Shown here piece by piece: positions 1 to 64,000 of a stretch of 64,000 nucleotides of DNA. The stretch is from Polyangiaceae bacterium LLY-WYZ-15_(1-7). GTDB lineage: Bacteria; Myxococcota_A; Polyangia; Polyangiales; Houyiibacteriaceae. Below the pieces are notes generated by a model that saw nothing but the letters and a program-made list of their open reading frames with translations, did no database searches and was not told the origin of the DNA. Location of the stretch: assembly GCA_031800675.1 (NCBI GenBank), contig DAPKRU010000056.1, positions 70,626 through 134,625 of the forward strand, written 5' to 3'. Made by a program: the position numbers and the translations under genes. The stretch's first letter is position 1. The number at the start of each line of letters is the position of its first letter.

Positions 1-1278
1 CGTGTTCCAGCGGTCCACGTCCTCGAAGGCGTGCCCGATCGCGTAGCCCACGCGCACGCTGAGCTCGAGCTCGGGCTGGTCGTTCGTCCCCTCGACCATC
101 ACGTGCCACTGCTCGCTCCCCGGCTCGCCGGTGCCCAGCAGCGTCGGCGCGCGGATCGCCTCGTCGGCCCAGGAGATCCCCGTGCCCGTCCCGGGCGGCG
201 GCTCGAAGCCGAGGCTCGCCGTCTCCGCCCCCGCGACCTCCCCCGCCGTGAGCGGCCGCAGCGTCTGCTCGAACTGGCTCGGGTTCACGCACTCGAGCGG
301 CTCCACGCGCACCCGCTCGCCGACCTCGGTTCCGTCCCCGCGCCCCTCGAACGCCAGGAAGAGCCCCGGCACCTGCCGGCAGCCGAGCGCGTCGTCGATC
401 AGGTTCGCGAGCTCGATGGGCGCGCCGACCCACTCGAAGACGGGCGCCCCCCCGCGCGAGCTCACGACCTCCACGGCCACCTGGAGCCCCGCGCGCCCGT
501 CCATGCGCACGGTCGGCGTGAGCGTCGCCGTCATCACGTAGTCGCCGACCGCCAGCGGCTCGAGCGCCTCGCTCGCCAAGACGTCGCCGGCCTGCGTGAC
601 CTCGAGCCGGCCGTTCGCGAAGACGGTCACGGCGACCTCGTCGAGGAGCCGGGCGCCAGCCAGCTGCGCCTCCACCGGGCTGAGCACCCAGGCCGCGAAG
701 TCCTCGCAGCGCCCGCCCTCCTCGCAGCCGTGCCCGTCCGGGCCCAGCGGCCGGAAGCGCGCCTCGAAGCTCGCGCCGAGGGCGAGCGGGACGCAGTCCT
801 CCCAGACCGCCGCGAAGGGCTCCGGGTCGTCGAACTCCACGAGGCGCCCGCCGTCGACGCGCGGGTAGATGTCGTCCGCCGGCCGGCTCGAGCTCCAGTC
901 CGCCGTCAGGTCCGGGGGCCAGGCGCTCAGCGCGAGCAGGGGCGTGTCGACCACGCCGCAGCAGGCCGCGCCCTCCGCCTCGGCGCACTCGAAGTCCTCG
1001 CAGTCCACGAGGCCGTCCTCGTCGTCGTCGACGCCGTTGTCGCAGTCCTCCGGCGGCGGCACCCAGGCGTCGCCCGCGTCCCCTCCATCGCCCGCGTCGC
1101 CTCCGTCCCCCGCGTCGCCGGCGTCGCCTCCGTCCCCCGCGTCGAAGCCGCCGTCCATGCCCGCGTCCGCCTCGAGCAGGTCCTCGTCCGGCGCGTTCAG
1201 CAGCGAGCACCCCGCGAGGAACGCGAGCGCCAGCACGCCGAGGACGCCCTCCACGCCGAGCGACCGGCGAGGGAGCAT
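1..1278 (-). CDS. secreted lipoprotein; N-terminal 426 codons, C-terminus lies beyond the left window edge
   Basis: Not in the ORF track because it runs off the edge. Read by eye on the minus strand: ATG at 1278-1276, then MLPRRSLGVEGVLGVLALAFLAGC (signal peptide plus LAGC lipobox). Acidic DAGDGG repeats and a CDNGVDDDEDGLVDCEDFEC Cys/Asp motif follow. The frame is open to position 1 with G/C at nearly every third codon position. The listed + strand ORFs here translate to R/P/A-rich nonsense. Confidence 0.6.
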   Translation of the reverse strand, partial: MLPRRSLGVEGVLGVLALAFLAGCSLLNAPDEDLLEADAGMDGGFDAGDGGDAGDAGDGGDAGDGGDAGDAWVPPPEDCDNGVDDDEDGLVDCEDFECAEAEGAACCGVVDTPLLALSAWPPDLTADWSSSRPADDIYPRVDGGRLVEFDDPEPFAAVWEDCVPLALGASFEARFRPLGPDGHGCEEGGRCEDFAAWVLSPVEAQLAGARLLDEVAVTVFANGRLEVTQAGDVLASEALEPLAVGDYVMTATLTPTVRMDGRAGLQVAVEVVSSRGGAPVFEWVGAPIELANLIDDALGCRQVPGLFLAFEGRGDGTEVGERVRVEPLECVNPSQFEQTLRPLTAGEVAGAETASLGFEPPPGTGTGISWADEAIRAPTLLGTGEPGSEQWHVMVEGTNDQPELELSVRVGYAIGHAFEDVDRWNT

Positions 1279-1370
1279 CGATCCGCGCCGCACCGAGTCG
1301 CGCCGCACCGAGCCGCGCCGCACCGAGCCGCGCCGCACCGAGCCACGAGGCCGCATCGGAACGCCCCGCA

Positions 1371-2743
1371 TCAGAACGCCCCCCGCCAGCCGACCTGCCC
1401 GCCGCCCGGTCCGAAGGAGAGCTCGAGGCGCCCCTCCCCCGGCGCGTCCCCGAGCCGGTCGTTGCGCAGATAGAGGATCAGCGTCGTGATCGCGAGCGCC
1501 CCCGTCGCGCCGAGCAAGAGATCCGCCGCGAGGTTGTGCCGCTCGACCGCGTCGAAGCGGTCCTGGCAGTCCGGCGCGTCCGGACACTGCTCCCGGAAGT
1601 CGTCGTTCAGCCGGAGCGCCCGCACCCCGACGCCCGCCCAGCTCGCCGCCGCCGCCGCCGTCAGCCCGAGCATCACGTGCGGCCAAGCCCCGAGGCGCCG
1701 CCCCTCGCGCCGCTCCCCGAGCTCCACGTCCAGCGTCGCCGTCTGGCCCGCCTCCACCGTCACGAGCCGCGTGTAGGGCGCCCAGCCCTCGCTCCGCACC
1801 TCCACCCGCCGCGCCCCCGGCGGCACCTCCACCCGCACCGTCGTCCCGCTCCCCACGGGCGCCGCGTCGACGATCACGTCCACGGGCCGCACGCTCCGCA
1901 CGAGCAGCGTCGCCGTCGTCAGCGAGGGCGCCTCGAGCCGCACCGTCCGCGCCTCGTCCCCGGGCTCGAGCACGAAGCGCTCCTCCCGCGCCCGCCCGTC
2001 CGCCGTCGCGAGGCGCGCCACGTACGTCCCAGGCGCGAGCTCCCGCCGCCCCGGCTCGATGGGCTCCCCGTCGAGCGTGAGCGTCGGCGCCTCCCCCAGC
2101 TCCCCGGCGAGCTCGAAGACGACCTCGACGGGCTCCGCCTCCAGCGTCGCCTCCGCCTCCACCCGCTCGCCGCGCACGGCCTCCAGCTCGAGGCGCCGGT
2201 CCGCGTGGTGCGGCGCCCGGAAGAAGACGACGTGCCGCCCGGGCGGGAGCGCGAGCTCGAGCGGCGTCCGCCCGCGCGGGGCGAGGTCGAGCCGATCCAC
2301 GAAGACCTGCGCCCCCTCGGGCGTGCTCGTCAGGGCCACCACGGCCACCCGCTCCCGGAGCGCGCCGATGCGCTGCTCGCCGTCCCGCCGCTCCTGCTCC
2401 GTCAGGCCGGGGATGGCGAGGTACTCCGTGTAGTAGGCGAAGGCCTCGTTCGGCCGCTCGAGCTGCTCGAGCACGATCGCCGCGTTGAAGAGCGCGTTCC
2501 GGCTGCGGACGATGCGCAGCGTCGCCACGTAGGCCTCGAGGGCCTGCTCGAGGAGCTGCCGCTGCCGCCGCCCCCGCGCGCGCCCGGCCTGCTCGAAGAG
2601 CCGGTTGCCACGCTCGAAGTAGACGCGCGCCTCGGCGTTCACGTCCGCCGTCTGGGCGTGAGCCGGCGCCGGCGCGGCGGGGAGCGGCGCGAGCGCGAAG
2701 GCGAGGCTGAGGAGGAGCGCCCGGAGGCGCGAAGAAAGGCGAA

Positions 2744-2747
<4 letters not shown>
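1371..2747 (-). CDS. PEGA-domain protein with signal peptide, TPR-like N-terminal part and C-terminal TM segment
   Basis: C-terminal part of track ORF 1371..3491. The GTG at 2747-2745 overlaps the stop of the upstream kinase (GTGA). VIRLSSRLRALLLSLAFALAPLPAAPAPAHA looks like a signal peptide. PEGA motif: STPEGAQVFVDRLDLAPRGRTPLEL. Confidence 0.7.
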
Positions 2748-4168
<1,421 letters not shown>

Positions 4169-4541
4169 CGGGTCCGGGCCCTCGTCCTCCTCGTCCTCGC
4201 GCACGATGCGCGGCGGCGCCGGCCCGTCCTCGCCGGTGCCGAGCGCGGTCGTGGCGAGCGCCACCGGCGAGCTCGCGCGCGGACGCGGACCCGACGCCGC
4301 GGCGGCGGCCTCCTTCGACGCGCCCGACTCGCCCGGGGCCGACACCTCGGGAGCCACCGCGCTCGGCGCCGCCTCCCCCGACGCCTCGTCAGGCCCGGGA
4401 GCGGTCGAATCCGCCTGTTTTCGCTCGGCTTCCAGCGGTGCCCTCCGATCCGAGAGCCTATCACGCGGGCGTCGGGGCCCCCACTCGGCGACATCCCACG
4501 CGCCCGTGGGCGCCCCCTCCCGTCGCCCCCATACTGCGGAG

Positions 4542-5174
4542 GTGCTCACCGACGCCGCCCGGCAGGCCCTCGAGGGCCCGCTCCGCCCCCGCAAGGGCGC
4601 GCGCGTGCGCCTCTTCCGGGCCGGCTGGGCCGAGGCCTTGACCCGCTCGCACCCGCTCGCGCTCTGCGTGCTCGCCGGCCCCGCCTTCGCCTGGGCCCTC
4701 GAAGCCGCGCGCCCGCTGCGCCTCGCCGACCTCGGCCCGGCCCTCGCTGGCGCCCTCCTCTGGGCCGCGCTCGAGTACGCCATGCACCGCTTCTTCTTCC
4801 ACCTCCCCGGCGACGGCGAGCGCGCCCGCGGCTTCCGCCTGCTCGTCCACGAGCACCACCACCTCACGCCCGACGACCCGCGCCGGCTCGCCGCCACCCC
4901 CTGGCAGGCCGCCCTCGCCATGCTCGCCCTCGCGGCGATCGTCCGCCCGCTCTTCGCGCGCTGGCCCGTCGCCTTCGCCGGCGGCCTCCTCGCCTACCTC
5001 GCCTACGAGGCGATCCACCACCGCATCCACCACGGGCCCCGCGGCGGTCGCCTCCTGCGCGCGCTCCGCGCCCACCACCTCCGCCACCACGCCCCCGGCG
5101 GCGAGGGCCACTCCTTCGGCATCAGCACGCCGCTCTTCGACTGGCTCCTGCGCAGCGGCCGCGGCCGCGGATAG
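4542..5174 (+). CDS. fatty acid hydroxylase / sterol desaturase superfamily membrane protein
   Basis: His boxes HRFFFH, HEHHH, HHRIHH and HHLRHH in the C-terminal part of track ORF 4206..5174. Divergent from the kinase. Start (GTG 4542) is uncertain. Confidence 0.6.
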   Translation: MLTDAARQALEGPLRPRKGARVRLFRAGWAEALTRSHPLALCVLAGPAFAWALEAARPLRLADLGPALAGALLWAALEYAMHRFFFHLPGDGERARGFRLLVHEHHHLTPDDPRRLAATPWQAALAMLALAAIVRPLFARWPVAFAGGLLAYLAYEAIHHRIHHGPRGGRLLRALRAHHLRHHAPGGEGHSFGISTPLFDWLLRSGRGRG

Positions 5175-5183
5175 GCTGCTCGC

Positions 5184-5552
5184 GTGAGCGAGGAGCGCAT
5201 CGAGGCGATTGTCGCGAGCAGCTGGGTCACCCACCGCGTCCTCATCGACCTCGGCGCCGGCACGCTCGAGATCGAGCGCCGCGTAGGCGGCCAGACCCGC
5301 CACGCGAAGGCCCCCCTCTCCGAGGCCGACCTCGACGTCCTCCGCCCCCTCGCCGCCGCCGTCCGGCAAGAGGAGCAAGAGCTCGTCCAGGGCGACTTCT
5401 ACGCCATGGGCGAAGAGCGCCTCCGCATCGAGCTCGCAGGCCGCACGGTCGAGCTCCACAACGCGAGCGACCGCCTCCGCACCCCGCACGCGAAGCCGCT
5501 CCTGGAGAAGTGCTGGGACCTGGCAGACGCCCTGCTGCCTCGGGCGGGATGA
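5184..5552 (+). CDS. hypothetical protein
   Basis: 122-aa ORF with balanced composition and high GC3, 10 nt after the hydroxylase stop. No motif recognised. Confidence 0.45.
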   Translation: MSEERIEAIVASSWVTHRVLIDLGAGTLEIERRVGGQTRHAKAPLSEADLDVLRPLAAAVRQEEQELVQGDFYAMGEERLRIELAGRTVELHNASDRLRTPHAKPLLEKCWDLADALLPRAG

Positions 5553-5675
5553 CCCCGCACGCCGCTCGCCTCCCCCAAACACGGGAAAGAAAACAGTCAG
5601 ACTCGATCAATACGCGTCGTCTCGGTACCATCCGAGCCTTCACCATCTGGCGACTAATCGGCATGGGGAGTTGGG

Positions 5676-8261
5676 GTGGCCAATACGAACCAGAAGACGC
5701 TCGAACCTTTCGTCAAAATGCTCGCGCTGACCGTCCGCGGGGGGCAGACACCAAGTGATGCCTACGACCACTTGGTAGAGATGGGAATTCCTCAGGCCGA
5801 CGCCAAGGCTGCCTTCCGGGTGTTCGAGGAGCGGGCGGGTCGTATTCGAAGAATGGACGACCCACCCGTCATCCACCGAGGGCTCCGCGCCTGGTACGCC
5901 GGTCCACAGCCCGGCGACAAGTGCTGGCCCGCTCTCGAGAAGTATCTTCGAGAGGACAAGGGCTGGCCTGCTGCGACGGTCGATTCGATTAACCGGTCCA
6001 CGACGAAGATCCTCTCGCATATGCAGCCTGCTGGCATGGGAGAGATCGACACCCGAGGACTGGTCGTCGGCCACGTCCAAAGCGGAAAGACGGCGAACTA
6101 CACAGCACTAATCGCCAAAGCGGCGGACGTTGGATACCGACTATTCATCGTCCTCGCAGGAGTCCACAACACTCTTCGACAACAGACTCAACGACGCCTA
6201 TCGGCGGAGCTACAGGATCTCAACCGAACTCTATGGGTATCGCTTACCGCAGAGAGCGAAGACTTTCGAGCCTCTACAACCGGAAATACAGACGCCTTCC
6301 TTTCCGACCACAGCCGGATGCGGATCCTCTGCGTCGCAAAGAAGAACGCTCACGTATTGAGACGACTGAGAAAGTGGTTGGACCAAGGCAGCGATCGGAT
6401 CCTCAGCGACTGCCCCACTCTCATCATAGACGACGAAGCGGACCAGGCTGGACTGAACGCTCACAAGAACCCGAACGAGCGGACAGCGATCAACAAGCTT
6501 CTTCTCGGCATCATCGGGACGCTACCCAAAGCCGCATACATCGGCTACACGGCGACACCGTTCGCGAATGTCCTCGTCAACCCAAAGGGCGACGACCTCT
6601 ACCCCAAAGACTTCATCGTCGAACTGCCCCGCCCTCCCGGCTACTTCGGCGCAGAGCGCCTCTTCGGTCGCGAGAAGCTACCGATGGATGAGTCAGACGT
6701 CGAGGACGTGCGGAACGCCGAACTGGACATGATCCGAGAAGTTCCCGATGAGGACATTTCTCTCGTTCGCCCCAAAGGCACCTCTGACCGAGCATCCTTC
6801 GAGGCCTCAGTTCCACCCAGTTTGGACGAAGCCATTCGCTACTTCCTTCTGACCTGTGCGGCGAGGCGTGCTCGTGCACCTCGCTCGCACGAGTCCATGC
6901 TTATCCACACAACATTGTACGTAGACTCGCACGACAAACTGCAGCGCGAGGTCGAGGATGCTTGGCTTGTTCTCCGCAGCCGTGTCGCCTCACGGAACAA
7001 GAAGGTCATCAGCGAACTAGAAGACCTATGGGAGAGGGAATGCCGCCGCGTTCCAGCTGAGGTATTCAGTCGGAAGAAAACATCATTCGAAGAGCTACAC
7101 CCGTTTCTCCGAAGCGTTCTCGATGAAGCATCCGTCATCGCAGAGCACGGATCTAGCCTCGATCGCCTTGTATACGACGACACTCCAAGAACACAGATAG
7201 CCATCGGAGGCAACACACTTTCTCGCGGCCTCACTCTCGAGGGTCTCACGGTTAGCTACTTCGTTCGCTCCGCTTCCGCGTACGACACATTACTTCAGAT
7301 GGGCCGATGGTTTGGGTATCGATTTGGGTACGAGGATCTGCCTCGCATCTGGATGTCCAACGAGCTCAAGGAGGCGTTCTTCCAACTCGCGACTGTCGAG
7401 GCGGAGATCCGTGAGGACATACGGAAGTATGAAACACAGGACATGACCCCAGAGCAGTTCGGAGTGCGAATCCGTGTTCACCCGAGCCTCGCTGTCACCA
7501 ACTCCCTGAAGATGCACCACGCCGAGGAATGCGACATCTCCTACAGTGGAACGACAAGACAAACACATATATACGAGAGGGTGGACCGCGACCTTTTGAG
7601 CAACAACATTGACGCCGCAGATTCCCTCATCGAATCCCTCGGCCCTCACAACGAGCGCTTGGGAGGACGATATGTATGGACGGGTGTCCCCGCCGAAAAG
7701 GTCATCGACTTCGTCCGCCGCTATCGTTTCCACCCTCGGCTGGTCGACCTTACCAGCGACGCACTGACTTCCTACATCGAATCGGAGATCGAGTACGGTG
7801 GCCTGAGTTCTTGGACGGTCGTACTGTCTGGCCGTCGTCACGAAGACCAGGTGGCAGGCGTTCGAGAGATCGGCGGGCTCGAGGTCAACCTCCTGAACCG
7901 TTCTCGTCGGAAACCCACGCGATCCGAGGACACACATGCAACCGTAGGCACGGTTTCCACACAGATGGACTTCCGAGCAGGCCTGCCTGATGGACGCAAG
8001 AAACGCGGACCTGAAGACCCCCCTCTTCTCGTCCTATATCCCATTTCAAAGAACTCGAAGCCTAGTGAAAAGCAGGCGACTAAAGCAGCGGACCCGCGTA
8101 TTCCGCTCGATGCGACCGAGGACGTCCTGGCGGTAGCGTTCGAGTTTCCCAAGTCGGAACGACCCATCGGGAAGAAGTACGTACGCGTATTGCTCCCCGA
8201 GCCCACTGGTGAGTTCGACGAAGAAGACGAGTTCGAGGATGACGAAGCCGACGAAGGCTGA
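5676..8261 (+). CDS. Z1-domain protein with N-terminal SF2 helicase-like NTPase
   Basis: GTG start with GGGGAG 6 nt upstream. Walker A GHVQSGKT, DEAD-type Walker B IIDDEADQAG, motif III GYTATPF. C-terminal LSRGLTLEGL...LQMGRWFGYR matches the Z1 domain signature as I remember it. Confidence 0.85.
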   Translation: MANTNQKTLEPFVKMLALTVRGGQTPSDAYDHLVEMGIPQADAKAAFRVFEERAGRIRRMDDPPVIHRGLRAWYAGPQPGDKCWPALEKYLREDKGWPAATVDSINRSTTKILSHMQPAGMGEIDTRGLVVGHVQSGKTANYTALIAKAADVGYRLFIVLAGVHNTLRQQTQRRLSAELQDLNRTLWVSLTAESEDFRASTTGNTDAFLSDHSRMRILCVAKKNAHVLRRLRKWLDQGSDRILSDCPTLIIDDEADQAGLNAHKNPNERTAINKLLLGIIGTLPKAAYIGYTATPFANVLVNPKGDDLYPKDFIVELPRPPGYFGAERLFGREKLPMDESDVEDVRNAELDMIREVPDEDISLVRPKGTSDRASFEASVPPSLDEAIRYFLLTCAARRARAPRSHESMLIHTTLYVDSHDKLQREVEDAWLVLRSRVASRNKKVISELEDLWERECRRVPAEVFSRKKTSFEELHPFLRSVLDEASVIAEHGSSLDRLVYDDTPRTQIAIGGNTLSRGLTLEGLTVSYFVRSASAYDTLLQMGRWFGYRFGYEDLPRIWMSNELKEAFFQLATVEAEIREDIRKYETQDMTPEQFGVRIRVHPSLAVTNSLKMHHAEECDISYSGTTRQTHIYERVDRDLLSNNIDAADSLIESLGPHNERLGGRYVWTGVPAEKVIDFVRRYRFHPRLVDLTSDALTSYIESEIEYGGLSSWTVVLSGRRHEDQVAGVREIGGLEVNLLNRSRRKPTRSEDTHATVGTVSTQMDFRAGLPDGRKKRGPEDPPLLVLYPISKNSKPSEKQATKAADPRIPLDATEDVLAVAFEFPKSERPIGKKYVRVLLPEPTGEFDEEDEFEDDEADEG

Positions 8262-9240
8262 GGTTCGCAAGTCGCTGCAGCGCTCTTTCGATGTACTCGA
8301 GAAGCCCATCGAGGACCAAGGTCTCGAGGTCCGGGAGCTCTTCATTGGGGACGTCGATGGGCCTTGGTTCGCTGGCTGTGGAATCGACGGCACATGGCAT
8401 GTGCTCGTCCCAGCGAAGGCGCACGAGGAGATCCAGCCGGACAAGGGAAGCAAGGGAATACAAGTCGAAGCGCGAGAGCTGATGGACGGCGGGAAGCGGC
8501 GGCATTTCGTGGATCTGGTATGCCGCATTCCGCGGCTCCGACGGCTGTTCCTCCTCGTCGCTGAAGACCTGCTAACGCGACTCGACGGTAAGAGCGACGT
8601 GTCGACTCGCGCTTCCGAGACACTGGCGGACTGGCGCGAACTCCTGGCACGGGCGTCCCGTCCGGTCAGTGAGCAACGGCTACTTGGTGTGTACGCCGAG
8701 CTCCTACAGCTGCGCGAGCTCATCCGTATCAACCCGATGTCGGCCAGGTGCTGGCGAGGACCAGACGGAGAGGTGCATGACTTGGAGTCGGGCGGAATCG
8801 CGATCGAAGTGAAGGCGCGAAGCCAACGCGGTCAACGAGTCCGAATCAACGGTCTCCGACAGCTCGTCGCAGCCCCCGGCGGACGCCTCGCTCTGGCGGT
8901 CGTCACTCTGGACCGCGCGAGTAACGGAGAGAACATTGGGGAGCTACTGGGATCGCTCGCTTCGATGGGTGCGGATCAGGAGCTTCTCCTCGACAAGCTG
9001 GCAAAGCAGGGGGTTGACCCAAGCGAGTCCGCGGCTCGGCAGGCCCGCTTCTGCCTACGCGATGAGAGCGTCTTTGAAGTCAGAGAAGACTTCCCTCGGC
9101 TGACTCCAGCCGAGCTTGCCGCGCCTCTCCACTCGGCCATCTCCCAGCTCAGCTACTCGATCGATCTCGGCGCGGCGGCGCACTGCGAACTGTCAGCTGC
9201 CGAAGTCGAGAAGCTGAGAGAGGAGCTGGTGGCAACGTGA
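8239..9240 (+). CDS. PD-(D/E)XK motif nuclease-like protein
   Basis: Track ORF 8209..9240. The ATG at 8239 would give a 23-nt overlap with the Z1 gene. Candidate catalytic core VHDLESGGIAIEVKARS (D ... E-x-K). Confidence 0.7.
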   Translation: MTKPTKAEVRKSLQRSFDVLEKPIEDQGLEVRELFIGDVDGPWFAGCGIDGTWHVLVPAKAHEEIQPDKGSKGIQVEARELMDGGKRRHFVDLVCRIPRLRRLFLLVAEDLLTRLDGKSDVSTRASETLADWRELLARASRPVSEQRLLGVYAELLQLRELIRINPMSARCWRGPDGEVHDLESGGIAIEVKARSQRGQRVRINGLRQLVAAPGGRLALAVVTLDRASNGENIGELLGSLASMGADQELLLDKLAKQGVDPSESAARQARFCLRDESVFEVREDFPRLTPAELAAPLHSAISQLSYSIDLGAAAHCELSAAEVEKLREELVAT

Positions 9241-11132
9241 AGCCCCTCGACATGCAGGCTGAGCCCTACGTCGCCACCGGCAACATCGCATCGGAGGGTA
9301 TGCGAAACCAGTTGGGTCGACCGCGGCTCGACCGGCTTTCACTACTCGTGCGAGAAGCAGCGCAGAACTCTTGGGATGCCAAGAGTGAGTGCGCCACATC
9401 GGTCACGTTCGGGCTTCAAGGGTGGACGCTGAACGCGAAGCAGTTCGGTGCGCTCCAGAAGACAGTCTTCGCGCAACGGCCACCTCGCCATGCCTACGAC
9501 GTGACGGAGGCAGCGGCCCTGGGAGACACGCTACGGGAGCGTGCCGCCAAGGTTCGTGACGGCGAGGGCATCGTCATGCTGGCGGTCTACGACCGCGGCA
9601 CATCCGGCCTCGGAGGGCCCACCCGCGCTGATAGCCTTCGTACGGACCAGCCTCGAGACTTCGTCGACTTCTTCCGGAACATTGGAACGCCCCCTGACAA
9701 GGCGCGCGGAGGCGGCACCTTCGGGTACGGCAAGGCGGCCCTCTACTTGAGCAGCGAGGTCCATACCCTTCTCGTGCATACGCGATGCCGGACCGATGAC
9801 GGCCTGCAGTCGCGGTTCATGGGCTCGGGACTCACCAATCACTACTCCCACGAGGGCCGAAACCTCACGGGGCGCCATTGGTGGGGTCGGCGGGATCCCA
9901 AGTCCGGGATCGTCGATCCACTCGTTGGCGAGCAGGCTGACCAGCTGGCCGACCTACTCGGGTTTCCATCGTTCGAGCGCAACTCGACCGGGACTACGAT
10001 CGGAATCCTGGCACCCCACTTCGATCCCTGGGAGGAGGAGCCCGAGCGCGCGTTCGAGTACATGTCGTGGCAACTGCTCTTGAATCTGTGGCCCAAGATG
10101 GTGCCGTGGCCTGGGGAGAAGCAGGCCAGCATGCGATTCGAGCTGAGCTGGGAAGGCAAAACCGTCGCGATGCCAGGGCCCGCGGACACACCTCCCTTCG
10201 ACGGCTTTGTTCGCGCACTGCAGCAAGTACGCGAGGCAGAGAAGACGGGGGACGCATCCAAAGAGCTGTTCTGTCTCCGCCCGAAGAGGAGGGTGGGCCG
10301 GTTCGCGGCGGTTCGGACACCAACTCAGCGAACCGGTCTCTCCGACTTCGCAGAAGCAGGAACGGTCCCTGACATTCACACCCGAGCACACCACGTCGCG
10401 CTGCTTCGTCGTCCCGAGCTGGTCGTCGAGTACAAGGAGTTCCCTGCGTTGCCCTCCGACACGATCGGATACGCGGGAGTCTTTCTCGCAGACCCGGACA
10501 TGGATCGCGTGTTCGCCGGGGCAGAGCCTCCGACGCACGATAGCTGGTCGCCCGAAATCATCGCCGACCGACGTCACAAGACGTTCGTGAGGACCACGTT
10601 CAAACGGATCGACGAGAAGGTCGCGGAGTTCATCGAGCCGCACCGTGAGCAACCGGACGCGGTCGCCGGCGGCCCGCTCGCCGAACTGGCGGAGCATCTG
10701 GGGGAGGTGCTCATCGGGGCCGGCAGCTCACCAGAGCAGGAAGCCTCCTCGGCTGGAGGAGGCAAGGGGGGCGGACGACGACGCGGCCCGAAGCCCAAGG
10801 TGCGAGTCCACGACACCCGACGATTCTCACAAGGCGAGGGCCTGCCCACGCGACTGTTCGAGGTGGAGCTGCGCCACGCCAAAGGAAGCCGCGCATCCCG
10901 GCTCACGGCGAAGCTGTCGATCTCGCTCCTCGGGGGAGGAGTGGAATCCACACCGCCGAGAGGGGCTCGAAAGCCACGGGTAGCTTTCTGGGGCTCCCCG
11001 TCAGGCGAGCGATTCGACGATACCGACTCGGTAGACGCAGTCGAGGAAGGAACCTGGGAGCTCGGCGTGGCCATGCCGCGCTCAGCACTGGTGGCCGTCG
11101 ATGTCGTCGCGGAAGGAGAGTCGACGCCGTGA
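9237..11132 (+). CDS. GHKL / Bergerat-fold (MutL/MORC-like) ATPase
   Basis: GTG start overlaps the upstream stop (GTGA). N-box EAAQNSWDA (E-x3-N-x2-D-A), G1-like DRGTSGLGG, G2 GTFGYGKAALY. Confidence 0.75.
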   Translation: MKPLDMQAEPYVATGNIASEGMRNQLGRPRLDRLSLLVREAAQNSWDAKSECATSVTFGLQGWTLNAKQFGALQKTVFAQRPPRHAYDVTEAAALGDTLRERAAKVRDGEGIVMLAVYDRGTSGLGGPTRADSLRTDQPRDFVDFFRNIGTPPDKARGGGTFGYGKAALYLSSEVHTLLVHTRCRTDDGLQSRFMGSGLTNHYSHEGRNLTGRHWWGRRDPKSGIVDPLVGEQADQLADLLGFPSFERNSTGTTIGILAPHFDPWEEEPERAFEYMSWQLLLNLWPKMVPWPGEKQASMRFELSWEGKTVAMPGPADTPPFDGFVRALQQVREAEKTGDASKELFCLRPKRRVGRFAAVRTPTQRTGLSDFAEAGTVPDIHTRAHHVALLRRPELVVEYKEFPALPSDTIGYAGVFLADPDMDRVFAGAEPPTHDSWSPEIIADRRHKTFVRTTFKRIDEKVAEFIEPHREQPDAVAGGPLAELAEHLGEVLIGAGSSPEQEASSAGGGKGGGRRRGPKPKVRVHDTRRFSQGEGLPTRLFEVELRHAKGSRASRLTAKLSISLLGGGVESTPPRGARKPRVAFWGSPSGERFDDTDSVDAVEEGTWELGVAMPRSALVAVDVVAEGESTP

Positions 11133-12043
11133 AAGTCGTCGCTCCCCCCTATCCGACCCTCGAACTCGCCGACCTAGACCCGTGGCGACTGCTGGGCACC
11201 GAGGACCCAGATGCCCTGAAGGACGTGGCTACGCAATGGGATCCGTCCGTGAGCCTTGGACTCTGCCGCAGTCTTCGACTGGACCACGACCGTGTGATCG
11301 AAGAGACCGCTCTCGGGGCCGGCTCACGGATACGAGTCATCGCGTGCTGGCGTTGCGACGCCACTCGGACTCGGACTCGGACGTGCAAACGCGACGTGGT
11401 TCTTCGGATGGGAGAGCAGGAGGCCCTGGAGCTTCGGATCGAGATCGACGGCTCACACGTGGCCTCGTGGGTCGATCTCGAAACGGCCATCGTTCTCATG
11501 GAAGCCAAGGACGCTCGTTCAGAGGCGGCCGAAGCGAAGGGGGCGACGCTCTGGCGAGACGCCGTCCGCGTCGACCTCGAAGACTCGTCGGCGCGGTTCC
11601 CCGTTCAATGGGTCGACTTCGGCGCGACGCGAGGCTTTCCCCAAAAGGCCGCCTGGTACCTCGACTGGGATCCGCATCAGCCAGATAGCTCCGTTCTCGG
11701 AGGAATGCGGCTCTACCTCAATTCGGGCCACACCGAGCTGAAGAAGGCGACCGAAGGCGCCGAGAAGCACGTCCGGCGCATGTGGCAGCGGATCCGGCTG
11801 GACGTTGCCCGACAGATGATGGTCGGTGCTCTCCAGTCGAGAGAGTTCATGGAGGACCCCGGCGCCTTCGGGGGAGACACGGTCGGCGCGATCGTGCGCC
11901 GACTCCTCGGCAGCGTCTTCTCCCATCGGTCTCCGAGCGCAGTTCGCGACCTACTCGCTACCAACCCTGGTCGGTTCGAAGCCCAGCTGCAGGCCAGTCT
12001 CGGCTACGTGGAAGCGGGTACCGAAGCCGGGGGCGCCGAATGA
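11129..12043 (+). CDS. hypothetical protein (operon member, no motif recognised)
   Basis: GTG start overlaps the upstream stop (GTGA 11129-11132). 304 aa with ordinary composition, same strand and same compositional class as its neighbours. Confidence 0.65.
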   Translation: MKVVAPPYPTLELADLDPWRLLGTEDPDALKDVATQWDPSVSLGLCRSLRLDHDRVIEETALGAGSRIRVIACWRCDATRTRTRTCKRDVVLRMGEQEALELRIEIDGSHVASWVDLETAIVLMEAKDARSEAAEAKGATLWRDAVRVDLEDSSARFPVQWVDFGATRGFPQKAAWYLDWDPHQPDSSVLGGMRLYLNSGHTELKKATEGAEKHVRRMWQRIRLDVARQMMVGALQSREFMEDPGAFGGDTVGAIVRRLLGSVFSHRSPSAVRDLLATNPGRFEAQLQASLGYVEAGTEAGGAE

Positions 12044-12837
12044 TTCGGTTCTTTCCTCGCCTCCCGCGGGTCGTTGCTCGCGAGCTTGCCGCGGAGCTCT
12101 GCGAGGCAACCAACTTCGCGGCGCAAGAGCGTGCGGCCACGAGTCACCCGCTGGCCTCCTACGGGCCTACTGGAGGAAACCCCGTTCGGCCGGAGGAGCT
12201 CGAGGAGCTGGCCGACTCCATCCGGCGAATCGCCGACCGGATGGCCTTTCCGGAACCCATCCGGACCCGACAGGCCAGCAGTTTTGACGGACAGTGCGCC
12301 GTGTTCCTGCACCGAGAGGCGGGAATCCCGCCCACGGAAGCGTCCCGGGAGGATGTCTGGGCGTTCTTCGGCTGTGTGCTCTTGCCCGACGTCGTGCGAT
12401 GGCGCTGGGGAGGTGGCCAAAAGAGCCCAGTGGATCGCTTCCTCGGAGGCGACCGCGGCCTACGCAACACCTTCGGCCGACTCTGGTGGCGCGGCGAGTT
12501 GCTTCGAGACGACTGGTGGGCCGATCGGGAGCCGTACGAACTCGTGCACGTACTCAAGGACGACGAGATCGTCGGGTTCGTCGAACGAGCCAGAGCCGTG
12601 ATGTCCCGACAGACCGCCGTCGCGGTCGCGCGCGAGACCATGCGGGCGGCCGCTCGAGACCAAGTGGATAGCCGCATGGAGCTGTTCCGAGACGTGATGA
12701 AGCGATTCCTGCGGCGTGGCGCACTGATCAACTACGAGGCACTCGACCCAGAGGAGATGAGGATGGTTGCGCGGGAGCTCGTCGCCGAGTCGGTGAAGGC
12801 GCTCGAAGGGGCCTCCCGTCGGCGTGCTGCCGTCTGA
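12040..12837 (+). CDS. hypothetical protein (operon member, no motif recognised)
   Basis: In-frame ATG at 12040 inside track ORF 11782..12837, overlapping the upstream stop as ATGA. MIRFFPRLPRVVARELAAEL... gives 265 aa, Trp/Arg-rich in the middle. Confidence 0.65.
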   Translation: MIRFFPRLPRVVARELAAELCEATNFAAQERAATSHPLASYGPTGGNPVRPEELEELADSIRRIADRMAFPEPIRTRQASSFDGQCAVFLHREAGIPPTEASREDVWAFFGCVLLPDVVRWRWGGGQKSPVDRFLGGDRGLRNTFGRLWWRGELLRDDWWADREPYELVHVLKDDEIVGFVERARAVMSRQTAVAVARETMRAAARDQVDSRMELFRDVMKRFLRRGALINYEALDPEEMRMVARELVAESVKALEGASRRRAAV

Positions 12838-12857
12838 GCACATGGTAGGGTGGCCCG

Positions 12858-14087
12858 ATGGACCGGGGTGTTGCGGCGGAAGCGGAGCAGCTGACCCTCG
12901 AGGTGTCTCGGGTGGAGCGAGGACACGCCGCGGCGGAGCAGACTCCGCGGCAACTGCCCACCATGGGCCTCTTCTCCGGTGTCGGAGGGATCGAGCTGGG
13001 ACTGTCGCGCGCTGGACACCCTTCCCTCGGGCTCTGCGAGGTCGACGGGACGGCCCGAGCCGTGTTGGCCCACCGCTTCCCAGACCTGCCTCTTCATGGA
13101 GACGTGGCAGAGCTGCGCGCCCTACCCGCCGACACGGAGCTCCTCGCGGGAGGATTCCCCTGCCAGGATCTCTCCCAGGCCGGACGGACAGCCGGGCTGG
13201 CCGGCGCCAAGTCCGGCCTCATCTCCGAGGTGTTTCGGCTCGTGGAGGACCAGCGCGTTCCTTGGCTGCTTCTAGAGAACGTGCCCTTCATGCTCCAGCT
13301 GTCCAAGGGCCGTGCTTTGGACGTCATCGTGACGAAGCTGGAGTCGCTCGGATACAAGTGGGCATACCGGGTCGTCGATTCGCGGGCGTTCGGCCTGCCG
13401 CAGCGCCGTCGACGCGTGCTGATTGTCGCGAGCCTGGAAGAGGAGCCACGAACGGTTCTCTTTCCGGATGACGCAGGTCCAGCCACCCCCAACGAGACGG
13501 CAGACACCGCCTATGGCTTCTATTGGACCGAGGGAACACGGGGCCTCGGCTGGGCGGTCGATGCCGTCCCCACGCTGAAGGGTGGTTCCTCGGTAGGCGT
13601 TCCCTCGCCGCCAGCCATTTGGATGCCAGACGGCCGTATCGTCACTCCCCACATCTGCGACGCCGAACGACTCCAGGGTTTCAAGGCGAACTGGACCATC
13701 GCCGCGGAGCGCGTCGCTGCCCCGCGCCACCGGTGGAAGCTCGTGGGCAACGCGGTCAGCGTGCGGGTCGCCAAGTGGGTCGGGAAGTGCCTGTCCAAGC
13801 CGAGGGACTTCGAGACACACGAAGTACGCCGCGTGGTGGAGGGCAAGTCCTGGCCGACGAACGCTTGGAGCGAAGGCGGCGAACGGTGGACGGCCGAGAT
13901 GTCGGAGTGGCCGAAGCGCTTCCGGAGACCTTCGCTCACGGAGTTCCTTCGGCACGAGCCCAAGCCTCTCTCGGAGCGCGCCACTCGCGGATTCCTGCGG
14001 CGAGCCGAGAACAGCTCCCTCCGCTTCGTGGAGGGCTTCCTCCCGGCAGTGAGGCGACACCTCGACTCGGTATCAACCGCGACGTGA
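12858..14087 (+). CDS. dcm: DNA (cytosine-5)-methyltransferase
   Basis: m5C-MTase motifs: I LFSGVGGIELG, IV GGFPCQDLSQAG, VI LLLENVPFM, VIII QRRRRVLIVA, X GNAVSVRVAKW. An alternative start at ATG 12963 lies just before motif I. Confidence 0.92.
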   Translation: MDRGVAAEAEQLTLEVSRVERGHAAAEQTPRQLPTMGLFSGVGGIELGLSRAGHPSLGLCEVDGTARAVLAHRFPDLPLHGDVAELRALPADTELLAGGFPCQDLSQAGRTAGLAGAKSGLISEVFRLVEDQRVPWLLLENVPFMLQLSKGRALDVIVTKLESLGYKWAYRVVDSRAFGLPQRRRRVLIVASLEEEPRTVLFPDDAGPATPNETADTAYGFYWTEGTRGLGWAVDAVPTLKGGSSVGVPSPPAIWMPDGRIVTPHICDAERLQGFKANWTIAAERVAAPRHRWKLVGNAVSVRVAKWVGKCLSKPRDFETHEVRRVVEGKSWPTNAWSEGGERWTAEMSEWPKRFRRPSLTEFLRHEPKPLSERATRGFLRRAENSSLRFVEGFLPAVRRHLDSVSTAT

Positions 14088-14530
14088 GCGACCAGCTCGT
14101 CCAGAAACGCAGGGACGGTCACGTCATCCGGGTCGACTCGAAGACTTCGGATCGGATGCGGGGCATCCGGCAGAAGGACACGAAACCGGAGATCGTCGTC
14201 CGAAAGCTCCTCCACGAGCTCGGACACAGGTACCGGGTTCGCAACCGTGACCTTCCGGGTAGCCCGGACGTGGCGAACCGGAGCCGCCGCTGGGCCGTGT
14301 TCGTCCACGGCTGCTACTGGCACCGGCACGGCTGCAAAGCGACGACGACCCCGAAACGCAATAGAGCCTTCTGGGAGGCCAAGTTCGCTCGCAACGTCGA
14401 GAGGGACGCGGAGTCGGCCGCCGCTCTGCGGAAGCTGGGGTTCACGGTGGTCGTCGTGTGGGAGTGTGAGACGAAGGGCGACCTGGCAGCACTGCGCGAA
14501 CGGCTGCACTCCGAACTCAATCAGGCGTGA
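14084..14530 (+). CDS. vsr: very short patch repair endonuclease
   Basis: The GTG at 14084 overlaps the dcm stop (GTGA). DTKPEIVVRKLLHELGHRYRVRNRDLPGSPDVANRSRRWAVFVHGCYWHRHGC is the classic Vsr core. Confidence 0.9.
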   Translation: MSDQLVQKRRDGHVIRVDSKTSDRMRGIRQKDTKPEIVVRKLLHELGHRYRVRNRDLPGSPDVANRSRRWAVFVHGCYWHRHGCKATTTPKRNRAFWEAKFARNVERDAESAAALRKLGFTVVVVWECETKGDLAALRERLHSELNQA

Positions 14531-14975
14531 CAGGACGGTCTACGTGGGGCCCGAGAGCGCGTCCGAGATAGGCGCGCAGCGGAACCCCCTGACGACCGAC
14601 GACGTACTCCACCGTCCACCGGTGCTCCTGTCCCACGCAGGCCACCACGGCCTGAAGCCCCGTCGCATAGCGAACGAGAGCCTCGAGGCGCTCCACATAA
14701 AGCTCGCCGGAGGATTGCCGCTTGGCCCAGGATTCCGGGCTGAGAAGCACCACCAGTTCCGGCAGCGCGGACAGCGTCTGACCCACGCGAGCTGCGTACT
14801 GCTTGCGTAGACTGCTGAGGAACGTGGCCTTCGCGCGAACGCCGGCCACCTCGGAGAGCCAGCTCTCGAGCGGGCGAAACTTGCCACGCGACCGGCTGCT
14901 CGCATCTGCGACCTCGTCGAGCAAGGCCTGAAAGCGGACGGCGAAAGCCGTCTCGGAGAGGCTGGGGGTGCTCAC
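14517..14975 (-). CDS. hypothetical protein
   Basis: 152-aa ORF convergent with vsr, with a 14-nt 3' overlap. Intermediate GC. No motif recognised. Confidence 0.45.
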   Translation of the reverse strand: MSTPSLSETAFAVRFQALLDEVADASSRSRGKFRPLESWLSEVAGVRAKATFLSSLRKQYAARVGQTLSALPELVVLLSPESWAKRQSSGELYVERLEALVRYATGLQAVVACVGQEHRWTVEYVVGRQGVPLRAYLGRALGPHVDRPVTPD

Positions 14976-15000
14976 GGCGGCAAGTATGGACTGTTGGCTC

Positions 15001-15108
15001 GGAGGTCGCCCGCCTGCGTCTTCGGCCTCTGGGTGAGGCGACCTCCAGTCCCGATCACTCGGGTCGACGACGTGCGGGACGACCGAGCCCCGTCCCGCTC
15101 TGACGGGG
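15001..15108. promoter_or_regulatory. two inverted repeats in a divergent intergenic region
   Basis: GGAGGTCGCC (15001-15010) pairs with GGCGACCTCC (15037-15046), a perfect 10-bp inverted repeat. CCCCGTC (15088-15094) pairs with GACGGGG (15102-15108). Both lie between the divergent ORFs 14517..14975 (-) and 15132..15572 (+). Confidence 0.3.
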
Positions 15109-15131
15109 AGGATCGCCTAGACTCCCCCCCC

Positions 15132-15572
15132 ATGCCACCCACGCACTACGGCGAACGGCGACTGGCCGAGGTCGCCAGCTGGCCCGCTGCGCCCCAAGAG
15201 TTGCTGGAGCGCGTGACAGCCCTCATCGCGGACTTGCACGCGCTGGAGGTCCAGGCCTACGAGTGCCCGACGGCCGAGCGCATGGAGCTGGCCCGCCGAC
15301 GCTACGCCGAGCTCTTGGAGAAACACGAAGCCGCGCCGCGCGACCCCCAGCCCATGCACATCAGCAACCCGCCGTCGCACGATCCGTCACGCCAAGCGAT
15401 CGAGGCGTCCGGCGTCGATGGCGACGAAGCGGTGGTCGTCACACGCCAGCGTCACGCCGTCATCCCCGGCTCTTCGACGCTGCACCAATACGTCTTCGAA
15501 CGGCGCCGCGGTCGTTGGACGCTCGTGGCCCTCGACTTCATGGACCACGAATCGGCCTGGCCCTGCCTCTGA
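15132..15572 (+). CDS. hypothetical protein
   Basis: ATG at 15132 inside track ORF 14994..15572 gives 146 aa. No motif recognised. Confidence 0.4.
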   Translation: MPPTHYGERRLAEVASWPAAPQELLERVTALIADLHALEVQAYECPTAERMELARRRYAELLEKHEAAPRDPQPMHISNPPSHDPSRQAIEASGVDGDEAVVVTRQRHAVIPGSSTLHQYVFERRRGRWTLVALDFMDHESAWPCL

Positions 15573-15764
15573 CTCCCCCAGCCCAGCGCTCACGCGCCCG
15601 CTCGGCGGGGCGCCACCCTCGCGCTCCGCGCAGGCCAGCCCGCCGCGGCTCCCCCACGGCCTCCCCGGACGCGCGCCGGAGCCGGGCCGGGACGAGGTCG
15701 GTCCCTACTTGACACCCCCCCCTGCTGCGCCACATGGACGCGGGCGGGAGACCTGTAGGGGAGC

Positions 15765-18614
15765 ATGAGCGAGCAGCCAGCCGACCCGGCGCCGTCGCGA
15801 CTCGGGCTTCTCGCCCTCGTGCCCCTGGCCCTCTTCGGCCTCGCCCTCTGGGCGTACGTGAGCGGGGCCCTCCCGCTCACCGCGCACGTCGACTGGATCC
15901 CCTCGCTGGGCATCTCCTTCGGCGTGCACGTCGACGCCCTCTCGATGCTGCTGGTCCTCCTGATCACCGGCATCGGGGCGCTCGTCTTCGTCTACGCGGC
16001 CGGCTACTCCGCCGGGGACCCCGGGCGCGCGCGGCTCTTCGGTTTCCTCTTCGCGTTCATGGTGGCGATGCTCGGCTGCGTCACCACCGACGATCTCTTC
16101 GTCCTCTTCCTGTTTTGGGAGATCACCAGCGTGCTCTCCTTCCTCCTCGTCGGCTTCAAGTTCGGCAAGGAGGAGAACCGCCAGTCGGCCCAGCAGGCCC
16201 TGATGATCACCGCCGGCGGCGGGCTCGCCCTCCTCGCCGGGGTGATCCTGCTCAGCCGCGTCGCCGGCACCTCCTCGATCCAGCAGCTGATCGCGACCGC
16301 GCCCAGCTGGGTCGACGAGCCGGAGGTCTCCGGGGCGCTGATCTGCATCTTCGCGGGGGCCTTCACCAAGTCCGCCCAGGTGCCCTTCCACTTCTGGCTC
16401 CCCGGCGCGATGGCGGCGCCGACCCCCGTCAGCACCTACCTCCACTCGGCGACCATGGTGAAGCTGGGCGTCTACCTGCTGGCGCGGCTCCACCCCGCCT
16501 TCGGGGAGCTGACGCTCTGGCAACTCACCCTGGTCATCGTCGGCGCGGCCAGCAGCGTCTGGCCCATGGTGCTCGTCTTCCGCGAGCGGGACCTGAAGCG
16601 CATCCTCGCCTGGTCCACGGTCTCCGCCCTCGGGACCCTGGTGCTCCTGATCGGCCTCCCGGGTCCCGGCGCCGCGACCGCGACCGCCGCCTTCCTCCTC
16701 GCCCACGCCCTCTACAAGGCGCCGCTCTTCTTCGCGGTGGGCAACGTGGACCACGCGACGGGCACCCGCATCCTCGACGAGATCGGCGGCCTCGGCGGCC
16801 GCATGCGATTCACCGCCGCGGCGGCGTGGATGGCCGGGCTCTCCATGGCGGGGGTCCCGCTCTCCTTCGGTTACGTCGCCAAGGACGTGATCAAGATCGC
16901 GAAGTCGGACACCGACATCTTCCAGTGGGTGACCTACGCGAGCGTCTTCGTGAGCGCCGCGTCGATCGCGGCGGCGGGGGTCGCCACGGTGCGGGTCTTC
17001 TGGCGCCGGAACACGACCCGGCCGGCCCACGCGAAAGAGGGGCCCCCCACCACCTGGTTCCCGCCGCTCCTCCTCGCCAGCCTCGGGATGGCCCTGGGGC
17101 TCTTCCCCGGGCTGGTGGACCCGCTCCTGAGCGACGCGGCCCACGCGATGGGCCCCGCGGCGTCCCTCCAGGGGCTCCGCTCCGACGAGACCGCGAGCTA
17201 CGTCGCGCTCGGCGTCACCGTCGTGCTGGGCGTGAGCATCTTCTTCGCCTGGGACCGCATCCACCGCCGTCAGGTGCGTCTCCCCAGCCCGCGCGCCCTT
17301 CAGGCCTCGGGCTGGTACGCGGGCATGATGAAGGGGATCCGTCGCGTGGCGTCGGTCGCCACCCGGAGCCTCTCGGGGGGACGGCTCCCCGTCTACGTCG
17401 GGACGATCCTCGCCTTCGCGCTGCTGGCCGCCGGCCTGCTCCTCGCCCGGGGCGGCCCGACCTCGGCCTGGCCGGGCTTCGCCTTCGAGGCCGACGCCTC
17501 CTCGGTGGTCGCGGCCGGCGCGCTCGTCTTCCTCGTGGCGGCCTCCATCGGCGTCTGCGTGGTCCGGGATCGCTTCCTCATGCTGCTGGTGAGCGGCCTG
17601 GTGGGCTTCTCGTCCGCGCTCCTCTTCTTGGCGCTCGGCGCGCCCGACGTCGCCTTCACCCAGCTCACGGTGGAGGTCGCCTTCGTGGTGGTGCTCGCCG
17701 CGCTCCTGCTCCGGGTCCGGCGCCTCTCCCTCGGCGAGCCGGCGCCCTCCCCGCGGGGGCATCGGCTGCTCCGCGCCGCCCTCGCCCTCGCCCTCGGCAG
17801 CACGGTCGCCGGCCTCGTCCTCTACGGCAGCCGCTTCTCGCCGGACCCCGCGCTCACCGAGTTCTTCGCCACCCGGAGCGTCCCCGAGGCCTACGGACGC
17901 AACGTGGTCAACGTGATCCTCGTCGACTACCGGGCCGTCGACACGCTCGGGGAGATCATCGTGGTCACCCTGACCTTCCTGGCCTCCCTGCCCCTGCTGC
18001 GCCTCTTGCGGCGGCAGCGACGCGCGCCCCGTCCGCCGGGAGAGACCGGCCTGAGCGACCGGGCCGTCATGCTCGACGTGGCCGTGCGCGGCATCTACCC
18101 CGTGATGCTCGTCGCGGCGGCGGTGGTCCTGCTGCGCGGGCACAACGAGCCCGGCGGCGGGTTCATCGGCGGCATGATCGCGGTCGCCGCCACGGCGGCC
18201 CTCGCCGTGGCGCGGGGCGCGAACGCGGCGCTCGAGCGCATGCCCTTCGGGCCCCAGCGCCTCGCCGTCGGGAGCGCCCTGCTCTCGCTGGCCAGCGGCC
18301 TCCCGGCGCTCTTCCTCGGCGAGCCCTACATGACGCACCTGTGGACGACGGTCCCCCTCGGCTTCACCGAGTACAAGCTCTCGACGGTGCTCGCCTTCGA
18401 CCTCGGGGTCTTCGGGGCGGTCTGGGGAGCGCTCGGAGGGCTGGCGGCGCGCATGATCGGCCTCGACGAGCGGACGACCGGGCCGGCGGCGACCGAGCGG
18501 CCGCTGGAGCCCGAGCGGGCGGAGACCGACCCGGCGACGACCGACACTGCGGCGATCGACACTGCGGCGATCGACCCAGTGCCCACGACCCGCCCCGCGG
18601 AGAGCCGGTCATGA
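15765..18614 (+). CDS. mrpA: monovalent cation/H+ antiporter subunit A with fused MrpB-like C-terminal domain
   Basis: 949-aa polytopic membrane protein of the NuoL/MrpA type (WLPGAMAAPTPVSTYLHSATMVKLGVYLLARL). C-terminal MnhB-like part (YGRNVVNVILVDYRAVDTLGEI). Followed by mrpC-G. Confidence 0.9.
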   Translation: MSEQPADPAPSRLGLLALVPLALFGLALWAYVSGALPLTAHVDWIPSLGISFGVHVDALSMLLVLLITGIGALVFVYAAGYSAGDPGRARLFGFLFAFMVAMLGCVTTDDLFVLFLFWEITSVLSFLLVGFKFGKEENRQSAQQALMITAGGGLALLAGVILLSRVAGTSSIQQLIATAPSWVDEPEVSGALICIFAGAFTKSAQVPFHFWLPGAMAAPTPVSTYLHSATMVKLGVYLLARLHPAFGELTLWQLTLVIVGAASSVWPMVLVFRERDLKRILAWSTVSALGTLVLLIGLPGPGAATATAAFLLAHALYKAPLFFAVGNVDHATGTRILDEIGGLGGRMRFTAAAAWMAGLSMAGVPLSFGYVAKDVIKIAKSDTDIFQWVTYASVFVSAASIAAAGVATVRVFWRRNTTRPAHAKEGPPTTWFPPLLLASLGMALGLFPGLVDPLLSDAAHAMGPAASLQGLRSDETASYVALGVTVVLGVSIFFAWDRIHRRQVRLPSPRALQASGWYAGMMKGIRRVASVATRSLSGGRLPVYVGTILAFALLAAGLLLARGGPTSAWPGFAFEADASSVVAAGALVFLVAASIGVCVVRDRFLMLLVSGLVGFSSALLFLALGAPDVAFTQLTVEVAFVVVLAALLLRVRRLSLGEPAPSPRGHRLLRAALALALGSTVAGLVLYGSRFSPDPALTEFFATRSVPEAYGRNVVNVILVDYRAVDTLGEIIVVTLTFLASLPLLRLLRRQRRAPRPPGETGLSDRAVMLDVAVRGIYPVMLVAAAVVLLRGHNEPGGGFIGGMIAVAATAALAVARGANAALERMPFGPQRLAVGSALLSLASGLPALFLGEPYMTHLWTTVPLGFTEYKLSTVLAFDLGVFGAVWGALGGLAARMIGLDERTTGPAATERPLEPERAETDPATTDTAAIDTAAIDPVPTTRPAESRS

Positions 18615-18751
18615 GCTGGAGCGCCGTGAGCAGCAGCGCCGTGAGCTGGAGCGCCGTGAGCAGCAGCGCCGTGAGCAGCAGCGCCGTGAGCAGCAGCGCC
18701 GTGAGCAGCAGCGCCGTGAGCAGCAGCGCCGTGAGGAGGACCGGGCGATGA
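18611..18751 (+). repeat. 15-nt tandem repeat (8 units) forming a 46-codon (SSSAV)n micro-ORF between mrpA/B and mrpC
   Basis: Units ATG/GTG AGC (AGC|TGG) AGC GCC at 18611-18730. The ATG at 18611 overlaps the mrpA stop (ATGA). The stop at 18749-18751 overlaps the mrpC ATG (ATGA). GGAGG at 18735-18739. Confidence 0.9.
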
Positions 18752-19176
18752 TCTGGCTGCTCGCCATCGGCATCGGTGCGTCCGTGAGCGCGGGCGCCTA
18801 CCTCGCCATGAGCCGGGACCTCCTGCGCTGCGTCGTGGGCATCTCCGTGCTGGCGGCCGCCGCCAACCTGGTCGTGCTCGCCTCGGGCGGGGCCCGCCCG
18901 GCCTCGCCTCCGGTGATCCCCGAGGGCCTCGAGCGCCTGGACGCGGCCGCCGCGACGCCCCTGCCTCAGGCGCTGGTGCTCACGGCGATCGTGATCGGCT
19001 TCTCGCTCACCTGCTTCTCGCTCATCGTCGTGCTCGCCCTCAAGCAGCGCACCGGCACCAGCGACGCCCACGACCTGCGGGCCGCGGAGCCGCCGCCCGA
19101 GGACGACGGGGAGCCGGCGCTCGAGCGGGACCCCGAGCTCGAGCTGCCGCCCGAAGACGAGGGGGAGCCCCGATGA
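18748..19176 (+). CDS. mrpC: cation/H+ antiporter subunit C
   Basis: NuoK/MnhC-like: GAYLAMSRDLLRCVVGISVLAAAANLVVLA...PLPQALVLTAIVIGFSLT. Confidence 0.9.
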   Translation: MIWLLAIGIGASVSAGAYLAMSRDLLRCVVGISVLAAAANLVVLASGGARPASPPVIPEGLERLDAAAATPLPQALVLTAIVIGFSLTCFSLIVVLALKQRTGTSDAHDLRAAEPPPEDDGEPALERDPELELPPEDEGEPR

Positions 19177-20648
19177 GCGCGCTCCTCGTCGCCTGCGTGC
19201 TCGTCCCCCTCGCCACGAGCCTGGGGACGGCGCTCCTCGGCACCCGGCCGCGGGCCCAGCGCGCGCTCAGCCTGGCCGGCGTCGCCGCCTTCTTCGCCTG
19301 CGCCGTCGCGCTGCTGGTCCACGTCGGGCGCGCGGGCACCCTGCGCTCCACGATGGGCGGCTGGCCGGCGCCCTTCGGCATCGAGCTCGTGGCCGATCCG
19401 CTCGGCGCCGGCATGGTCGTCATCACGGCGCTGATGGGCGCGGCGGTGCTCGTCTTCCAGCTCGCCGACGCCGACCCCGCGCCGGACCACCCCACCCTGC
19501 TCCCGATGACCCACGCGATGCTCGCAGCGGTCACCGGCGCCTTCCTCACGGGCGACCTCTTCAACGTCTACGTGTGGTTCGAGCTGATGCTCGTCTCCTC
19601 CCTCGGCCTGCTCGTCTACCAGGCGGGCGTCCGGCACCTCGAGGCGACCCTCAAGTACTTCGTCCTGAACGCCATCGGCACCCTGCTGCTCCTCGCCGGG
19701 GTGGCGTACCTCTACGCGGCGACCGGCCACCTCGGCTTCGGCGCCCTGGCGGCGGCGGCGCGCGACGCCGAGGCCGGGTCCCTCACCCCCTTCGTCGTGG
19801 TCGTCGCCCTGGCGTTCCTCGTCAAGGCGGGCGCCTTCCCCCTCTTCGCCTGGCTGCCCGCCTCCTACCCCACCCTGCCGGCGCCGCTGCTGGCGCTCTT
19901 CGCCGGGCTGCTGACCAAGGTGGGCGTCTACGCCTTGCTGCGGCTCTTCGGCGGCGTGTTCCCCATGACCTCGGCCTTCGTCTTCGAGGCGCTCGCCTGG
20001 ATCGCCGCCGCGACCATGCTCTTCGGCGTGCTCGGCGCGGCCTACCACTGGGACATGCGGCGCATCCTCGCCTACCACATCGTCAGCCAGATCGGGTACA
20101 TGCTGCTCGGCGTGGCGCTGGCGTCGGAGCGGGGGCAGCTGGGCACGATCTTCTACGTCGTCCACCACATCGTGGTGAAGGCGAACCTCTTCCTCATCGT
20201 GGCGCTCATCGCCCGCCACACCGGCAGCTACGACCTCCGGCGCTCCGGCGGCCTCTTCACCGCCCGCCCCGCGCTCGCGGCCCTCTTCGCCGTGCCGGCC
20301 CTCTCCCTGGTCGGCGTGCCTCCGCTCAGCGGCTTCTGGGCCAAGCTCCTCGTGGTGCAGGAGACCCTCGCGCAGGGGCGCTGGGCCCTCGCGGGCGTCG
20401 CCCTCCTGGTGGGCGCGCTGACCCTCTATTCGATGGCGAAGATCTGGATGGGGGCCTTCTGGAAGCCGCACCCGGACGACGACTGGACGCCGCCCACCGA
20501 CACGCGCCTCGGCCCGGCGTGGCTGGCGGCCGGGGTCCTGGCGCTCGTGACCCTCTTCATCGGCCTCTCCCCGGAGCCGCTCTTGCGCTTCGCCGCCTTC
20601 GCCGCCGAAGAGCTCCCCGCCGCCCTCCCGGAGGGGCTGACGCGATGA
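19173..20648 (+). CDS. mrpD: cation/H+ antiporter subunit D
   Basis: ATGA overlap with mrpC. 491-aa NuoM/N-like membrane protein (FNVYVWFELMLVSS, FLVKAGAFPLFAWLP). Confidence 0.9.
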   Translation: MSALLVACVLVPLATSLGTALLGTRPRAQRALSLAGVAAFFACAVALLVHVGRAGTLRSTMGGWPAPFGIELVADPLGAGMVVITALMGAAVLVFQLADADPAPDHPTLLPMTHAMLAAVTGAFLTGDLFNVYVWFELMLVSSLGLLVYQAGVRHLEATLKYFVLNAIGTLLLLAGVAYLYAATGHLGFGALAAAARDAEAGSLTPFVVVVALAFLVKAGAFPLFAWLPASYPTLPAPLLALFAGLLTKVGVYALLRLFGGVFPMTSAFVFEALAWIAAATMLFGVLGAAYHWDMRRILAYHIVSQIGYMLLGVALASERGQLGTIFYVVHHIVVKANLFLIVALIARHTGSYDLRRSGGLFTARPALAALFAVPALSLVGVPPLSGFWAKLLVVQETLAQGRWALAGVALLVGALTLYSMAKIWMGAFWKPHPDDDWTPPTDTRLGPAWLAAGVLALVTLFIGLSPEPLLRFAAFAAEELPAALPEGLTR

Positions 20649-21004
20649 CCCGTCTCCTCGTCGGCGCGAAGCTCGTGCTGCTCTTCCTGAGCGACGTCGT
20701 CCGCTCCGGCCTCTCGACGGCGTGGCTCATCGTGCGTCCGGGGCCGCGGCCGACGCCGGGGCTCTTGCGCATGCCCTTCTCCGGGCTGGACGCGCGGGGC
20801 GCCTCGGTCCTCGGCGCGATGATCACCCTGACCCCCGGGACCACCACCCTCGACATCGCCCTCGACGAGGAGAGCGGCCGCGGCGAGCTGCTCCTGCACC
20901 TCCTCGATCGCTCCGATCCCGAGGCCGCGGCGCGAGCGATCCGCCGGCGCTTCGAGGCGCCGCTGCGGAGGATCTTCCCGGCCTCCGCGGGGAGCGCCGC
21001 GTGA
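20645..21004 (+). CDS. mrpE: cation/H+ antiporter subunit E
   Basis: In-frame ATG at 20645 overlaps the mrpD stop (ATGA). 119 aa. ITLTPGTTTLDI is an MnhE-like motif. Confidence 0.8.
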   Translation: MTRLLVGAKLVLLFLSDVVRSGLSTAWLIVRPGPRPTPGLLRMPFSGLDARGASVLGAMITLTPGTTTLDIALDEESGRGELLLHLLDRSDPEAAARAIRRRFEAPLRRIFPASAGSAA

Positions 21005-21342
21005 CCTTGGCCCTGGCGATCGGAGCCGGCGCGCTGGTGGCGATCGGGCTCGCGGTGGGGCGCCTGCTCTCGGGGCCGCAAGAGGCGGACCGGGTCGTGG
21101 CCCTCGACGTGACCTTCGCCGCCAGCGTCGCGCTCACGGGCGCCGCGACCCTCGCGACCGGGCGCGCGCTCTTCCTCGACATCGGCGTGGGCCTCTCGCT
21201 GGTGGGCTTCGTGGCCACCATGGTGTGGGCCCGGCTCCTCGCGGCCTCGGCCGAGGAGGCGCTGGTGCAGGCGCCGGCGGAGACGGCCGAGACCGCCGAG
21301 ACGGCGGCGGCGGTGGACGAGTCGAAGGAGGAGGGCGCGTGA
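21001..21342 (+). CDS. mrpF: cation/H+ antiporter subunit F
   Basis: GTG at 21001 overlaps the mrpE stop (GTGA). A small three-TM protein with an acidic tail, in the position expected for mrpF. Confidence 0.8.
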   Translation: MTLALAIGAGALVAIGLAVGRLLSGPQEADRVVALDVTFAASVALTGAATLATGRALFLDIGVGLSLVGFVATMVWARLLAASAEEALVQAPAETAETAETAAAVDESKEEGA

Positions 21343-21665
21343 GCCTCGTCGCGCTCGCCATCGGTGGCCTCGGCGTGGCGCTCCTCGTCGTCTCGGCGCT
21401 CGGGCTCTTCCGGCTCCCGGACGCCCTGGCGCGGCAGCACGCGGCGACCAAGAGCAGCACGCTCGCGCTCGGCCTCGTCCTCCTCGGCGTCGCCCTCCAG
21501 GCGAACGACGGCGCCGTTTGGATCCGCGTCGGGCTCCTGCTCGGCTTCCTGGTCTTCACCCTCCCGGTCGCCTCCCACCTGCTGGCCCGCGCCGCCGCGC
21601 GGCAGGCCTACCGGCCCGAGGAGCTGCGCGAGGCGGAGAGGGTCGACCCTTCGGAGACGCCCTGA
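21339..21665 (+). CDS. mrpG: cation/H+ antiporter subunit G
   Basis: GTG at 21339 overlaps the mrpF stop (GTGA). LGLFRLPDALARQHAATKSSTLG is the conserved MnhG N-terminal motif. Confidence 0.85.
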   Translation: MSLVALAIGGLGVALLVVSALGLFRLPDALARQHAATKSSTLALGLVLLGVALQANDGAVWIRVGLLLGFLVFTLPVASHLLARAAARQAYRPEELREAERVDPSETP

Positions 21666-21740
21666 AGGCGACCGGGCCTGGCGGCGCTCCGCGGGCCGCC
21701 TCGTCGAAGCGCGCCCGCGTCTCCCGCGGCCACTCCGGGC

Positions 21741-23663
21741 TCAGAGGTTCGAGTTCTCCTGGCGCTTCTTCTCGAAGGCCGAGTGCCGCATCACGCTCAG
21801 GATCAGCGGCGCGAGGAGCAGGCCGAAGCAGAGGAGGATGGTGCCCGGGCTGCGGTCGTTGAGCTCGGCGACCAGGCGCACGGTTGGCGGCACCAGGCCG
21901 GCCGGGCCGCCGGGCTGGGGGTAGCGCTCCCAGAGCGGCTGGGTCTGGAGCACGTACTGGCCCGGCTCGAGGCCGTCCACGTACGCGGTCGACGACTTGG
22001 AGCCCTCGTTCCAGCTCCCGCCGTCGTAGCCCCGGTAGTAGCCGGTCTCCACGTAGAGCTCGTGCTGGCTGCCGGTGGTCTGGTTCACCAGCGTCGTCAC
22101 CAGGCCCACGTACTGGTTGTCCGCGCTCGTCGCGAGCTCGAGCCCGATCGTCGACGCCCCCGGCGGCACCTCGAAGGGCGTGCTCGTCGCCACGTACTGC
22201 GGGCTCACGTCGCTCGTCGGCGCCGGCGGCATGGGCACGTCGAGCACGGCCACCTTCGGGTGATCCTTGGCCACCTCGAAGACCCCGAAGAGCACCCCGA
22301 GCGCCACCATCAGCGCCCCGCCCACGGCGGCCACCCAGCCGAGCGAGATCGGGTTCGGCTGGCAGAAGCCCACGCCGAGCCGCGCCGGCGGGCTCCCGGA
22401 GAGCCCGAAGGCCTTCCACACCTTCTTCGGCTCGATGTACTTGCCCTCGGTCCACACGACCTCGCGGTCGTTCCGCTCCTCGCCGAGGTAGTGCGGCGGC
22501 GCGATGAAGTCGGTGGTCTGCGCCGTCTCCCCGGCCTCCACGCGCCAGTAGAACTCGCCCACCACGTGCTCGACGTGCGCCGCCTGCCGCGAGAAGAGCT
22601 TGTAGGAACGGCTCCGGAGCACGGCCCCATCGGCGGTCCGCGCGACGTCCCCCGCATGCGCCGGCTTCATCCAAGTCCAGTGGCCCTGGTCCTCCATGAG
22701 CCAGCGGTAGCCCTTCCCCTCGGCGTAGAGCAGGTACTCGCGCCAGCGGAAGGTCTCGCCCCAGCTCACGGTCGAGCGCTCGACGTAGCCGATGCAGATG
22801 ACGTCCTCGCCCTCGAGCTTCCCCTTCGTGCCGAGCGGGATCAGCGCGCCGAGCGTCGCCTCCTGGATGTCGCCGAGGAGCTGGAGCTGCCCGGCCTGGT
22901 AGTCGAGGAGCCCGTTGCACGCCCCGCAGGCCGCGCGCTGCGTCTGGTCGGGCACCTGGAGCGGCACGGGCGAGCCGCAGCGCGGGCAGCGGAGCCGGGA
23001 GGCGTCGACCTCCTGCACGGGCCGCTGCGCCGCCGAGCGCTCGAGGCGGAGCCGCGCCATGGGCAGCGCCTCGCCCACGTAGACCTTCGGCGCCTCGCTC
23101 CCGTCGCCGTAGTCGATGGTCGCGAAGGCGCCGTTCGGCCCGGCGAGGTCCACGTACCAGCCCTGCTCGCCGGAGCGCACGCCGAAGGGCAGCTCGCCCT
23201 CGGCCGAGAGCACGCGCGACTGGCCCTGCTCGTTCACGGCCCACATGCCGGGCACGCCCGGGAGGAAGGGCCCCTGCGCCCCCGGCGGGAGCTGCTGCCA
23301 GGCCGGCACGGGGCCGCTCGTCTGCCGTGGGAGCAGCCCGTACCACTGCCCCTGCGCCTTCGCGAGCCAGCCCCACTGCCGCGTCTGCGTGTTCTCGATG
23401 TACCACTCGTCCCAGGGCCCGCGGCCGTGGTCGAGCTGCAGCCGCCCGCCCACGACGTGCTCCTGGCCGTCGATGTAGATGCGGTCGCCCACCGTGAGCT
23501 CGGGCGCCGTCGGCACCAGATCGGAGACCTGGCCGATCGCCTGGAGCGCCGCCCCGCTCCGCACCACGGAGAAGCGGCAGAAGGGGCAGATCTTCGCGTA
23601 GGAGGCGCCCAGCTCGAAGGCGATGGGCCCGCCGCAGTTGGGGCAGTTGGCCTGGCGGGTCAC
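21741..23663 (-). CDS. DUF4178-type protein with two zinc-ribbon + DUF4178 modules and C-terminal TM segments
   Basis: GTG at 23663 overlaps the upstream stop (GTGA). CPNCGG...CPFC then GDRIYIDGQEHVVGG...WDEWYI...WGWL. CPRCGS...CGAC then GEDVICIGYVER...WREYLLY...YRWL. Confidence 0.75.
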   Translation of the reverse strand: MTRQANCPNCGGPIAFELGASYAKICPFCRFSVVRSGAALQAIGQVSDLVPTAPELTVGDRIYIDGQEHVVGGRLQLDHGRGPWDEWYIENTQTRQWGWLAKAQGQWYGLLPRQTSGPVPAWQQLPPGAQGPFLPGVPGMWAVNEQGQSRVLSAEGELPFGVRSGEQGWYVDLAGPNGAFATIDYGDGSEAPKVYVGEALPMARLRLERSAAQRPVQEVDASRLRCPRCGSPVPLQVPDQTQRAACGACNGLLDYQAGQLQLLGDIQEATLGALIPLGTKGKLEGEDVICIGYVERSTVSWGETFRWREYLLYAEGKGYRWLMEDQGHWTWMKPAHAGDVARTADGAVLRSRSYKLFSRQAAHVEHVVGEFYWRVEAGETAQTTDFIAPPHYLGEERNDREVVWTEGKYIEPKKVWKAFGLSGSPPARLGVGFCQPNPISLGWVAAVGGALMVALGVLFGVFEVAKDHPKVAVLDVPMPPAPTSDVSPQYVATSTPFEVPPGASTIGLELATSADNQYVGLVTTLVNQTTGSQHELYVETGYYRGYDGGSWNEGSKSSTAYVDGLEPGQYVLQTQPLWERYPQPGGPAGLVPPTVRLVAELNDRSPGTILLCFGLLLAPLILSVMRHSAFEKKRQENSNL

Positions 23664-24826
23664 GCGCCGCCTCCTTCCACGGCCGGCGCCTCCTTCGGAT
23701 CGGGAGCGGCCTCGCCCTCGCCCGCGCCCGTCGGGTCCCCCGGGGGCGGCGGGATCGTGCCCATCTTCTTGCGCCGCTCGCGCCAGCGGCGCCGCGCCAT
23801 CTCGCGCATGTCCACGGTGCGGTCCGCCTCGTCGACGATCTCCAGGCCGAGCAGCGTCTCGATCACGTCCTCCATGGTGACGATGCCGTCGACGCCCCCG
23901 TACTCGTCGACGACCAGGGCCAGGTGCTCGCGCGTCTCGACGAGCTGCTCGAAGAGCGTCGCCACGGGCAGCGTGTCGGGCACCACGTGGAGCTCGCGCA
24001 CCAGCCCGGAGACGGGCCGGTCGAGCTCGTTCTGCGCGGCCTTCAGGAAGAGCTCGTCCTTGAGCACGTAGCCGATGATGTCGTCGAGCGAGTCCTGGTA
24101 CACGGGGATGCGGCTGAAGACCATCGTGCTCCGCTGCCGCGTGTCGTCCTCGCCCGTCTCCCGCGCGCCCCGCGGGACCAGATCGCCGACGCGCGTCGTC
24201 GCCGGGAGCGCGAACATCACGGTGCGCGGCGTCATGATGTCGCGCGCGCGAAGCGAGCCGATGCGGAAGAGGTTGGTCAGGACGCGCGACTCCTTCGCGT
24301 CGAAGACGCCCTGCTCCTCCCCGAGCCGCGCCAGCGCCGCGATCTCCTCCTTCGAGATCGTCGTGCCGTGGTGCCGCGCCTTCATGGCCTTCGTGATCAG
24401 CTCGCTCATCAGCACCAGCGGGATGAGCGCCTTGATCATCCAGGGCAGGATGCGCGCCGAGAAGGGCGCCAGCCGCCGCCAGTACACGGCGCCGATGGTC
24501 TTCGGGATGATCTCCGAGACCACGAGGATGAGCAGCGTGAGCACGGCCGAGGCCACGCCCAGCCACTGGCTCCCGAAGACGACCTGCGCCTGCGCGCCGG
24601 CGCCCGCCGCGCCGATCGTGTGGGCGATGGTGTTCAGGCTGAGGATCGCCGCGAGGGGGCGGTCCACGTTCGCCTTCATGGCCTTCAGGGCAGCGCCGAC
24701 CTTCGGACTCTCCTCCTCGAGCTGGGCCGCGTAGGAGGGCGTCACGCTGAGGAGCACCGCCTCGAGGATCGAGCAGAGGAAGCTGAAGCCGAGGGCGATG
24801 CCGATGTAGACGAGGAGGAGCGTCAT
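23660..24826 (-). CDS. CNNM (DUF21) + CBS-pair membrane protein (hemolysin/CorB family)
   Basis: N-terminal CNNM TM domain (LEAVLLSVTPSY...ILSLNTIAHTIG), then a CBS region (ARDIMTPRTVMFAL...VVDEYGGVDGIVTMEDVIE). Confidence 0.85.
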   Translation of the reverse strand: MTLLLVYIGIALGFSFLCSILEAVLLSVTPSYAAQLEEESPKVGAALKAMKANVDRPLAAILSLNTIAHTIGAAGAGAQAQVVFGSQWLGVASAVLTLLILVVSEIIPKTIGAVYWRRLAPFSARILPWMIKALIPLVLMSELITKAMKARHHGTTISKEEIAALARLGEEQGVFDAKESRVLTNLFRIGSLRARDIMTPRTVMFALPATTRVGDLVPRGARETGEDDTRQRSTMVFSRIPVYQDSLDDIIGYVLKDELFLKAAQNELDRPVSGLVRELHVVPDTLPVATLFEQLVETREHLALVVDEYGGVDGIVTMEDVIETLLGLEIVDEADRTVDMREMARRRWRERRKKMGTIPPPPGDPTGAGEGEAAPDPKEAPAVEGGGA

Positions 24827-24893
24827 GGTCGGCGCAATTCGACGGGCGCGGTCGCCACGCTATCGCGGGGTCGGGCCGGGATAAAGGGGGGGC

Positions 24894-26297
24894 TCACGGA
24901 CGGGCGGCCACGGGCTCGGAGGCGGGCTCGGCGGCGGGCTCGGCGGCGGGCTCGGCGGGTTGGGGCTCGAGGGGGCTCGGGCCGGAGGTCGGCTGCAGCT
25001 CCGCGGGCACCTCGCCGTCGTGCCAGCGCGAGGTGATGAGGCGCGCGCCGCGCTTGAAGGTCACGTAGGACCAGAACCAGTTGAAGATCACGATGAAGCG
25101 GTTCCGGAAGCCCACCAGATAGAGGACGTGCACGAAGCACCAGGCGAGCCAGGCGAGGAAGCCCGTGAGCTGGAAGGGGCCCTGCACGACGGCCCGGGAG
25201 CGGCCGACGGTCGCCATCATGCCCTTGTCGAAGTACTCGAAGCGTTGGCGGGGCAGGCGCCGCACCTCGCGGCCGATCTGCTTGGCCACGTGCTCGCCCT
25301 GCTGGATGGCGACGGGCGCCACGCCGGGGAGCGGGTCCTCCTCCCCCTCGGGGACGAAGCAGGCCACGTCGCCGATGGCGAAGACGTCCGGGTGCCCGAG
25401 CACGCCGCAGGTCTCGTCGACGAGGACGCGCCCGCCCCAGTCGACGGTGAAGCCGATCTCCTCGGGGAGCGAGACGGCGCGCACGCCCGCGGCCCAGACG
25501 ACGACCGAGGCGTCGACGCGCTCCTCGGCGCCGTCTTCGGCGTCCACCGGGGAGAGGCGCACGCCGTCGGCGTCCACGTCCTCCACCCGGGTCGAGAGGC
25601 GCACCTCCACGTCGAGGTCCTCGAGCTGGCGCTGGGCCGAGTGGCTCAGCTCCTCCTCGAAGGGCGTGAGGACCCGGTCGGCCATCTCCACGAGGAGCAC
25701 GCGGATGTCCTCGGGGTGGATGTTGCGGTAGTCGCCGACGAGGACCTGGCGGCCGAGCTCGCTGATGGCGCCGGCCATCTCGACGCCCGTGGGGCCGGCG
25801 CCGATGACGACGAAGGTGAGGAGCTTGCGGCGGGTGGCGGCGTCCGGCTCGCGCTCGGCCGCCTCGAAGGCGAGGAGCACGCGCTCGCGGATGCTCAAGG
25901 CGTCGCGGAGGTTCTTGAGGCCCCAGGCGTGCTCGGCCCACTGGTCGTTGCCGAACCAGCTCGTCTTCGCGCCGCAGGCCAGGATGAGCCAGTCGTACTC
26001 GAGGTGGGTGCCGTCGCGGAGCGCGACCTCGCGGCGGTCCGTGTCGACGCCGACGACCTCGCCGAGGACCACGCGCGCGTTGTCCTGCTTGGAGAGGACG
26101 CCGCGGATGGGCACGGCGATGGACCCCGGCGCCAGGCCGGCCGTGGCCACCTGATAGAGGAGGGGCTGAAAGAGGTGGTGGTTCTGCCGGTCGACCACCG
26201 TCACGCGCACCGGCGAGCCCGCCAGCTCCTGGGCGGCCTTCAGGCCCCCGAACCCGGCCCCGACGATCACGACGTGCTTCTCGGCCTGCGAGCTCAT
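24894..26297 (-). CDS. ndh: type II NADH dehydrogenase (NAD(P)/FAD-dependent oxidoreductase)
   Basis: HVVIVGAGFGGLKAA and FVVIGAGPTGVEMAG dinucleotide folds, HHLFQPLLYQVATA. C-terminal (AAEP)n tail encoded by a 12-nt repeat at about 24915-24960. Confidence 0.9.
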   Translation of the reverse strand: MSSQAEKHVVIVGAGFGGLKAAQELAGSPVRVTVVDRQNHHLFQPLLYQVATAGLAPGSIAVPIRGVLSKQDNARVVLGEVVGVDTDRREVALRDGTHLEYDWLILACGAKTSWFGNDQWAEHAWGLKNLRDALSIRERVLLAFEAAEREPDAATRRKLLTFVVIGAGPTGVEMAGAISELGRQVLVGDYRNIHPEDIRVLLVEMADRVLTPFEEELSHSAQRQLEDLDVEVRLSTRVEDVDADGVRLSPVDAEDGAEERVDASVVVWAAGVRAVSLPEEIGFTVDWGGRVLVDETCGVLGHPDVFAIGDVACFVPEGEEDPLPGVAPVAIQQGEHVAKQIGREVRRLPRQRFEYFDKGMMATVGRSRAVVQGPFQLTGFLAWLAWCFVHVLYLVGFRNRFIVIFNWFWSYVTFKRGARLITSRWHDGEVPAELQPTSGPSPLEPQPAEPAAEPAAEPASEPVAARP

Positions 26298-26397
26298 GGG
26301 CGGAACCTAGGACCCCCGGGACCCGAGCGCGAGGGGAGGATCTCCACGTCCCCCGCCTCGCGCTTGCGCGCGGGCGCGGGTACGGGGCGAGAGCGGG

Positions 26398-28083
26398 TCA
26401 TTCGCGATCTTCGGCGAGCTTCTTGCCGCGGCGGAGCTTCGCCACGTGCTCGAGGAGCCAGCTCTGCTCGTGCTGCTTCGTGGCCGTGCTCTTCCACAGC
26501 ACGGCGCCGTCCGGGCCGAAGACGCGCAGCCCCTCGAGCTCGCGCCCGAGGTAGACGCGCCCGTCCGGATGCGCCTCGAGCGCGTCCTCGTACTGGTCGA
26601 TGAGCGGCTCGCCGGGCGCGAGGGGCCCGAGGAAGAGCGCGGCCTCGCTCGCCCCGGGCGCGAGCTTCCAGACATGCGCCCAGCGCTCGCCCTTCAGCGC
26701 GTCCGAGGGCGCGTGCTCGCCGAGCAGGTAGATCGTCCCGTCGCGCGTGACGGCGAAGGCCTCGAGGTCGTCGTGGAGCCCGGGCACGACCAGGGCCTGC
26801 TCGGCCATCAGGCGCCCGTCGCGGCCGTAGCGCGCGAGCCGCGTGCCGTCCTCGGCGACCAGGTAGAAGACGCCGTCCCAGCCGAAGCCGAAGAGGTCGC
26901 TCGAGCCCGGCGGAGAGACCGGGAAGTCCCCGAGCTTGCCCCAGCTCGGCGCGCGGCCCTCCCTCGGCGCCTTGGACGCGCCGCTCCAGAGCGGGAGGCG
27001 CTCGCCCGTGTCGAGGGAGAAGCGCCGGAAGGCCCGCTCGTCGCCGTCCTCCTCCCAGGTGCGGTGCACGAGCAGCGTGTCGTCCCAGTCGAGGGCGAAG
27101 CCGCGGAGGTCCTTCACGCGCACTCCGTCGAGCGTGCGCACGGGGGCGCCGTCCTTCGGGTCGAGGAGGCGCACGAAGTCAGGGTCGTCGGACCACTCGC
27201 CTTTGTCGACGAGCACGACCAGGCCCGAGCGCTTGGCGACCTGGAGCTCGGCGTCCTCGCTGAACTCGACGCCGTCCTGGATCCAGCGGAGGAGCCCCGC
27301 GTCGCCCACGCGCGCGACGCGCGCCGGGTGGCCGACCTCGCCGTCGTCGTCCGCCTCCCAGGCCACGATGAGCTCGCCCTCGGCGGTGATGGTGAAGTCG
27401 GCGAAGTCGCTGCAGTCGCTCGGGAGCACGCCCACGCCACCGGCCACGTCGAGGAGGGCCCACCAGCGCTGCACGGTCGCGACCGGGTGGAGCCGGAGCC
27501 AGATCTCGTCGGGCACCACCATGGCGTTGTCGCAGTAGGCGCAGGTCGGGCTCCGCTCCATGTCCTTCGAGAGCGGGAAGGCGGCGCCGCAGTGGTAGCA
27601 GTGGAAGCGGATGGACTTCGGGTCGGCGGCCTCGACCCGCTCCGCGCCGGCCGTCTCGCCGAAGACGCCGATGACGAGCGGGTGCGTGGCCTCGCGGAAC
27701 CAGGGGGGCGGGGGACGCACGGTGGCGCCCTTGCCGCAGGCGCCGCAGAAGAGCTCGCCGCCGCCGGCCGCGAGGCGCTCGCGGAGGGCATCCTCCGGGA
27801 AGGGCTCCTTGCAGTCGGGCTCGCAGCGGGCCTTCAGGCGCCCGTAGGTGAGCTGCACGCGCCACTGGCCGAGGATGGTGGAGTTGCGCCCCTCGCCCTC
27901 CGCGTAGCCGATGGCGGTGGCCGTGGGCTCGCCGAGCGCCGTCCGGAAGAGCTCCGGTGGGGTCTCGACGGTGGTGTGGCAGCGCGCGCAGAGCACGCTC
28001 TCGGTGGCGCCGTTGATCGGCAGCGGCTGCTTGCAGCTCGGACAGCCGATCGACAGCTCGTACATCACGCTCGCCAAGCTCAT
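26398..28083 (-). CDS. hypothetical protein with several CxxC zinc-ribbon-like pairs
   Basis: ATG at 28083 inside track ORF 26398..28233. CPSC...CARC, CGAC, CYHC...CAYC in the N-terminal part. The C-terminal half is repeat-like (possibly a beta-propeller). No family name recognised. Confidence 0.6.
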
Positions 28084-28165
28084 CGCGCCCCCTCGAACGA
28101 GACGTACCGGGGAACGAAGAGCCAAAGCAACCCCGCCCCTACCCCCGAACCGAGCACCGACCCCC

Positions 28166-28406
28166 CACAGCGAGCGAAGCAAGCGCACCCCACGCCTCAG
28201 ACGTGCCTCACGAGCAACCCACCCGATCACCACGCCCGAGTCCCCTGCGAGCGCACCCGCGAGCGCAGCGAGCCCACCCCACGCCCCCGACGTGCCTCAC
28301 GAGCAACCCACCCGATCACCACGCCCGAGTCCCCTGGCCCCCACAGCGAGCGAAGCGAGCGCACCCACAGCGAGCGAAGCGAGCGCACCCCGCGAGCGCA
28401 GCGAGC
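28166..28406. repeat. composite direct repeats in the purT upstream spacer
   Basis: Perfect 48-nt copies at 28200-28247 and 28289-28336. CACAGCGAGCGAAGC(A/G)AGCGCACCC at 28166-28190, 28342-28366 and 28366-28390. CGCGAGCGCAGCGAGC occurs twice. Confidence 0.85.
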
Positions 28407-28444
28407 GTGGCGCGCGAGCGCCCCCCGTGGTTGGATGCGCGCCC

Positions 28445-29644
28445 ATGACGATCCGCCTCGGCACCCCGAACACCGCCACGAAGACGAAGGTCCTCCTGCT
28501 CGGCTCCGGCGAGCTCGGCAAGGAGGTCGCCCTCGAGCTCCAGCGCCTCGGCGTCCACGTCGTCGCCTGCGACCGCTACGACGACGCCCCGGCCATGCAG
28601 GTCGCCCACGCGCGCCACGTCTTCCCGATGCTCGACGCCGAGAAGCTCCGCGCGGTGGTCGAAGAAGAGAAGCCCGACTTCATCGTCCCGGAGATCGAGG
28701 CCATCGCCACCGACACCCTCCTCACGCTCGAGCGCGAGGGCCACACCGTCATCCCCACGGCCCGCGCCGCGCGCCTGACCATGGACCGGGAGGGCATCCG
28801 CCGCCTCGCCGCCGAGACGCTCGGCCTGCCCACCTCGCCCTATCGCTTCGCCGAGACCGAGGCCGAGTTCCGCGCCGCCGTCGAGGCCATCGGCCTGCCC
28901 TGCGTCGTGAAGCCCATCATGAGCTCGTCCGGCAAGGGGCAGAGCACGATCCGCGAGGCGTCGGAGATCGACGCGGCCTGGAAGACCGCCATCGAGGGCG
29001 CCCGCGGCACGAGCGGGCGGGTGATCGTCGAGGGCTTCATCGACTTCGACTACGAGATCACGCTGCTCACGGTGCGGCACCTCGACGGGGCCGGTGAGCC
29101 GACGACGAGCTTCTGCGCGCCGGTCGGGCACCGGCAGGTCGGCGGCGACTACCACGAGTCCTGGCAGCCCCAGCCCATGAGCGAGGCGGCGCTCGCGGAG
29201 GCCCAGCGCATCGCGAAGGCCGTGACCGACGACGTGGGCGGGCGCGGCCTCTTCGGCGTGGAGCTCTTCGTGAAGGGCGACACGGTCTGGTTCAGCGAGG
29301 TCTCCCCGCGGCCCCACGACACGGGCATGGTCACGCTGATCACGCAGGACCTGAGCGAGTTCGCGCTCCACGCGCGGGCGATCCTCGGGCTGCCGATCCC
29401 GAACATCCACCCGCACGGACCGGGGGCGAGCTACGTGATCCTGGGGCACGGAGAGAGCCAGGCGCCGGCCTTCTCCATCGATCCGGCCGCGCTGACGAAG
29501 CCGGACACGAGCCTGCGCCTCTTCGGCAAGCCCGAGGTGAAGGGCGAGCGCCGCCTCGGCGTGGGCCTGGCGCGTGGCGCCACCCTCGAAGAGGCGCGCG
29601 CGAAGGCGAAGGCGGTCGCCGAGGCCGTCACGGTCGAGATGTGA
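28445..29644 (+). CDS. purT: formate-dependent phosphoribosylglycinamide formyltransferase
   Basis: ATG at 28445 inside track ORF 27911..29644. [18 protein letters not shown]-grasp core [58 protein letters not shown]. Confidence 0.92.
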
Positions 29645-29764
29645 CCGGCGAGATGTGACCGGCGAGATGTGACCGGCGCCTGACCGGGGAGACGCCCGAC
29701 CGGGGAGACGCCCGACCGGCCAGACGCCACCGGCGCCTGGCCGGGTAGACGCCACCGGCGCCTG
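29636..29764. repeat. short tandem repeats spanning the purT stop and 3' flank
   Basis: GAGATGTGACCGGC x3 (29636-29677); the first copy contains the purT stop. GACCGGGGAGACGCCC x2 (29682-29713). AGACGCCACCGGCGCCTG x2 (29722-29739 and 29747-29764). Confidence 0.85.
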
Positions 29765-29980
29765 AGGTCGCCGTAACCGACGTCGGATGGTCACGAGAGG
29801 ACCGCGACGGGCGGGCTCGCTCGCCGGAGGGTCCGCGGCGTGGGTCCCGCTGCCAACGAATCCGCCGTCCGAGCGCCGCTCGCGAACCGAACGCCCTTCG
29901 CGGAATCCCCCGCCAAACGCGATCGAAACGTGTTCTTCCTCCTCGCGCGAAGGGGGCGGCGCAGGGTATCCTCGACGCCG

Positions 29981-30766
29981 GTGGGTGGAAGTCGCATCTT
30001 CGCGACGGGGCCGTCGGGCTCCGGCGAGAGCACCGAGCGCATACGCGACGCGCTCGGCTGGCTGCTCACGGGCGCGCTGGGCGAGCCCGTCGAGCTCCGC
30101 GCCTACGCGACCTACGAGGCGCTCCTCGACGCGCTCCCCGAGGTCGACCTGGCCTGGCTGCCGCCGGCCGTCTACGTGCGCGCCCGATCGCGTCAGCCGC
30201 TCTGGACGCTCGCCGCGCTCGACCGGGGCGAGGGGCTGACCTACCGCGGCGCGATCTTCGTCCGCTCCGACGGCCCCTTCGCCGGGGTGGGGCACCTGGA
30301 CGGGGCGCGCATGGGCTGGGTCGCGCCCGAGTCCGCCTCCGGACACCTCTTCCCGCGGCTGGCCCTCCTCGAGGCCGGCGTCCGGCCGAGCGAGGTGCTC
30401 GCCGACGAGCGCTACTACGGGAGCCACGAGGCGGTGGTGCGGGCGGTGGCCGAGGGCGAGGTGGACGCCGGCGCCTGCTACGTGCACACGCAGGGCGACC
30501 GGCTCCGCGCGGCGGCGTGGGCGAAGGCGGGCGCGCCGATGCAGGCGCTGGTGCTCTCGCGGCCGATCCCGGCGGACGTGATCGTCGGGACGGCGAAGCT
30601 CGCCCCCTCCTTCGCGCCGACGCTGCTCGGCGCCTTCACCGCGCTCGCCGAGCGGTCCGACGGCCCGGCGCTGCTCGAGTCGCTCTTCGGCGCGAGCGGC
30701 CTCCGCCCGACGAGCGCGACCCGCTACGACGTGGTCCGCGAAGCCCTCGCCTCCGTCCTCGCGTGA
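29981..30766 (+). CDS. PhnD/SsuA-type substrate-binding-fold protein
   Basis: C-terminal part of track ORF 29840..30766. Pattern Y..L..AL....VDLAWLPPAVYV...GAIFVR...GSHEAVVRAVAEGEVDAGA is typical of phosphonate-type binding proteins. No signal peptide seen. Start (GTG 29981) is uncertain. Confidence 0.5.
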   Translation: MGGSRIFATGPSGSGESTERIRDALGWLLTGALGEPVELRAYATYEALLDALPEVDLAWLPPAVYVRARSRQPLWTLAALDRGEGLTYRGAIFVRSDGPFAGVGHLDGARMGWVAPESASGHLFPRLALLEAGVRPSEVLADERYYGSHEAVVRAVAEGEVDAGACYVHTQGDRLRAAAWAKAGAPMQALVLSRPIPADVIVGTAKLAPSFAPTLLGAFTALAERSDGPALLESLFGASGLRPTSATRYDVVREALASVLA

Positions 30767-30881
30767 GAGAGCGGCGTCTTCCGCTCGCTCACGCTCGCTA
30801 TGCACGCGTCGGAGCCGCCGGCGACGGGCCTCGGTCGAGGCGGCGTCGCCGGCGGCTCCGGGCGCGTTCTTCGGGGCGCGC

Positions 30882-33290
30882 TCAGGGAGCGGGGAGCACG
30901 CGCAGGCCGTAGCCGGCCTCGCCCGGGTTGGCGACGCCGAGCACGATCTCGCCGCCGCCCAGGCCCTCCACGTCACCGAAGGCGACCGGGCCGAGCTCGG
31001 CGACGCCGCCGAGATCCGGGCGCGCGTAGTCGGCGACCACCGGGCCGCCGTCGCGGCCGTCGAAGGTGAGGATCTCCAGGAGGCTCCCGGCGGGCCCCTG
31101 GGCGACGGCGGCGAGCACCAGGTAGTCGCCCTGCATGTCGATCTCCCCGAGCGCCAGCGAGGTCGCGCTCGCGCCGCTCCACTCGCCCTCGCCGAAGCCG
31201 CTGTCCAGGACGGTCTCGTAGTCGTTCGAGGCGTCGTCGAGGATCGTCCAGCGCGGGAAGTCGCTGCCCACGACGAGCTCGTCGCCCTCGCCGTCCAGCC
31301 GGTCGAGGTCGCCCGCGGCGAGCTGGCGCACGACCGTGGCCGGGCCCCAGTCGGCGCCGAGGCCGCGCGTCAGGATCAGCCAGCCCGCGAAGTCGTAGAC
31401 CACCACGCGGTCGCCGCTCGTTCCATCGTTCGAGACCGCGAGCTCGTCCTCGCCGTCGCCGTCGAAGTCGCCGAAGGCGAGATCCGTGGGGAGCGTCGGC
31501 GCGCCCCAGCTCCAGCTCCGCACCAGCTCCATCGGGTGGAGCGGGAGGACGCCGCCCGGCAGCACGTGGGAGTAGACGTACCAGCGCGCGCCCGAGCTCG
31601 CCCGGCGCGTGACGCCGAGCTCCTCGCGCCCGTCCCCGTCGAGGTCGCCGAAGGCCACCGCCCCGGCCGTCCGCGGCGCCTCCCAGTCGGCGCCGCCGCT
31701 GTCGACGACGGACCAGACGTTCGCGCCCGTGCGCCGGTAGATGAGCCAGGGGTCGCCGCTGAAGGCGCGCCGGCCGACGGCGAGCTCGTCGCGGCCGTCG
31801 CCGTCCACGTCGCCGAAGGCCACCGCCTGCGCCTGGTCGAGCCAGCCCCAGCTCGCCGAGGGCTCGTAGAGCTCGGCGTAGGCCGCCCCGTGGTCGTCGA
31901 GGACGCGCACCCGGGTGCGCCAGCCGGCCCACTCGATGATGGCCATCTCCTGGGCCGGATCGTCGTCGACGTTGCCGAAGGCGACGTCCAGCACCGTGCC
32001 GCCGATGTCCGCGCCGACGACGTGATCCTCGAGCGCATCGCAGAGCTCGGGCGCGCCGAAGATGGCGGCCGCGGCGCAAGGCTGCTTCAGGGCGTCGTTG
32101 CCGTGGGCGAAGTCGGGCAGGCGCACGACCTGGTGGTGAGCCGCGCCGCGCACGTCGCGCATGTAGCGCGAGAGGTGCTCCGCCCGCGCGCGCCGGTGCT
32201 CGCCCTGCACCTGGAGGTGGCAGTAGCACTGCTCCCAGTGCGCGATGTCCGCCTCGCCGACGAGGTAGGTGACCTCGCGCTGCATGTAGCTGGCGTCGAC
32301 CTGATCGAGGGGGGTCATCAGCGCGGCGGCGTGGCCACCGGGGACCGCGTCGAGGCCGGTCGCGTAGTCGTCGTACTCGTCGCACAGCTCCCCCGGCAGC
32401 GCGTCGCAGACCTCGGGGTCCGGGTAGGCGGGGGCGATGCCGTTCAGCAGCGGTACGAACTCGTCCTCGCCGACCTTCGGTCGCCGATGGGTGGTGTAGA
32501 GATAGCCGAAGGCGTTGGCGGGGACGTAGCGGACGCGTACGCGGCTGCCGAAGGGATAATCGTTGAGCGCGGCGAAGCGCTGGACGAGCTGCCCGCCGGC
32601 GGACTGGCCGACGAAGACGACCTCCTCGAGGTCCGGCATGCGCGCGATGGCCTTGTCGAGGAGGCGCTCGTAGAGCTCGAAGGAGCTCATCTGGAAGGCC
32701 TCCCCGGGCTTCGAGGAGCGCCCGCCCACGGAGTAGTCGTGGTCGACGCCGCCCTCGCTCCAGAGGAAGATGTCCTCGAGATCCTCGTTGGGGATGCCCT
32801 TCGAGCAGACGTAGTCGGGCTGGAGGAACTGGGGCGCGACCACGAGGGTCTCCCCCGGCTCCGCGAGGTCGGCGAGGATGGCCTGCCAGGTCGCGCTCTG
32901 CAGGATGCTCTGGTAGGCGCCGGCGTCCGACCCGCGGCCGTGCTGGGCGATGATCAGCCGCGTGTGGGGCAGCGGTGGGTTGCGCTGCCCGCGGTCGTTC
33001 ACGGAGTCGAGGTCGCCGTTGGCGCAGTAGGGGAGCGCCATCGCGTCGTCGCCCTGGTGCACCCAGAGCCGGCCCTCGCAGAGGAAGCCCGGATCCTCGG
33101 GCCCGCAGATGGACGGCTCCACGTCGAGCCCCGCGCTCGCGCCGCCCGGCTCGTCGACCGGGCCTCCGGCCAGGCAGGCGCTCGCGAGCGCGCCTCCCAG
33201 CACCATCAGGACGCGCAGGCCGCTTCGTCCAGCCCCGGAAACGCCGGCCCGCGGCGCTCTCGAACGATATCCCATCGAACCCATCGTCAT
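30882..33290 (-). CDS. secreted alpha/beta-hydrolase-like protein with C-terminal FG-GAP/VCBS repeats
   Basis: Signal peptide with Cys (LGGALASAC). Nucleophile elbow GQSAGG. Four or more FG-GAP units: FGDVDGDGRDELAVG, FGDLDGDGREELGV, FGDFDGDGEDELAV. The AAGGAG spacing favours the ATG at 33284 or 33275 as the true start. Confidence 0.75.
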   Translation of the reverse strand: MTMGSMGYRSRAPRAGVSGAGRSGLRVLMVLGGALASACLAGGPVDEPGGASAGLDVEPSICGPEDPGFLCEGRLWVHQGDDAMALPYCANGDLDSVNDRGQRNPPLPHTRLIIAQHGRGSDAGAYQSILQSATWQAILADLAEPGETLVVAPQFLQPDYVCSKGIPNEDLEDIFLWSEGGVDHDYSVGGRSSKPGEAFQMSSFELYERLLDKAIARMPDLEEVVFVGQSAGGQLVQRFAALNDYPFGSRVRVRYVPANAFGYLYTTHRRPKVGEDEFVPLLNGIAPAYPDPEVCDALPGELCDEYDDYATGLDAVPGGHAAALMTPLDQVDASYMQREVTYLVGEADIAHWEQCYCHLQVQGEHRRARAEHLSRYMRDVRGAAHHQVVRLPDFAHGNDALKQPCAAAAIFGAPELCDALEDHVVGADIGGTVLDVAFGNVDDDPAQEMAIIEWAGWRTRVRVLDDHGAAYAELYEPSASWGWLDQAQAVAFGDVDGDGRDELAVGRRAFSGDPWLIYRRTGANVWSVVDSGGADWEAPRTAGAVAFGDLDGDGREELGVTRRASSGARWYVYSHVLPGGVLPLHPMELVRSWSWGAPTLPTDLAFGDFDGDGEDELAVSNDGTSGDRVVVYDFAGWLILTRGLGADWGPATVVRQLAAGDLDRLDGEGDELVVGSDFPRWTILDDASNDYETVLDSGFGEGEWSGASATSLALGEIDMQGDYLVLAAVAQGPAGSLLEILTFDGRDGGPVVADYARPDLGGVAELGPVAFGDVEGLGGGEIVLGVANPGEAGYGLRVLPAP

Positions 33291-33500
33291 GCTCCTTCAG
33301 TCGAAGCGCGGGGCACCTCGGCGCCCCCGCACCCCGGCAGTGACGACGCGCGCCGATCGGTTCACGGGTTTCTCGTTTTTCTTTCCACGCTGCCGCTCGC
33401 TGCCGCTCGCTGCGCTCGCTGCCGTCCGCTTTCCGCCTTCCGCCGTCCGCCTCGGTTCTTCGACGGGACGGTGCGTGGCCGCTTCGCGGAGCCACGCTGC

Positions 33501-33715
33501 GGCTGGGCGGGCGCTCGAGCTCGGGCGGGCGCTTCGGCTCGGGCTGGCGCTCTTGCTCGGGCTGGCGCTGCGGCTCGGGCTGGCGCCGCCGCTCGAGCTC
33601 GGGCTGGCGCTTCGGCTCGGGCTGGCGCTGGCGTCTCGGCTCGGGCTGGCGCTTCGGCTCGGGCGGGCGCTTCCGCGCGGCTGGGGCTGGCGCTTCGGCT
33701 CGAGCTCGGGCCTCG
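33501..33715. repeat. degenerate 18-nt tandem repeat (about 11 units)
   Basis: Unit GCTCGGGCTGGCGCTTCG. Successive unit lengths from 33519 are 18,18,18,24,18,24,18,23,18,18. Lies in the 468-nt spacer between the metallophosphoesterase stop and the hydrolase start. Confidence 0.85.
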
Positions 33716-33758
33716 GCCCCCCTCCGCGCCCCGTGGGCGAGGTCCGGGCAAGGGCCGT

Positions 33759-34997
33759 TCAGCGCCAGACTCGAAGCACGCTCTCCTCCGCCGGGACACC
33801 GAGGCGCACCGGGAAGCCGTAGTGTCCCGTGCCGCGGTGCACGTAGAGCCGGTCCGGGCCGCGGGCGAAGAGGCCGTGGTCGGGCATCTTCACGGCCGCC
33901 CAGACGACGGTCCAGTCGAGCCCCAGACTGACGAGGCCCACCTGGCCGCCGTGCGTGTGGCCGGCGAGCACGAGGTCCGCCTCCCCCTCCGGCACGTGCC
34001 GGAACGCGCCCGGGTCGTGGAGCAGCCAGAGCCGGAGGGCCCCCTCCTCGCGCGGATGACGGCGGGCGAGGCGGGCGAGGCGCGCCTTCCGATCGCGGAA
34101 GTGGAAGTCGCTGCCGACGATCTGCACCGGGCCGACGGGCGTGTCGACGGTCTGCGCGTCGTCGACGAGGAGCGTCACGCCGCAGACGCCGAGGGCCGTC
34201 TTCACGACCTCGGGCGCCTCGTGGTCGTGGTTCCCCATGCAGGCGAAGCAGCGGCCGCGAAGCTGACGGAGGGGGGCGAGCGCGTCCTCGAGGTGCCGCG
34301 GCGTGGCCTGGGACTCCATGGTGAGGAAGTCGCCCGTGAGCAGCACCAGGTCCGGGTCCGCGGCGACGACGCGCTCGCAGAGGCGGCGCAGGCGGCGCGG
34401 GCTCATCCAGGGGCCGAGGTGGGGATCGGTGATCTGCGCGAGGCGGAGCGGGCGCGGGCCGGCGCCGGCGGGGGGCGCGGCGAGCGGGTGGCGCGCGAGG
34501 GGGCCGGCGTCGCGGCCGTCGAGGACGATGTCGCGGGTCTCGCGGCGCGGGCGGAGGGACTGGAGGGCGCCGAAGAGGGCCAGCGCGTAGGGCGCCCACC
34601 AGCCCGGGAGCGCGAGGCCGAAGACGCCGGGGAGCGCCCAGGGGAGCGCGAGGATCGTGCCGCCGACGAAGACGTGACCCGGGAGGCTGACGAGGAGCCG
34701 GTAGGGGAGCGAGCGCATCGCCGGCCAGACGAGCCGGAGGAAGTGGAGGAAGGTCGCGGCCTGCAGGTAGACGAAGAGCGGCGCGGCGGCGTCGGCGCGG
34801 ACCTGCGGGTAGAGGGCCGCGGCGAGGGCCGTCTGGGTGCCGAGGAGGATGGCGAGGAAGGTCGCGTAGAAGCGGTTGCGGAAGCGCGCCGCGAGCACGA
34901 CGACGAGGGCCCAGGCGGCGACGCCACCCAGGACGAAGGACGCGGGCGCCGGCATCGCGGCGTTCAGCGCGCGCCAGCCGTCGAGGAGCGGGTGCAC
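33759..34997 (-). CDS. membrane-anchored metallophosphoesterase
   Basis: N-terminal TM helices, then calcineurin-like motifs: ITDPHLG, LLTGDFL, GNHDHE, LAGHTHGGQ. GTG start 1 nt after the upstream stop. Confidence 0.85.
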   Translation of the reverse strand: MHPLLDGWRALNAAMPAPASFVLGGVAAWALVVVLAARFRNRFYATFLAILLGTQTALAAALYPQVRADAAAPLFVYLQAATFLHFLRLVWPAMRSLPYRLLVSLPGHVFVGGTILALPWALPGVFGLALPGWWAPYALALFGALQSLRPRRETRDIVLDGRDAGPLARHPLAAPPAGAGPRPLRLAQITDPHLGPWMSPRRLRRLCERVVAADPDLVLLTGDFLTMESQATPRHLEDALAPLRQLRGRCFACMGNHDHEAPEVVKTALGVCGVTLLVDDAQTVDTPVGPVQIVGSDFHFRDRKARLARLARRHPREEGALRLWLLHDPGAFRHVPEGEADLVLAGHTHGGQVGLVSLGLDWTVVWAAVKMPDHGLFARGPDRLYVHRGTGHYGFPVRLGVPAEESVLRVWR

Positions 34998-34998
34998 C

Positions 34999-36180
34999 TC
35001 AGCCGCCGCCGTCGGGGCCGCGCTTGAAGGGGCCGTGCTCGGCGAGCTCGTCCATCTGGCGCTGCGTCGAAAAGGCCTCGCGCGGGAGGAACTCGGCGAC
35101 GGCCTGGCGGAGGCGCGGATCGCGGAGCCAGTGCACCGAGTGGATCTTCGCGGGCATCAGCCCGCGGCGGAGCTTGTGCGTGCCCTGCGCGCCGGCCTCG
35201 AAGCGGGTCATGCCCTGCGCGATCGCGCGCTCGATCAGCGCGTAGTAGCAGAGCTCGAAGTGGAGCATCTCGTGGTCTTCGAGGCAGCCCCAGTAGCGGC
35301 CGTAGAGGTGCGCGCCCTTCTCGAAGTTCAGCGTGCCAGCGACGGGCTCGTCCTCGCCTTCCGGGTAGGCGAGGGCCGCGACGGCGCGGTCCTTCAGGCG
35401 CTCGGGGCCGAGGTCGAAGAAGCGGTTGGTGAGGTAGGGGAAGGAGCCCTTGCGCGCGCAGGTGTCGCGGTAGAAGCGGCGGAGCGCCTCCCAGTCGGCG
35501 GCCGTGAGCTCGGCGCCGCTCTTCACGCGCACCTCGAGGCCCGCTTCGCCGACCTTGCGGCGCTCCTTGCGGAGCTTCTTGCGGTTCGAGGAGCGGAAGC
35601 GCGCGAGGTAGGCGTCGAAGTCCGCGTAGCCCTCGTTGTGCCAGTGGAACTGCATGGTGAGGCGCGGGAGGAGGCCCCCCGGCACCTCGAGGGCCTCGCC
35701 GGCGCGGATCAGGGCGTCGCGCTCGGCCTCGGTCACGAAGAGGAAGTGGATGGAGGAGGCGTCGGAGGCCTCGAGCACCTGGAAGGCGCCGGCGACGAGC
35801 GCGCGGACGACCTGGTCGTAGTCGGCGTCCGGGTGGGCGAGCAGGCGCTTGCCGGTGGCCGGCGTGACGGGCGCCATGGAGACGAGCTTCGGGTAGTACT
35901 CGACGCCGACGCGGTGGGCGGCGTCGGCCCAGCCCCAGTCGAAGATGTACTCGCCGTAGCTGTGGTCCTTGAGGTAGAGAGGCAGGCCGCCGACGAGCTC
36001 GTCGTCGTCCGTGTAGACGGCGAGGTGGAGGGGGAGCCAGCCGGCCTTGCCGCCGACCGAGCCGCTCTCCTCGAGCGCGTGGAGGAAGGCGTGCTCGACG
36101 AAGGGATCGTCGTCGCCCGTGAGGGCGTCCCAGGCCTCCGGATCCACGTCGCCCAGGCCCTCGAGCACCTTCACGTACAC
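34999..36180 (-). CDS. FemAB-like GNAT-fold protein (DUF482 family)
   Basis: 393 aa. FVEHAFLHALEESGSV...GWLPLHL...LYLKDHSYGEYIFDWGWADAA matches the DUF482 family as I recall it. Confidence 0.75.
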   Translation of the reverse strand: MYVKVLEGLGDVDPEAWDALTGDDDPFVEHAFLHALEESGSVGGKAGWLPLHLAVYTDDDELVGGLPLYLKDHSYGEYIFDWGWADAAHRVGVEYYPKLVSMAPVTPATGKRLLAHPDADYDQVVRALVAGAFQVLEASDASSIHFLFVTEAERDALIRAGEALEVPGGLLPRLTMQFHWHNEGYADFDAYLARFRSSNRKKLRKERRKVGEAGLEVRVKSGAELTAADWEALRRFYRDTCARKGSFPYLTNRFFDLGPERLKDRAVAALAYPEGEDEPVAGTLNFEKGAHLYGRYWGCLEDHEMLHFELCYYALIERAIAQGMTRFEAGAQGTHKLRRGLMPAKIHSVHWLRDPRLRQAVAEFLPREAFSTQRQMDELAEHGPFKRGPDGGG

Positions 36181-36292
36181 GGCATCACCTGCCTACGGAG
36201 GTAGGGCGGGTGCGCGCCCATCGCAAGCGGGGCCCGGTGGAGTCGCCGGGCGGAGTCGCCGGGCGCCGGGGGAGCCGGCATACTGCCGCGCC

Positions 36293-37096
36293 ATGGACTT
36301 CCGCGGACGCTCCGTCGTGCTCACCGGCGCCTCGAAGGGGATCGGCGCTCGCCTCGCCGAGCGGCTGGCCGAGCGGGGCGCGCGGCTGACGCTGGCGGCC
36401 CGGAGCGCGGGCGCGCTCGAGGAGGTGGCCGGGCGGTGCCGGCAGCTCGGGGGCGAGGCGATCGTGGCGCCGACGGATGTCGCCGATGCGGAGGCGTGCG
36501 GAGCGTTGGTGGCGCGCGCGGTGGAGGCCTGGGGCGCGATCGACGCGGTCGTGCACAACGCGGGCATCTCGATGTGGGCGCGCTTCGACGAGGTCGAGGA
36601 CTTGGGCGTCTTCGAGCGGATCATGCGGGTGAACTACCTCGGCCCGGTGTACCTGACGCACCACGCGCTGCCGCACTTGAAGCGCTCGCGCGGGCTCCTG
36701 GTGGCGATCAGCTCGCTGACGGGGAAGACGGGGGTGCCGACGCGCTCGGGCTACGCGGCGAGCAAGCACGCGCTCCAGGGCTTCTGCGACAGCCTGCGCA
36801 TCGAGCTGCGGCACACGGGGGTGGACGTGTGCGTGATCAGCCCGGGGTTCGTGGACACGGACATCCGCGCGACGGCGCTCGGGGGGGATGGGGCGTCGCT
36901 CGGGGCGAGCCCGCGGGACGAGCGCGAGAACATGAGCGTCGACGAGTGCGTGGAGATCGTCGTCGAGGCGATGGAGGCGCGGCGGCGCGAGGTGGTGATG
37001 ACGGGCCTCGCGAAGGCGGGCATGGCGCTGAAGCTGATCTCGCCGCGGGCGGTCGACTGGATCACCGCGCGGAAGATCGGCGACCCCGGGAAGTAG
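36293..37096 (+). CDS. SDR family oxidoreductase
   Basis: ATG at 36293 inside track ORF 36047..37096. TGASKGIG, NAG, S...YAASKHAL catalytic triad. Confidence 0.9.
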   Translation: MDFRGRSVVLTGASKGIGARLAERLAERGARLTLAARSAGALEEVAGRCRQLGGEAIVAPTDVADAEACGALVARAVEAWGAIDAVVHNAGISMWARFDEVEDLGVFERIMRVNYLGPVYLTHHALPHLKRSRGLLVAISSLTGKTGVPTRSGYAASKHALQGFCDSLRIELRHTGVDVCVISPGFVDTDIRATALGGDGASLGASPRDERENMSVDECVEIVVEAMEARRREVVMTGLAKAGMALKLISPRAVDWITARKIGDPGK

Positions 37097-37222
37097 GGGC
37101 GCGGACGCAGGCGTCGACGTCGCGTGGTCGACGCTTTTCGGTCGACCTCGCTCAGCCGAGCGCCGCGTAGCCGACGCCCTTCGGTCGACGCTGCGTGATC
37201 GACGCTGCGTGATCGACGCCGC

Positions 37223-38158
<936 letters not shown>

Positions 38159-38516
38159 GGTGCCTCGCGGGGCCCCCGAGGTGGGGGAACGGGTAGGTGT
38201 ACGGGAGCTGCGCGATTGAGATTCCCCGTGGGGCCGGGCCAATCACGTCTCACGTGAGCGATCGCACGATTTCGAGGCGAACGTCGGGGGAAGCCCCGAC
38301 GCGAGGATGGCCCGCCCCCGGGCCCGGGTCGAGCCGCCCCACGCCCCGCATCTCGTCGCCCTTCATCGAACGATCGACCCCGAATTCGTTCGAGACATCG
38401 GAACGACGAGCATCGCACGCGATACACCCACCCTGCCCTCGCGCCCCCTCTCCCGAAGCAGAACCGAACGATATCCAGCCCTTACCCCCGCTGCTTTCGA
38501 GCTCGATCGAAAGAAC

Positions 38517-38682
38517 GTCCGCAGGACACCTGACGGCGTCCGCAGGACTCCTGGGTAGGCGTCCGCAGGACTCCCAGGTAGGCGTCCGCAGGACTCCCCG
38601 GCAGGCGTCCACAGGACTCCCCGGCAGGCGTCCGCAGGACTCCCCGGCAGCGTCCGCAGGACTCCCCGGCAGCCGTCCGCAG
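38517..38682. repeat. 23-nt tandem repeat, about 7.5 units, each with a GTCC-N3-GGAC mini-palindrome
   Basis: Units GTCCGCAGGACTCCCCGGCAGGC and variants start at 38517, 38538, 38561, 38584, 38607, 38630, 38652 and 38675. Unit lengths of 21-23 nt are not multiples of 3. Confidence 0.9.
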
Positions 38683-38732
38683 CCGAGCGGCACGGGTGGT
38701 GGCTCGGGCGCGCGGGCCTGGCGCGGCTGGGC

Positions 38733-40058
38733 CTAGGCGAGGGGACGGCGGCGGCGGAGGGCCCAGAGGCCGAGCAGCAGCCAGGGGAACGCGACCTCGC
38801 CGCGCCCGGCCGTCCGGCAGCTGCAGCCCGCCCCGACGGCCTTGCGGAGCTCGCGCGGCTGGAAGGTCCCCGCGTCGAGGCCCGGCGCCCCGGCGTCCGG
38901 TCCACCGACGCCCGCGTCCACGCCCGGCCCCCCATCCACGCCCGGCCCCGCGTCGGTCCCCGGGCAGACCGGATCGACCCCGTCGCAGTCCGAGTCCACC
39001 CCGTCCCCGCAGGCGTCCGCCGCCCCCGGGTAGATGGTCGGGTCGTCGTCGCGGCAGTCCACGCTCGTGTTCGCTCCGTCCATGTCCGCGTCGACCGGCG
39101 CGCTCCGGCAGACGTCGTCGCCCGCCTGCACCATGCAGCCCGCGTCACAGTCCTCGCGCGTGACCTCACCGTCGACGCAGCGCGCCCGGCCGGTCCCGTC
39201 GCAGCTCCACTCGGCGCCGAGCCCATCGGGGCAGGCCGGCGGGTCCGCGCAGACGTCGTCCGTGCCCGTCGGCATGGCGACGCAGCCGTAGGGGCAGGCC
39301 TCCCGCATCACCTCGCCGTCGATGCAGCGCACCCGCTCGGTGCCCGCCATCTCGCAGGTCCAGATCGGATACGTGCCCTCCGGGCAGGTCGGCGTGGTCG
39401 GCCCGCAGGTGGTCCCGGGGAGCCCGCGGTAGCTCCCCTGCTCGTTCCAGAGCGTGGACGCGATGTCCGAGCAGTCCCCCTCGAAGGGGTCGAACGCCGT
39501 CGTGTACCCCCCGCCGAGCGGCCGCGTCTCGAAGTGCAGGTGCGCGCCCGTGCTGCAGCCCGAGCTCGCCACCTGCCCGACCACGTCCCCGCAGCGCACC
39601 GTGTCGCCCACGCCGAAGCGGATCGAGCCGTTCCGCATGTGCGCGTAGGTGACCTTGTAGGAGCCGTGGTTGATGACGAGGTGGTTGCCGTAGCCGAAGC
39701 CGAAGTCCGTGCCACAGCCCGAGCCGCCGCAGGCCGTGCACATGTCGAAGTGCCCGTCCTCGGCCCGCTCGACGACCCCGTCCGCGGCGGCGACCACGTC
39801 GTGGCCCGCGGCGATGGCGCCGTTGCCCCCCGAGAGGCTGAAGTCGGAGCCGCGGTGCCCGTCGTAGGAGCTGCTCCCGCAGTTCCAGTCGAGGTCCCCC
39901 GCGTCGCCGCCGTTGTTGTCGAAGTAGTACCAGTTGCCGATGGGCACGTCGCTGGCGAGCGGGCGGCTCAGCTGCGCGGCAGCGGGCGCGGGCCCGGCGA
40001 GCGCGTGCAGGGCGAGCGCGGCGAGGGGAGCGGCGATGGCGAGAGGCAGGCGGCTCAT
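38733..40058 (-). CDS. M23 family metallopeptidase with Cys-rich / MopE-like metal-binding motif region and MYXO-CTERM sorting tail
   Basis: Signal peptide. M23 motifs HRGSDF and GAHLHFE. DADMDGANTSVDCRDDDPTIYPGAADACGDGVDSDCDG. C-terminal GAGCSC...FPWLLLGLWALRRRR. Confidence 0.85.
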   Translation of the reverse strand: MSRLPLAIAAPLAALALHALAGPAPAAAQLSRPLASDVPIGNWYYFDNNGGDAGDLDWNCGSSSYDGHRGSDFSLSGGNGAIAAGHDVVAAADGVVERAEDGHFDMCTACGGSGCGTDFGFGYGNHLVINHGSYKVTYAHMRNGSIRFGVGDTVRCGDVVGQVASSGCSTGAHLHFETRPLGGGYTTAFDPFEGDCSDIASTLWNEQGSYRGLPGTTCGPTTPTCPEGTYPIWTCEMAGTERVRCIDGEVMREACPYGCVAMPTGTDDVCADPPACPDGLGAEWSCDGTGRARCVDGEVTREDCDAGCMVQAGDDVCRSAPVDADMDGANTSVDCRDDDPTIYPGAADACGDGVDSDCDGVDPVCPGTDAGPGVDGGPGVDAGVGGPDAGAPGLDAGTFQPRELRKAVGAGCSCRTAGRGEVAFPWLLLGLWALRRRRPLA

Positions 40059-40846
40059 GGCGCGCCCCTCCAGCGGCGGCGCACGGGCCGCGCGTCGGCG
40101 CCGTCCCAGACGACCTCGTCGCCCTCGAAGCGGAGCGCCGAGGCGCTGCCGGGCGGGCGCACGTAGCGGTCGCCCCAGTCCTCCCCGACGCGCAGATCGC
40201 AGTTGCTCAGGCAGCGCGCCTCGCCGCCCTCCGCGTCGATCCGCCAGAGCCCCGCGACTCCGCTCGGCTGCGCGCCGACCCCGAGCACGCTCCGCCCGTC
40301 CGGCGCCCAGCGGAGCGCCCCGAGGCTCTGCAGCCCCGTCGGGAATCGCGCGATCTCACCGCCGCGCGGCGCCTCCCCGGCCGCGAGCGCGCCAGCCACC
40401 GCCGCGAGCCCATCGAGCTCGGCGACCCAGAGCTCGGCCTCGAGCCGCGGTCCCTCCTCCCGCGCCACGACCCAGGCGGCCCGCGCGCCGTCGGGCGAGC
40501 GCCGCGGCGCCGCGAAGACGCCCCGGGCGAGCACGACCTCGTCGAGCCGCAGCACGCGCTCCCCGTCCACCCAGGCGATGGCGTCGCCGAAGGCCACCGC
40601 GTCCACGACCGGCGGCAGCTCCACCGGCGTCCGCGTTCCGTCGCCATGCTCCCAGGCGAGCGCATGGAGCGGCGCGCCGTCTCCGCCCGGCGGCGGCGCC
40701 CAGACCTGCTCGGCCTTCACCAGCCGTCGCCCGGAGGACCGCGCCCCCTCGAGCGCCTGGGCCTCCGCGCCGACCTCCCCACCGGAGCGCCCCGGCGTGC
40801 AGCCCACGAGGCCGACCAGGAGCGCGGAGACGAAGAGGGAACGCAT
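40055..40846 (-). CDS. lipoprotein, function unknown
   Basis: MRSLFVSALLVGLVGC lipobox. Its stop overlaps the M23 peptidase start (ATGA 40055-40058). Confidence 0.6.
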   Translation of the reverse strand: MRSLFVSALLVGLVGCTPGRSGGEVGAEAQALEGARSSGRRLVKAEQVWAPPPGGDGAPLHALAWEHGDGTRTPVELPPVVDAVAFGDAIAWVDGERVLRLDEVVLARGVFAAPRRSPDGARAAWVVAREEGPRLEAELWVAELDGLAAVAGALAAGEAPRGGEIARFPTGLQSLGALRWAPDGRSVLGVGAQPSGVAGLWRIDAEGGEARCLSNCDLRVGEDWGDRYVRPPGSASALRFEGDEVVWDGADARPVRRRWRGAP

Positions 40847-40955
40847 CAGGTCCCGAGCATAGCGCGGTGAACCGCTCTCGCGCAGCGCCGTCAGCGCAGT
40901 TCAGCCCGCCGCCGCTTTCTGGCCCGGTCCCGGCCGCGCGAGCGACCCTCGCGCC

Positions 40956-41126
40956 ATGCCGCAGCCCCCGAAGAAGCGCGTCCTCCGCTCCAGCGCCGGC
41001 TCCACCTGGCGCATGGCCAGCTACGAGCCCGTCCCGCCCCCTCCCCCCGAGCTCCCCGAGCCGCGCCCCCCGCGCCGCCGCGAGCGCCTCGACCGCCGGC
41101 TCCTCGCCGCCCTCCGCCGCATCTGA
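40956..41126 (+). CDS. possible 56-aa small protein (below the ORF-track cutoff)
   Basis: Read by eye: MPQPPKKRVLRSSAGSTWRMASYEPVPPPPPELPEPRPPRRRERLDRRLLAALRRI. G/C at nearly every third position. No clear Shine-Dalgarno sequence. Confidence 0.25.
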   Translation: MPQPPKKRVLRSSAGSTWRMASYEPVPPPPPELPEPRPPRRRERLDRRLLAALRRI

Positions 41127-41183
41127 GCCCGCAACCCAGCACGACCCCCGGCGACGCCCTCCCGCGCATGCCATGATCGCCTC

Positions 41184-42035
41184 GTGCGCGAGGTGACCGA
41201 GGCCCTGCTCGAGGTGCTCCGAGGGGGCGGCCGCGGCGCGCTCGCGACCGTCGTCCGCACGGCCGGCTCGGCCCCCCAGGTCCCCGGCGCCCGCCTGCTC
41301 CTCCGCCCGGACGGCCAGCTCGTCGGGACCGTGGGCGGCGGCGCCATCGAGCAGGTCGTCGTCGAGGAGCTCCGCGCCTGCCACGCCGACGGCCGGCCGC
41401 GGGTCGTCCGCCGCGATCTGGGGCGCGACCTCGGCATGTGCTGCGGCGGCCGCATGGAGGTGTTCGTGGAGCCCATCGAGAGCGCGCCCCGGCTGATCGT
41501 CTTCGGCGCCGGCCACGTCGCCAAACCCACGGCGGCGCTCGCCCGCACGGTCGGCTTCGAGGTGGTCGTCGTCGACGACCGGGAGGAGCTCAACACGGAG
41601 GCGCGCTTCCCCGGCTGCACCCGGCTCCCCTTCGAGCCCGAGGAGGCCGTGGAGGATCTCGCGCCGCGCGCGAGCGACTGGCTGCTCATCGTCACGCACG
41701 ACCACCACCTCGACGAGCGCGCCCTCGACGTCTACGCGCGCCGCCCGCACCGCTACATCGGCATGATCGGGAGCCGCCGGAAGGTCTTCCGCGTGCTCCA
41801 ACGCATCCACGCCCGCGCCGCGCTGCCGCCCCTCGAGAGGGTCTACGCGCCCGTCGGCCTCGACGTCGGCGCCGTGACGCCGGAGGAGATCGCCGTGAGC
41901 ATCGTCGGCGAGCTGGTCGCGCTCCGGCACGCGCAGCCGGCGGCGCACATGCGCGCCGTGGAGGACCCGCGCCTCCGCAAGGTGCTCGAGGGGCAGCTCA
42001 CCCCCGAGGCCGCCGCGAAGCTCCCGGCCGAGTAG
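41184..42035 (+). CDS. XdhC/CoxI family accessory protein
   Basis: ALATVVRTAGSAPQVPGARLLL..DG...GTVGGGAIE, then the Rossmann-like VFGAGHVAKPTAALARTVGFEVVVVDDREE. Confidence 0.8.
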   Translation: MREVTEALLEVLRGGGRGALATVVRTAGSAPQVPGARLLLRPDGQLVGTVGGGAIEQVVVEELRACHADGRPRVVRRDLGRDLGMCCGGRMEVFVEPIESAPRLIVFGAGHVAKPTAALARTVGFEVVVVDDREELNTEARFPGCTRLPFEPEEAVEDLAPRASDWLLIVTHDHHLDERALDVYARRPHRYIGMIGSRRKVFRVLQRIHARAALPPLERVYAPVGLDVGAVTPEEIAVSIVGELVALRHAQPAAHMRAVEDPRLRKVLEGQLTPEAAAKLPAE

Positions 42036-42046
42036 CGCGCCGGCGC

Positions 42047-42493
42047 TCAGGCGCGCTTGCCGAAGACCGCGAGGGCGACGCCGGCCAGGCAGAGCAGCGC
42101 GCCGCCGACGCGCGCCGGGCTGAGGGCGATGCGCTCGACGACCGCGTCCCAGATCAGGCTCGCCGCCATCTGCGCCGCGACCACGCCGACGAAGACCTCG
42201 AGGGCGCCGATGCGCGCGACGGCCCAGGGGAGCCCGGTGATCAGCAGGAATCCGAAGACCCCCGGGAGCAGCCACCAGATCTTGAGCTGCGAGGGCGAGG
42301 CGCCGGGAGCGACGGCGTCCAGCCAGCCCCGCTGGGCCGCGAAGAAGAAGCCGCCCGCGAGGAGCGCCACCATCACGCCGTTCAGGAAGATCGTCGGCGC
42401 GAGCCCCCACGTCGCGGCGATGCGCCGGTTGAGGCCGGCCTGGAAGACGGCGATGGCGCCCAGGGAGAAGGCGACGGCGAGCGCGGCGGGCAT
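42047..42493 (-). CDS. small DMT-superfamily membrane protein (DUF606/YdcZ-like)
   Basis: About 149 aa with five hydrophobic helices, taken from ATG 42493 inside track ORF 42047..42574. Family call is from overall pattern only. Confidence 0.55.
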   Translation of the reverse strand: MPAALAVAFSLGAIAVFQAGLNRRIAATWGLAPTIFLNGVMVALLAGGFFFAAQRGWLDAVAPGASPSQLKIWWLLPGVFGFLLITGLPWAVARIGALEVFVGVVAAQMAASLIWDAVVERIALSPARVGGALLCLAGVALAVFGKRA

Positions 42494-42643
42494 GGGGGCC
42501 AGACGCGTTACCCGCTCCGGCGCGGCGGGTCCAGCCACGATGGACATCCCCCGGACACGAGGCCGAAACACCACGCGCTCGCGGCTCGGCTCGGTCCCCC
42601 TTCGCCCCGACCCGCGTGAAGAGGTGAAGGGGTGCAGCGGCGC

Positions 42644-43045
42644 TCAGGCGGCGGGCGGGAGGTAGCGCAGGCGGCGCTGGGGCACGGGCGGGGGCGTGCC
42701 GCGGAGCTCCTCGCCGAGGCGGATGCGGCTCTCGAGGGCGATGTTCGTGAAGCGGAGCCCGACCGCGTAGCCCGGGTCGCCCTCGCGCCAGCCGCCGACG
42801 ACCCGCGCGACCTTCGCCTCGGCGTCCACCCAGGTGTCCGAGCCGGGGATCTGGAAGCTCACGACGACGTCCTGCCCGACGCGCGCCTCGGCGTCGGCGG
42901 CGAGGAGCATGCCGTGCGGCGAGACGTCGAGGACGCGCTCACCGAGGAGCTCGAAGCCGTCGAGGAGAGCGGCCTGGCAGGGGGTGCGGAGGGCGCGCCG
43001 GACGATCTTGCGGCGCGCGACGGAGGAACGGGACGAGGTGCGCAT
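42644..43045 (-). CDS. stand-alone PilZ domain protein
   Basis: ATG at 43045 inside track ORF 42644..43504. RRKIVRR (RxxxR) and DVSPHGM (D-x-S-x-x-G) c-di-GMP binding motifs. Confidence 0.7.
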   Translation of the reverse strand: MRTSSRSSVARRKIVRRALRTPCQAALLDGFELLGERVLDVSPHGMLLAADAEARVGQDVVVSFQIPGSDTWVDAEAKVARVVGGWREGDPGYAVGLRFTNIALESRIRLGEELRGTPPPVPQRRLRYLPPAA

Positions 43046-43177
43046 GATGTGCTCCGATGTAGGACACGAACGTACCTGCGCCCGATCCCCGCTCCAAGAA
43101 AGCGGCGGCCCGCCCCGGCGGCGCGCCTTCGACGGCGCGCCTTCGACGGCCCCGAAGCCCGCTGCTATGGGGAGGGC

Positions 43178-43537
43178 ATGGGTCTGCTCGGCAAGCTGTT
43201 CGCCAAGAAGAAGATGCCCGTCCACCTGGACGATGCGTCGTTCACCGAGGAGGTGCTCCAGAGCGACCTCCCGGTCATCGTCGACGTCTGGTCCCCCGGC
43301 TGCGCGCCCTGCAAGAAGCTCGAGGAGATCATGGTCGGGCTCGCGACCGAGTACGACGGCCGCGTGAAGGTCTGCGAGCTCGGCACGCACATCGCGCCGC
43401 AGACGGCCGCGAAGCTGCGCATCAGCGCGACGCCGACGGTCCTCTACTTCCAGAAGGGCCGCGAGAAGGATCGCGTGATGGGCTTCCGCGGCAGCCTCTA
43501 CCACCAGCAGGCGATCGAAGAGCTCTTCGAGGTCTGA
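43178..43537 (+). CDS. thioredoxin-fold protein (CAPC active site)
   Basis: ATG at 43178 with GGGGAGGG upstream. VIVDVWSPGCAPCKKL...ATPTVLYF. Confidence 0.85.
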   Translation: MGLLGKLFAKKKMPVHLDDASFTEEVLQSDLPVIVDVWSPGCAPCKKLEEIMVGLATEYDGRVKVCELGTHIAPQTAAKLRISATPTVLYFQKGREKDRVMGFRGSLYHQQAIEELFEV

Positions 43538-43729
43538 GCCGACGCGCGGTGCCGACGCGCGGTGCCGACGCCCGGCCGCCGCTGTCGACGCCCGGTGCCG
43601 ACGCCCGGCCGCGCGCCTCCCGACCCGCCTCGCGTTCCCCGCCGTCGACGCGCACCGCGGCGCGAGCGGGCGACGCTCCGACGCACCTCTGCGCTCGCGT
43701 TCTCGCGCGGATCCGCTACCTTCCGCCGG

Positions 43730-45466
43730 GTGGATCGCGTTCTAGCTTTCATCTCTTGCGTCTGTCTGCTCGCCCTCCCCGCCTGCGGTGACGACGACGG
43801 CACCTCCCTCGACCGCGGCGACGCCAGCCCCGACGCCACCACGCCCGACGCAGGCGCCCTGCCGGACACGGGCCCCCCGGGCGACGCCGGCTCCCCGGTC
43901 CCGGACGACGTCTGCGCGCGCCTCGACCTCCCGCGCGACGGCTTCGACGCCGACGCCGACGGCCTGGTCTTCGGCGAGCCCGCCGGCGACTTCACCGTCA
44001 CCGAGCTCGATGGCTCCACCTGGAACCTCCGCGAGGAGTGGACCGGCTGCGAGAGCTTCGTCTTCCTGATCTACTTCCCGAGCACCTACGGCGACGCGCT
44101 CTTCTCCACGGTCCCGGAGCCCCTCGTCGATCGCAGCCCGGAGAACGCGCACTTCTTCCTCACCTCCTACGAGGAGAGCGAGGCCGACCGGCGCGCCACC
44201 ATGGAGCGCATGAGCGCCGCCCTCGAGGAGGGCTTCGACTTCCTCGAGTGGACCGACGAGCAGCGCGAAGCCGCCCGCGAGCGCGTCCACTTCGTCGTCG
44301 ATCGCGTCGACCAGATCGAGGGCAGCGTCGGCCCCTTCGTCACCGACTACATCGAGTACATGCAGGACTCGGACAACCGGGTGGACCTCGGCGACCGGGG
44401 CCTGATCCGGCCGCCGGCGCCCTTCGTCTTCGGCATCGACCGGGAGCAGCGCTGGGACGCCGGCGGCAGCCTCGACGAGTTCGTCGGCGGCGAGCCGCGC
44501 CTCTCCATGGCCGCCTACCTGCCGCACTTCTACGACCACCGGGCGGCCCTCCGGCATCGCCTCGAGGGCGAGGAGGGCGTCGAGGAGATCGTGGTGCTCG
44601 ACGAGGACGTGACCGACCGCGTGCTCACCCGCGAGGTCACGCTCCCGGACGCCGAGACCATGGCCGCCTTCGACACGCTCGAGATCGACGTCGCCGTGAA
44701 CTGCCCCCACCGGAGCCCCTTCGCGTGCTCCGAGTGGGATCGCATCGCGCGCATCGAGCTCTGCCTGGACGAGGGCTGCGAGGAGCGGCGCGAGCTGGTG
44801 CGCTGGATCACGCCCTACTGGCGGCGCGGCCTGCGTCGCTGGGCCCTCGACGCCTCGCCCCTGCTCGGCCTCCTCCGCGAGGGCGGCGCGCAGACGCTCC
44901 GCGTGGTGATGGGCCCGGAGTGGGAGCGCGCCACCGAGCGGCATGCGCGCGTGGCCCTGCGGCTCTCGGAGCGAGGCGGCCCGCGCGCCATCGGGGCGGC
45001 CCTGGCCTTCCGCGGCGGCAACCTCGACGCGAGCTACAACGAGCGCGAGCCCTTCGCCTTCACGCCCCCCGAGGGCGCGACGCGCGTGGAGCTCGTGACG
45101 ATCCTCAGCGGCCACGGCCAGGCCGAGGGCACCAACTGCGCCGAGTGGTGCGACCACCGGCACCGCTTCCGGGTCGACGGCACGGACCTCGAGGAGATCG
45201 CCTCGGGCCCGGGCATCGGCTCGGCGCGGGGCTGCGCGGAGCTCGCGGCCGAAGGCGTGCCGCCCGGTCAGTGGGGCAACTGGGCGCCGCAGCGCGCCTA
45301 CTGGTGCCCCGGCCTGCCCGTGACGCCGCAGCGGGTCGACATCACGGACCACGTCACGCCCGGCAGCGAGAGCACGCTCGAGTACGCGGCGCGCTACCGC
45401 ACGGAGGCCCCGGACGGAGCGGGCGGCAACGTCGACCTGAGCGCCTACGTCGTCTGGTACGAGTGA
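43730..45466 (+). CDS. lipoprotein with PNGase F-like (peptide-N-glycosidase F related) domains
   Basis: GTG at 43730. LLALPAC lipobox. CSEWDRIARIEL...RWITPYW and SGHGQAEGTNCAEWC...PGQWGNWAPQRAYWCPGLPV align with the CDEWDR...ITPYW and GCAEWC...PGNWAPDRAGWCPGMAV segments of Flavobacterium PNGase F, recalled from memory. Confidence 0.75.
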   Translation: MDRVLAFISCVCLLALPACGDDDGTSLDRGDASPDATTPDAGALPDTGPPGDAGSPVPDDVCARLDLPRDGFDADADGLVFGEPAGDFTVTELDGSTWNLREEWTGCESFVFLIYFPSTYGDALFSTVPEPLVDRSPENAHFFLTSYEESEADRRATMERMSAALEEGFDFLEWTDEQREAARERVHFVVDRVDQIEGSVGPFVTDYIEYMQDSDNRVDLGDRGLIRPPAPFVFGIDREQRWDAGGSLDEFVGGEPRLSMAAYLPHFYDHRAALRHRLEGEEGVEEIVVLDEDVTDRVLTREVTLPDAETMAAFDTLEIDVAVNCPHRSPFACSEWDRIARIELCLDEGCEERRELVRWITPYWRRGLRRWALDASPLLGLLREGGAQTLRVVMGPEWERATERHARVALRLSERGGPRAIGAALAFRGGNLDASYNEREPFAFTPPEGATRVELVTILSGHGQAEGTNCAEWCDHRHRFRVDGTDLEEIASGPGIGSARGCAELAAEGVPPGQWGNWAPQRAYWCPGLPVTPQRVDITDHVTPGSESTLEYAARYRTEAPDGAGGNVDLSAYVVWYE

Positions 45467-45581
45467 GCCGCTTCGCCGCGCGCCGGGTCGATCCGATGCG
45501 CGGCGTCGACCCGATGCGCGGCGTCGACCCGATGGCGAAGGCGTTCGCGCAGCGCTCGGTCAGCGAAGGAGCGCGGGCGGG

Positions 45582-46421
45582 TCAGTAGGCGCGCCGCTGG
45601 GCGGCGAGCGCGTGGTTCCGCATGCGGAGGTCGCCGGTCTCCGCGTAGAGCTCCCCGAAGATCGCCGCCGCGTCCATCATGCGGCCCTCGCGCATGGCGA
45701 AGATCGCCTCCGCCTCGCGCGCCCCGGCGCCGCCCGCCTCCGCGAAGGCCCGGAGCGCCGCCGCCCGCCGGTCGAGGGGCGCGTCGTGCACCTCGAGGGC
45801 GAGCCAGCCGTGGTAGGCCTGCAGCTCGACGGGCGCGAACCCCTCGGTGAGCGGGCGCCGATGGATGCCGTTCCAGCGCGCCCGGAAGAGCGCCCAGACG
45901 ACTGGCGCCGGCGCGACAATCCGCCCGCCTTCGCTGGCGTGGTAGCGATCGAGCATGCGCGGGAAGGAGCCGAGCACCTCTTCCTCGGTCTCCTGCTCGA
46001 GCTCGCCCGCGAGCGCCGGCTCGAGCTGCTGCATGGCCTCCGCCCGGAGCGCGGCGATGGCGTCCGGTCCCTGCTGCTGCCGGAGGGTCGCCACGGCGCC
46101 GCGGATCTGCCGCTCGCGCGCGGCGAAGGCCTCCTGCGACTCGCCCTGCCCGACCTCCGCGCGCCCCTGCGCCGCGTAGAGCGCGCGGAGCCGATCGGCG
46201 ACCCCGCCTTCGGGCGCCTGGCCGGCGAGGCGCGCGCTCTCCGCACGCACCTCGGCGAAGGCCCCGTCGTCGAGGCGGAGGGGCGGCAGCTCGTGCGGCG
46301 TGACCGGCTTCGGCAACACGAGGAAGAGGGCGCCGAACGCGGCCGCGAAGGTCGCGAGGATGAGGCGCGCACCGGAGGGCGTGAGGCGCGAGCGAGGCGC
46401 CTTGACGGGGGGCTCGGCCAA
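45582..46421 (-). CDS. hypothetical membrane-anchored protein
   Basis: 279 aa with one N-terminal TM segment (LILATFAAAFGALFLVL). The rest is helical and Ala/Glu/Arg-rich. No motif recognised. Confidence 0.5.
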   Translation of the reverse strand: MAEPPVKAPRSRLTPSGARLILATFAAAFGALFLVLPKPVTPHELPPLRLDDGAFAEVRAESARLAGQAPEGGVADRLRALYAAQGRAEVGQGESQEAFAARERQIRGAVATLRQQQGPDAIAALRAEAMQQLEPALAGELEQETEEEVLGSFPRMLDRYHASEGGRIVAPAPVVWALFRARWNGIHRRPLTEGFAPVELQAYHGWLALEVHDAPLDRRAAALRAFAEAGGAGAREAEAIFAMREGRMMDAAAIFGELYAETGDLRMRNHALAAQRRAY

Positions 46422-46491
46422 GCGCTACCCCTTGGGCCCCGTCGGGCGCGACGCCCGCGGGCCCACCCGAGCAGGCTCCCCGGAGGCCCCC

Positions 46492-46815
46492 GTGACCGGA
46501 CGTCGCGTCCACGAACGATACGACTGCGAGCTCCCCGTCACCCTCGTCCACGGCGAGGAGGAGACCCCGGGCAAGGCGACCAACATCAGCCTGGGTGGGA
46601 TGTACGTCGTGACGCCCCTCGAGCTCGCGTACGGCACGCCGGTGAAGGTACGTTTCCGCGTCCCCGCGCTCAAGGAAGACGCGCTCGTGGAGTGCACCGT
46701 GCGCTGGGCGAAGGACGACGGGATCGGCGCGCAGTTCGGCAGCCTGCGCGCGATCGAGGTCTGGGCGCTGAACCAGTACTTCAAGGGGCTGGAGCCCTCG
46801 CCGGTCCCGGAATAG
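46492..46815 (+). CDS. stand-alone PilZ domain protein
   Basis: GTG at 46492 with GGAGG 5 nt upstream. GRRVHER (RxxxR) and NISLGGM (N-x-S-x-x-G). Confidence 0.75.
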   Translation: MTGRRVHERYDCELPVTLVHGEEETPGKATNISLGGMYVVTPLELAYGTPVKVRFRVPALKEDALVECTVRWAKDDGIGAQFGSLRAIEVWALNQYFKGLEPSPVPE

Positions 46816-46917
46816 CTGGCAAGAGGCCAGCGACTCCACCCATGCCCGTGCCCCTGCCCCTGCCCGCCACCTCCCATGAGAGGCCGGCGAGCAGGCTCGT
46901 GCTCCGACACGCCTGAC

Positions 46918-47150
46918 CCGCTCGCGGCTCCACGTCCGAACCCGAAGCCGGGCACGGGCGCGATGGGCACGGGGGCTCGTCCTCGTGCCTGGCCGCTCGC
47001 GGCTCCATGTCCGAACCCGAAGACGGGCACGGGCAGGGGCACGGGCACGGGGGATCGTCCTCGCGTCTGGTCCGCTCGCGGCTCCATGTCCGAACCCGAC
47101 CGCGGGCAGGGGCAGGGGCAGGGGCAGGGGCACGGGGGGTCGGCGTCGCT
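46918..47150. repeat. three tandem copies of a 75-80-nt unit ending in G-tract runs
   Basis: CCGCTCGCGGCTCCA(C/T)GTCCGAACCCGA... starts at 46918, 46993 and 47072. The last copy carries GGG CA GGGG CA GGGG CA GGGG CA GGGG CAC GGGGGG (47104-47139). Confidence 0.85.
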
Positions 47151-47166
47151 TCGCTCCTCCGATCCC

Positions 47167-49416
47167 TCACCCCATACGGCCCGCCCGCGCCACCGTCAGC
47201 GCCGTCATGTGCACCACCGTCGACACGCTCGCCCCCTGCTGGAGCACGTTCACCGGCCGCCGCATCCCCAGCACCAGCGGCCCGATCACCTCGCTCCCCA
47301 TCGCGCTGAGCAGCTTGTAGGCGATGTTGCCCGCCGAGAGGTTCGGGAAGATCAGCACGTTCGCCGCCCCCTCGAGCGACGCGAACGGGTACGGCCCCCG
47401 CGCCGACTCGAGCAGCGCCACGTCCGCCTGCATCTCCCCCTCCACCTGCAGGTCCGGCCGCAGCCGCTTCACCCGCGCGGTCGCCTCCGAGACCTTCCGC
47501 TGGTGCGGGTGCGGCGCGTCCCCGAAGTTCGAGAAGCTCAGCATCGCCAACCGCGGCTCGATCCCCAGCTCCCGCACGAGATCCGCCGTCAGCACCGCGA
47601 CCTCCGCCAGCGTCTCCGCGTCCGGGTCGATGTTCACGGTCGTGTCCGCGAAGAACTTCACGCCCTCCTTCGCGACGACCATGTAGCAGCCGCACGCGCG
47701 CCTCACGCCCTCGGCCACGCCGACGATCTGCAGCGCCGGCCGGATCGTGTCCGGGTACGGCGACGTCAGCCCGCTCACGAGCCCATCCACCTCGCCGCGC
47801 TGCACCATCATCATCCCGTACGCCGTCCGGCTCTTCTCGAGCGCCCGCCGCGCCCGCGCCCGCGTCATCCCCTTGCGCCGGCGCAGCGTCCACAGGGCCT
47901 CCGCGTACTCGTCCAGCGCCGGCAGCGCGCTCCGGTCCACGATCTCCACCCCCTCGAGATCCACCCCGAGCTCCTCGGCCCGCGCGCGCATCACCGCCGG
48001 CCGCCCGATCAACACCGGCCGCGCGATCCCCTCGCTCTCGACGATGTCCGCCGCCCGCAGGATCGTGTCCTCCTCCCCCTCCGGGAAGACCACCCGCCGC
48101 GGGTCCTTCCGCGCCATGCTCGTCACCTGCCACATGACCCGCCGCGTCGGATCGAGCTTCCGCTCGAGCTCGTGCCGGTAGGCCTGCACGTCGAGCTCCC
48201 GCTGCGCGAGCCCCGACGCGATCGCCGCCTCCGCCACCGCCGGCGCCACCCAGTGGAGCGAGCGCATGTCCATCGGCTTCGGGATCACGTAGTCCGGCCC
48301 GAACTTCATCGCCTCGCCGCCATAGGCCGCGAGCACGTCGTCCGAGACCCCCTCCCGCGCGAGCCGCGCCAGCGCGTCCGCCGCCGCCAGCTTCATGCGA
48401 TCGTCGATGCCCGTCGCGCCCACGTCGAGCGCCCCGCGGAAGATGTAGGGGAAGCCGAGGACGTTGTTCACCTGATTCGGGAAGTCGCTCCGCCCCGTCC
48501 CGACGATCGCGTCCGGCCGCGCCGCCCGCGCCTCCTCGTAGCCGATCTCCGGATCCGGGTTCGCCAGCGCGAAGACGATCGGCCGCTCGGCCATCGTCTT
48601 CAGCATCTCCCCGGAGACGATGCCCCCCGCCGAGAGGCCGATCATCACGTCCGCCCCCTCGAGCGCCTCGGCGAGCGTCGAGCGCGGGTCGTCCGCCGGC
48701 CGCGCGAAGGCCCGGCGCGTCTCGTCGAGCCCCTCCCGGTCCACCTTCACCACGCCGTCCACGTCGACCAGGGTCACGTGCGCGGGCTTCACGCCGAGCT
48801 TCGTCCACAGGCGCATGCAGCCCATGGCCGCCGCCCCGGCGCCGATGCAGGTCACCTTCAGATCCTCGAAGCGCTTGCCCTGCAGCTCGCAGGCGTTCGT
48901 GAGCGCCGCCGCGCTGATGATCGCCGTGCCGTGCTGGTCGTCGTGGAAGACCGGGATGTGCAGCCGCGAGCGGAGCTGCTCCTCGATGTAGAAGCACTCG
49001 GGCGCCTTGATGTCCTCGAGGTTGATGCCCCCGAAGGTCGGCTCGAGCGCCGCCACGACGTCGATGAAGCGCTCCGGATCCTTCGCGTCCACCTCGATGT
49101 CGAAGACGTCGATGTCCGCGTACTTCTTGAAGAGGACCGCCTTGCCCTCCATCACCGGCTTCGCCGCGAGCGGCCCGATGTCGCCGAGGCCGAGCACGGC
49201 CGTGCCGTTGGTGATGACGGCGACGAGGTTGCGGCGGGCGGTCAGCGTGTCGACCTCGGCCGGGTCGGCGTGGATGGCGCGGCAGGGCTCGGCGACCCCG
49301 GGCGAGTAGGCCAGGCTGAGCTCGCGCTGGCTGCTCACGGGCTTGGTCGGGACCACCTCGATCTTCCCGGGCCGACCGGCGCGGTGGTAGGCGAGCGCGT
49401 CCTCTTTGCGGGTCAT
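47167..49416 (-). CDS. maeB: NADP-dependent malic enzyme (malic enzyme + PTA-like domain)
   Basis: 749 aa. [36 protein letters not shown]-terminal phosphate acetyltransferase-like domain. Confidence 0.92.
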
Positions 49417-49660
49417 GGGCGGACACTAAACCAGAGCGCCCGCCTCCGGTGGCCTTCCCCACGACGATCGCCCTTTGGCCCGCGCGCACCTCGGGCTCCG
49501 ACCGGGTCGACCGGCTGGACAGCCCCCCGCCCTTCCCCTAGCTTCGACGGGGCGAGGAGCGCTGCGGGGCGCCCGCGGTCGAGCGCTCGGTCGAGCGCCG
49601 CCAACCCCCGCTCCCCGAGGTGATGAGGACCGGAGACCGACCAGCGCAGAGGGTGCGGAC

Positions 49661-50467
49661 GTGAAGGTCGATCTCCGCAAGAGCCTCTTCATCCTGCCGA
49701 ACCTCTTCACGCTCTCGAGCGTGCTGTGCGGCTTCTACGCGATCCTCACCAGCACCCACCCGGAGGCGGGGAGCGACGACTTCTACCGCGCGTCGCTGCT
49801 GATCATCTTCGCGATGTTCTTCGACACGATCGACGGGCGCGTCGCGCGGCTGACCAAGACGCAGAGCGCCATCGGCGTGCAGCTCGACTCCCTCGCCGAC
49901 GTCCTCTCCTTCGGCGCCGCCCCGGCCGTGCTCGTCTACCGCTGGGCCCTCGAAGAGTACGGCACCGTCGGCGTGCTCGTCTGCTTCGCCTACATCGCCT
50001 GCGGCACCATCCGCCTCGCCCGCTTCAACGTCCTCACCATGGGGGAGGCGGGCGCCCCGAAGAAGCCCGGCAAGTACATCATGGGCCTGCCCATCCCCGC
50101 GGCGGCCGGCATCCTCATCTCGCTCGTCGTCGCCAACACGGCGGCCCGCGAGACCGCCGCCCGGGACGTCCTCGGCTCCCCCTCGATCGTCCTCGCGGTC
50201 GTGCTCGCGCTGGCCTTCTTCATGGTCAGCACGATCAAGTTCCGCTCCTTCAAGGACATCAAGCTCTCGGCGCGGACGGCGATCTTCGTGGTCTTCGCCA
50301 TCGGCTCGACGATCTTCGTCGCCTGGCGCTTCCACGTCTCCTTCGCCCTCGTCTGGCTCCTCGCCAGCTACATCGTCATCGGCCTCGCCGAGTCGCTCCT
50401 CAGCCTCGCCGGCCGAGCCCGGCGCCGGGGCGAGCACGACGACGAAGAGGCCGAAGAGCCGAGCTGA
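49661..50467 (+). CDS. pssA: CDP-diacylglycerol--serine O-phosphatidyltransferase
   Basis: GTG at 49661 inside track ORF 49475..50467. CDP-alcohol phosphatidyltransferase motif DTIDGRVARLTKTQSAIGVQLDSLAD. Confidence 0.85.
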   Translation: MKVDLRKSLFILPNLFTLSSVLCGFYAILTSTHPEAGSDDFYRASLLIIFAMFFDTIDGRVARLTKTQSAIGVQLDSLADVLSFGAAPAVLVYRWALEEYGTVGVLVCFAYIACGTIRLARFNVLTMGEAGAPKKPGKYIMGLPIPAAAGILISLVVANTAARETAARDVLGSPSIVLAVVLALAFFMVSTIKFRSFKDIKLSARTAIFVVFAIGSTIFVAWRFHVSFALVWLLASYIVIGLAESLLSLAGRARRRGEHDDEEAEEPS

Positions 50468-50488
50468 GCGGGCGGGGCGGCGCGCGCC

Positions 50489-51016
50489 CTACTCCATCAC
50501 GTCGCGCGCGCCGAGCGTGTAGGGGACCTCGAAGCTCTCGCTCTGGCAGGTGCCGCCGACGCAGGTGCCGCTCGAGCAGTCGGCCGGCGCGCGCGTCCGG
50601 AAGAGGAGCGTCACGTCCTGGCTCGACGGGATCTCCGGGCCGATGAAGGGGTTGTCGATCGTCTTCTCGACCAGCCCGTCGCCGGCCATCGCGTCGCCGC
50701 CCTCCCCGTCGTCGCGGAGCGTGACGAGGTCGAAGATGCGCGGCGTCTCGCCCCCGGTGCGTAGCTGGATGGCGACCTCGTGGTTCCGCTCGAGGCGCGG
50801 GCAGCGGTCGAAGGCGACGCGCACGTCGAGGGTCTCGAGCGGATCGCCGACGGTCACGCCGCCCGGCTCCACGCTCGCCGCCGTGATCACGGCGTACTCG
50901 TAGGGCAAGCAGTTCGGCACGGTGCCGCCGCCGCAGCTCTTCTCGAGGAGGGTCTCGTCGCCGCAGCCGGCGAGCAGCCCGAGCGCGAGGATCGACAGGG
51001 AGATCGGGAGCTTCAT
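50489..51016 (-). CDS. lipoprotein, function unknown
   Basis: MKLPISLSILALGLLAGC lipobox. Its ATG overlaps the stop of the GT39 gene (ATGA 51013-51016). Confidence 0.65.
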   Translation of the reverse strand: MKLPISLSILALGLLAGCGDETLLEKSCGGGTVPNCLPYEYAVITAASVEPGGVTVGDPLETLDVRVAFDRCPRLERNHEVAIQLRTGGETPRIFDLVTLRDDGEGGDAMAGDGLVEKTIDNPFIGPEIPSSQDVTLLFRTRAPADCSSGTCVGGTCQSESFEVPYTLGARDVME

Positions 51017-52722
51017 CGGGCGCGTCCTCGGCGGCGGGGGTTCTCGTAGACGGTGATGATCGGCACGCCGTCGTAGGTGAGCACGTGCGCGGGCTCCGTC
51101 GAGCCGAAGGCCACCCAGGCCTGGTGGTCGACCTCCGCGAAGTGCAGCTCGTGGTGCACCATCACGTAGTCGGCGCGCGCCATGCTCGGCGCCCAGCGGA
51201 TGTTCCGCGGCAGCCGCCCGTCCCGGTGCAGCATGGCCCAGGCCCCGGGCGTCGTGTCGCAGAGCCAGACCGTGCCCCCGTCCGGGAGCTCCTCCTCGAA
51301 GAAGTCCACGAGGCTGCCGGTCGTGAAGCCCCAGAACTGCCGGTTCATGCCGAGGTCCGCCGCGCCGGGCGCGCCGCCGGCGAGGACCGTGTAGTGCGAG
51401 AGGCCGAAGGGGTGGCTGTGGTGGGTCTCGAGGGCGAGGGGCGCGATCAGCACGCCGGCGACCACCAGCCGCGCGAGGTGCCGGGCCGCCGGGAGCCGCT
51501 TGCCGAGGCCGTGGCGGAAGAGGTGCGCGACCCGCCAGAAGCCGAGCCCCGCGTAGAGGCAGAGGAAGGGGTAGGCGGGGAACCAGTGCTTGGTCGCCCC
51601 GAAGATCGGCGTCGAGGGGAGCGCGATCATCACCATGGGCGCGAGCATGGCGCCGACCAGGAGCACGTCCGTATGGGCCGCGTCCGCCTTCGCCTCGCCC
51701 TTCGGCCAGACGCGGCGCGCGAGGGGCGCCGGCAAGAGCGCCCGGAGCCGCTGGCCGAGCCCGAGCGCGGCGAGCACGAGCGTCGTCAGCGGCACCGTGA
51801 AGAGGGTCAGCACGAAGGGGTAGGCCACCGGGAAGGGGGGCTCGAAGTACGTCGTGCCGAAGTAGGCGATGTTGTAGTACTCGTGGCTCAGGTGGAAGCG
51901 CGCGTACCACCCGAAGCGCTCGAGGGTGGTCGAGAGGTCCCAGAGCCAGGGCCAGGTCGCGATGAAGATCGGCGGCCCGAGGATCGTCAGCGAGATCATC
52001 CACCAGGGGCGGGTGGAGAGCCGCGAGGGCACGTGCTCGCCGCGCTTGCGCATGCCGCGCACGCCGAGGCTCATCCACGCGAAGTGGATCAGGAAGATCC
52101 CCGGGAGCACCCAGCTGTTGTGCTTCGTCGCGAGCCCGAGCCCCCACGCGAGGCCGACGCCGATCACCCACCAGCGGCTCGTGAGCGCGCGCCAGTAGGC
52201 GTACACGCAGAAGGTGATCGCGAGCACGATCGGGATGTCGAAGCAGTCGAGGTGCGCGTGGTAGAAGGGCCGCGGCATCAGCGCGTAGGCCACGGCCGCG
52301 AAGGCGCCCGCCTGCCGCCCGAAGACGCGCGCCCCGAAGATGTAGAGCAGCCAGAGGAGCAGCCCGGCGCTCAGCATGCCCGGGAAGCGGAAGGCCGCGG
52401 CGTCGCTCGGGAAGAGGCCGTCGCCGCCGTCCTCCTTCGCGTGCTCGTGGAGCCGCCAGGAGATCGCGAAGAGCCCCTTCACCAGGCCCGGGTGCTCGTG
52501 GTTGTAGTCCCAGGCCTCGTCGATGGCCTCCTTGCGCATCGCCGCCGGGCGGTCCTCGAGGAAGAGCTCCATCCAGCGGCCGTAGTCCTGCGCCGCCGCC
52601 ACGTAGAAGCTCTCGTCGCGGGACATGGCGAGGTCCGCCGAGCCCGCGAGGAGCAGCGCGACGTAGGCCGTGGCGAGGGCCGCGCCGAGCAGGTGGTCGA
52701 GCAGGCCGATGCGCGGCTTCAC
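51013..52722 (-). CDS. GT39/GT-C family glycosyltransferase (PMT/ArnT-like)
   Basis: GTG at 52722 overlaps the upstream stop (GTGA). Polytopic membrane protein with a first-loop DE motif (SRDESFYV), KHNSW, and a large C-terminal soluble part. Confidence 0.75.
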   Translation of the reverse strand: MKPRIGLLDHLLGAALATAYVALLLAGSADLAMSRDESFYVAAAQDYGRWMELFLEDRPAAMRKEAIDEAWDYNHEHPGLVKGLFAISWRLHEHAKEDGGDGLFPSDAAAFRFPGMLSAGLLLWLLYIFGARVFGRQAGAFAAVAYALMPRPFYHAHLDCFDIPIVLAITFCVYAYWRALTSRWWVIGVGLAWGLGLATKHNSWVLPGIFLIHFAWMSLGVRGMRKRGEHVPSRLSTRPWWMISLTILGPPIFIATWPWLWDLSTTLERFGWYARFHLSHEYYNIAYFGTTYFEPPFPVAYPFVLTLFTVPLTTLVLAALGLGQRLRALLPAPLARRVWPKGEAKADAAHTDVLLVGAMLAPMVMIALPSTPIFGATKHWFPAYPFLCLYAGLGFWRVAHLFRHGLGKRLPAARHLARLVVAGVLIAPLALETHHSHPFGLSHYTVLAGGAPGAADLGMNRQFWGFTTGSLVDFFEEELPDGGTVWLCDTTPGAWAMLHRDGRLPRNIRWAPSMARADYVMVHHELHFAEVDHQAWVAFGSTEPAHVLTYDGVPIITVYENPRRRGRAR

Positions 52723-53864
52723 GGGCGCGCCTCCAGGGCCTCGGTGATCGACGGCGGCCGGGCCGCGGAGAAGTCCGGCCCGTCCTCGACCTCTCGCCGC
52801 GGGCCGCGGGTGGTGGCGGCCCAGCAGAGCGTGCGGAGGTGCGGATCGTCCGCGCGCACCTCGACGCTCACGTCGCCGGTCGACGCGCCCGTGCCGAGCG
52901 GATCGGTCTCGGCCTCGAGGCGCTTCCAGCCGTCCCCGTCGCGGTGGACGAGGCGCCCGACCTCGCGATCGTCGATCAGGACGCGGGCCTCGACGGGCCC
53001 GTGATCCATCGAGCGCTCGTGGACGTAGTAGAGGCCCGCGTAGAAGACGAGGCGCTCGCCGAGGGGCACGTCCTCGAAGGTCGTGCGGACGACGTCCCCG
53101 GCGGCCGGGTGCTGCCAGACGCAGTGGCGCGGCTGCTGGTCGAGGTCCTCGACGACGGTCTCGCCGACGAAGAGCCAGGGCTGGGGCCCGCAATGCCAGC
53201 GCTCGGCCGGCCAGAGCGGGCCGCGCCCGAGGCCGCCCCCGTCGGCGCCGCGCGCCTGCCAGCGGCAGCTCCGCTCGCCGATCTTCACGCTCGCCTGCCG
53301 CAGGTGCGACACGAAGTCGTAGCGCACGGGGCTCGGCCCGAGGTCCCAGCGGCGGACGGTGAGCGCCCCATGGGTCTCGAGCAGGGCCGGCTCCTGCTCA
53401 CGCAGCGCGCGCGCCCAGGGGCTCGCCTGCCCGCCCACGGAGATCTCCCAGACGCGCTCGAAGGGGGCGAGATCGCTCCGCCCGGCGTGCGCCAGCGGGA
53501 GCCTTTGCCCGAGGTGGAGCCGGAGCAGCGGGTCGGCCCAGGCGGGCCCCACGACCACCGTGTCGCCCTCCTCCCAGGCCCCGTCGACGAACGCCGCCGC
53601 GGCCTCCCAGTCGCCCTCCGGCGGGACCCGCGCCCGGATGACCGCATGCCCGACGAGCTCGTAGAGCACGACCAGGGCCATCAGCCACCAGGGCCACTGC
53701 TTCCAGGACAGCCGGAGCGCCTTGGCGTCGCGTGGCGCGTGGTCCTGCGGAACGCCGGCGTGGGGCTCCACGGCCTCGTCGCTCATGGAGCCGGAGGTCA
53801 GGTCCGCGAGCCCGGGCGCGGAGCTGCGCTCGCGCTCCGCGCCGCTCTCGTCGGGCGAGGCCAA
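52719..53864 (-). CDS. hypothetical single-pass membrane protein
   Basis: 381 aa with TM segment WPWWLMALVVLYELVGHAVI. First gene of a three-gene overlapping set. Confidence 0.55.
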   Translation of the reverse strand: MASPDESGAERERSSAPGLADLTSGSMSDEAVEPHAGVPQDHAPRDAKALRLSWKQWPWWLMALVVLYELVGHAVIRARVPPEGDWEAAAAFVDGAWEEGDTVVVGPAWADPLLRLHLGQRLPLAHAGRSDLAPFERVWEISVGGQASPWARALREQEPALLETHGALTVRRWDLGPSPVRYDFVSHLRQASVKIGERSCRWQARGADGGGLGRGPLWPAERWHCGPQPWLFVGETVVEDLDQQPRHCVWQHPAAGDVVRTTFEDVPLGERLVFYAGLYYVHERSMDHGPVEARVLIDDREVGRLVHRDGDGWKRLEAETDPLGTGASTGDVSVEVRADDPHLRTLCWAATTRGPRREVEDGPDFSAARPPSITEALEARP

Positions 53865-53978
53865 AGCCCCCGGATGGTAGGCAACGGGCCGCCCCGCGCA
53901 AGGGAGCGGCCCGGCCTCGAGGCAGCGTCGGCGCGAGCGTCTGCACGAGCGCCCGGCGGGCGCGCTCGTGCCCCGCCA

Positions 53979-56948
53979 TCACTCCATCGGGATGCAGGTC
54001 CAGTCGAGGTTGGTCTCGGTGAGGACCGGGGCCTCGGTGCGGTCGACGCTGCCGGAGAGGATCGCCGTCATCTGCAGGTAGGGCAGGTTCGAAGGCAGGC
54101 CCGCCGCGCGCAGCCGGTCGTCGAGGTTCACGGGCGGCGACATGACCTCCGTCGGCACGACGAAGCGCATGGGCGTCGCCGCCGCGAGGCCGGCCTCCGT
54201 GGCCGCCGTGCGGAACTCGAAGGCGATCGTCGTGGAGCTCGGCGTGGACGCCGTCCAGGTGAAGTCACCCCAGCTCGGACGGGTCGGCGGGATCTCGCAG
54301 GTCGAGGTCGCGTCGTAGACCCGCCAGTAGGAGCCGGTGACCGGCGGGCAGGGGAACGAGCCCGTCACGGTCGCGTCCGGATCGGTCTGCAGCTCGAGGC
54401 AGGCCGCGCCGAGGAGCTCGATGGTGTCGTCGTCGACCCGGCGCCAGCCGTCGGGATCCTCGCAGGCCAGCTCACGGCCGCTGAGCCGCACCTCGCCGAA
54501 GCAGGCCACGTCCTCGTCGATCACGCCGTCCGTGTCCATCTCGCAGGAGATCTCGCCGCGGATGATCGCGGCGAGCGCCGTCTCGAGGCCCGAGGCGTCC
54601 GTGGCGACCCAGTAGGGCGCGCCCGCGGGCACGCCGACGCCCGCGTTGGCGACGTCCTGGAGGTGGCTCTCGGCGACGCCGGTGCCCACGCTGATGACGA
54701 AGGTCCGGATGCCCGCCGCGAAGCCGCGCTGCACCTGGGCCACGACCGCGTCCCGCGGCCGGCGCGCGCAGCCGTTCGGCTCGCCGTCGGTCGCCAGGAT
54801 GACGATGGGCGGCCCGTCCGCCGGCGGCGAGGCGATGATCTGGTCGTAGATCTCCTCGAGGGCCTCCGCCGTCGGCGTGCCGCCGCCCGGTCCCTGGGAG
54901 CGGTAGAAGGTGTTGATGGGCGGGAAGTTGTTCAGGATCATCGAGTCCACGCCGCGGACGGCCGACCCGCTGCACCGCCGCGAGTCGGAGAAGTGGCTCG
55001 ACGTGTAGGTCTGGAGCCCGAAGCGGACCTGCTCCTCGAACTCGCCGATGATGCCGCGGTCCGTGCCCGTGCCCGAGCCGCCGACGAGGGCGTTCCGGAC
55101 GGCGAGCCATCGGTTGGTCGCGCCCGGGAAGCTCCAGCCCATGGAGCCGGACTCGTCGACCAGGAACATCACGTTCGGGATGATGCGCGAGGCGCCGATC
55201 TCGACCGTCGCGCAGGCCGGGACGGCCGGCGGGATGACGATGCGGACGGGCTTCTCGTAGGCGACCGTCGAGTCGTTGTAGAGGACGCGGATCCAGAACT
55301 CGTAGACCTGGGCCACGGAGGTCCCCTCGACCACGTCGTTCCGGAAGCTGACCTCGAAGTTGGTGTCCGTGCCGGGGAGGCAGCCGAGGAAGCGCGCGCC
55401 GCTGAAGCTGTTGCAGCTCCCGCGCGGGCCGACCGAGCGGGCGACGATGGACTCGACGAAGTCGCACTCGTCGAAGCCGGGCGTCGCCGGGTTGTCGAAG
55501 CACTCCGCGGAGACGTCGACGCGCGAGTAGTCGGCGAGCTCCCGGACGGCATTGACGACCGTGCTGTCGAGGCCCGAGCCGTTCGAGGGGATGCTGAAGA
55601 TGAAGGGGGCGCCGGCGGCGTTCACCGAGTTGGTCGCGAAGGACAGGCCCTGGAGGTCCTGCATCACGTAGGGGTGGCGGCCGCTCGACTCGATCGAGAT
55701 GACCTTCACGCCCCGGTCGACCAGCGACGTCACGGCCTGCGAGGCCGACGCCGCGATGGTGCCGATGCCGCCCGTGTAGTTGTAGGCGCCGATGGTGCCG
55801 TTGTGGAACGGCGCGTCCGTGAAGAGGATGACCACCGGGATCGCGTCCGGCCGGAAGCAGGGGTAGCCCCATCGCCCGGCGGGGCAGCCGCCGCGCGCGC
55901 CGAGATAACCGCCGAGGCCATTGCCCGTCGCGACGGCGTAGAGGGCCTGCGACTGGGACTCGGGCCAGTCGTAGCCGTAATGCGTCGTCAGCGAGTTCAC
56001 CGACGTCTGCGCGAGCGCCGGGTTGTCCGCCATGTCCATCAGGTGGCGGTAGACGTCGTCGATGCCGGCCCAACCCCAGGGGCTGACCGGGTAGTCGTCG
56101 TGATAGCCGACGCCGAACCAGGCGTCCGGGATCTCGCAGCGGATCGCGCCGATCACGCCGCCGCCGCAGCCGGCGATCAGCGTCCCCGAGGTGAGCCGGT
56201 TGCGGAGGTTGGCGATCTCGCCGCCCATGGACCCGGTCGTGTCCATGAGGAAGTAGACGTCGACCGTGCGCACCTGGACGTTGATCTCACAAGGGTCGAT
56301 CTCGACCGGACCGCCGAAGGGGAGCTCGTGGTAGATGCCGGGCGGCGTCCCATCGGGCGGGCAGCCGAAGTACTCCTCCACGCCGGGCGTGCGCGGGCAG
56401 TCGTCGGCGAGGTCCGGGATGCCGTCCCGGTCCGTGTCCGTGCTCGTCGGCGTGCCGAGAGTGCTCGGCGGGATGGTGATGCCGGGCCCGGAAGGGTCGT
56501 ACTCGACGTTGTCCGAGTTGTCCTCGGTGAGGTCGTCGTCGTCGGGCCGGTCGGTGGCGGTCGTGCAGTCCGGGTTGCAGGGGTTGCAGGTGCCGGCGGA
56601 GAAGGTGCCGAAGCCCTCGAAGGTGTACTCCTCGACGTGCTCGCAGGCGCCCCAGACGCCGTCCTGGCAGTAGCGCGTGCCGGCCCCGCAGAGCAGGTCA
56701 CCGCCATCGAGGACCGGGTCCGTGTAGCAGGAGACGGGCTCGGTGCCGGGGTCGCAGGCGCAGCCCTCGGCGGGCTCGTCCGCGAAGCAGCCCGTCGGCG
56801 AGCCGAGGCCTCCGTCGCTGGCGATCGGCGCCGGGTCGATGCCGTCGAGCCCGTCGCCCCCGCCGAGGGGGGCCGGGTCGCCGTCGGCGCAGCCCGCCGC
56901 GAGGGCGACGACCACGATCCCGAGCTTGATACCGATCAACCTGTGCAT
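53979..56948 (-). CDS. large lipoprotein with two von Willebrand factor A domains
   Basis: ATG at 56948 with GGAGG 6 nt upstream. LGIVVVALAAGC lipobox. MIDAS-type motifs VYFLMDTTGSMGGE and VMFLVDESGSMG. Confidence 0.8.
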   Translation of the reverse strand: MHRLIGIKLGIVVVALAAGCADGDPAPLGGGDGLDGIDPAPIASDGGLGSPTGCFADEPAEGCACDPGTEPVSCYTDPVLDGGDLLCGAGTRYCQDGVWGACEHVEEYTFEGFGTFSAGTCNPCNPDCTTATDRPDDDDLTEDNSDNVEYDPSGPGITIPPSTLGTPTSTDTDRDGIPDLADDCPRTPGVEEYFGCPPDGTPPGIYHELPFGGPVEIDPCEINVQVRTVDVYFLMDTTGSMGGEIANLRNRLTSGTLIAGCGGGVIGAIRCEIPDAWFGVGYHDDYPVSPWGWAGIDDVYRHLMDMADNPALAQTSVNSLTTHYGYDWPESQSQALYAVATGNGLGGYLGARGGCPAGRWGYPCFRPDAIPVVILFTDAPFHNGTIGAYNYTGGIGTIAASASQAVTSLVDRGVKVISIESSGRHPYVMQDLQGLSFATNSVNAAGAPFIFSIPSNGSGLDSTVVNAVRELADYSRVDVSAECFDNPATPGFDECDFVESIVARSVGPRGSCNSFSGARFLGCLPGTDTNFEVSFRNDVVEGTSVAQVYEFWIRVLYNDSTVAYEKPVRIVIPPAVPACATVEIGASRIIPNVMFLVDESGSMGWSFPGATNRWLAVRNALVGGSGTGTDRGIIGEFEEQVRFGLQTYTSSHFSDSRRCSGSAVRGVDSMILNNFPPINTFYRSQGPGGGTPTAEALEEIYDQIIASPPADGPPIVILATDGEPNGCARRPRDAVVAQVQRGFAAGIRTFVISVGTGVAESHLQDVANAGVGVPAGAPYWVATDASGLETALAAIIRGEISCEMDTDGVIDEDVACFGEVRLSGRELACEDPDGWRRVDDDTIELLGAACLELQTDPDATVTGSFPCPPVTGSYWRVYDATSTCEIPPTRPSWGDFTWTASTPSSTTIAFEFRTAATEAGLAAATPMRFVVPTEVMSPPVNLDDRLRAAGLPSNLPYLQMTAILSGSVDRTEAPVLTETNLDWTCIPME

Positions 56949-57017
56949 TGCGCCTCCGAGTGGGGAGCGTCGCGACCCCCGTCCAATCGCGTCCTGCTCC
57001 TCGGGCGAGAGGAAGAT

Positions 57018-57033
57018 TGCAACTTTCATTCCC
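57018..57033 (-). promoter_or_regulatory. weak sigma-54-like -24/-12 element upstream of the VWA gene
   Basis: The minus strand reads gGGaat-N5-TTGCa with correct GG-N10-GC spacing, about 70 nt upstream of ATG 56948 in an AT-richer patch. Confidence 0.25.
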
Positions 57034-57132
57034 TGGCGCACAGATCGGAAACCATTGATGTTTTGTCGGGTCAGGCCCCTGACGAATTGCGAGGCTACGA
57101 AAAAAGTGCGGACCGTTCGCCAGGCGATCGGC

Positions 57133-58161
57133 TCAGGTCGCGTCGCTGACGCAGGTCATGGCCCCGTCTTCCGTGAGCGAGCCGCAGATGCCGGGCGGGG
57201 TGCAGTCCTGGACGACGTCGCAGTCGCCCGCCGTCGGCACGCATTCGACGAGCCCATCGCCGTACACGTCGGCGCACTCGAATCCGCTCGGGCAGCTGAT
57301 CATCTCGCCGGCGCACGGGCCCTGCGCCTGGCAGGCGCCCGCGGACTCCGGCGTCGTGCCACAGACCTCGCCCGGGCAGTCCATGAAGGTGTCGCAGTCG
57401 CCGCCGTTGGCGCGGCACTCGCTCTCGCCATCACCGTCGACGTCCACGCAGCTGAAGAAGGGCGGGCAGGCGTCGAAGGTCTCGCAGGCCCGGTAGACAC
57501 GCTGGCAGTAAGGCTGCGCGACCTGCTGGTCGAGCTCGTTGCAGAAGTAGCCGAAGGGGCAGGCCGGGCTCTCGGGATCGCAGGGCACGCGGCGGTTCAC
57601 GCAGCTGCCCTCGTCGCAAGAGTGGCCGGCCGGGCAGTCGCGGCTGTCGTTGCAGCCTCCGTCCGCCTTGCGACATACCGGCGGGATCGTCCCCGTGAAG
57701 CACTCGCTGCCCTCGGCGCAGTCGCCGGGGGCGCCGCAAGGGAGCCCGCCGAGCTGGCAAGTGTTGCGGCCGCATCCGTCGGGCAGGCACGCGGTCCCGT
57801 CCCCGCACTCGCTCGAGTCCTCGCACTCGAAGACGTCGCAGAGGCAGAGGTCGTAGACGCCCGCGTCGTCGAAGCAGGACTCGATGCTTCCTGCATCGAG
57901 GGGTCCGACGTCGGGGATCGAGAAGCCCGAGTCGGTGCCCGCGTCGACCTCGCCGCCGCCGTCCATCTCTTCCCCGCCGCCATCCAGCCCGCCGCCGGCG
58001 TCCATGCCGTCCCCGGCGTCCATCTCGTCGCCACCCGCGTCCCGGCCACCCGCGTCCCGTCCCGGAGGCGGAGTGGAGTCGTCGCCGCAGGCCGCGGCGG
58101 TCAGGACGAGGGAGAGGGAGAGCAGCGCATGGCTCGGCAGCGCGTGGTTCAGCCGTCGCAA
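57133..58161 (-). CDS. Cys-rich lipoprotein
   Basis: LVLTAAAC lipobox and an acidic DAGG linker. Five to six repeats of the type C-x2-(D/S)-x-(D/E)-C-x2-G-x2-C, e.g. CNDSRDCPAGHSCDEGSC and CEDSSECGDGTAC. Confidence 0.65.
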   Translation of the reverse strand: MRRLNHALPSHALLSLSLVLTAAACGDDSTPPPGRDAGGRDAGGDEMDAGDGMDAGGGLDGGGEEMDGGGEVDAGTDSGFSIPDVGPLDAGSIESCFDDAGVYDLCLCDVFECEDSSECGDGTACLPDGCGRNTCQLGGLPCGAPGDCAEGSECFTGTIPPVCRKADGGCNDSRDCPAGHSCDEGSCVNRRVPCDPESPACPFGYFCNELDQQVAQPYCQRVYRACETFDACPPFFSCVDVDGDGESECRANGGDCDTFMDCPGEVCGTTPESAGACQAQGPCAGEMISCPSGFECADVYGDGLVECVPTAGDCDVVQDCTPPGICGSLTEDGAMTCVSDAT

Positions 58162-59459
58162 CGGATCCTCCGGACGAAGGTGTCGGTCCCGTCCTCGGAG
58201 TCGCTCGCCCAGCCGACGAGGATCGCCGTGCCGTCGAGGCTCACCGCGACGGTGACGGGTCCGCCCGTCGCGGTGGTCGGGTCCAGGTCGAAGGTCTCGA
58301 CGACCTGGCCGCGGATGTTCGTGAAGGCGAGCCGGATCGTCGGCCCGTCGAGGCCCTCGGTCTCAAGCCCGCGGTACGCGATGACGAAGCCACCGGCGAA
58401 GGCACCGATGCCTGGGTCGCGGCCCGTGTCGAGGTCGGTGATGACGGCCTCCACGCCGACGGGCGTGCCGGTCTCGTCGAGCTGGCGGAAGCGCACCTCC
58501 TGGCGCGAGCCGCCGCCGCCCACGTCGACGTCGAAGACCACGCCGAGGAGCCCGTCCGGGGTCCCGGCGACCGCGGTGGTGCCCGCCGCGTCACCGCCCT
58601 CGTCGACCTGGATGGCCGCCGCCGTCGGGGCCCCACTCGCACCCAGGGGCCGGAGCTGCACCGTGTCCGGATCGTCGCCCGGCGTGAGGTTCGCCCAGAC
58701 CAGCGCCGCCCCGTCCCCGAAGGAGCTCATCGCGGGCAGGAGCACGGGGCTCGGCCCGACCTCCGCCGGCGTCCCGGCGGCGGCACCGGAGGCGTCGAGC
58801 GCGACGGACTGCAGGATCCGCGAGCCCATCGTGTCGTCCTCGACGAAGGCCGCCACCACGCCGGTGGAGGTCCGCGCGAGGGCGACGTTGTCGTGGGCGA
58901 CGGTCCGCCCGCCGTCCGTGATCTCGAGGCTCTCGGCCGTCGGGCTCCCGCTCGCATCGAGCAGGCGCGTGCGCACCTCGAAGCCGCTCTCGCCGGCGTT
59001 GTCGTGCCAGCCGAGCACGAAGCCGCCATCCCGCCGCGCCAGCGCCGGCGCGCGCTGGCTGGCGAAGTCGTCCGTGACCTGCTGCTGCTCGCCGATCTCG
59101 CCCGTGCTGGGCACCCAGCGCAGGAAGAGGTCGTCGAAGACCCCGCCGTTGTGCACCCAGGCCGCGACGAAGCCCCCCTCGCCGCCCGCCACGGCCACCC
59201 GCCGATCGCGACGCCGCGCGTCCGCGAAGAGCGGGAAGAGGTCGCCCTCGTCCGTGCTGCACTCGCCGGGCGTGATCAGCCCCCCGTCGCCCGGGTCACC
59301 GGCGTCTGGGTCCGTGCCGCCGTCCGGGTCCTCGCCGCCATCTGGCTCGACGCCCGTGTCGCGCCGCACGGACGCGTCCCGCGGCGGCGGATCCACGTCG
59401 TCGTCTCCGCAGGCCCCGAGGAGGGCGAGCGCGGTCAGAAAGGCCGAGAAGCGAAGCAT
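58149..59459 (-). CDS. lipoprotein, function unknown
   Basis: MLRFSAFLTALALLGAC lipobox. 13-nt overlap with the downstream Cys-rich lipoprotein gene. Confidence 0.6.
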   Translation of the reverse strand: MLRFSAFLTALALLGACGDDDVDPPPRDASVRRDTGVEPDGGEDPDGGTDPDAGDPGDGGLITPGECSTDEGDLFPLFADARRRDRRVAVAGGEGGFVAAWVHNGGVFDDLFLRWVPSTGEIGEQQQVTDDFASQRAPALARRDGGFVLGWHDNAGESGFEVRTRLLDASGSPTAESLEITDGGRTVAHDNVALARTSTGVVAAFVEDDTMGSRILQSVALDASGAAAGTPAEVGPSPVLLPAMSSFGDGAALVWANLTPGDDPDTVQLRPLGASGAPTAAAIQVDEGGDAAGTTAVAGTPDGLLGVVFDVDVGGGGSRQEVRFRQLDETGTPVGVEAVITDLDTGRDPGIGAFAGGFVIAYRGLETEGLDGPTIRLAFTNIRGQVVETFDLDPTTATGGPVTVAVSLDGTAILVGWASDSEDGTDTFVRRIRCDG

Positions 59460-59657
59460 CGAACTCCCGAGGTCGTGCGCCCGGCCGAGCGGGCGCGGCT
59501 CCCGAATCGTACGCCGCGCCGCCCCGAGAGGGCGAATTGTCGCGACCTACGGGCCCAGCATAGCCCGAGCCCGGCGTGGGGGTGCAACGATCCCGCGCGA
59601 TTGGAACGCCCGCCGAGCGCGCTTGCGGAGGGGCCCTCGCCAACCCAGCCTCTCTCC

Positions 59658-61061
59658 ATGAGCCTCGACCGCGCCCTCGTCGCCATCGATCGCGCCTGCG
59701 CCAGCGGCGCCGTCGTGCGGGACGTGGACGTGCGCGAGGCCCACTCCCACGACGAGAGCGAGGCGACGCCGATCGTCCCCGAGGCCGTGGTGCGGGCGCG
59801 ATCGACCGAGGAGGTCTCCGCGATCCTCGCGGCCTGCCACGCCCACCGGATCCCGATCACCCCGCGCGCCGGCGGCACCGGGCGCGTCGGCGGGGCCGTC
59901 CCCGTCGCCGGCGGGCTGGTCCTCTCGCTCGAGGGCATGGACACCATCCGCGGCGTCGAGGCCGACGATCTGCGCGCCATCACCCAACCCGGCGTGGTGC
60001 TCCGCGATCTCCACGACGCGGTCGAGGCCGAGGACCTCTTCTACCCGCCGGACCCGAACTCGCTCGAGAGCTGCCGCATCGGCGGCAACCTCGCCTGCAA
60101 CGCCGGCGGCCCGCGCGCCTTCAAGTACGGCGTGACGCGCAACTGGGTGCTCGGCCTCCAGGTCGTGCTCGCCGACGGCACGGTGCTGCGGGTGGGCAAG
60201 CCGACGGCGAAGGGCGTGACCGGCTACGACCTCGCGGGGCTGCTCGTCGGGAGCGAGGGCACGCTCGGCGTGATCACCGAGGCGACGCTGAAGCTCGTGC
60301 CGAAGCCCGAGGGGGTCGCGACCCTCCTCGTCTTCCTCCCCGACCAGCGCACGCTCGGCGAGGCGATCACGGCGACGCTCCGGCGGCGTATCGTGCCGCG
60401 CTGCCTCGAGTTCCTCGACCCGCTCGCCCTCGACATCCTCCGCCCGCAGGCCGGCCTCGACGTGCCCGCCGCGGCGAAGGCCATGCTCCTGGTCGAGGTG
60501 GACGGAGACCAGGGCGACCTCGAGCGACAGATGGAGGAGGTGGGCGGCGTGATGCTCGACGCCGGCGCCCTCGACGTGCTGGTCGCGCGCTCGGGCGAGG
60601 AGCGCGAGAGCCTCTGGGCGGCGCGCCGGGAGATGAGCTACGCGATGCGCCGCCAGGCGCGACGGAAGCTCAGCGAGGACGTGGTGGTGCCGCGGACGCG
60701 CATCGGCGATCTGCTCGAGCGCTGCAGCGTCCTCTCCGAGAAGCACGGCGTGCGCGTCGCCACCTACGGCCACGCGGGCGACGGCAACCTGCACGTGAAC
60801 TTCCTCTGGGACGACCCCGCGGACCGGCCGAAGGTCGACGCGGCGATCCGCGGGCTCATGGAGGCCACGGTGGAGATGGAGGGGACGCTCAGCGGCGAGC
60901 ACGGCATCGGCGTGCTCAAGGCGCCCTACCTGCCCATCGAGCAGCCGCCCGCGCTCATCGCGCTGCAGGAGCGCATCAAGGACGTCTTCGATCCGCGCGG
61001 CGTCCTCAACCCCGGCAAGATCTTCCCGGCGGGGGCCAAGCGCTTCCACGGCGCCTGCTGA
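59658..61061 (+). CDS. FAD-linked oxidase (GlcD / D-lactate dehydrogenase family)
   Basis: ATG at 59658 inside track ORF 58893..61061. PRAGGTGRVGGAVP, GYDLAGLLVGSEGTLGVITEATLKL, GEHGIG. Confidence 0.88.
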   Translation: MSLDRALVAIDRACASGAVVRDVDVREAHSHDESEATPIVPEAVVRARSTEEVSAILAACHAHRIPITPRAGGTGRVGGAVPVAGGLVLSLEGMDTIRGVEADDLRAITQPGVVLRDLHDAVEAEDLFYPPDPNSLESCRIGGNLACNAGGPRAFKYGVTRNWVLGLQVVLADGTVLRVGKPTAKGVTGYDLAGLLVGSEGTLGVITEATLKLVPKPEGVATLLVFLPDQRTLGEAITATLRRRIVPRCLEFLDPLALDILRPQAGLDVPAAAKAMLLVEVDGDQGDLERQMEEVGGVMLDAGALDVLVARSGEERESLWAARREMSYAMRRQARRKLSEDVVVPRTRIGDLLERCSVLSEKHGVRVATYGHAGDGNLHVNFLWDDPADRPKVDAAIRGLMEATVEMEGTLSGEHGIGVLKAPYLPIEQPPALIALQERIKDVFDPRGVLNPGKIFPAGAKRFHGAC

Positions 61062-61288
61062 GCGCCGGACGCCGGCCGGCGCGGGAGCGGCGTTCCGGAG
61101 CCCCCCGCGAGAGACCGGCCCCGGGCCGTGACGCGGCTCGGACGGGCCGAGTCACCGGACCGAACTCTCCGGACCGATTCGCCGGACCGACTCTCCGGAC
61201 CGAGCGACCGGCTCCGGAGCGGGGCACCGACGCCCGGCGCGGCGAAGGGGCGTCGAGCCCGCTCTCCCTCGGCGAACCGCGCCGCTGC

Positions 61289-62590
61289 TCAGAGGAGCAT
61301 GGCGAGGGGGGCTTCGAGGAGCTTCTGCAGGGCGGCGAGCCACTCGGCCCCCACGGCACCGTCGACCACCCGGTGGTCGCAGCTGAGCGTGAGCTTCATG
61401 CGCTTGCCCGGGCGCACCTCGCCCTCCTCGACGACCACCGCGTCGCGGAGCGCGCCCACGGCGAGGAGCGCGCCCTCCGGCGGATTGATCACCGCGGCGA
61501 ACTCCTCGATGCCGTACATGCCGAGGTTCGAGATGCTGAAGGTGCCGTTCTGCATCTCCTCGGGCTTCAGCTTCTTGTCGCGGGCCCGCCCAGCGAGCTC
61601 CTTCACCTCGCGCGAGATCGCGAGCACGCCCTTGCGGTCCGCGTCGCGCACGACGGGCGTGACCAGCCCCTCGGGCACGGCCACGGCCACCGACACGTCG
61701 ACGACCTGGTGGTAATGGATCTCGCCGTCCATCCAGCTCGCGTTCGCCGCCGGCACCTTCCGCAGGGCGAGCGCCGCCGCCTTGATGACGAGGTCGTTGA
61801 AGCTGACCTTCTCGCCGTCCAACGCGGCGTTCATCTGCTTGCGGGCGGCGACCAGCGGCGCCGCGTCCACGTCGATGGTCAGGTAGAAGTGCGGGACGTT
61901 CTGCTTCGACTCGGTGAGCCGCCGCGCGATCGCCTTGCGCATCTGGCTCGCCTTCTCGACGCGCGGAGGCTGGCGTACCCAGCCGCCCTCGGAGACCTGC
62001 GCGCCGGCCGCCGCCGCGCCGCCGCTCTCGAGCCACTCGTCGAGGTCGCGCTTGACGATGCGCCCGTGCGGACCGGAGCCCGGCACCTGCGAGAGGTCCA
62101 CGCCCTCCTCGCGCGCCAACCGCCGCACCAGCGGCGAGGCGAAGACGCGCCCATCCGCGCGAGGCTGGGCGGGGGGCTTCGCCTGGGAGGTGCCCGCGGC
62201 CTTCGAAGCGCCCTCGGCCTCCGCGCCGCCGGCCTGCTTCGACGCGTCGGCCTGCGCGGAGTCGTCCGAATCGCCTCCGTCCGCGCCGCCGGAGTCCGCG
62301 CCGCCCGCGCTCCGCGCCTCCGCCTCGGCGATGAGGTCGGCGATGTCCTCGCCCTCCTCGCCGATGATCGCCACGGGCACGTCCGGCGCGAGGGTCTCGC
62401 CCTCGGGCACGAGGATCTTCAGGAGCACGCCGCGGTCGAAGGAGCGGAACTCCATGGTCGCCTTGTCGGTCTCGACCTCGGCGAGCAGGTCATCGACCTC
62501 GACCTTCTCCCCTTCCTTCTTCACCCACTCGACGAGCGTCCCCTCCTCCATGGTCGGGGAGAGCTTCGGCAGTCCGACGATCTTGGCCAT
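61289..62590 (-). CDS. pdhC: pyruvate dehydrogenase complex dihydrolipoamide acetyltransferase (E2)
   Basis: Lipoyl domain EVETDKATMEF. E3/E1-binding domain ASPLVRRLAREEGVDLSQVPGSGPHGRI. Catalytic motif DHRVVDGA. Confidence 0.92.
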   Translation of the reverse strand: MAKIVGLPKLSPTMEEGTLVEWVKKEGEKVEVDDLLAEVETDKATMEFRSFDRGVLLKILVPEGETLAPDVPVAIIGEEGEDIADLIAEAEARSAGGADSGGADGGDSDDSAQADASKQAGGAEAEGASKAAGTSQAKPPAQPRADGRVFASPLVRRLAREEGVDLSQVPGSGPHGRIVKRDLDEWLESGGAAAAGAQVSEGGWVRQPPRVEKASQMRKAIARRLTESKQNVPHFYLTIDVDAAPLVAARKQMNAALDGEKVSFNDLVIKAAALALRKVPAANASWMDGEIHYHQVVDVSVAVAVPEGLVTPVVRDADRKGVLAISREVKELAGRARDKKLKPEEMQNGTFSISNLGMYGIEEFAAVINPPEGALLAVGALRDAVVVEEGEVRPGKRMKLTLSCDHRVVDGAVGAEWLAALQKLLEAPLAMLL

Positions 62591-62626
62591 CGCTTGCTTC
62601 CTGGCTGGGGGTTCGGCCGTGGCCGT

Positions 62627-63613
62627 TCAGAGGTAGGCGACCTGGCGCACGGCGTCGACGATGCGGTCGACGGTCGGCAGCACGAGGTCCTCGAGGTTCG
62701 TGGCGTAGGGCATGGGCACGTCGAGCCCGGCGACCCGCGCGATCGGCGCGTCGAGCCAATCGAAGGCGTTCCACTGGATCTGGTCGACGATCTCCGCGCC
62801 CGGCCCGCCGTGGGGCCAGTGCTCGTGGACGATCACGCAGCGCTTCGTCTTCTTCACGCTCTCGACCATCGTCTCGACGTCGAGCGGCCGCACCGTGCGC
62901 GGGTCCACGATCTCGCACTCGAGGCCGTGCTCCTTCGCGAGCACCTCGGCCGCCTCGAGCGCCGTGTAGTAGGGGCGCCCCCAGGCGACGATGGTGCAGC
63001 CGTCGCCCTCGCGGCCGACGCGCGCCTTGCCGAAGGGGATCAGCTCGTCCTCGCCCTCGTCGGGGACCTCGCCCTTCACGTTGTAGAGCGTCTCCCCCTC
63101 GAGGAAGACGACCGGGTTGTCGTCGCGGATCGCCGTCTTCAGCAGCCCCTTCGCGTCGCGCGGGGTCGAGGGCATGGCCACGAAGAGCCCGGGCACGTTC
63201 GTGTAGAAGGGGTCGACCGAGTGGCTGTGCTGCGAGGCGACCTGCTTGGCGGCGCCGTTCGGGCCGCGGAAGACGATCGGGCACTTCACCGTCCCGCCGC
63301 TCATCTGGTGGACCTTGGCCGCGTTGCTGAGGATCTGGTCGAAGGCGACGAAGCTGAAGTTCCAGGTCATGAACTCGATGACCGGCCTCAGCCCCGTCAT
63401 GGCCGCGCCCACGCCGATGCCGGCGAAGCCCGCCTCCGCGATGGGCGTGTCGATGACCCGCTTCTCGCCGAAGCGCGAGAGCAGCCCCTCGCTGACCTTG
63501 TAGGCGCCCTGGTAGTGGCCGACCTCCTCGCCCATGAGGAAGACGCGCTCGTCGCGCTCCATCTCCTCGAGCATCGCCTCGCGGAGCGCCTCGCGGTATC
63601 GGATCTCACGCAT
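62627..63613 (-). CDS. pdhB: pyruvate dehydrogenase E1 component subunit beta
   Basis: The ATG at 63613 overlaps the end of E1alpha by 8 nt. REALREAMLEEMERDERVFLMGEEV..YQGAYKVS, DTPIAEAGFAGIGVGAA. Confidence 0.92.
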   Translation of the reverse strand: MREIRYREALREAMLEEMERDERVFLMGEEVGHYQGAYKVSEGLLSRFGEKRVIDTPIAEAGFAGIGVGAAMTGLRPVIEFMTWNFSFVAFDQILSNAAKVHQMSGGTVKCPIVFRGPNGAAKQVASQHSHSVDPFYTNVPGLFVAMPSTPRDAKGLLKTAIRDDNPVVFLEGETLYNVKGEVPDEGEDELIPFGKARVGREGDGCTIVAWGRPYYTALEAAEVLAKEHGLECEIVDPRTVRPLDVETMVESVKKTKRCVIVHEHWPHGGPGAEIVDQIQWNAFDWLDAPIARVAGLDVPMPYATNLEDLVLPTVDRIVDAVRQVAYL

Positions 63614-64000
63614 CGCTCGCCTCCTGGGCGTCGACCTCACCGAGGGCGAAGGAGGGCGCGAGCACCGTGCTCCACATGACCTCCTCCTTGGCCGGCTCCG
63701 TCTCGCCGGCGAACTTCACGGCTTCGTCGATCTCCGCCTCGATCTCCTCCTCGAGCGCGTCGAGCTCCTCGGCCTTCACGCCGGCCTCCTCGAGGCGCCC
63801 GCGGACGATCACCAGCGGGTCCTTCTTCTTGCGCTCCTCGAGCTCGGAGCGGCTCCGGTACTTCGCCGGGTCGCTCATGGAGTGACCGCGGAAGCGGTAG
63901 GTCTCGATCTCGATGAAGGTCGGGCCCTCGCCCTTCCGGGCGCGGTCGACGGCCTGCTGGACCCGCTCCTTCACGACGCTCGGGTCGTGACCCTGGAAGC
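63606..64000 (-). CDS. pdhA: pyruvate dehydrogenase E1 component subunit alpha, C-terminal part (5' end beyond the right edge)
   Basis: GPTFIEIETYRFRGHSMSDPAKYRS is the conserved E1alpha segment. The frame is open to the window end. Confidence 0.88.
   Translation of the reverse strand, partial: FQGHDPSVVKERVQQAVDRARKGEGPTFIEIETYRFRGHSMSDPAKYRSRSELEERKKKDPLVIVRGRLEEAGVKAEELDALEEEIEAEIDEAVKFAGETEPAKEEVMWSTVLAPSFALGEVDAQEASDA

Follow-up and report, generated by a model that had tools for sequence, protein, structure and literature searches.

Mza, the system of Gao et al. 2020, is encoded by five genes, of which MzaA has been described as a sigma factor and MzaB to MzaE have been matched to MORC, Z1, DUF4420 and AIPR (PMC9523054). 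The set does not include a methylase (PMC9523054). The E. coli mzaABCDE genes protect against T4 (bioRxiv 10.1101/2022.06.16.496414); there, purified MzaD is reported to cleave DNA, and full defence to require it.

[quoted passage not shown] Shedu defence requires the ATPase of a paraMORC3-type GHKL protein (PMC12137116).

Supplementary Table 11 of Miller, Stern and Burstein 2022 (Nat Commun, PMC9523054) contains a predicted “Type I” defence system, whose gene set, matched by its listing, is the same as the one described here (proteins of 861, 631, 333, 265 and 304 amino acids with Dcm and Vsr). The operon architecture read in the first-pass annotation of this DNA is not new: it has already been predicted, as a class in PMC2292703 and as this very gene set in PMC9523054.

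The operon and its island

The window, meaning the whole stretch of 64,000 nucleotides analysed, carries at positions 5676–14530 a real operon of seven ORFs, all on the + strand and overlapping or closely coupled. The features are the following:

5553..15600, no strand: lower-GC island carrying the operon, from the GC profile
5676..8261, + strand: ORF1, Z1-domain SF2 helicase-like NTPase, 861 aa
8239..9240, + strand: ORF2, DUF4420 PD-(D/E)XK nuclease, 333 aa
9237..11132, + strand: ORF3, GHKL (Bergerat) ATPase with a predicted S5/transducer domain, probably paraMORC2, 631 aa
11129..12043, + strand: ORF4, probable structural or adaptor subunit from a family that Pfam does not cover, 304 aa
12040..12837, + strand: ORF5, DUF6339, 265 aa
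12858..14087, + strand: ORF6, C5-cytosine DNA methyltransferase, Dcm type, 409 aa
14084..14530, + strand: ORF7, Vsr very-short-patch T:G mismatch endonuclease, 148 aa
14517–14975, − strand: small hypothetical ORF in the island tail, 152 aa, called on public contigs
15132–15572, + strand: small hypothetical ORF in the island tail, 146 aa, called on public contigs

The gene layout of the first-pass annotation agrees with the ORF list and with a second reading of the sequence: the seven same-strand frames, the overlaps GTGA at 9237–9240, GTGA at 11129–11132, ATGA at 12040–12043 and GTGA at 14084–14087, the 23-nt overlap of ORF1 and ORF2 at 8239–8261 and the 20-nt spacer between ORF5 and dcm are all present. 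The identical locus is recovered in many metagenome samples, and independent gene calls on these public contigs give products of 861, 333, 631, 304, 265, 409 and 148 aa, including the same start for ORF2.

The annotated drop in GC is also real, with values of 0.56–0.67 over 5.5–15 kb as opposed to 0.71–0.78 in the flanks, and GC3 is 0.66–0.84 in the seven operon genes against 0.92–0.99 in the flanking genes. The island is horizontally acquired. A fatty-acid hydroxylase/Ser-Thr kinase region borders it on one side and an mrp antiporter operon on the other, and no tRNA, integrase or flanking repeats were found around it. Its tail, with the two small ORFs that have no match in Pfam or PADLOC, is of intermediate GC. 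A simple sigma-70 scan gave no promoter-like site, such a scan being uninformative in a genome of ~75 % GC.

The seven proteins

ORF1 was annotated as a Z1 protein and matches Pfam Z1 at 6.8e-69. It consists of a RecA-like core (~123–300), the Z1 domain (382–603) and a conserved C-terminal region (604–861). Walker A (G132-GKT139), DDEAD (252–256), TAxP (292–295) and QMGRWFGxR (541–549) are 100 % conserved among 79 aligned homologues, and the segment DTLLQMGRWFG matches the SFII helicase C-terminal motif DThhQXuRhFG given by Iyer et al. (PMC2292703). ORF1 matches the MzaC model of PADLOC at 2.5e-94 and that of NCBIfam with 405 bits, where the cut-off is 1500.

ORF2 belongs to Pfam DUF4420 (6.8e-43), in accordance with its annotation as a PD-(D/E)XK nuclease, and its similarity to MzaD is weak (PADLOC 1.4e-9; NCBIfam 60 bits, cut-off 420). 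All of 80 homologues keep E154, D181, E190-x-K192 and Q208. The nuclease motif had been identified correctly, but its spacing is D181-x8-E190-V-K192 and not D-x9-EVK. The other motifs quoted for ORF1 and ORF3 (GHVQSGKT, IIDDEADQ, GYTATPF, LSRGLTLEGL, QMGRWFGYR, EAAQNSWDA and GTFGYG) all occur in the sequence.

ORF3 has no match among the sequence profiles of Pfam, NCBIfam or the PDB, and its similarity to PADLOC PDC-M33A (1e-17) is confined to the N-terminus. The GHKL assignment is supported by invariant N-box, G1 and G2 motifs and by the structural matches of its AlphaFold model. The homologue alignment shows E40/N44/D47, D119xGxxG, G159GGTxGxGK, R391 and E430xxxH434 to be invariant. The AF2 model (pLDDT 83.4) yields 29 significant Foldseek matches, all of them GHKL-plus-transducer ATPases, including TopoVI-B (2.5e-10), TRAP1, SMCHD1 and the Topo II ATPase, and shows an Ig-like beta-sandwich at the C-terminus (~520–631). 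Motifs and model together support a GHKL ATPase with an S5/transducer domain. The ExxxH motif (E430–H434) falls within the C-terminal portion of S5, and by this motif and the gene context ORF3 is probably paraMORC2 as that family has been described.

ORF4 and ORF5 had been left as two unknowns, which holds for ORF4, without a match in Pfam, NCBIfam, PADLOC or the PDB, but not for ORF5, a member of the Pfam family DUF6339 (2e-14). The AF2 model of ORF4 (pLDDT 86) contains an N-terminal beta-sandwich (~43–198) and a C-terminal helical bundle (202–290), and a structure search returned generic Ig-like or ApaG-like sandwiches, none of them informative. The family has 1678 cluster representatives, of ~300 aa among the matches listed, and few invariant residues (W19, G138, P158, W176 and N198); it is a probable structural or adaptor subunit. 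ORF5 is rich in Arg and Trp, with W107, W121, R122, R147, W149 and R183 invariant, and matches PADLOC PDC-M33C at 1.8e-6; a search for informative sequence or structural relatives of DUF6339 found none.

The Dcm and Vsr annotations are both confirmed. ORF6 matches Pfam DNA_methylase (4.6e-46), TIGR00675 above its cut-off and PADLOC MTase_II (1.9e-148), contains the motifs FSGVGG, GFPCQ, ENV, QRRRR and GNAV, and has M.HhaI and M.HaeIII as its nearest solved structures. ORF7 matches Pfam Vsr (1.3e-24) and TIGR00632 with 124.6 bits, above the cut-off of 97.85.

Conservation of the core and its methylase

At least 582 species genomes carry a relative of ORF3; they belong to Myxococcota, Chloroflexota, Actinomycetota, Pseudomonadota, Planctomycetota and Nitrospinota. 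Of 83 independent related loci compared, drawn from at least six phyla, 80 have the order Z1-DUF4420-GHKL-ORF4-DUF6339 and the other three end at a contig edge; the ORF4 family gene follows the GHKL gene in 80 of the 83. Such recurrence exceeds chance. Three loci (L021, L025 and L084) do not contain DUF4420, and therefore cleavage by this nuclease is not universal.

The linkage of the five-gene module to a C5-methylase, proposed in the first-pass annotation, is very strong in the neighbourhood check. A C5-methylase is found within 10 kb of the core in 79 of the 83 loci, within 2 kb in 74 of these, the median gap being 15 bp; 21 of the 83 have it fused to DUF6339. In locus L009 DUF6339 is fused to a sigma-54 DNA-binding domain. 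Methylase and core identities are correlated (Spearman 0.34–0.53; core versus core 0.70), and ORF6 and ORF3 have mostly the same nearest relatives. The position and orientation of the methylase differ among loci and the enzyme can be exchanged, as in the pair L004/L005, whose GHKL proteins are 75 % and methylases 27 % identical, which fits a core that does not itself read the DNA sequence. Two complete Amycolatopsis loci (L047 and L057) contain the five-gene core but neither a methylase nor Vsr within 10 kb of it; together with the methylase-free Mza set, they indicate that the Z1/DUF4420 pair does not necessarily require a linked methylase. Vsr is present in ~59 of the 83 loci and absent from ~29 %, where the core is intact, and in one locus (L002) an HhH-GPD glycosylase occupies its position.

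Function and relation to known systems

With moderate confidence, the locus can be read as a methylation-gated, dual-ATPase, restriction-modification-like system against phages and plasmids, with the methylase docked via DUF6339. It would comprise three modules: the Z1 SF2 NTPase with the DUF4420 PD-(D/E)XK nuclease, a pair common to the validated Mza system; the paraMORC2-type GHKL+S5 ATPase with the ~300-aa beta-sandwich/helical adaptor and DUF6339; and the C5-cytosine methylase with Vsr. The methylase would mark host DNA, and DUF6339, Arg/Trp-rich and often methylase-fused, is proposed to link it to the core, so that the docked enzyme might double as the reader of DNA sequence. At unmethylated sites the GHKL dimer may shut on DNA as an ATP-gated clamp, by analogy with MutL, MORC and Topo VI-B, after which the Z1 motor would translocate or remodel the DNA and DUF4420 would cut it. 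Vsr would repair T:G mismatches from 5mC deamination and so make the system less costly in mutations. In support, both ATPases and the nuclease have catalytic residues that show 100 % conservation among ~80 homologues, the reported activity of MzaD, to which ORF2 is related, and the need for the paraMORC3-type ATPase in Shedu point the same way, and earlier comparative genomics came to the same general reading (PMC9523054 and PMC2292703). Literature searches turned up no experimental work on members of this family, and the sequence contains no feature showing how methylation status would be sensed.

It is unlikely, though worth weighing, that defence is independent of methylation, the core sensing infection or foreign DNA by another cue as in Mza, while Dcm-Vsr co-travels as an orphan or epigenetic methylase, or as a shield against other restriction systems, for example, and does not act as the self-marker. 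Mza, which protects against T4 with no methylase among its five genes, the two core-only Amycolatopsis loci and the varying position and orientation and occasional swapping of the methylase are in line with this. However, the near-obligate linkage, the short gap, the fusions and the co-variation of methylase and core speak against it, and plain co-location in defence islands would not yield such adjacency in six phyla.

The Mza-like reading of the first-pass annotation, taken as membership of a divergent mzaABCDE, is very improbable. MzaC and MzaD are the top PADLOC and NCBIfam matches of ORF1 and ORF2, both systems contain a GHKL ATPase, and the sigma-54 fusion recalls the sigma factor MzaA, but both scores are far under the NCBIfam cut-offs and Mza proper is rejected. 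The PADLOC and NCBIfam models of MzaA, MzaB and MzaE do not match ORF3–5 at E<=0.1, MzaB matches 0 of 42 members of the ORF3 family, and no AIPR domain was found by Pfam in the operon proteins. Neither ORF4 nor DUF6339 belongs to Mza, and Miller et al. keep “Type I” apart from the Mza-like “Type II” (PMC9523054).

A role in dedicated DNA repair, with the MutL-like ATPase, helicase and nuclease aiding Vsr at Dcm-induced T:G mismatches, is equally hard to credit: in E. coli, MutL is a partner of Vsr in very-short-patch repair and also interacts with UvrD, a helicase (PMC2292703), and most loci carry Vsr, but the core persists without Vsr or with a glycosylase in its place, the low-GC acquired island and patchy cross-phylum spread are typical of mobile defence genes, the Mza relatives of Z1 and DUF4420 act against phage, and housekeeping repair would need no methylase of its own. 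That the island is a decaying, non-functional remnant is highly doubtful too, as its atypical GC and missing promoter-like site, the latter from an uninformative scan, are outweighed by seven intact, coupled frames, intact catalytic motifs and the recovery of the identical locus in many metagenome samples.

The logic proposed for the methylation-gated system would resemble that of Type I and III restriction-modification, in which an ATP-dependent multi-subunit complex with an SF2 motor and a PD-(D/E)XK nuclease relies on the methylase or its partner to recognise DNA for both modification and restriction. Unlike these, the window has no HsdR/M/S or Mod/Res homologues, its methylase is C5-cytosine and not N6-adenine, and it adds a putative clamp-type GHKL ATPase and two subunits without counterpart.

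In PADLOC, ORF3 and all 41 tested relatives match PDC-M33A (best 9e-18), and ORF5 and 21 of 31 family members match PDC-M33C, so the GHKL-plus-DUF6339 pairing is present in another candidate system, for which no paper was found. The matches are weak and partial (the N-terminal 230 residues of ORF3), and ORF4 does not match PDC-M33B.

With Mza the locus shares a MzaC-like Z1 NTPase, a MzaD-like DUF4420 nuclease and a GHKL-class ATPase, but its GHKL protein is of another family, and ORF4, DUF6339 and a near-obligate C5-methylase replace MzaA and MzaE. The class of Iyer et al. has in common an E-D-ExK RE-fold protein, a GHKL+S5 ATPase in the place of MORC and cytosine methylase/Vsr neighbours; its accessible part presents neither the ORF4 family and DUF6339 as constant partners nor the unvarying order of the five genes. 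The “Type I” call of Miller et al. was made from gene-context embeddings alone, with the GHKL fold not established there (HHpred non-significant) and no report of DUF6339-methylase fusions or experiments (PMC9523054). The operon belongs to a widespread, already predicted kind of candidate anti-phage restriction system.

Layout and products of the seven-gene island

Seven genes lie on the + strand at 5676-14530, as the first-pass annotation had placed them.

Genes of the locus; for the five core genes (ORF1-5), the number of the 83 surveyed related loci in which each was found is given.
5676-8261, + strand: ORF1, Z1-domain NTPase; found in 81 of 83 loci
8239-9240, + strand: ORF2, DUF4420 protein; 81 of 83
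9237-11132, + strand: ORF3, predicted GHKL ATPase; 83 of 83
11129-12043, + strand: ORF4; 80 of 83
12040-12837, + strand: ORF5, DUF6339 protein; 80 of 83
12858-14087, + strand: ORF6, C5-cytosine methylase (Dcm)
14084-14530, + strand: ORF7, Vsr

The close spacing reported for these genes was reproduced, with 4-nt start/stop overlaps GTGA at 9237, GTGA at 11129, ATGA at 12040 and GTGA at 14084, a 23-nt overlap of ORF1 and ORF2 if ATG 8239 is taken as the start of ORF2, and a 20-nt spacer in front of dcm. Independent gene calls in public contigs with an identical locus, one of them from the MAG GCA_031800595.1, give the same products of 861, 333, 631, 304, 265, 409 and 148 amino acids. A sigma-70 and terminator scan of the locus returned matches at chance level only.

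The lower-GC island seen earlier is also present, with GC of 0.56-0.67 at ~5.5-15 kb against 0.71-0.78 in the flanks. GC3 is 0.66-0.84 for the seven genes, and the genes on either side reach 0.92-0.99. These flanking genes are of an ordinary chromosomal kind: upstream lie a Ser/Thr kinase and a fatty-acid hydroxylase, downstream an mrp antiporter operon. No tRNA, integrase or meaningful flanking repeats turned up when signs of mobility were looked for; the island is thus clear by composition, but its route of arrival is not visible. The tail of the island, of intermediate GC, contains two small hypothetical genes with no Pfam or PADLOC match, one of 152 residues at 14517-14975 on the - strand, which converges on vsr and shares 14 nt with its end, and one of 146 residues at 15132-15572 on the + strand.

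ORF1 is a Z1-domain SF2 NTPase, as proposed (Pfam Z1, 6.8e-69). Its Walker A, DDEAD, TAxP and Q-x-G-R motifs are 100 % conserved among 79 aligned sequences, and the QMGRWFGYR stretch corresponds to the DThhQXuRhFG motif, which defines the Z1 helicase according to Iyer et al. (PMC2292703). The PD-(D/E)XK assignment of ORF2 likewise stands: the protein matches Pfam DUF4420 (6.8e-43), a family belonging to PD-(D/E)XK (PMC3424549), and the nuclease-site residues E154, D181 and E190-x-K192 are invariant in the alignment of homologues. All motifs quoted in the first-pass annotation occur in the translations, except that the ORF2 motif reads D-x8-EVK and not D-x9-EVK.

The earlier reading of ORF3 as a GHKL ATPase was met with silence from sequence profiles (no match in Pfam, NCBIfam or PDB profiles), while its conserved motifs and predicted structure support it. 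Across 42 aligned relatives the N-box (E40/N44/D47), G1 box (D119xGxxG) and G2 box (G159GGTxGxGK) are invariant. The AlphaFold model (pLDDT 83.4) has 29 Foldseek matches below 1e-3, all of them to ATPases with GHKL and transducer domains, namely Topo VI-B, TRAP1/Hsp90, SMCHD1 and Topo II, and it ends in an Ig-like beta-sandwich of ~110 residues. On the strength of this model the assignment of ORF3 as a GHKL ATPase with an S5/transducer domain is firm.

ORF3 also combines an N-terminal GHKL domain that has intact ATP-binding motifs with a C-terminal S5 domain, as expected of paraMORC2 proteins. The segment E430-P-P-T-H434, which lies towards the C-terminal end of the transducer/S5 domain, shows 100 % conservation across 81 sequences, and an invariant ExxxH in S5 is the hallmark of paraMORC2 stated by Iyer et al. 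(PMC2292703). ORF3 is therefore probably a paraMORC2 family member, an assignment set by motif and context rather than by published paraMORC2 sequences. While that paper places paraMORC2 mainly in cyanobacteria and Gram-positives, relatives of ORF3 are common in Actinomycetota and occur in other phyla too. The paraMORC-related HEF_HK/Response_reg_2 pair (bioRxiv 10.1101/2020.08.26.268516) was considered and represents a different family, ORF3 having no HATPase_c_3 or HEF_HK match.

ORF4 has no match in Pfam, NCBIfam, PADLOC or PDB profile searches. Its structure model, built from a 15-sequence alignment (pLDDT 86), predicts a beta-sandwich and, after it, a helical bundle; the neighbours of the model in the PDB and BFVD are no more than generic beta-sandwiches, and few residues of the protein are invariant. 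The family is nevertheless large, with 1678 cluster representatives at 50 % identity by exhaustive search (the best listed of ~300 residues) against 8-13 proteins by word-indexed homologue searches. Paralogy between the beta-sandwiches of ORF4 and ORF3 was rejected by profile-profile comparison (probability 0.5 %, E 0.12).

ORF5 is a DUF6339 protein (Pfam, 2e-14). The family alignment contains many invariant Arg and Trp residues but no acidic catalytic constellation, and the DUF6339 profile matches the PDB at chance level only. In the closest myxobacterial relatives the protein is ~570-800 residues long (L001:12806-14506, L004:12840-15182, L005:8982-11261 and L006:12464-15289), owing to a C-terminal extension of ~300-530 residues that is absent from the 265-residue ORF5 and for which Pfam, NCBIfam and PDB gave no match. 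In an Actinomycetota MAG (L009:11823-13655, read as a stop-to-stop ORF) DUF6339 is fused to the DNA-binding domain from the C-terminus of sigma-54 (Pfam Sigma54_DBD, 1.6e-42). As MzaA of the Mza system was called 'a sigma factor' by Miller et al. (PMC9523054), this fusion suggests that DUF6339 and MzaA may have related roles.

ORF6 and ORF7 are a C5-cytosine methylase and a Vsr endonuclease, in agreement with the initial calls, scoring 148.1 bits with TIGR00675 (dcm; cut-off 100.65) and 124.6 bits with TIGR00632 (cut-off 97.85), respectively. The reported lack of a classical Type II partner also holds, as ORF1-5 match no known restriction endonuclease family in Pfam, PADLOC or NCBIfam apart from the generic DUF4420.

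Conservation of the core and its linkage to a methylase

ORF3 has relatives in at least 582 species-representative genomes. The loci surveyed with the seven window proteins are the best 80 of these and three metagenomic ones, two of which, L002 and L003, represent one and the same locus. They come from Myxococcota (the closest), Chloroflexota, Actinomycetota, Beta- and Gammaproteobacteria, Planctomycetota and Nitrospinota, and in every case the core genes are on one strand in the order Z1-DUF4420-GHKL-ORF4-DUF6339. Missing core genes are mostly at contig ends; L021 and L025 lack DUF4420 inside a contig, and Z1 was undetected in L039. The NCBI names for the family are generic, among them 'Z1 domain-containing protein', 'PD-(D/E)XK motif protein', 'hypothetical protein' and 'DUF6339 family protein'.

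Linkage of the core to a methylase, on which the earlier proposal depended, was borne out. With an iterated methylase profile, a C5-methylase domain was found within 10 kb of the core in 79 of the 83 loci, at a median gap of 15 bp and at 2 kb or less in 74 of the 79, although its position and orientation differ between loci. Vsr is present in ~59 of the 83. Two of the four loci with no linked methylase are contigs that end early; the other two, L047 and L057 from Amycolatopsis, have a complete core at ~6.2-13.5 kb, flanked by lon and a lacI/alpha-amylase/ABC-transporter region, and no C5-methylase or Vsr within 10 kb.

DUF6339 and a complete C5-methylase form one polypeptide in 21 of the 83 loci, all from actinomycetes, including L044 (12681-14585), L059 and L046. 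Two fusion loci, L046 and L075, have a second, separate Dcm and Vsr just downstream. Identities of the methylase and core proteins co-vary (Spearman 0.34-0.53, against 0.70 for GHKL and Z1), and the nearest relatives of the window methylase and GHKL protein are mostly common to both (L001, L006, L004). The methylase can also be exchanged: the GHKL proteins of L004 and L005 are 75 % identical, their methylases 27 %.

Several variants accompany this pattern. In L002 a divergently oriented stretch on the upstream side of the core (1844-6053) holds a Dcm, an HhH-GPD glycosylase at the place of Vsr, and a 681-residue HATPase_c_3 and HATPase_c protein, the N-terminus of which matches the NCBIfam 'BbrUII/HgiDII family restriction enzyme' and the C-terminus histidine-kinase models, so that a second, different GHKL protein adjoins the same system. 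In L021 and L025, Z1 is followed by the GHKL, ORF4 and DUF6339 homologues. DUF4420 is also absent from L084 (8668-14852), on the conjugative Agrobacterium salinitolerans plasmid pAtCFBP5507a, where Z1, hypothetical proteins of 524 and 298 residues and then DUF6339 lie among defence-like genes (AbiEii, an AAA ATPase with UvrD, and an EcoRII-N protein). On a Priestia aryabhattai plasmid (L085, 8785-16272) Z1 and PD-(D/E)XK occur with an AlwI-family type II endonuclease and Dcm instead of GHKL, ORF4 and DUF6339, which indicates that the Z1/DUF4420 pair joins different partner sets. The proteobacterial loci L031, L037, L038, L040, L073 and L021 have a C5-methylase ORF of ~730-770 residues upstream of Z1, the N-terminal ~330-350 residues of which have no Pfam match and, as these ORFs were read stop-to-stop, may be partly non-coding.

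Proposed mechanism

The sequences show directly that both ATPases, which belong to different classes, and the PD-(D/E)XK site are intact, that the core genes keep a fixed order with translational coupling, that linkage to a C5-methylase is near-obligate, that a quarter of the loci have this methylase fused to DUF6339, and that the setting is an acquired island. A methylation-gated restriction system is the reading given somewhat better than even weight. The five core proteins would assemble into a restriction complex that depends on ATP, and host DNA would be protected by the methylase. Docked by DUF6339, the methylase would also read the sequence for restriction, following the logic of Type I and Type III systems; it is proposed as the reader because it is swappable under a nearly unchanged core and repeatedly fused to DUF6339. 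The GHKL dimer may serve as a DNA clamp gated by ATP, in keeping with the general role that Iyer et al. (PMC2292703) proposed for MORC and paraMORC proteins, with the Z1 protein as the motor, DUF4420 as the cutter and ORF4 as a scaffold. In the paraMORC3-type Shedu system the GHKL ATPase is required for defence (PMC12137116).

The gating step is weakened by the two complete Amycolatopsis loci with no methylase nearby, by the Mza five-gene set, which contains no methylase, and by the lack of DUF4420 in L021, L025 and L084. The first two of these observations favour a methylation-independent, Mza-style mechanism, which is set against the linkage in 79 loci and appears unlikely, at perhaps one chance in five. 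Under methylation-gated restriction Vsr would offset 5mC deamination; that the locus serves repair only is very improbable, and an inactive remnant, set beside the intact ATPase and nuclease motifs, is hardly more credible.

A further step, put forward tentatively and with less than even confidence, is that the locus represents a distinct unnamed class of restriction-modification system, in which the methylase, docked by DUF6339 and fused to it in many actinomycetes, would be the sole sequence reader, while the MORC-like GHKL clamp and the Z1 SF2 motor would license the PD-(D/E)XK nuclease on unmethylated DNA. If true, this would be a machine with two ATPases that has no parallel in Types I-IV, BREX or DISARM, and a prokaryotic model for MORC-type ATPases reading DNA methylation.

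The family is widespread, by the counts of ORF3 genomes and ORF4 clusters, yet for two of the five core proteins neither a function nor a fold relative is known. In this system a MORC/MutL-like GHKL ATPase is coupled with cytosine methylation. Eukaryotic gene silencing likewise pairs MORC proteins with cytosine methylation, and a laboratory-tractable bacterial version could reveal how GHKL clamps respond to the methyl mark. The present analysis adds model-based structural confirmation of GHKL in ORF3 and the probable placement of that protein in paraMORC2. It also describes the predicted ORF4 fold for the first time, gives figures for core order and methylase linkage, and separates the locus clearly from Mza. 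The DUF6339-methylase fusions provide a concrete interaction hypothesis and, together with the one DUF6339-sigma-54 fusion, offer leads on how the modification and restriction arms may communicate.

Relation to known systems

The description of the locus as Mza-like was half right: ORF1 is a homologue of MzaC and ORF2 of MzaD, but the locus is not equivalent to Mza. ORF1 scores 405.4 bits with the MzaC equivalog NF041933 (cut-off 1500), and its PADLOC MzaC match (2.5e-94) signifies homology, not equivalence; ORF2 scores 60.2 bits with MzaD NF041934 (cut-off 420; PADLOC MzaD, 1.4e-9). ORF3 has no MzaB match at E<=0.1 in PADLOC and NCBIfam (MzaB models being taken as present from accession numbering), nor has any of 42 members of its family, and ORF3-5 match neither MzaA nor MzaE in either collection. 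Pfam finds no AIPR or sigma domain in the seven ORFs. Mza, according to Miller et al. (PMC9523054), has five genes, with an AIPR-type MzaE, a sigma-factor-like MzaA and no methylase; mzaABCDE of E. coli confers protection against T4, and a preprint reports DNA cleavage by purified MzaD (bioRxiv 10.1101/2022.06.16.496414). By these sequence comparisons the locus is not to be filed as Mza, and true membership of that family is highly improbable.

A closer counterpart is the predicted 'Type I' defence system that Miller et al. separated from the AIPR-containing, Mza-like 'Type II' (PMC9523054). In their Supplementary Table 11 it comprises a 925-residue Z1 protein, a 704-residue protein with a non-significant MORC match, DUF4420, DUF6339 and a 310-residue protein with no domain; a cytosine methylase belongs to it as well, and DNA repair endonucleases show a strong association with it (PMC9523054). 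The trio of Z1, DUF4420 and cytosine methyltransferase is present in the window by Pfam, the three further genes correspond to ORF3 (631 residues, GHKL), ORF5 (DUF6339) and ORF4 (304 residues, no domains), and Vsr adjoins. Compared by gene set and domains rather than by cluster sequences, the window gene set is the 'Type I' set.

The PADLOC candidate PDC-M33 is a distant relative of the GHKL/DUF6339 pair; the literature searched yielded no paper on it and no experimental work on the five-gene family. Operons of a Z1 helicase, a novel restriction endonuclease-fold protein, MORC or paraMORC2-5, DCM and Vsr were described in 2008 and interpreted as restriction-modification systems, as stated by Iyer et al. 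(PMC2292703). The architecture of the locus is thus a further example of a kind already predicted, and not a new kind.
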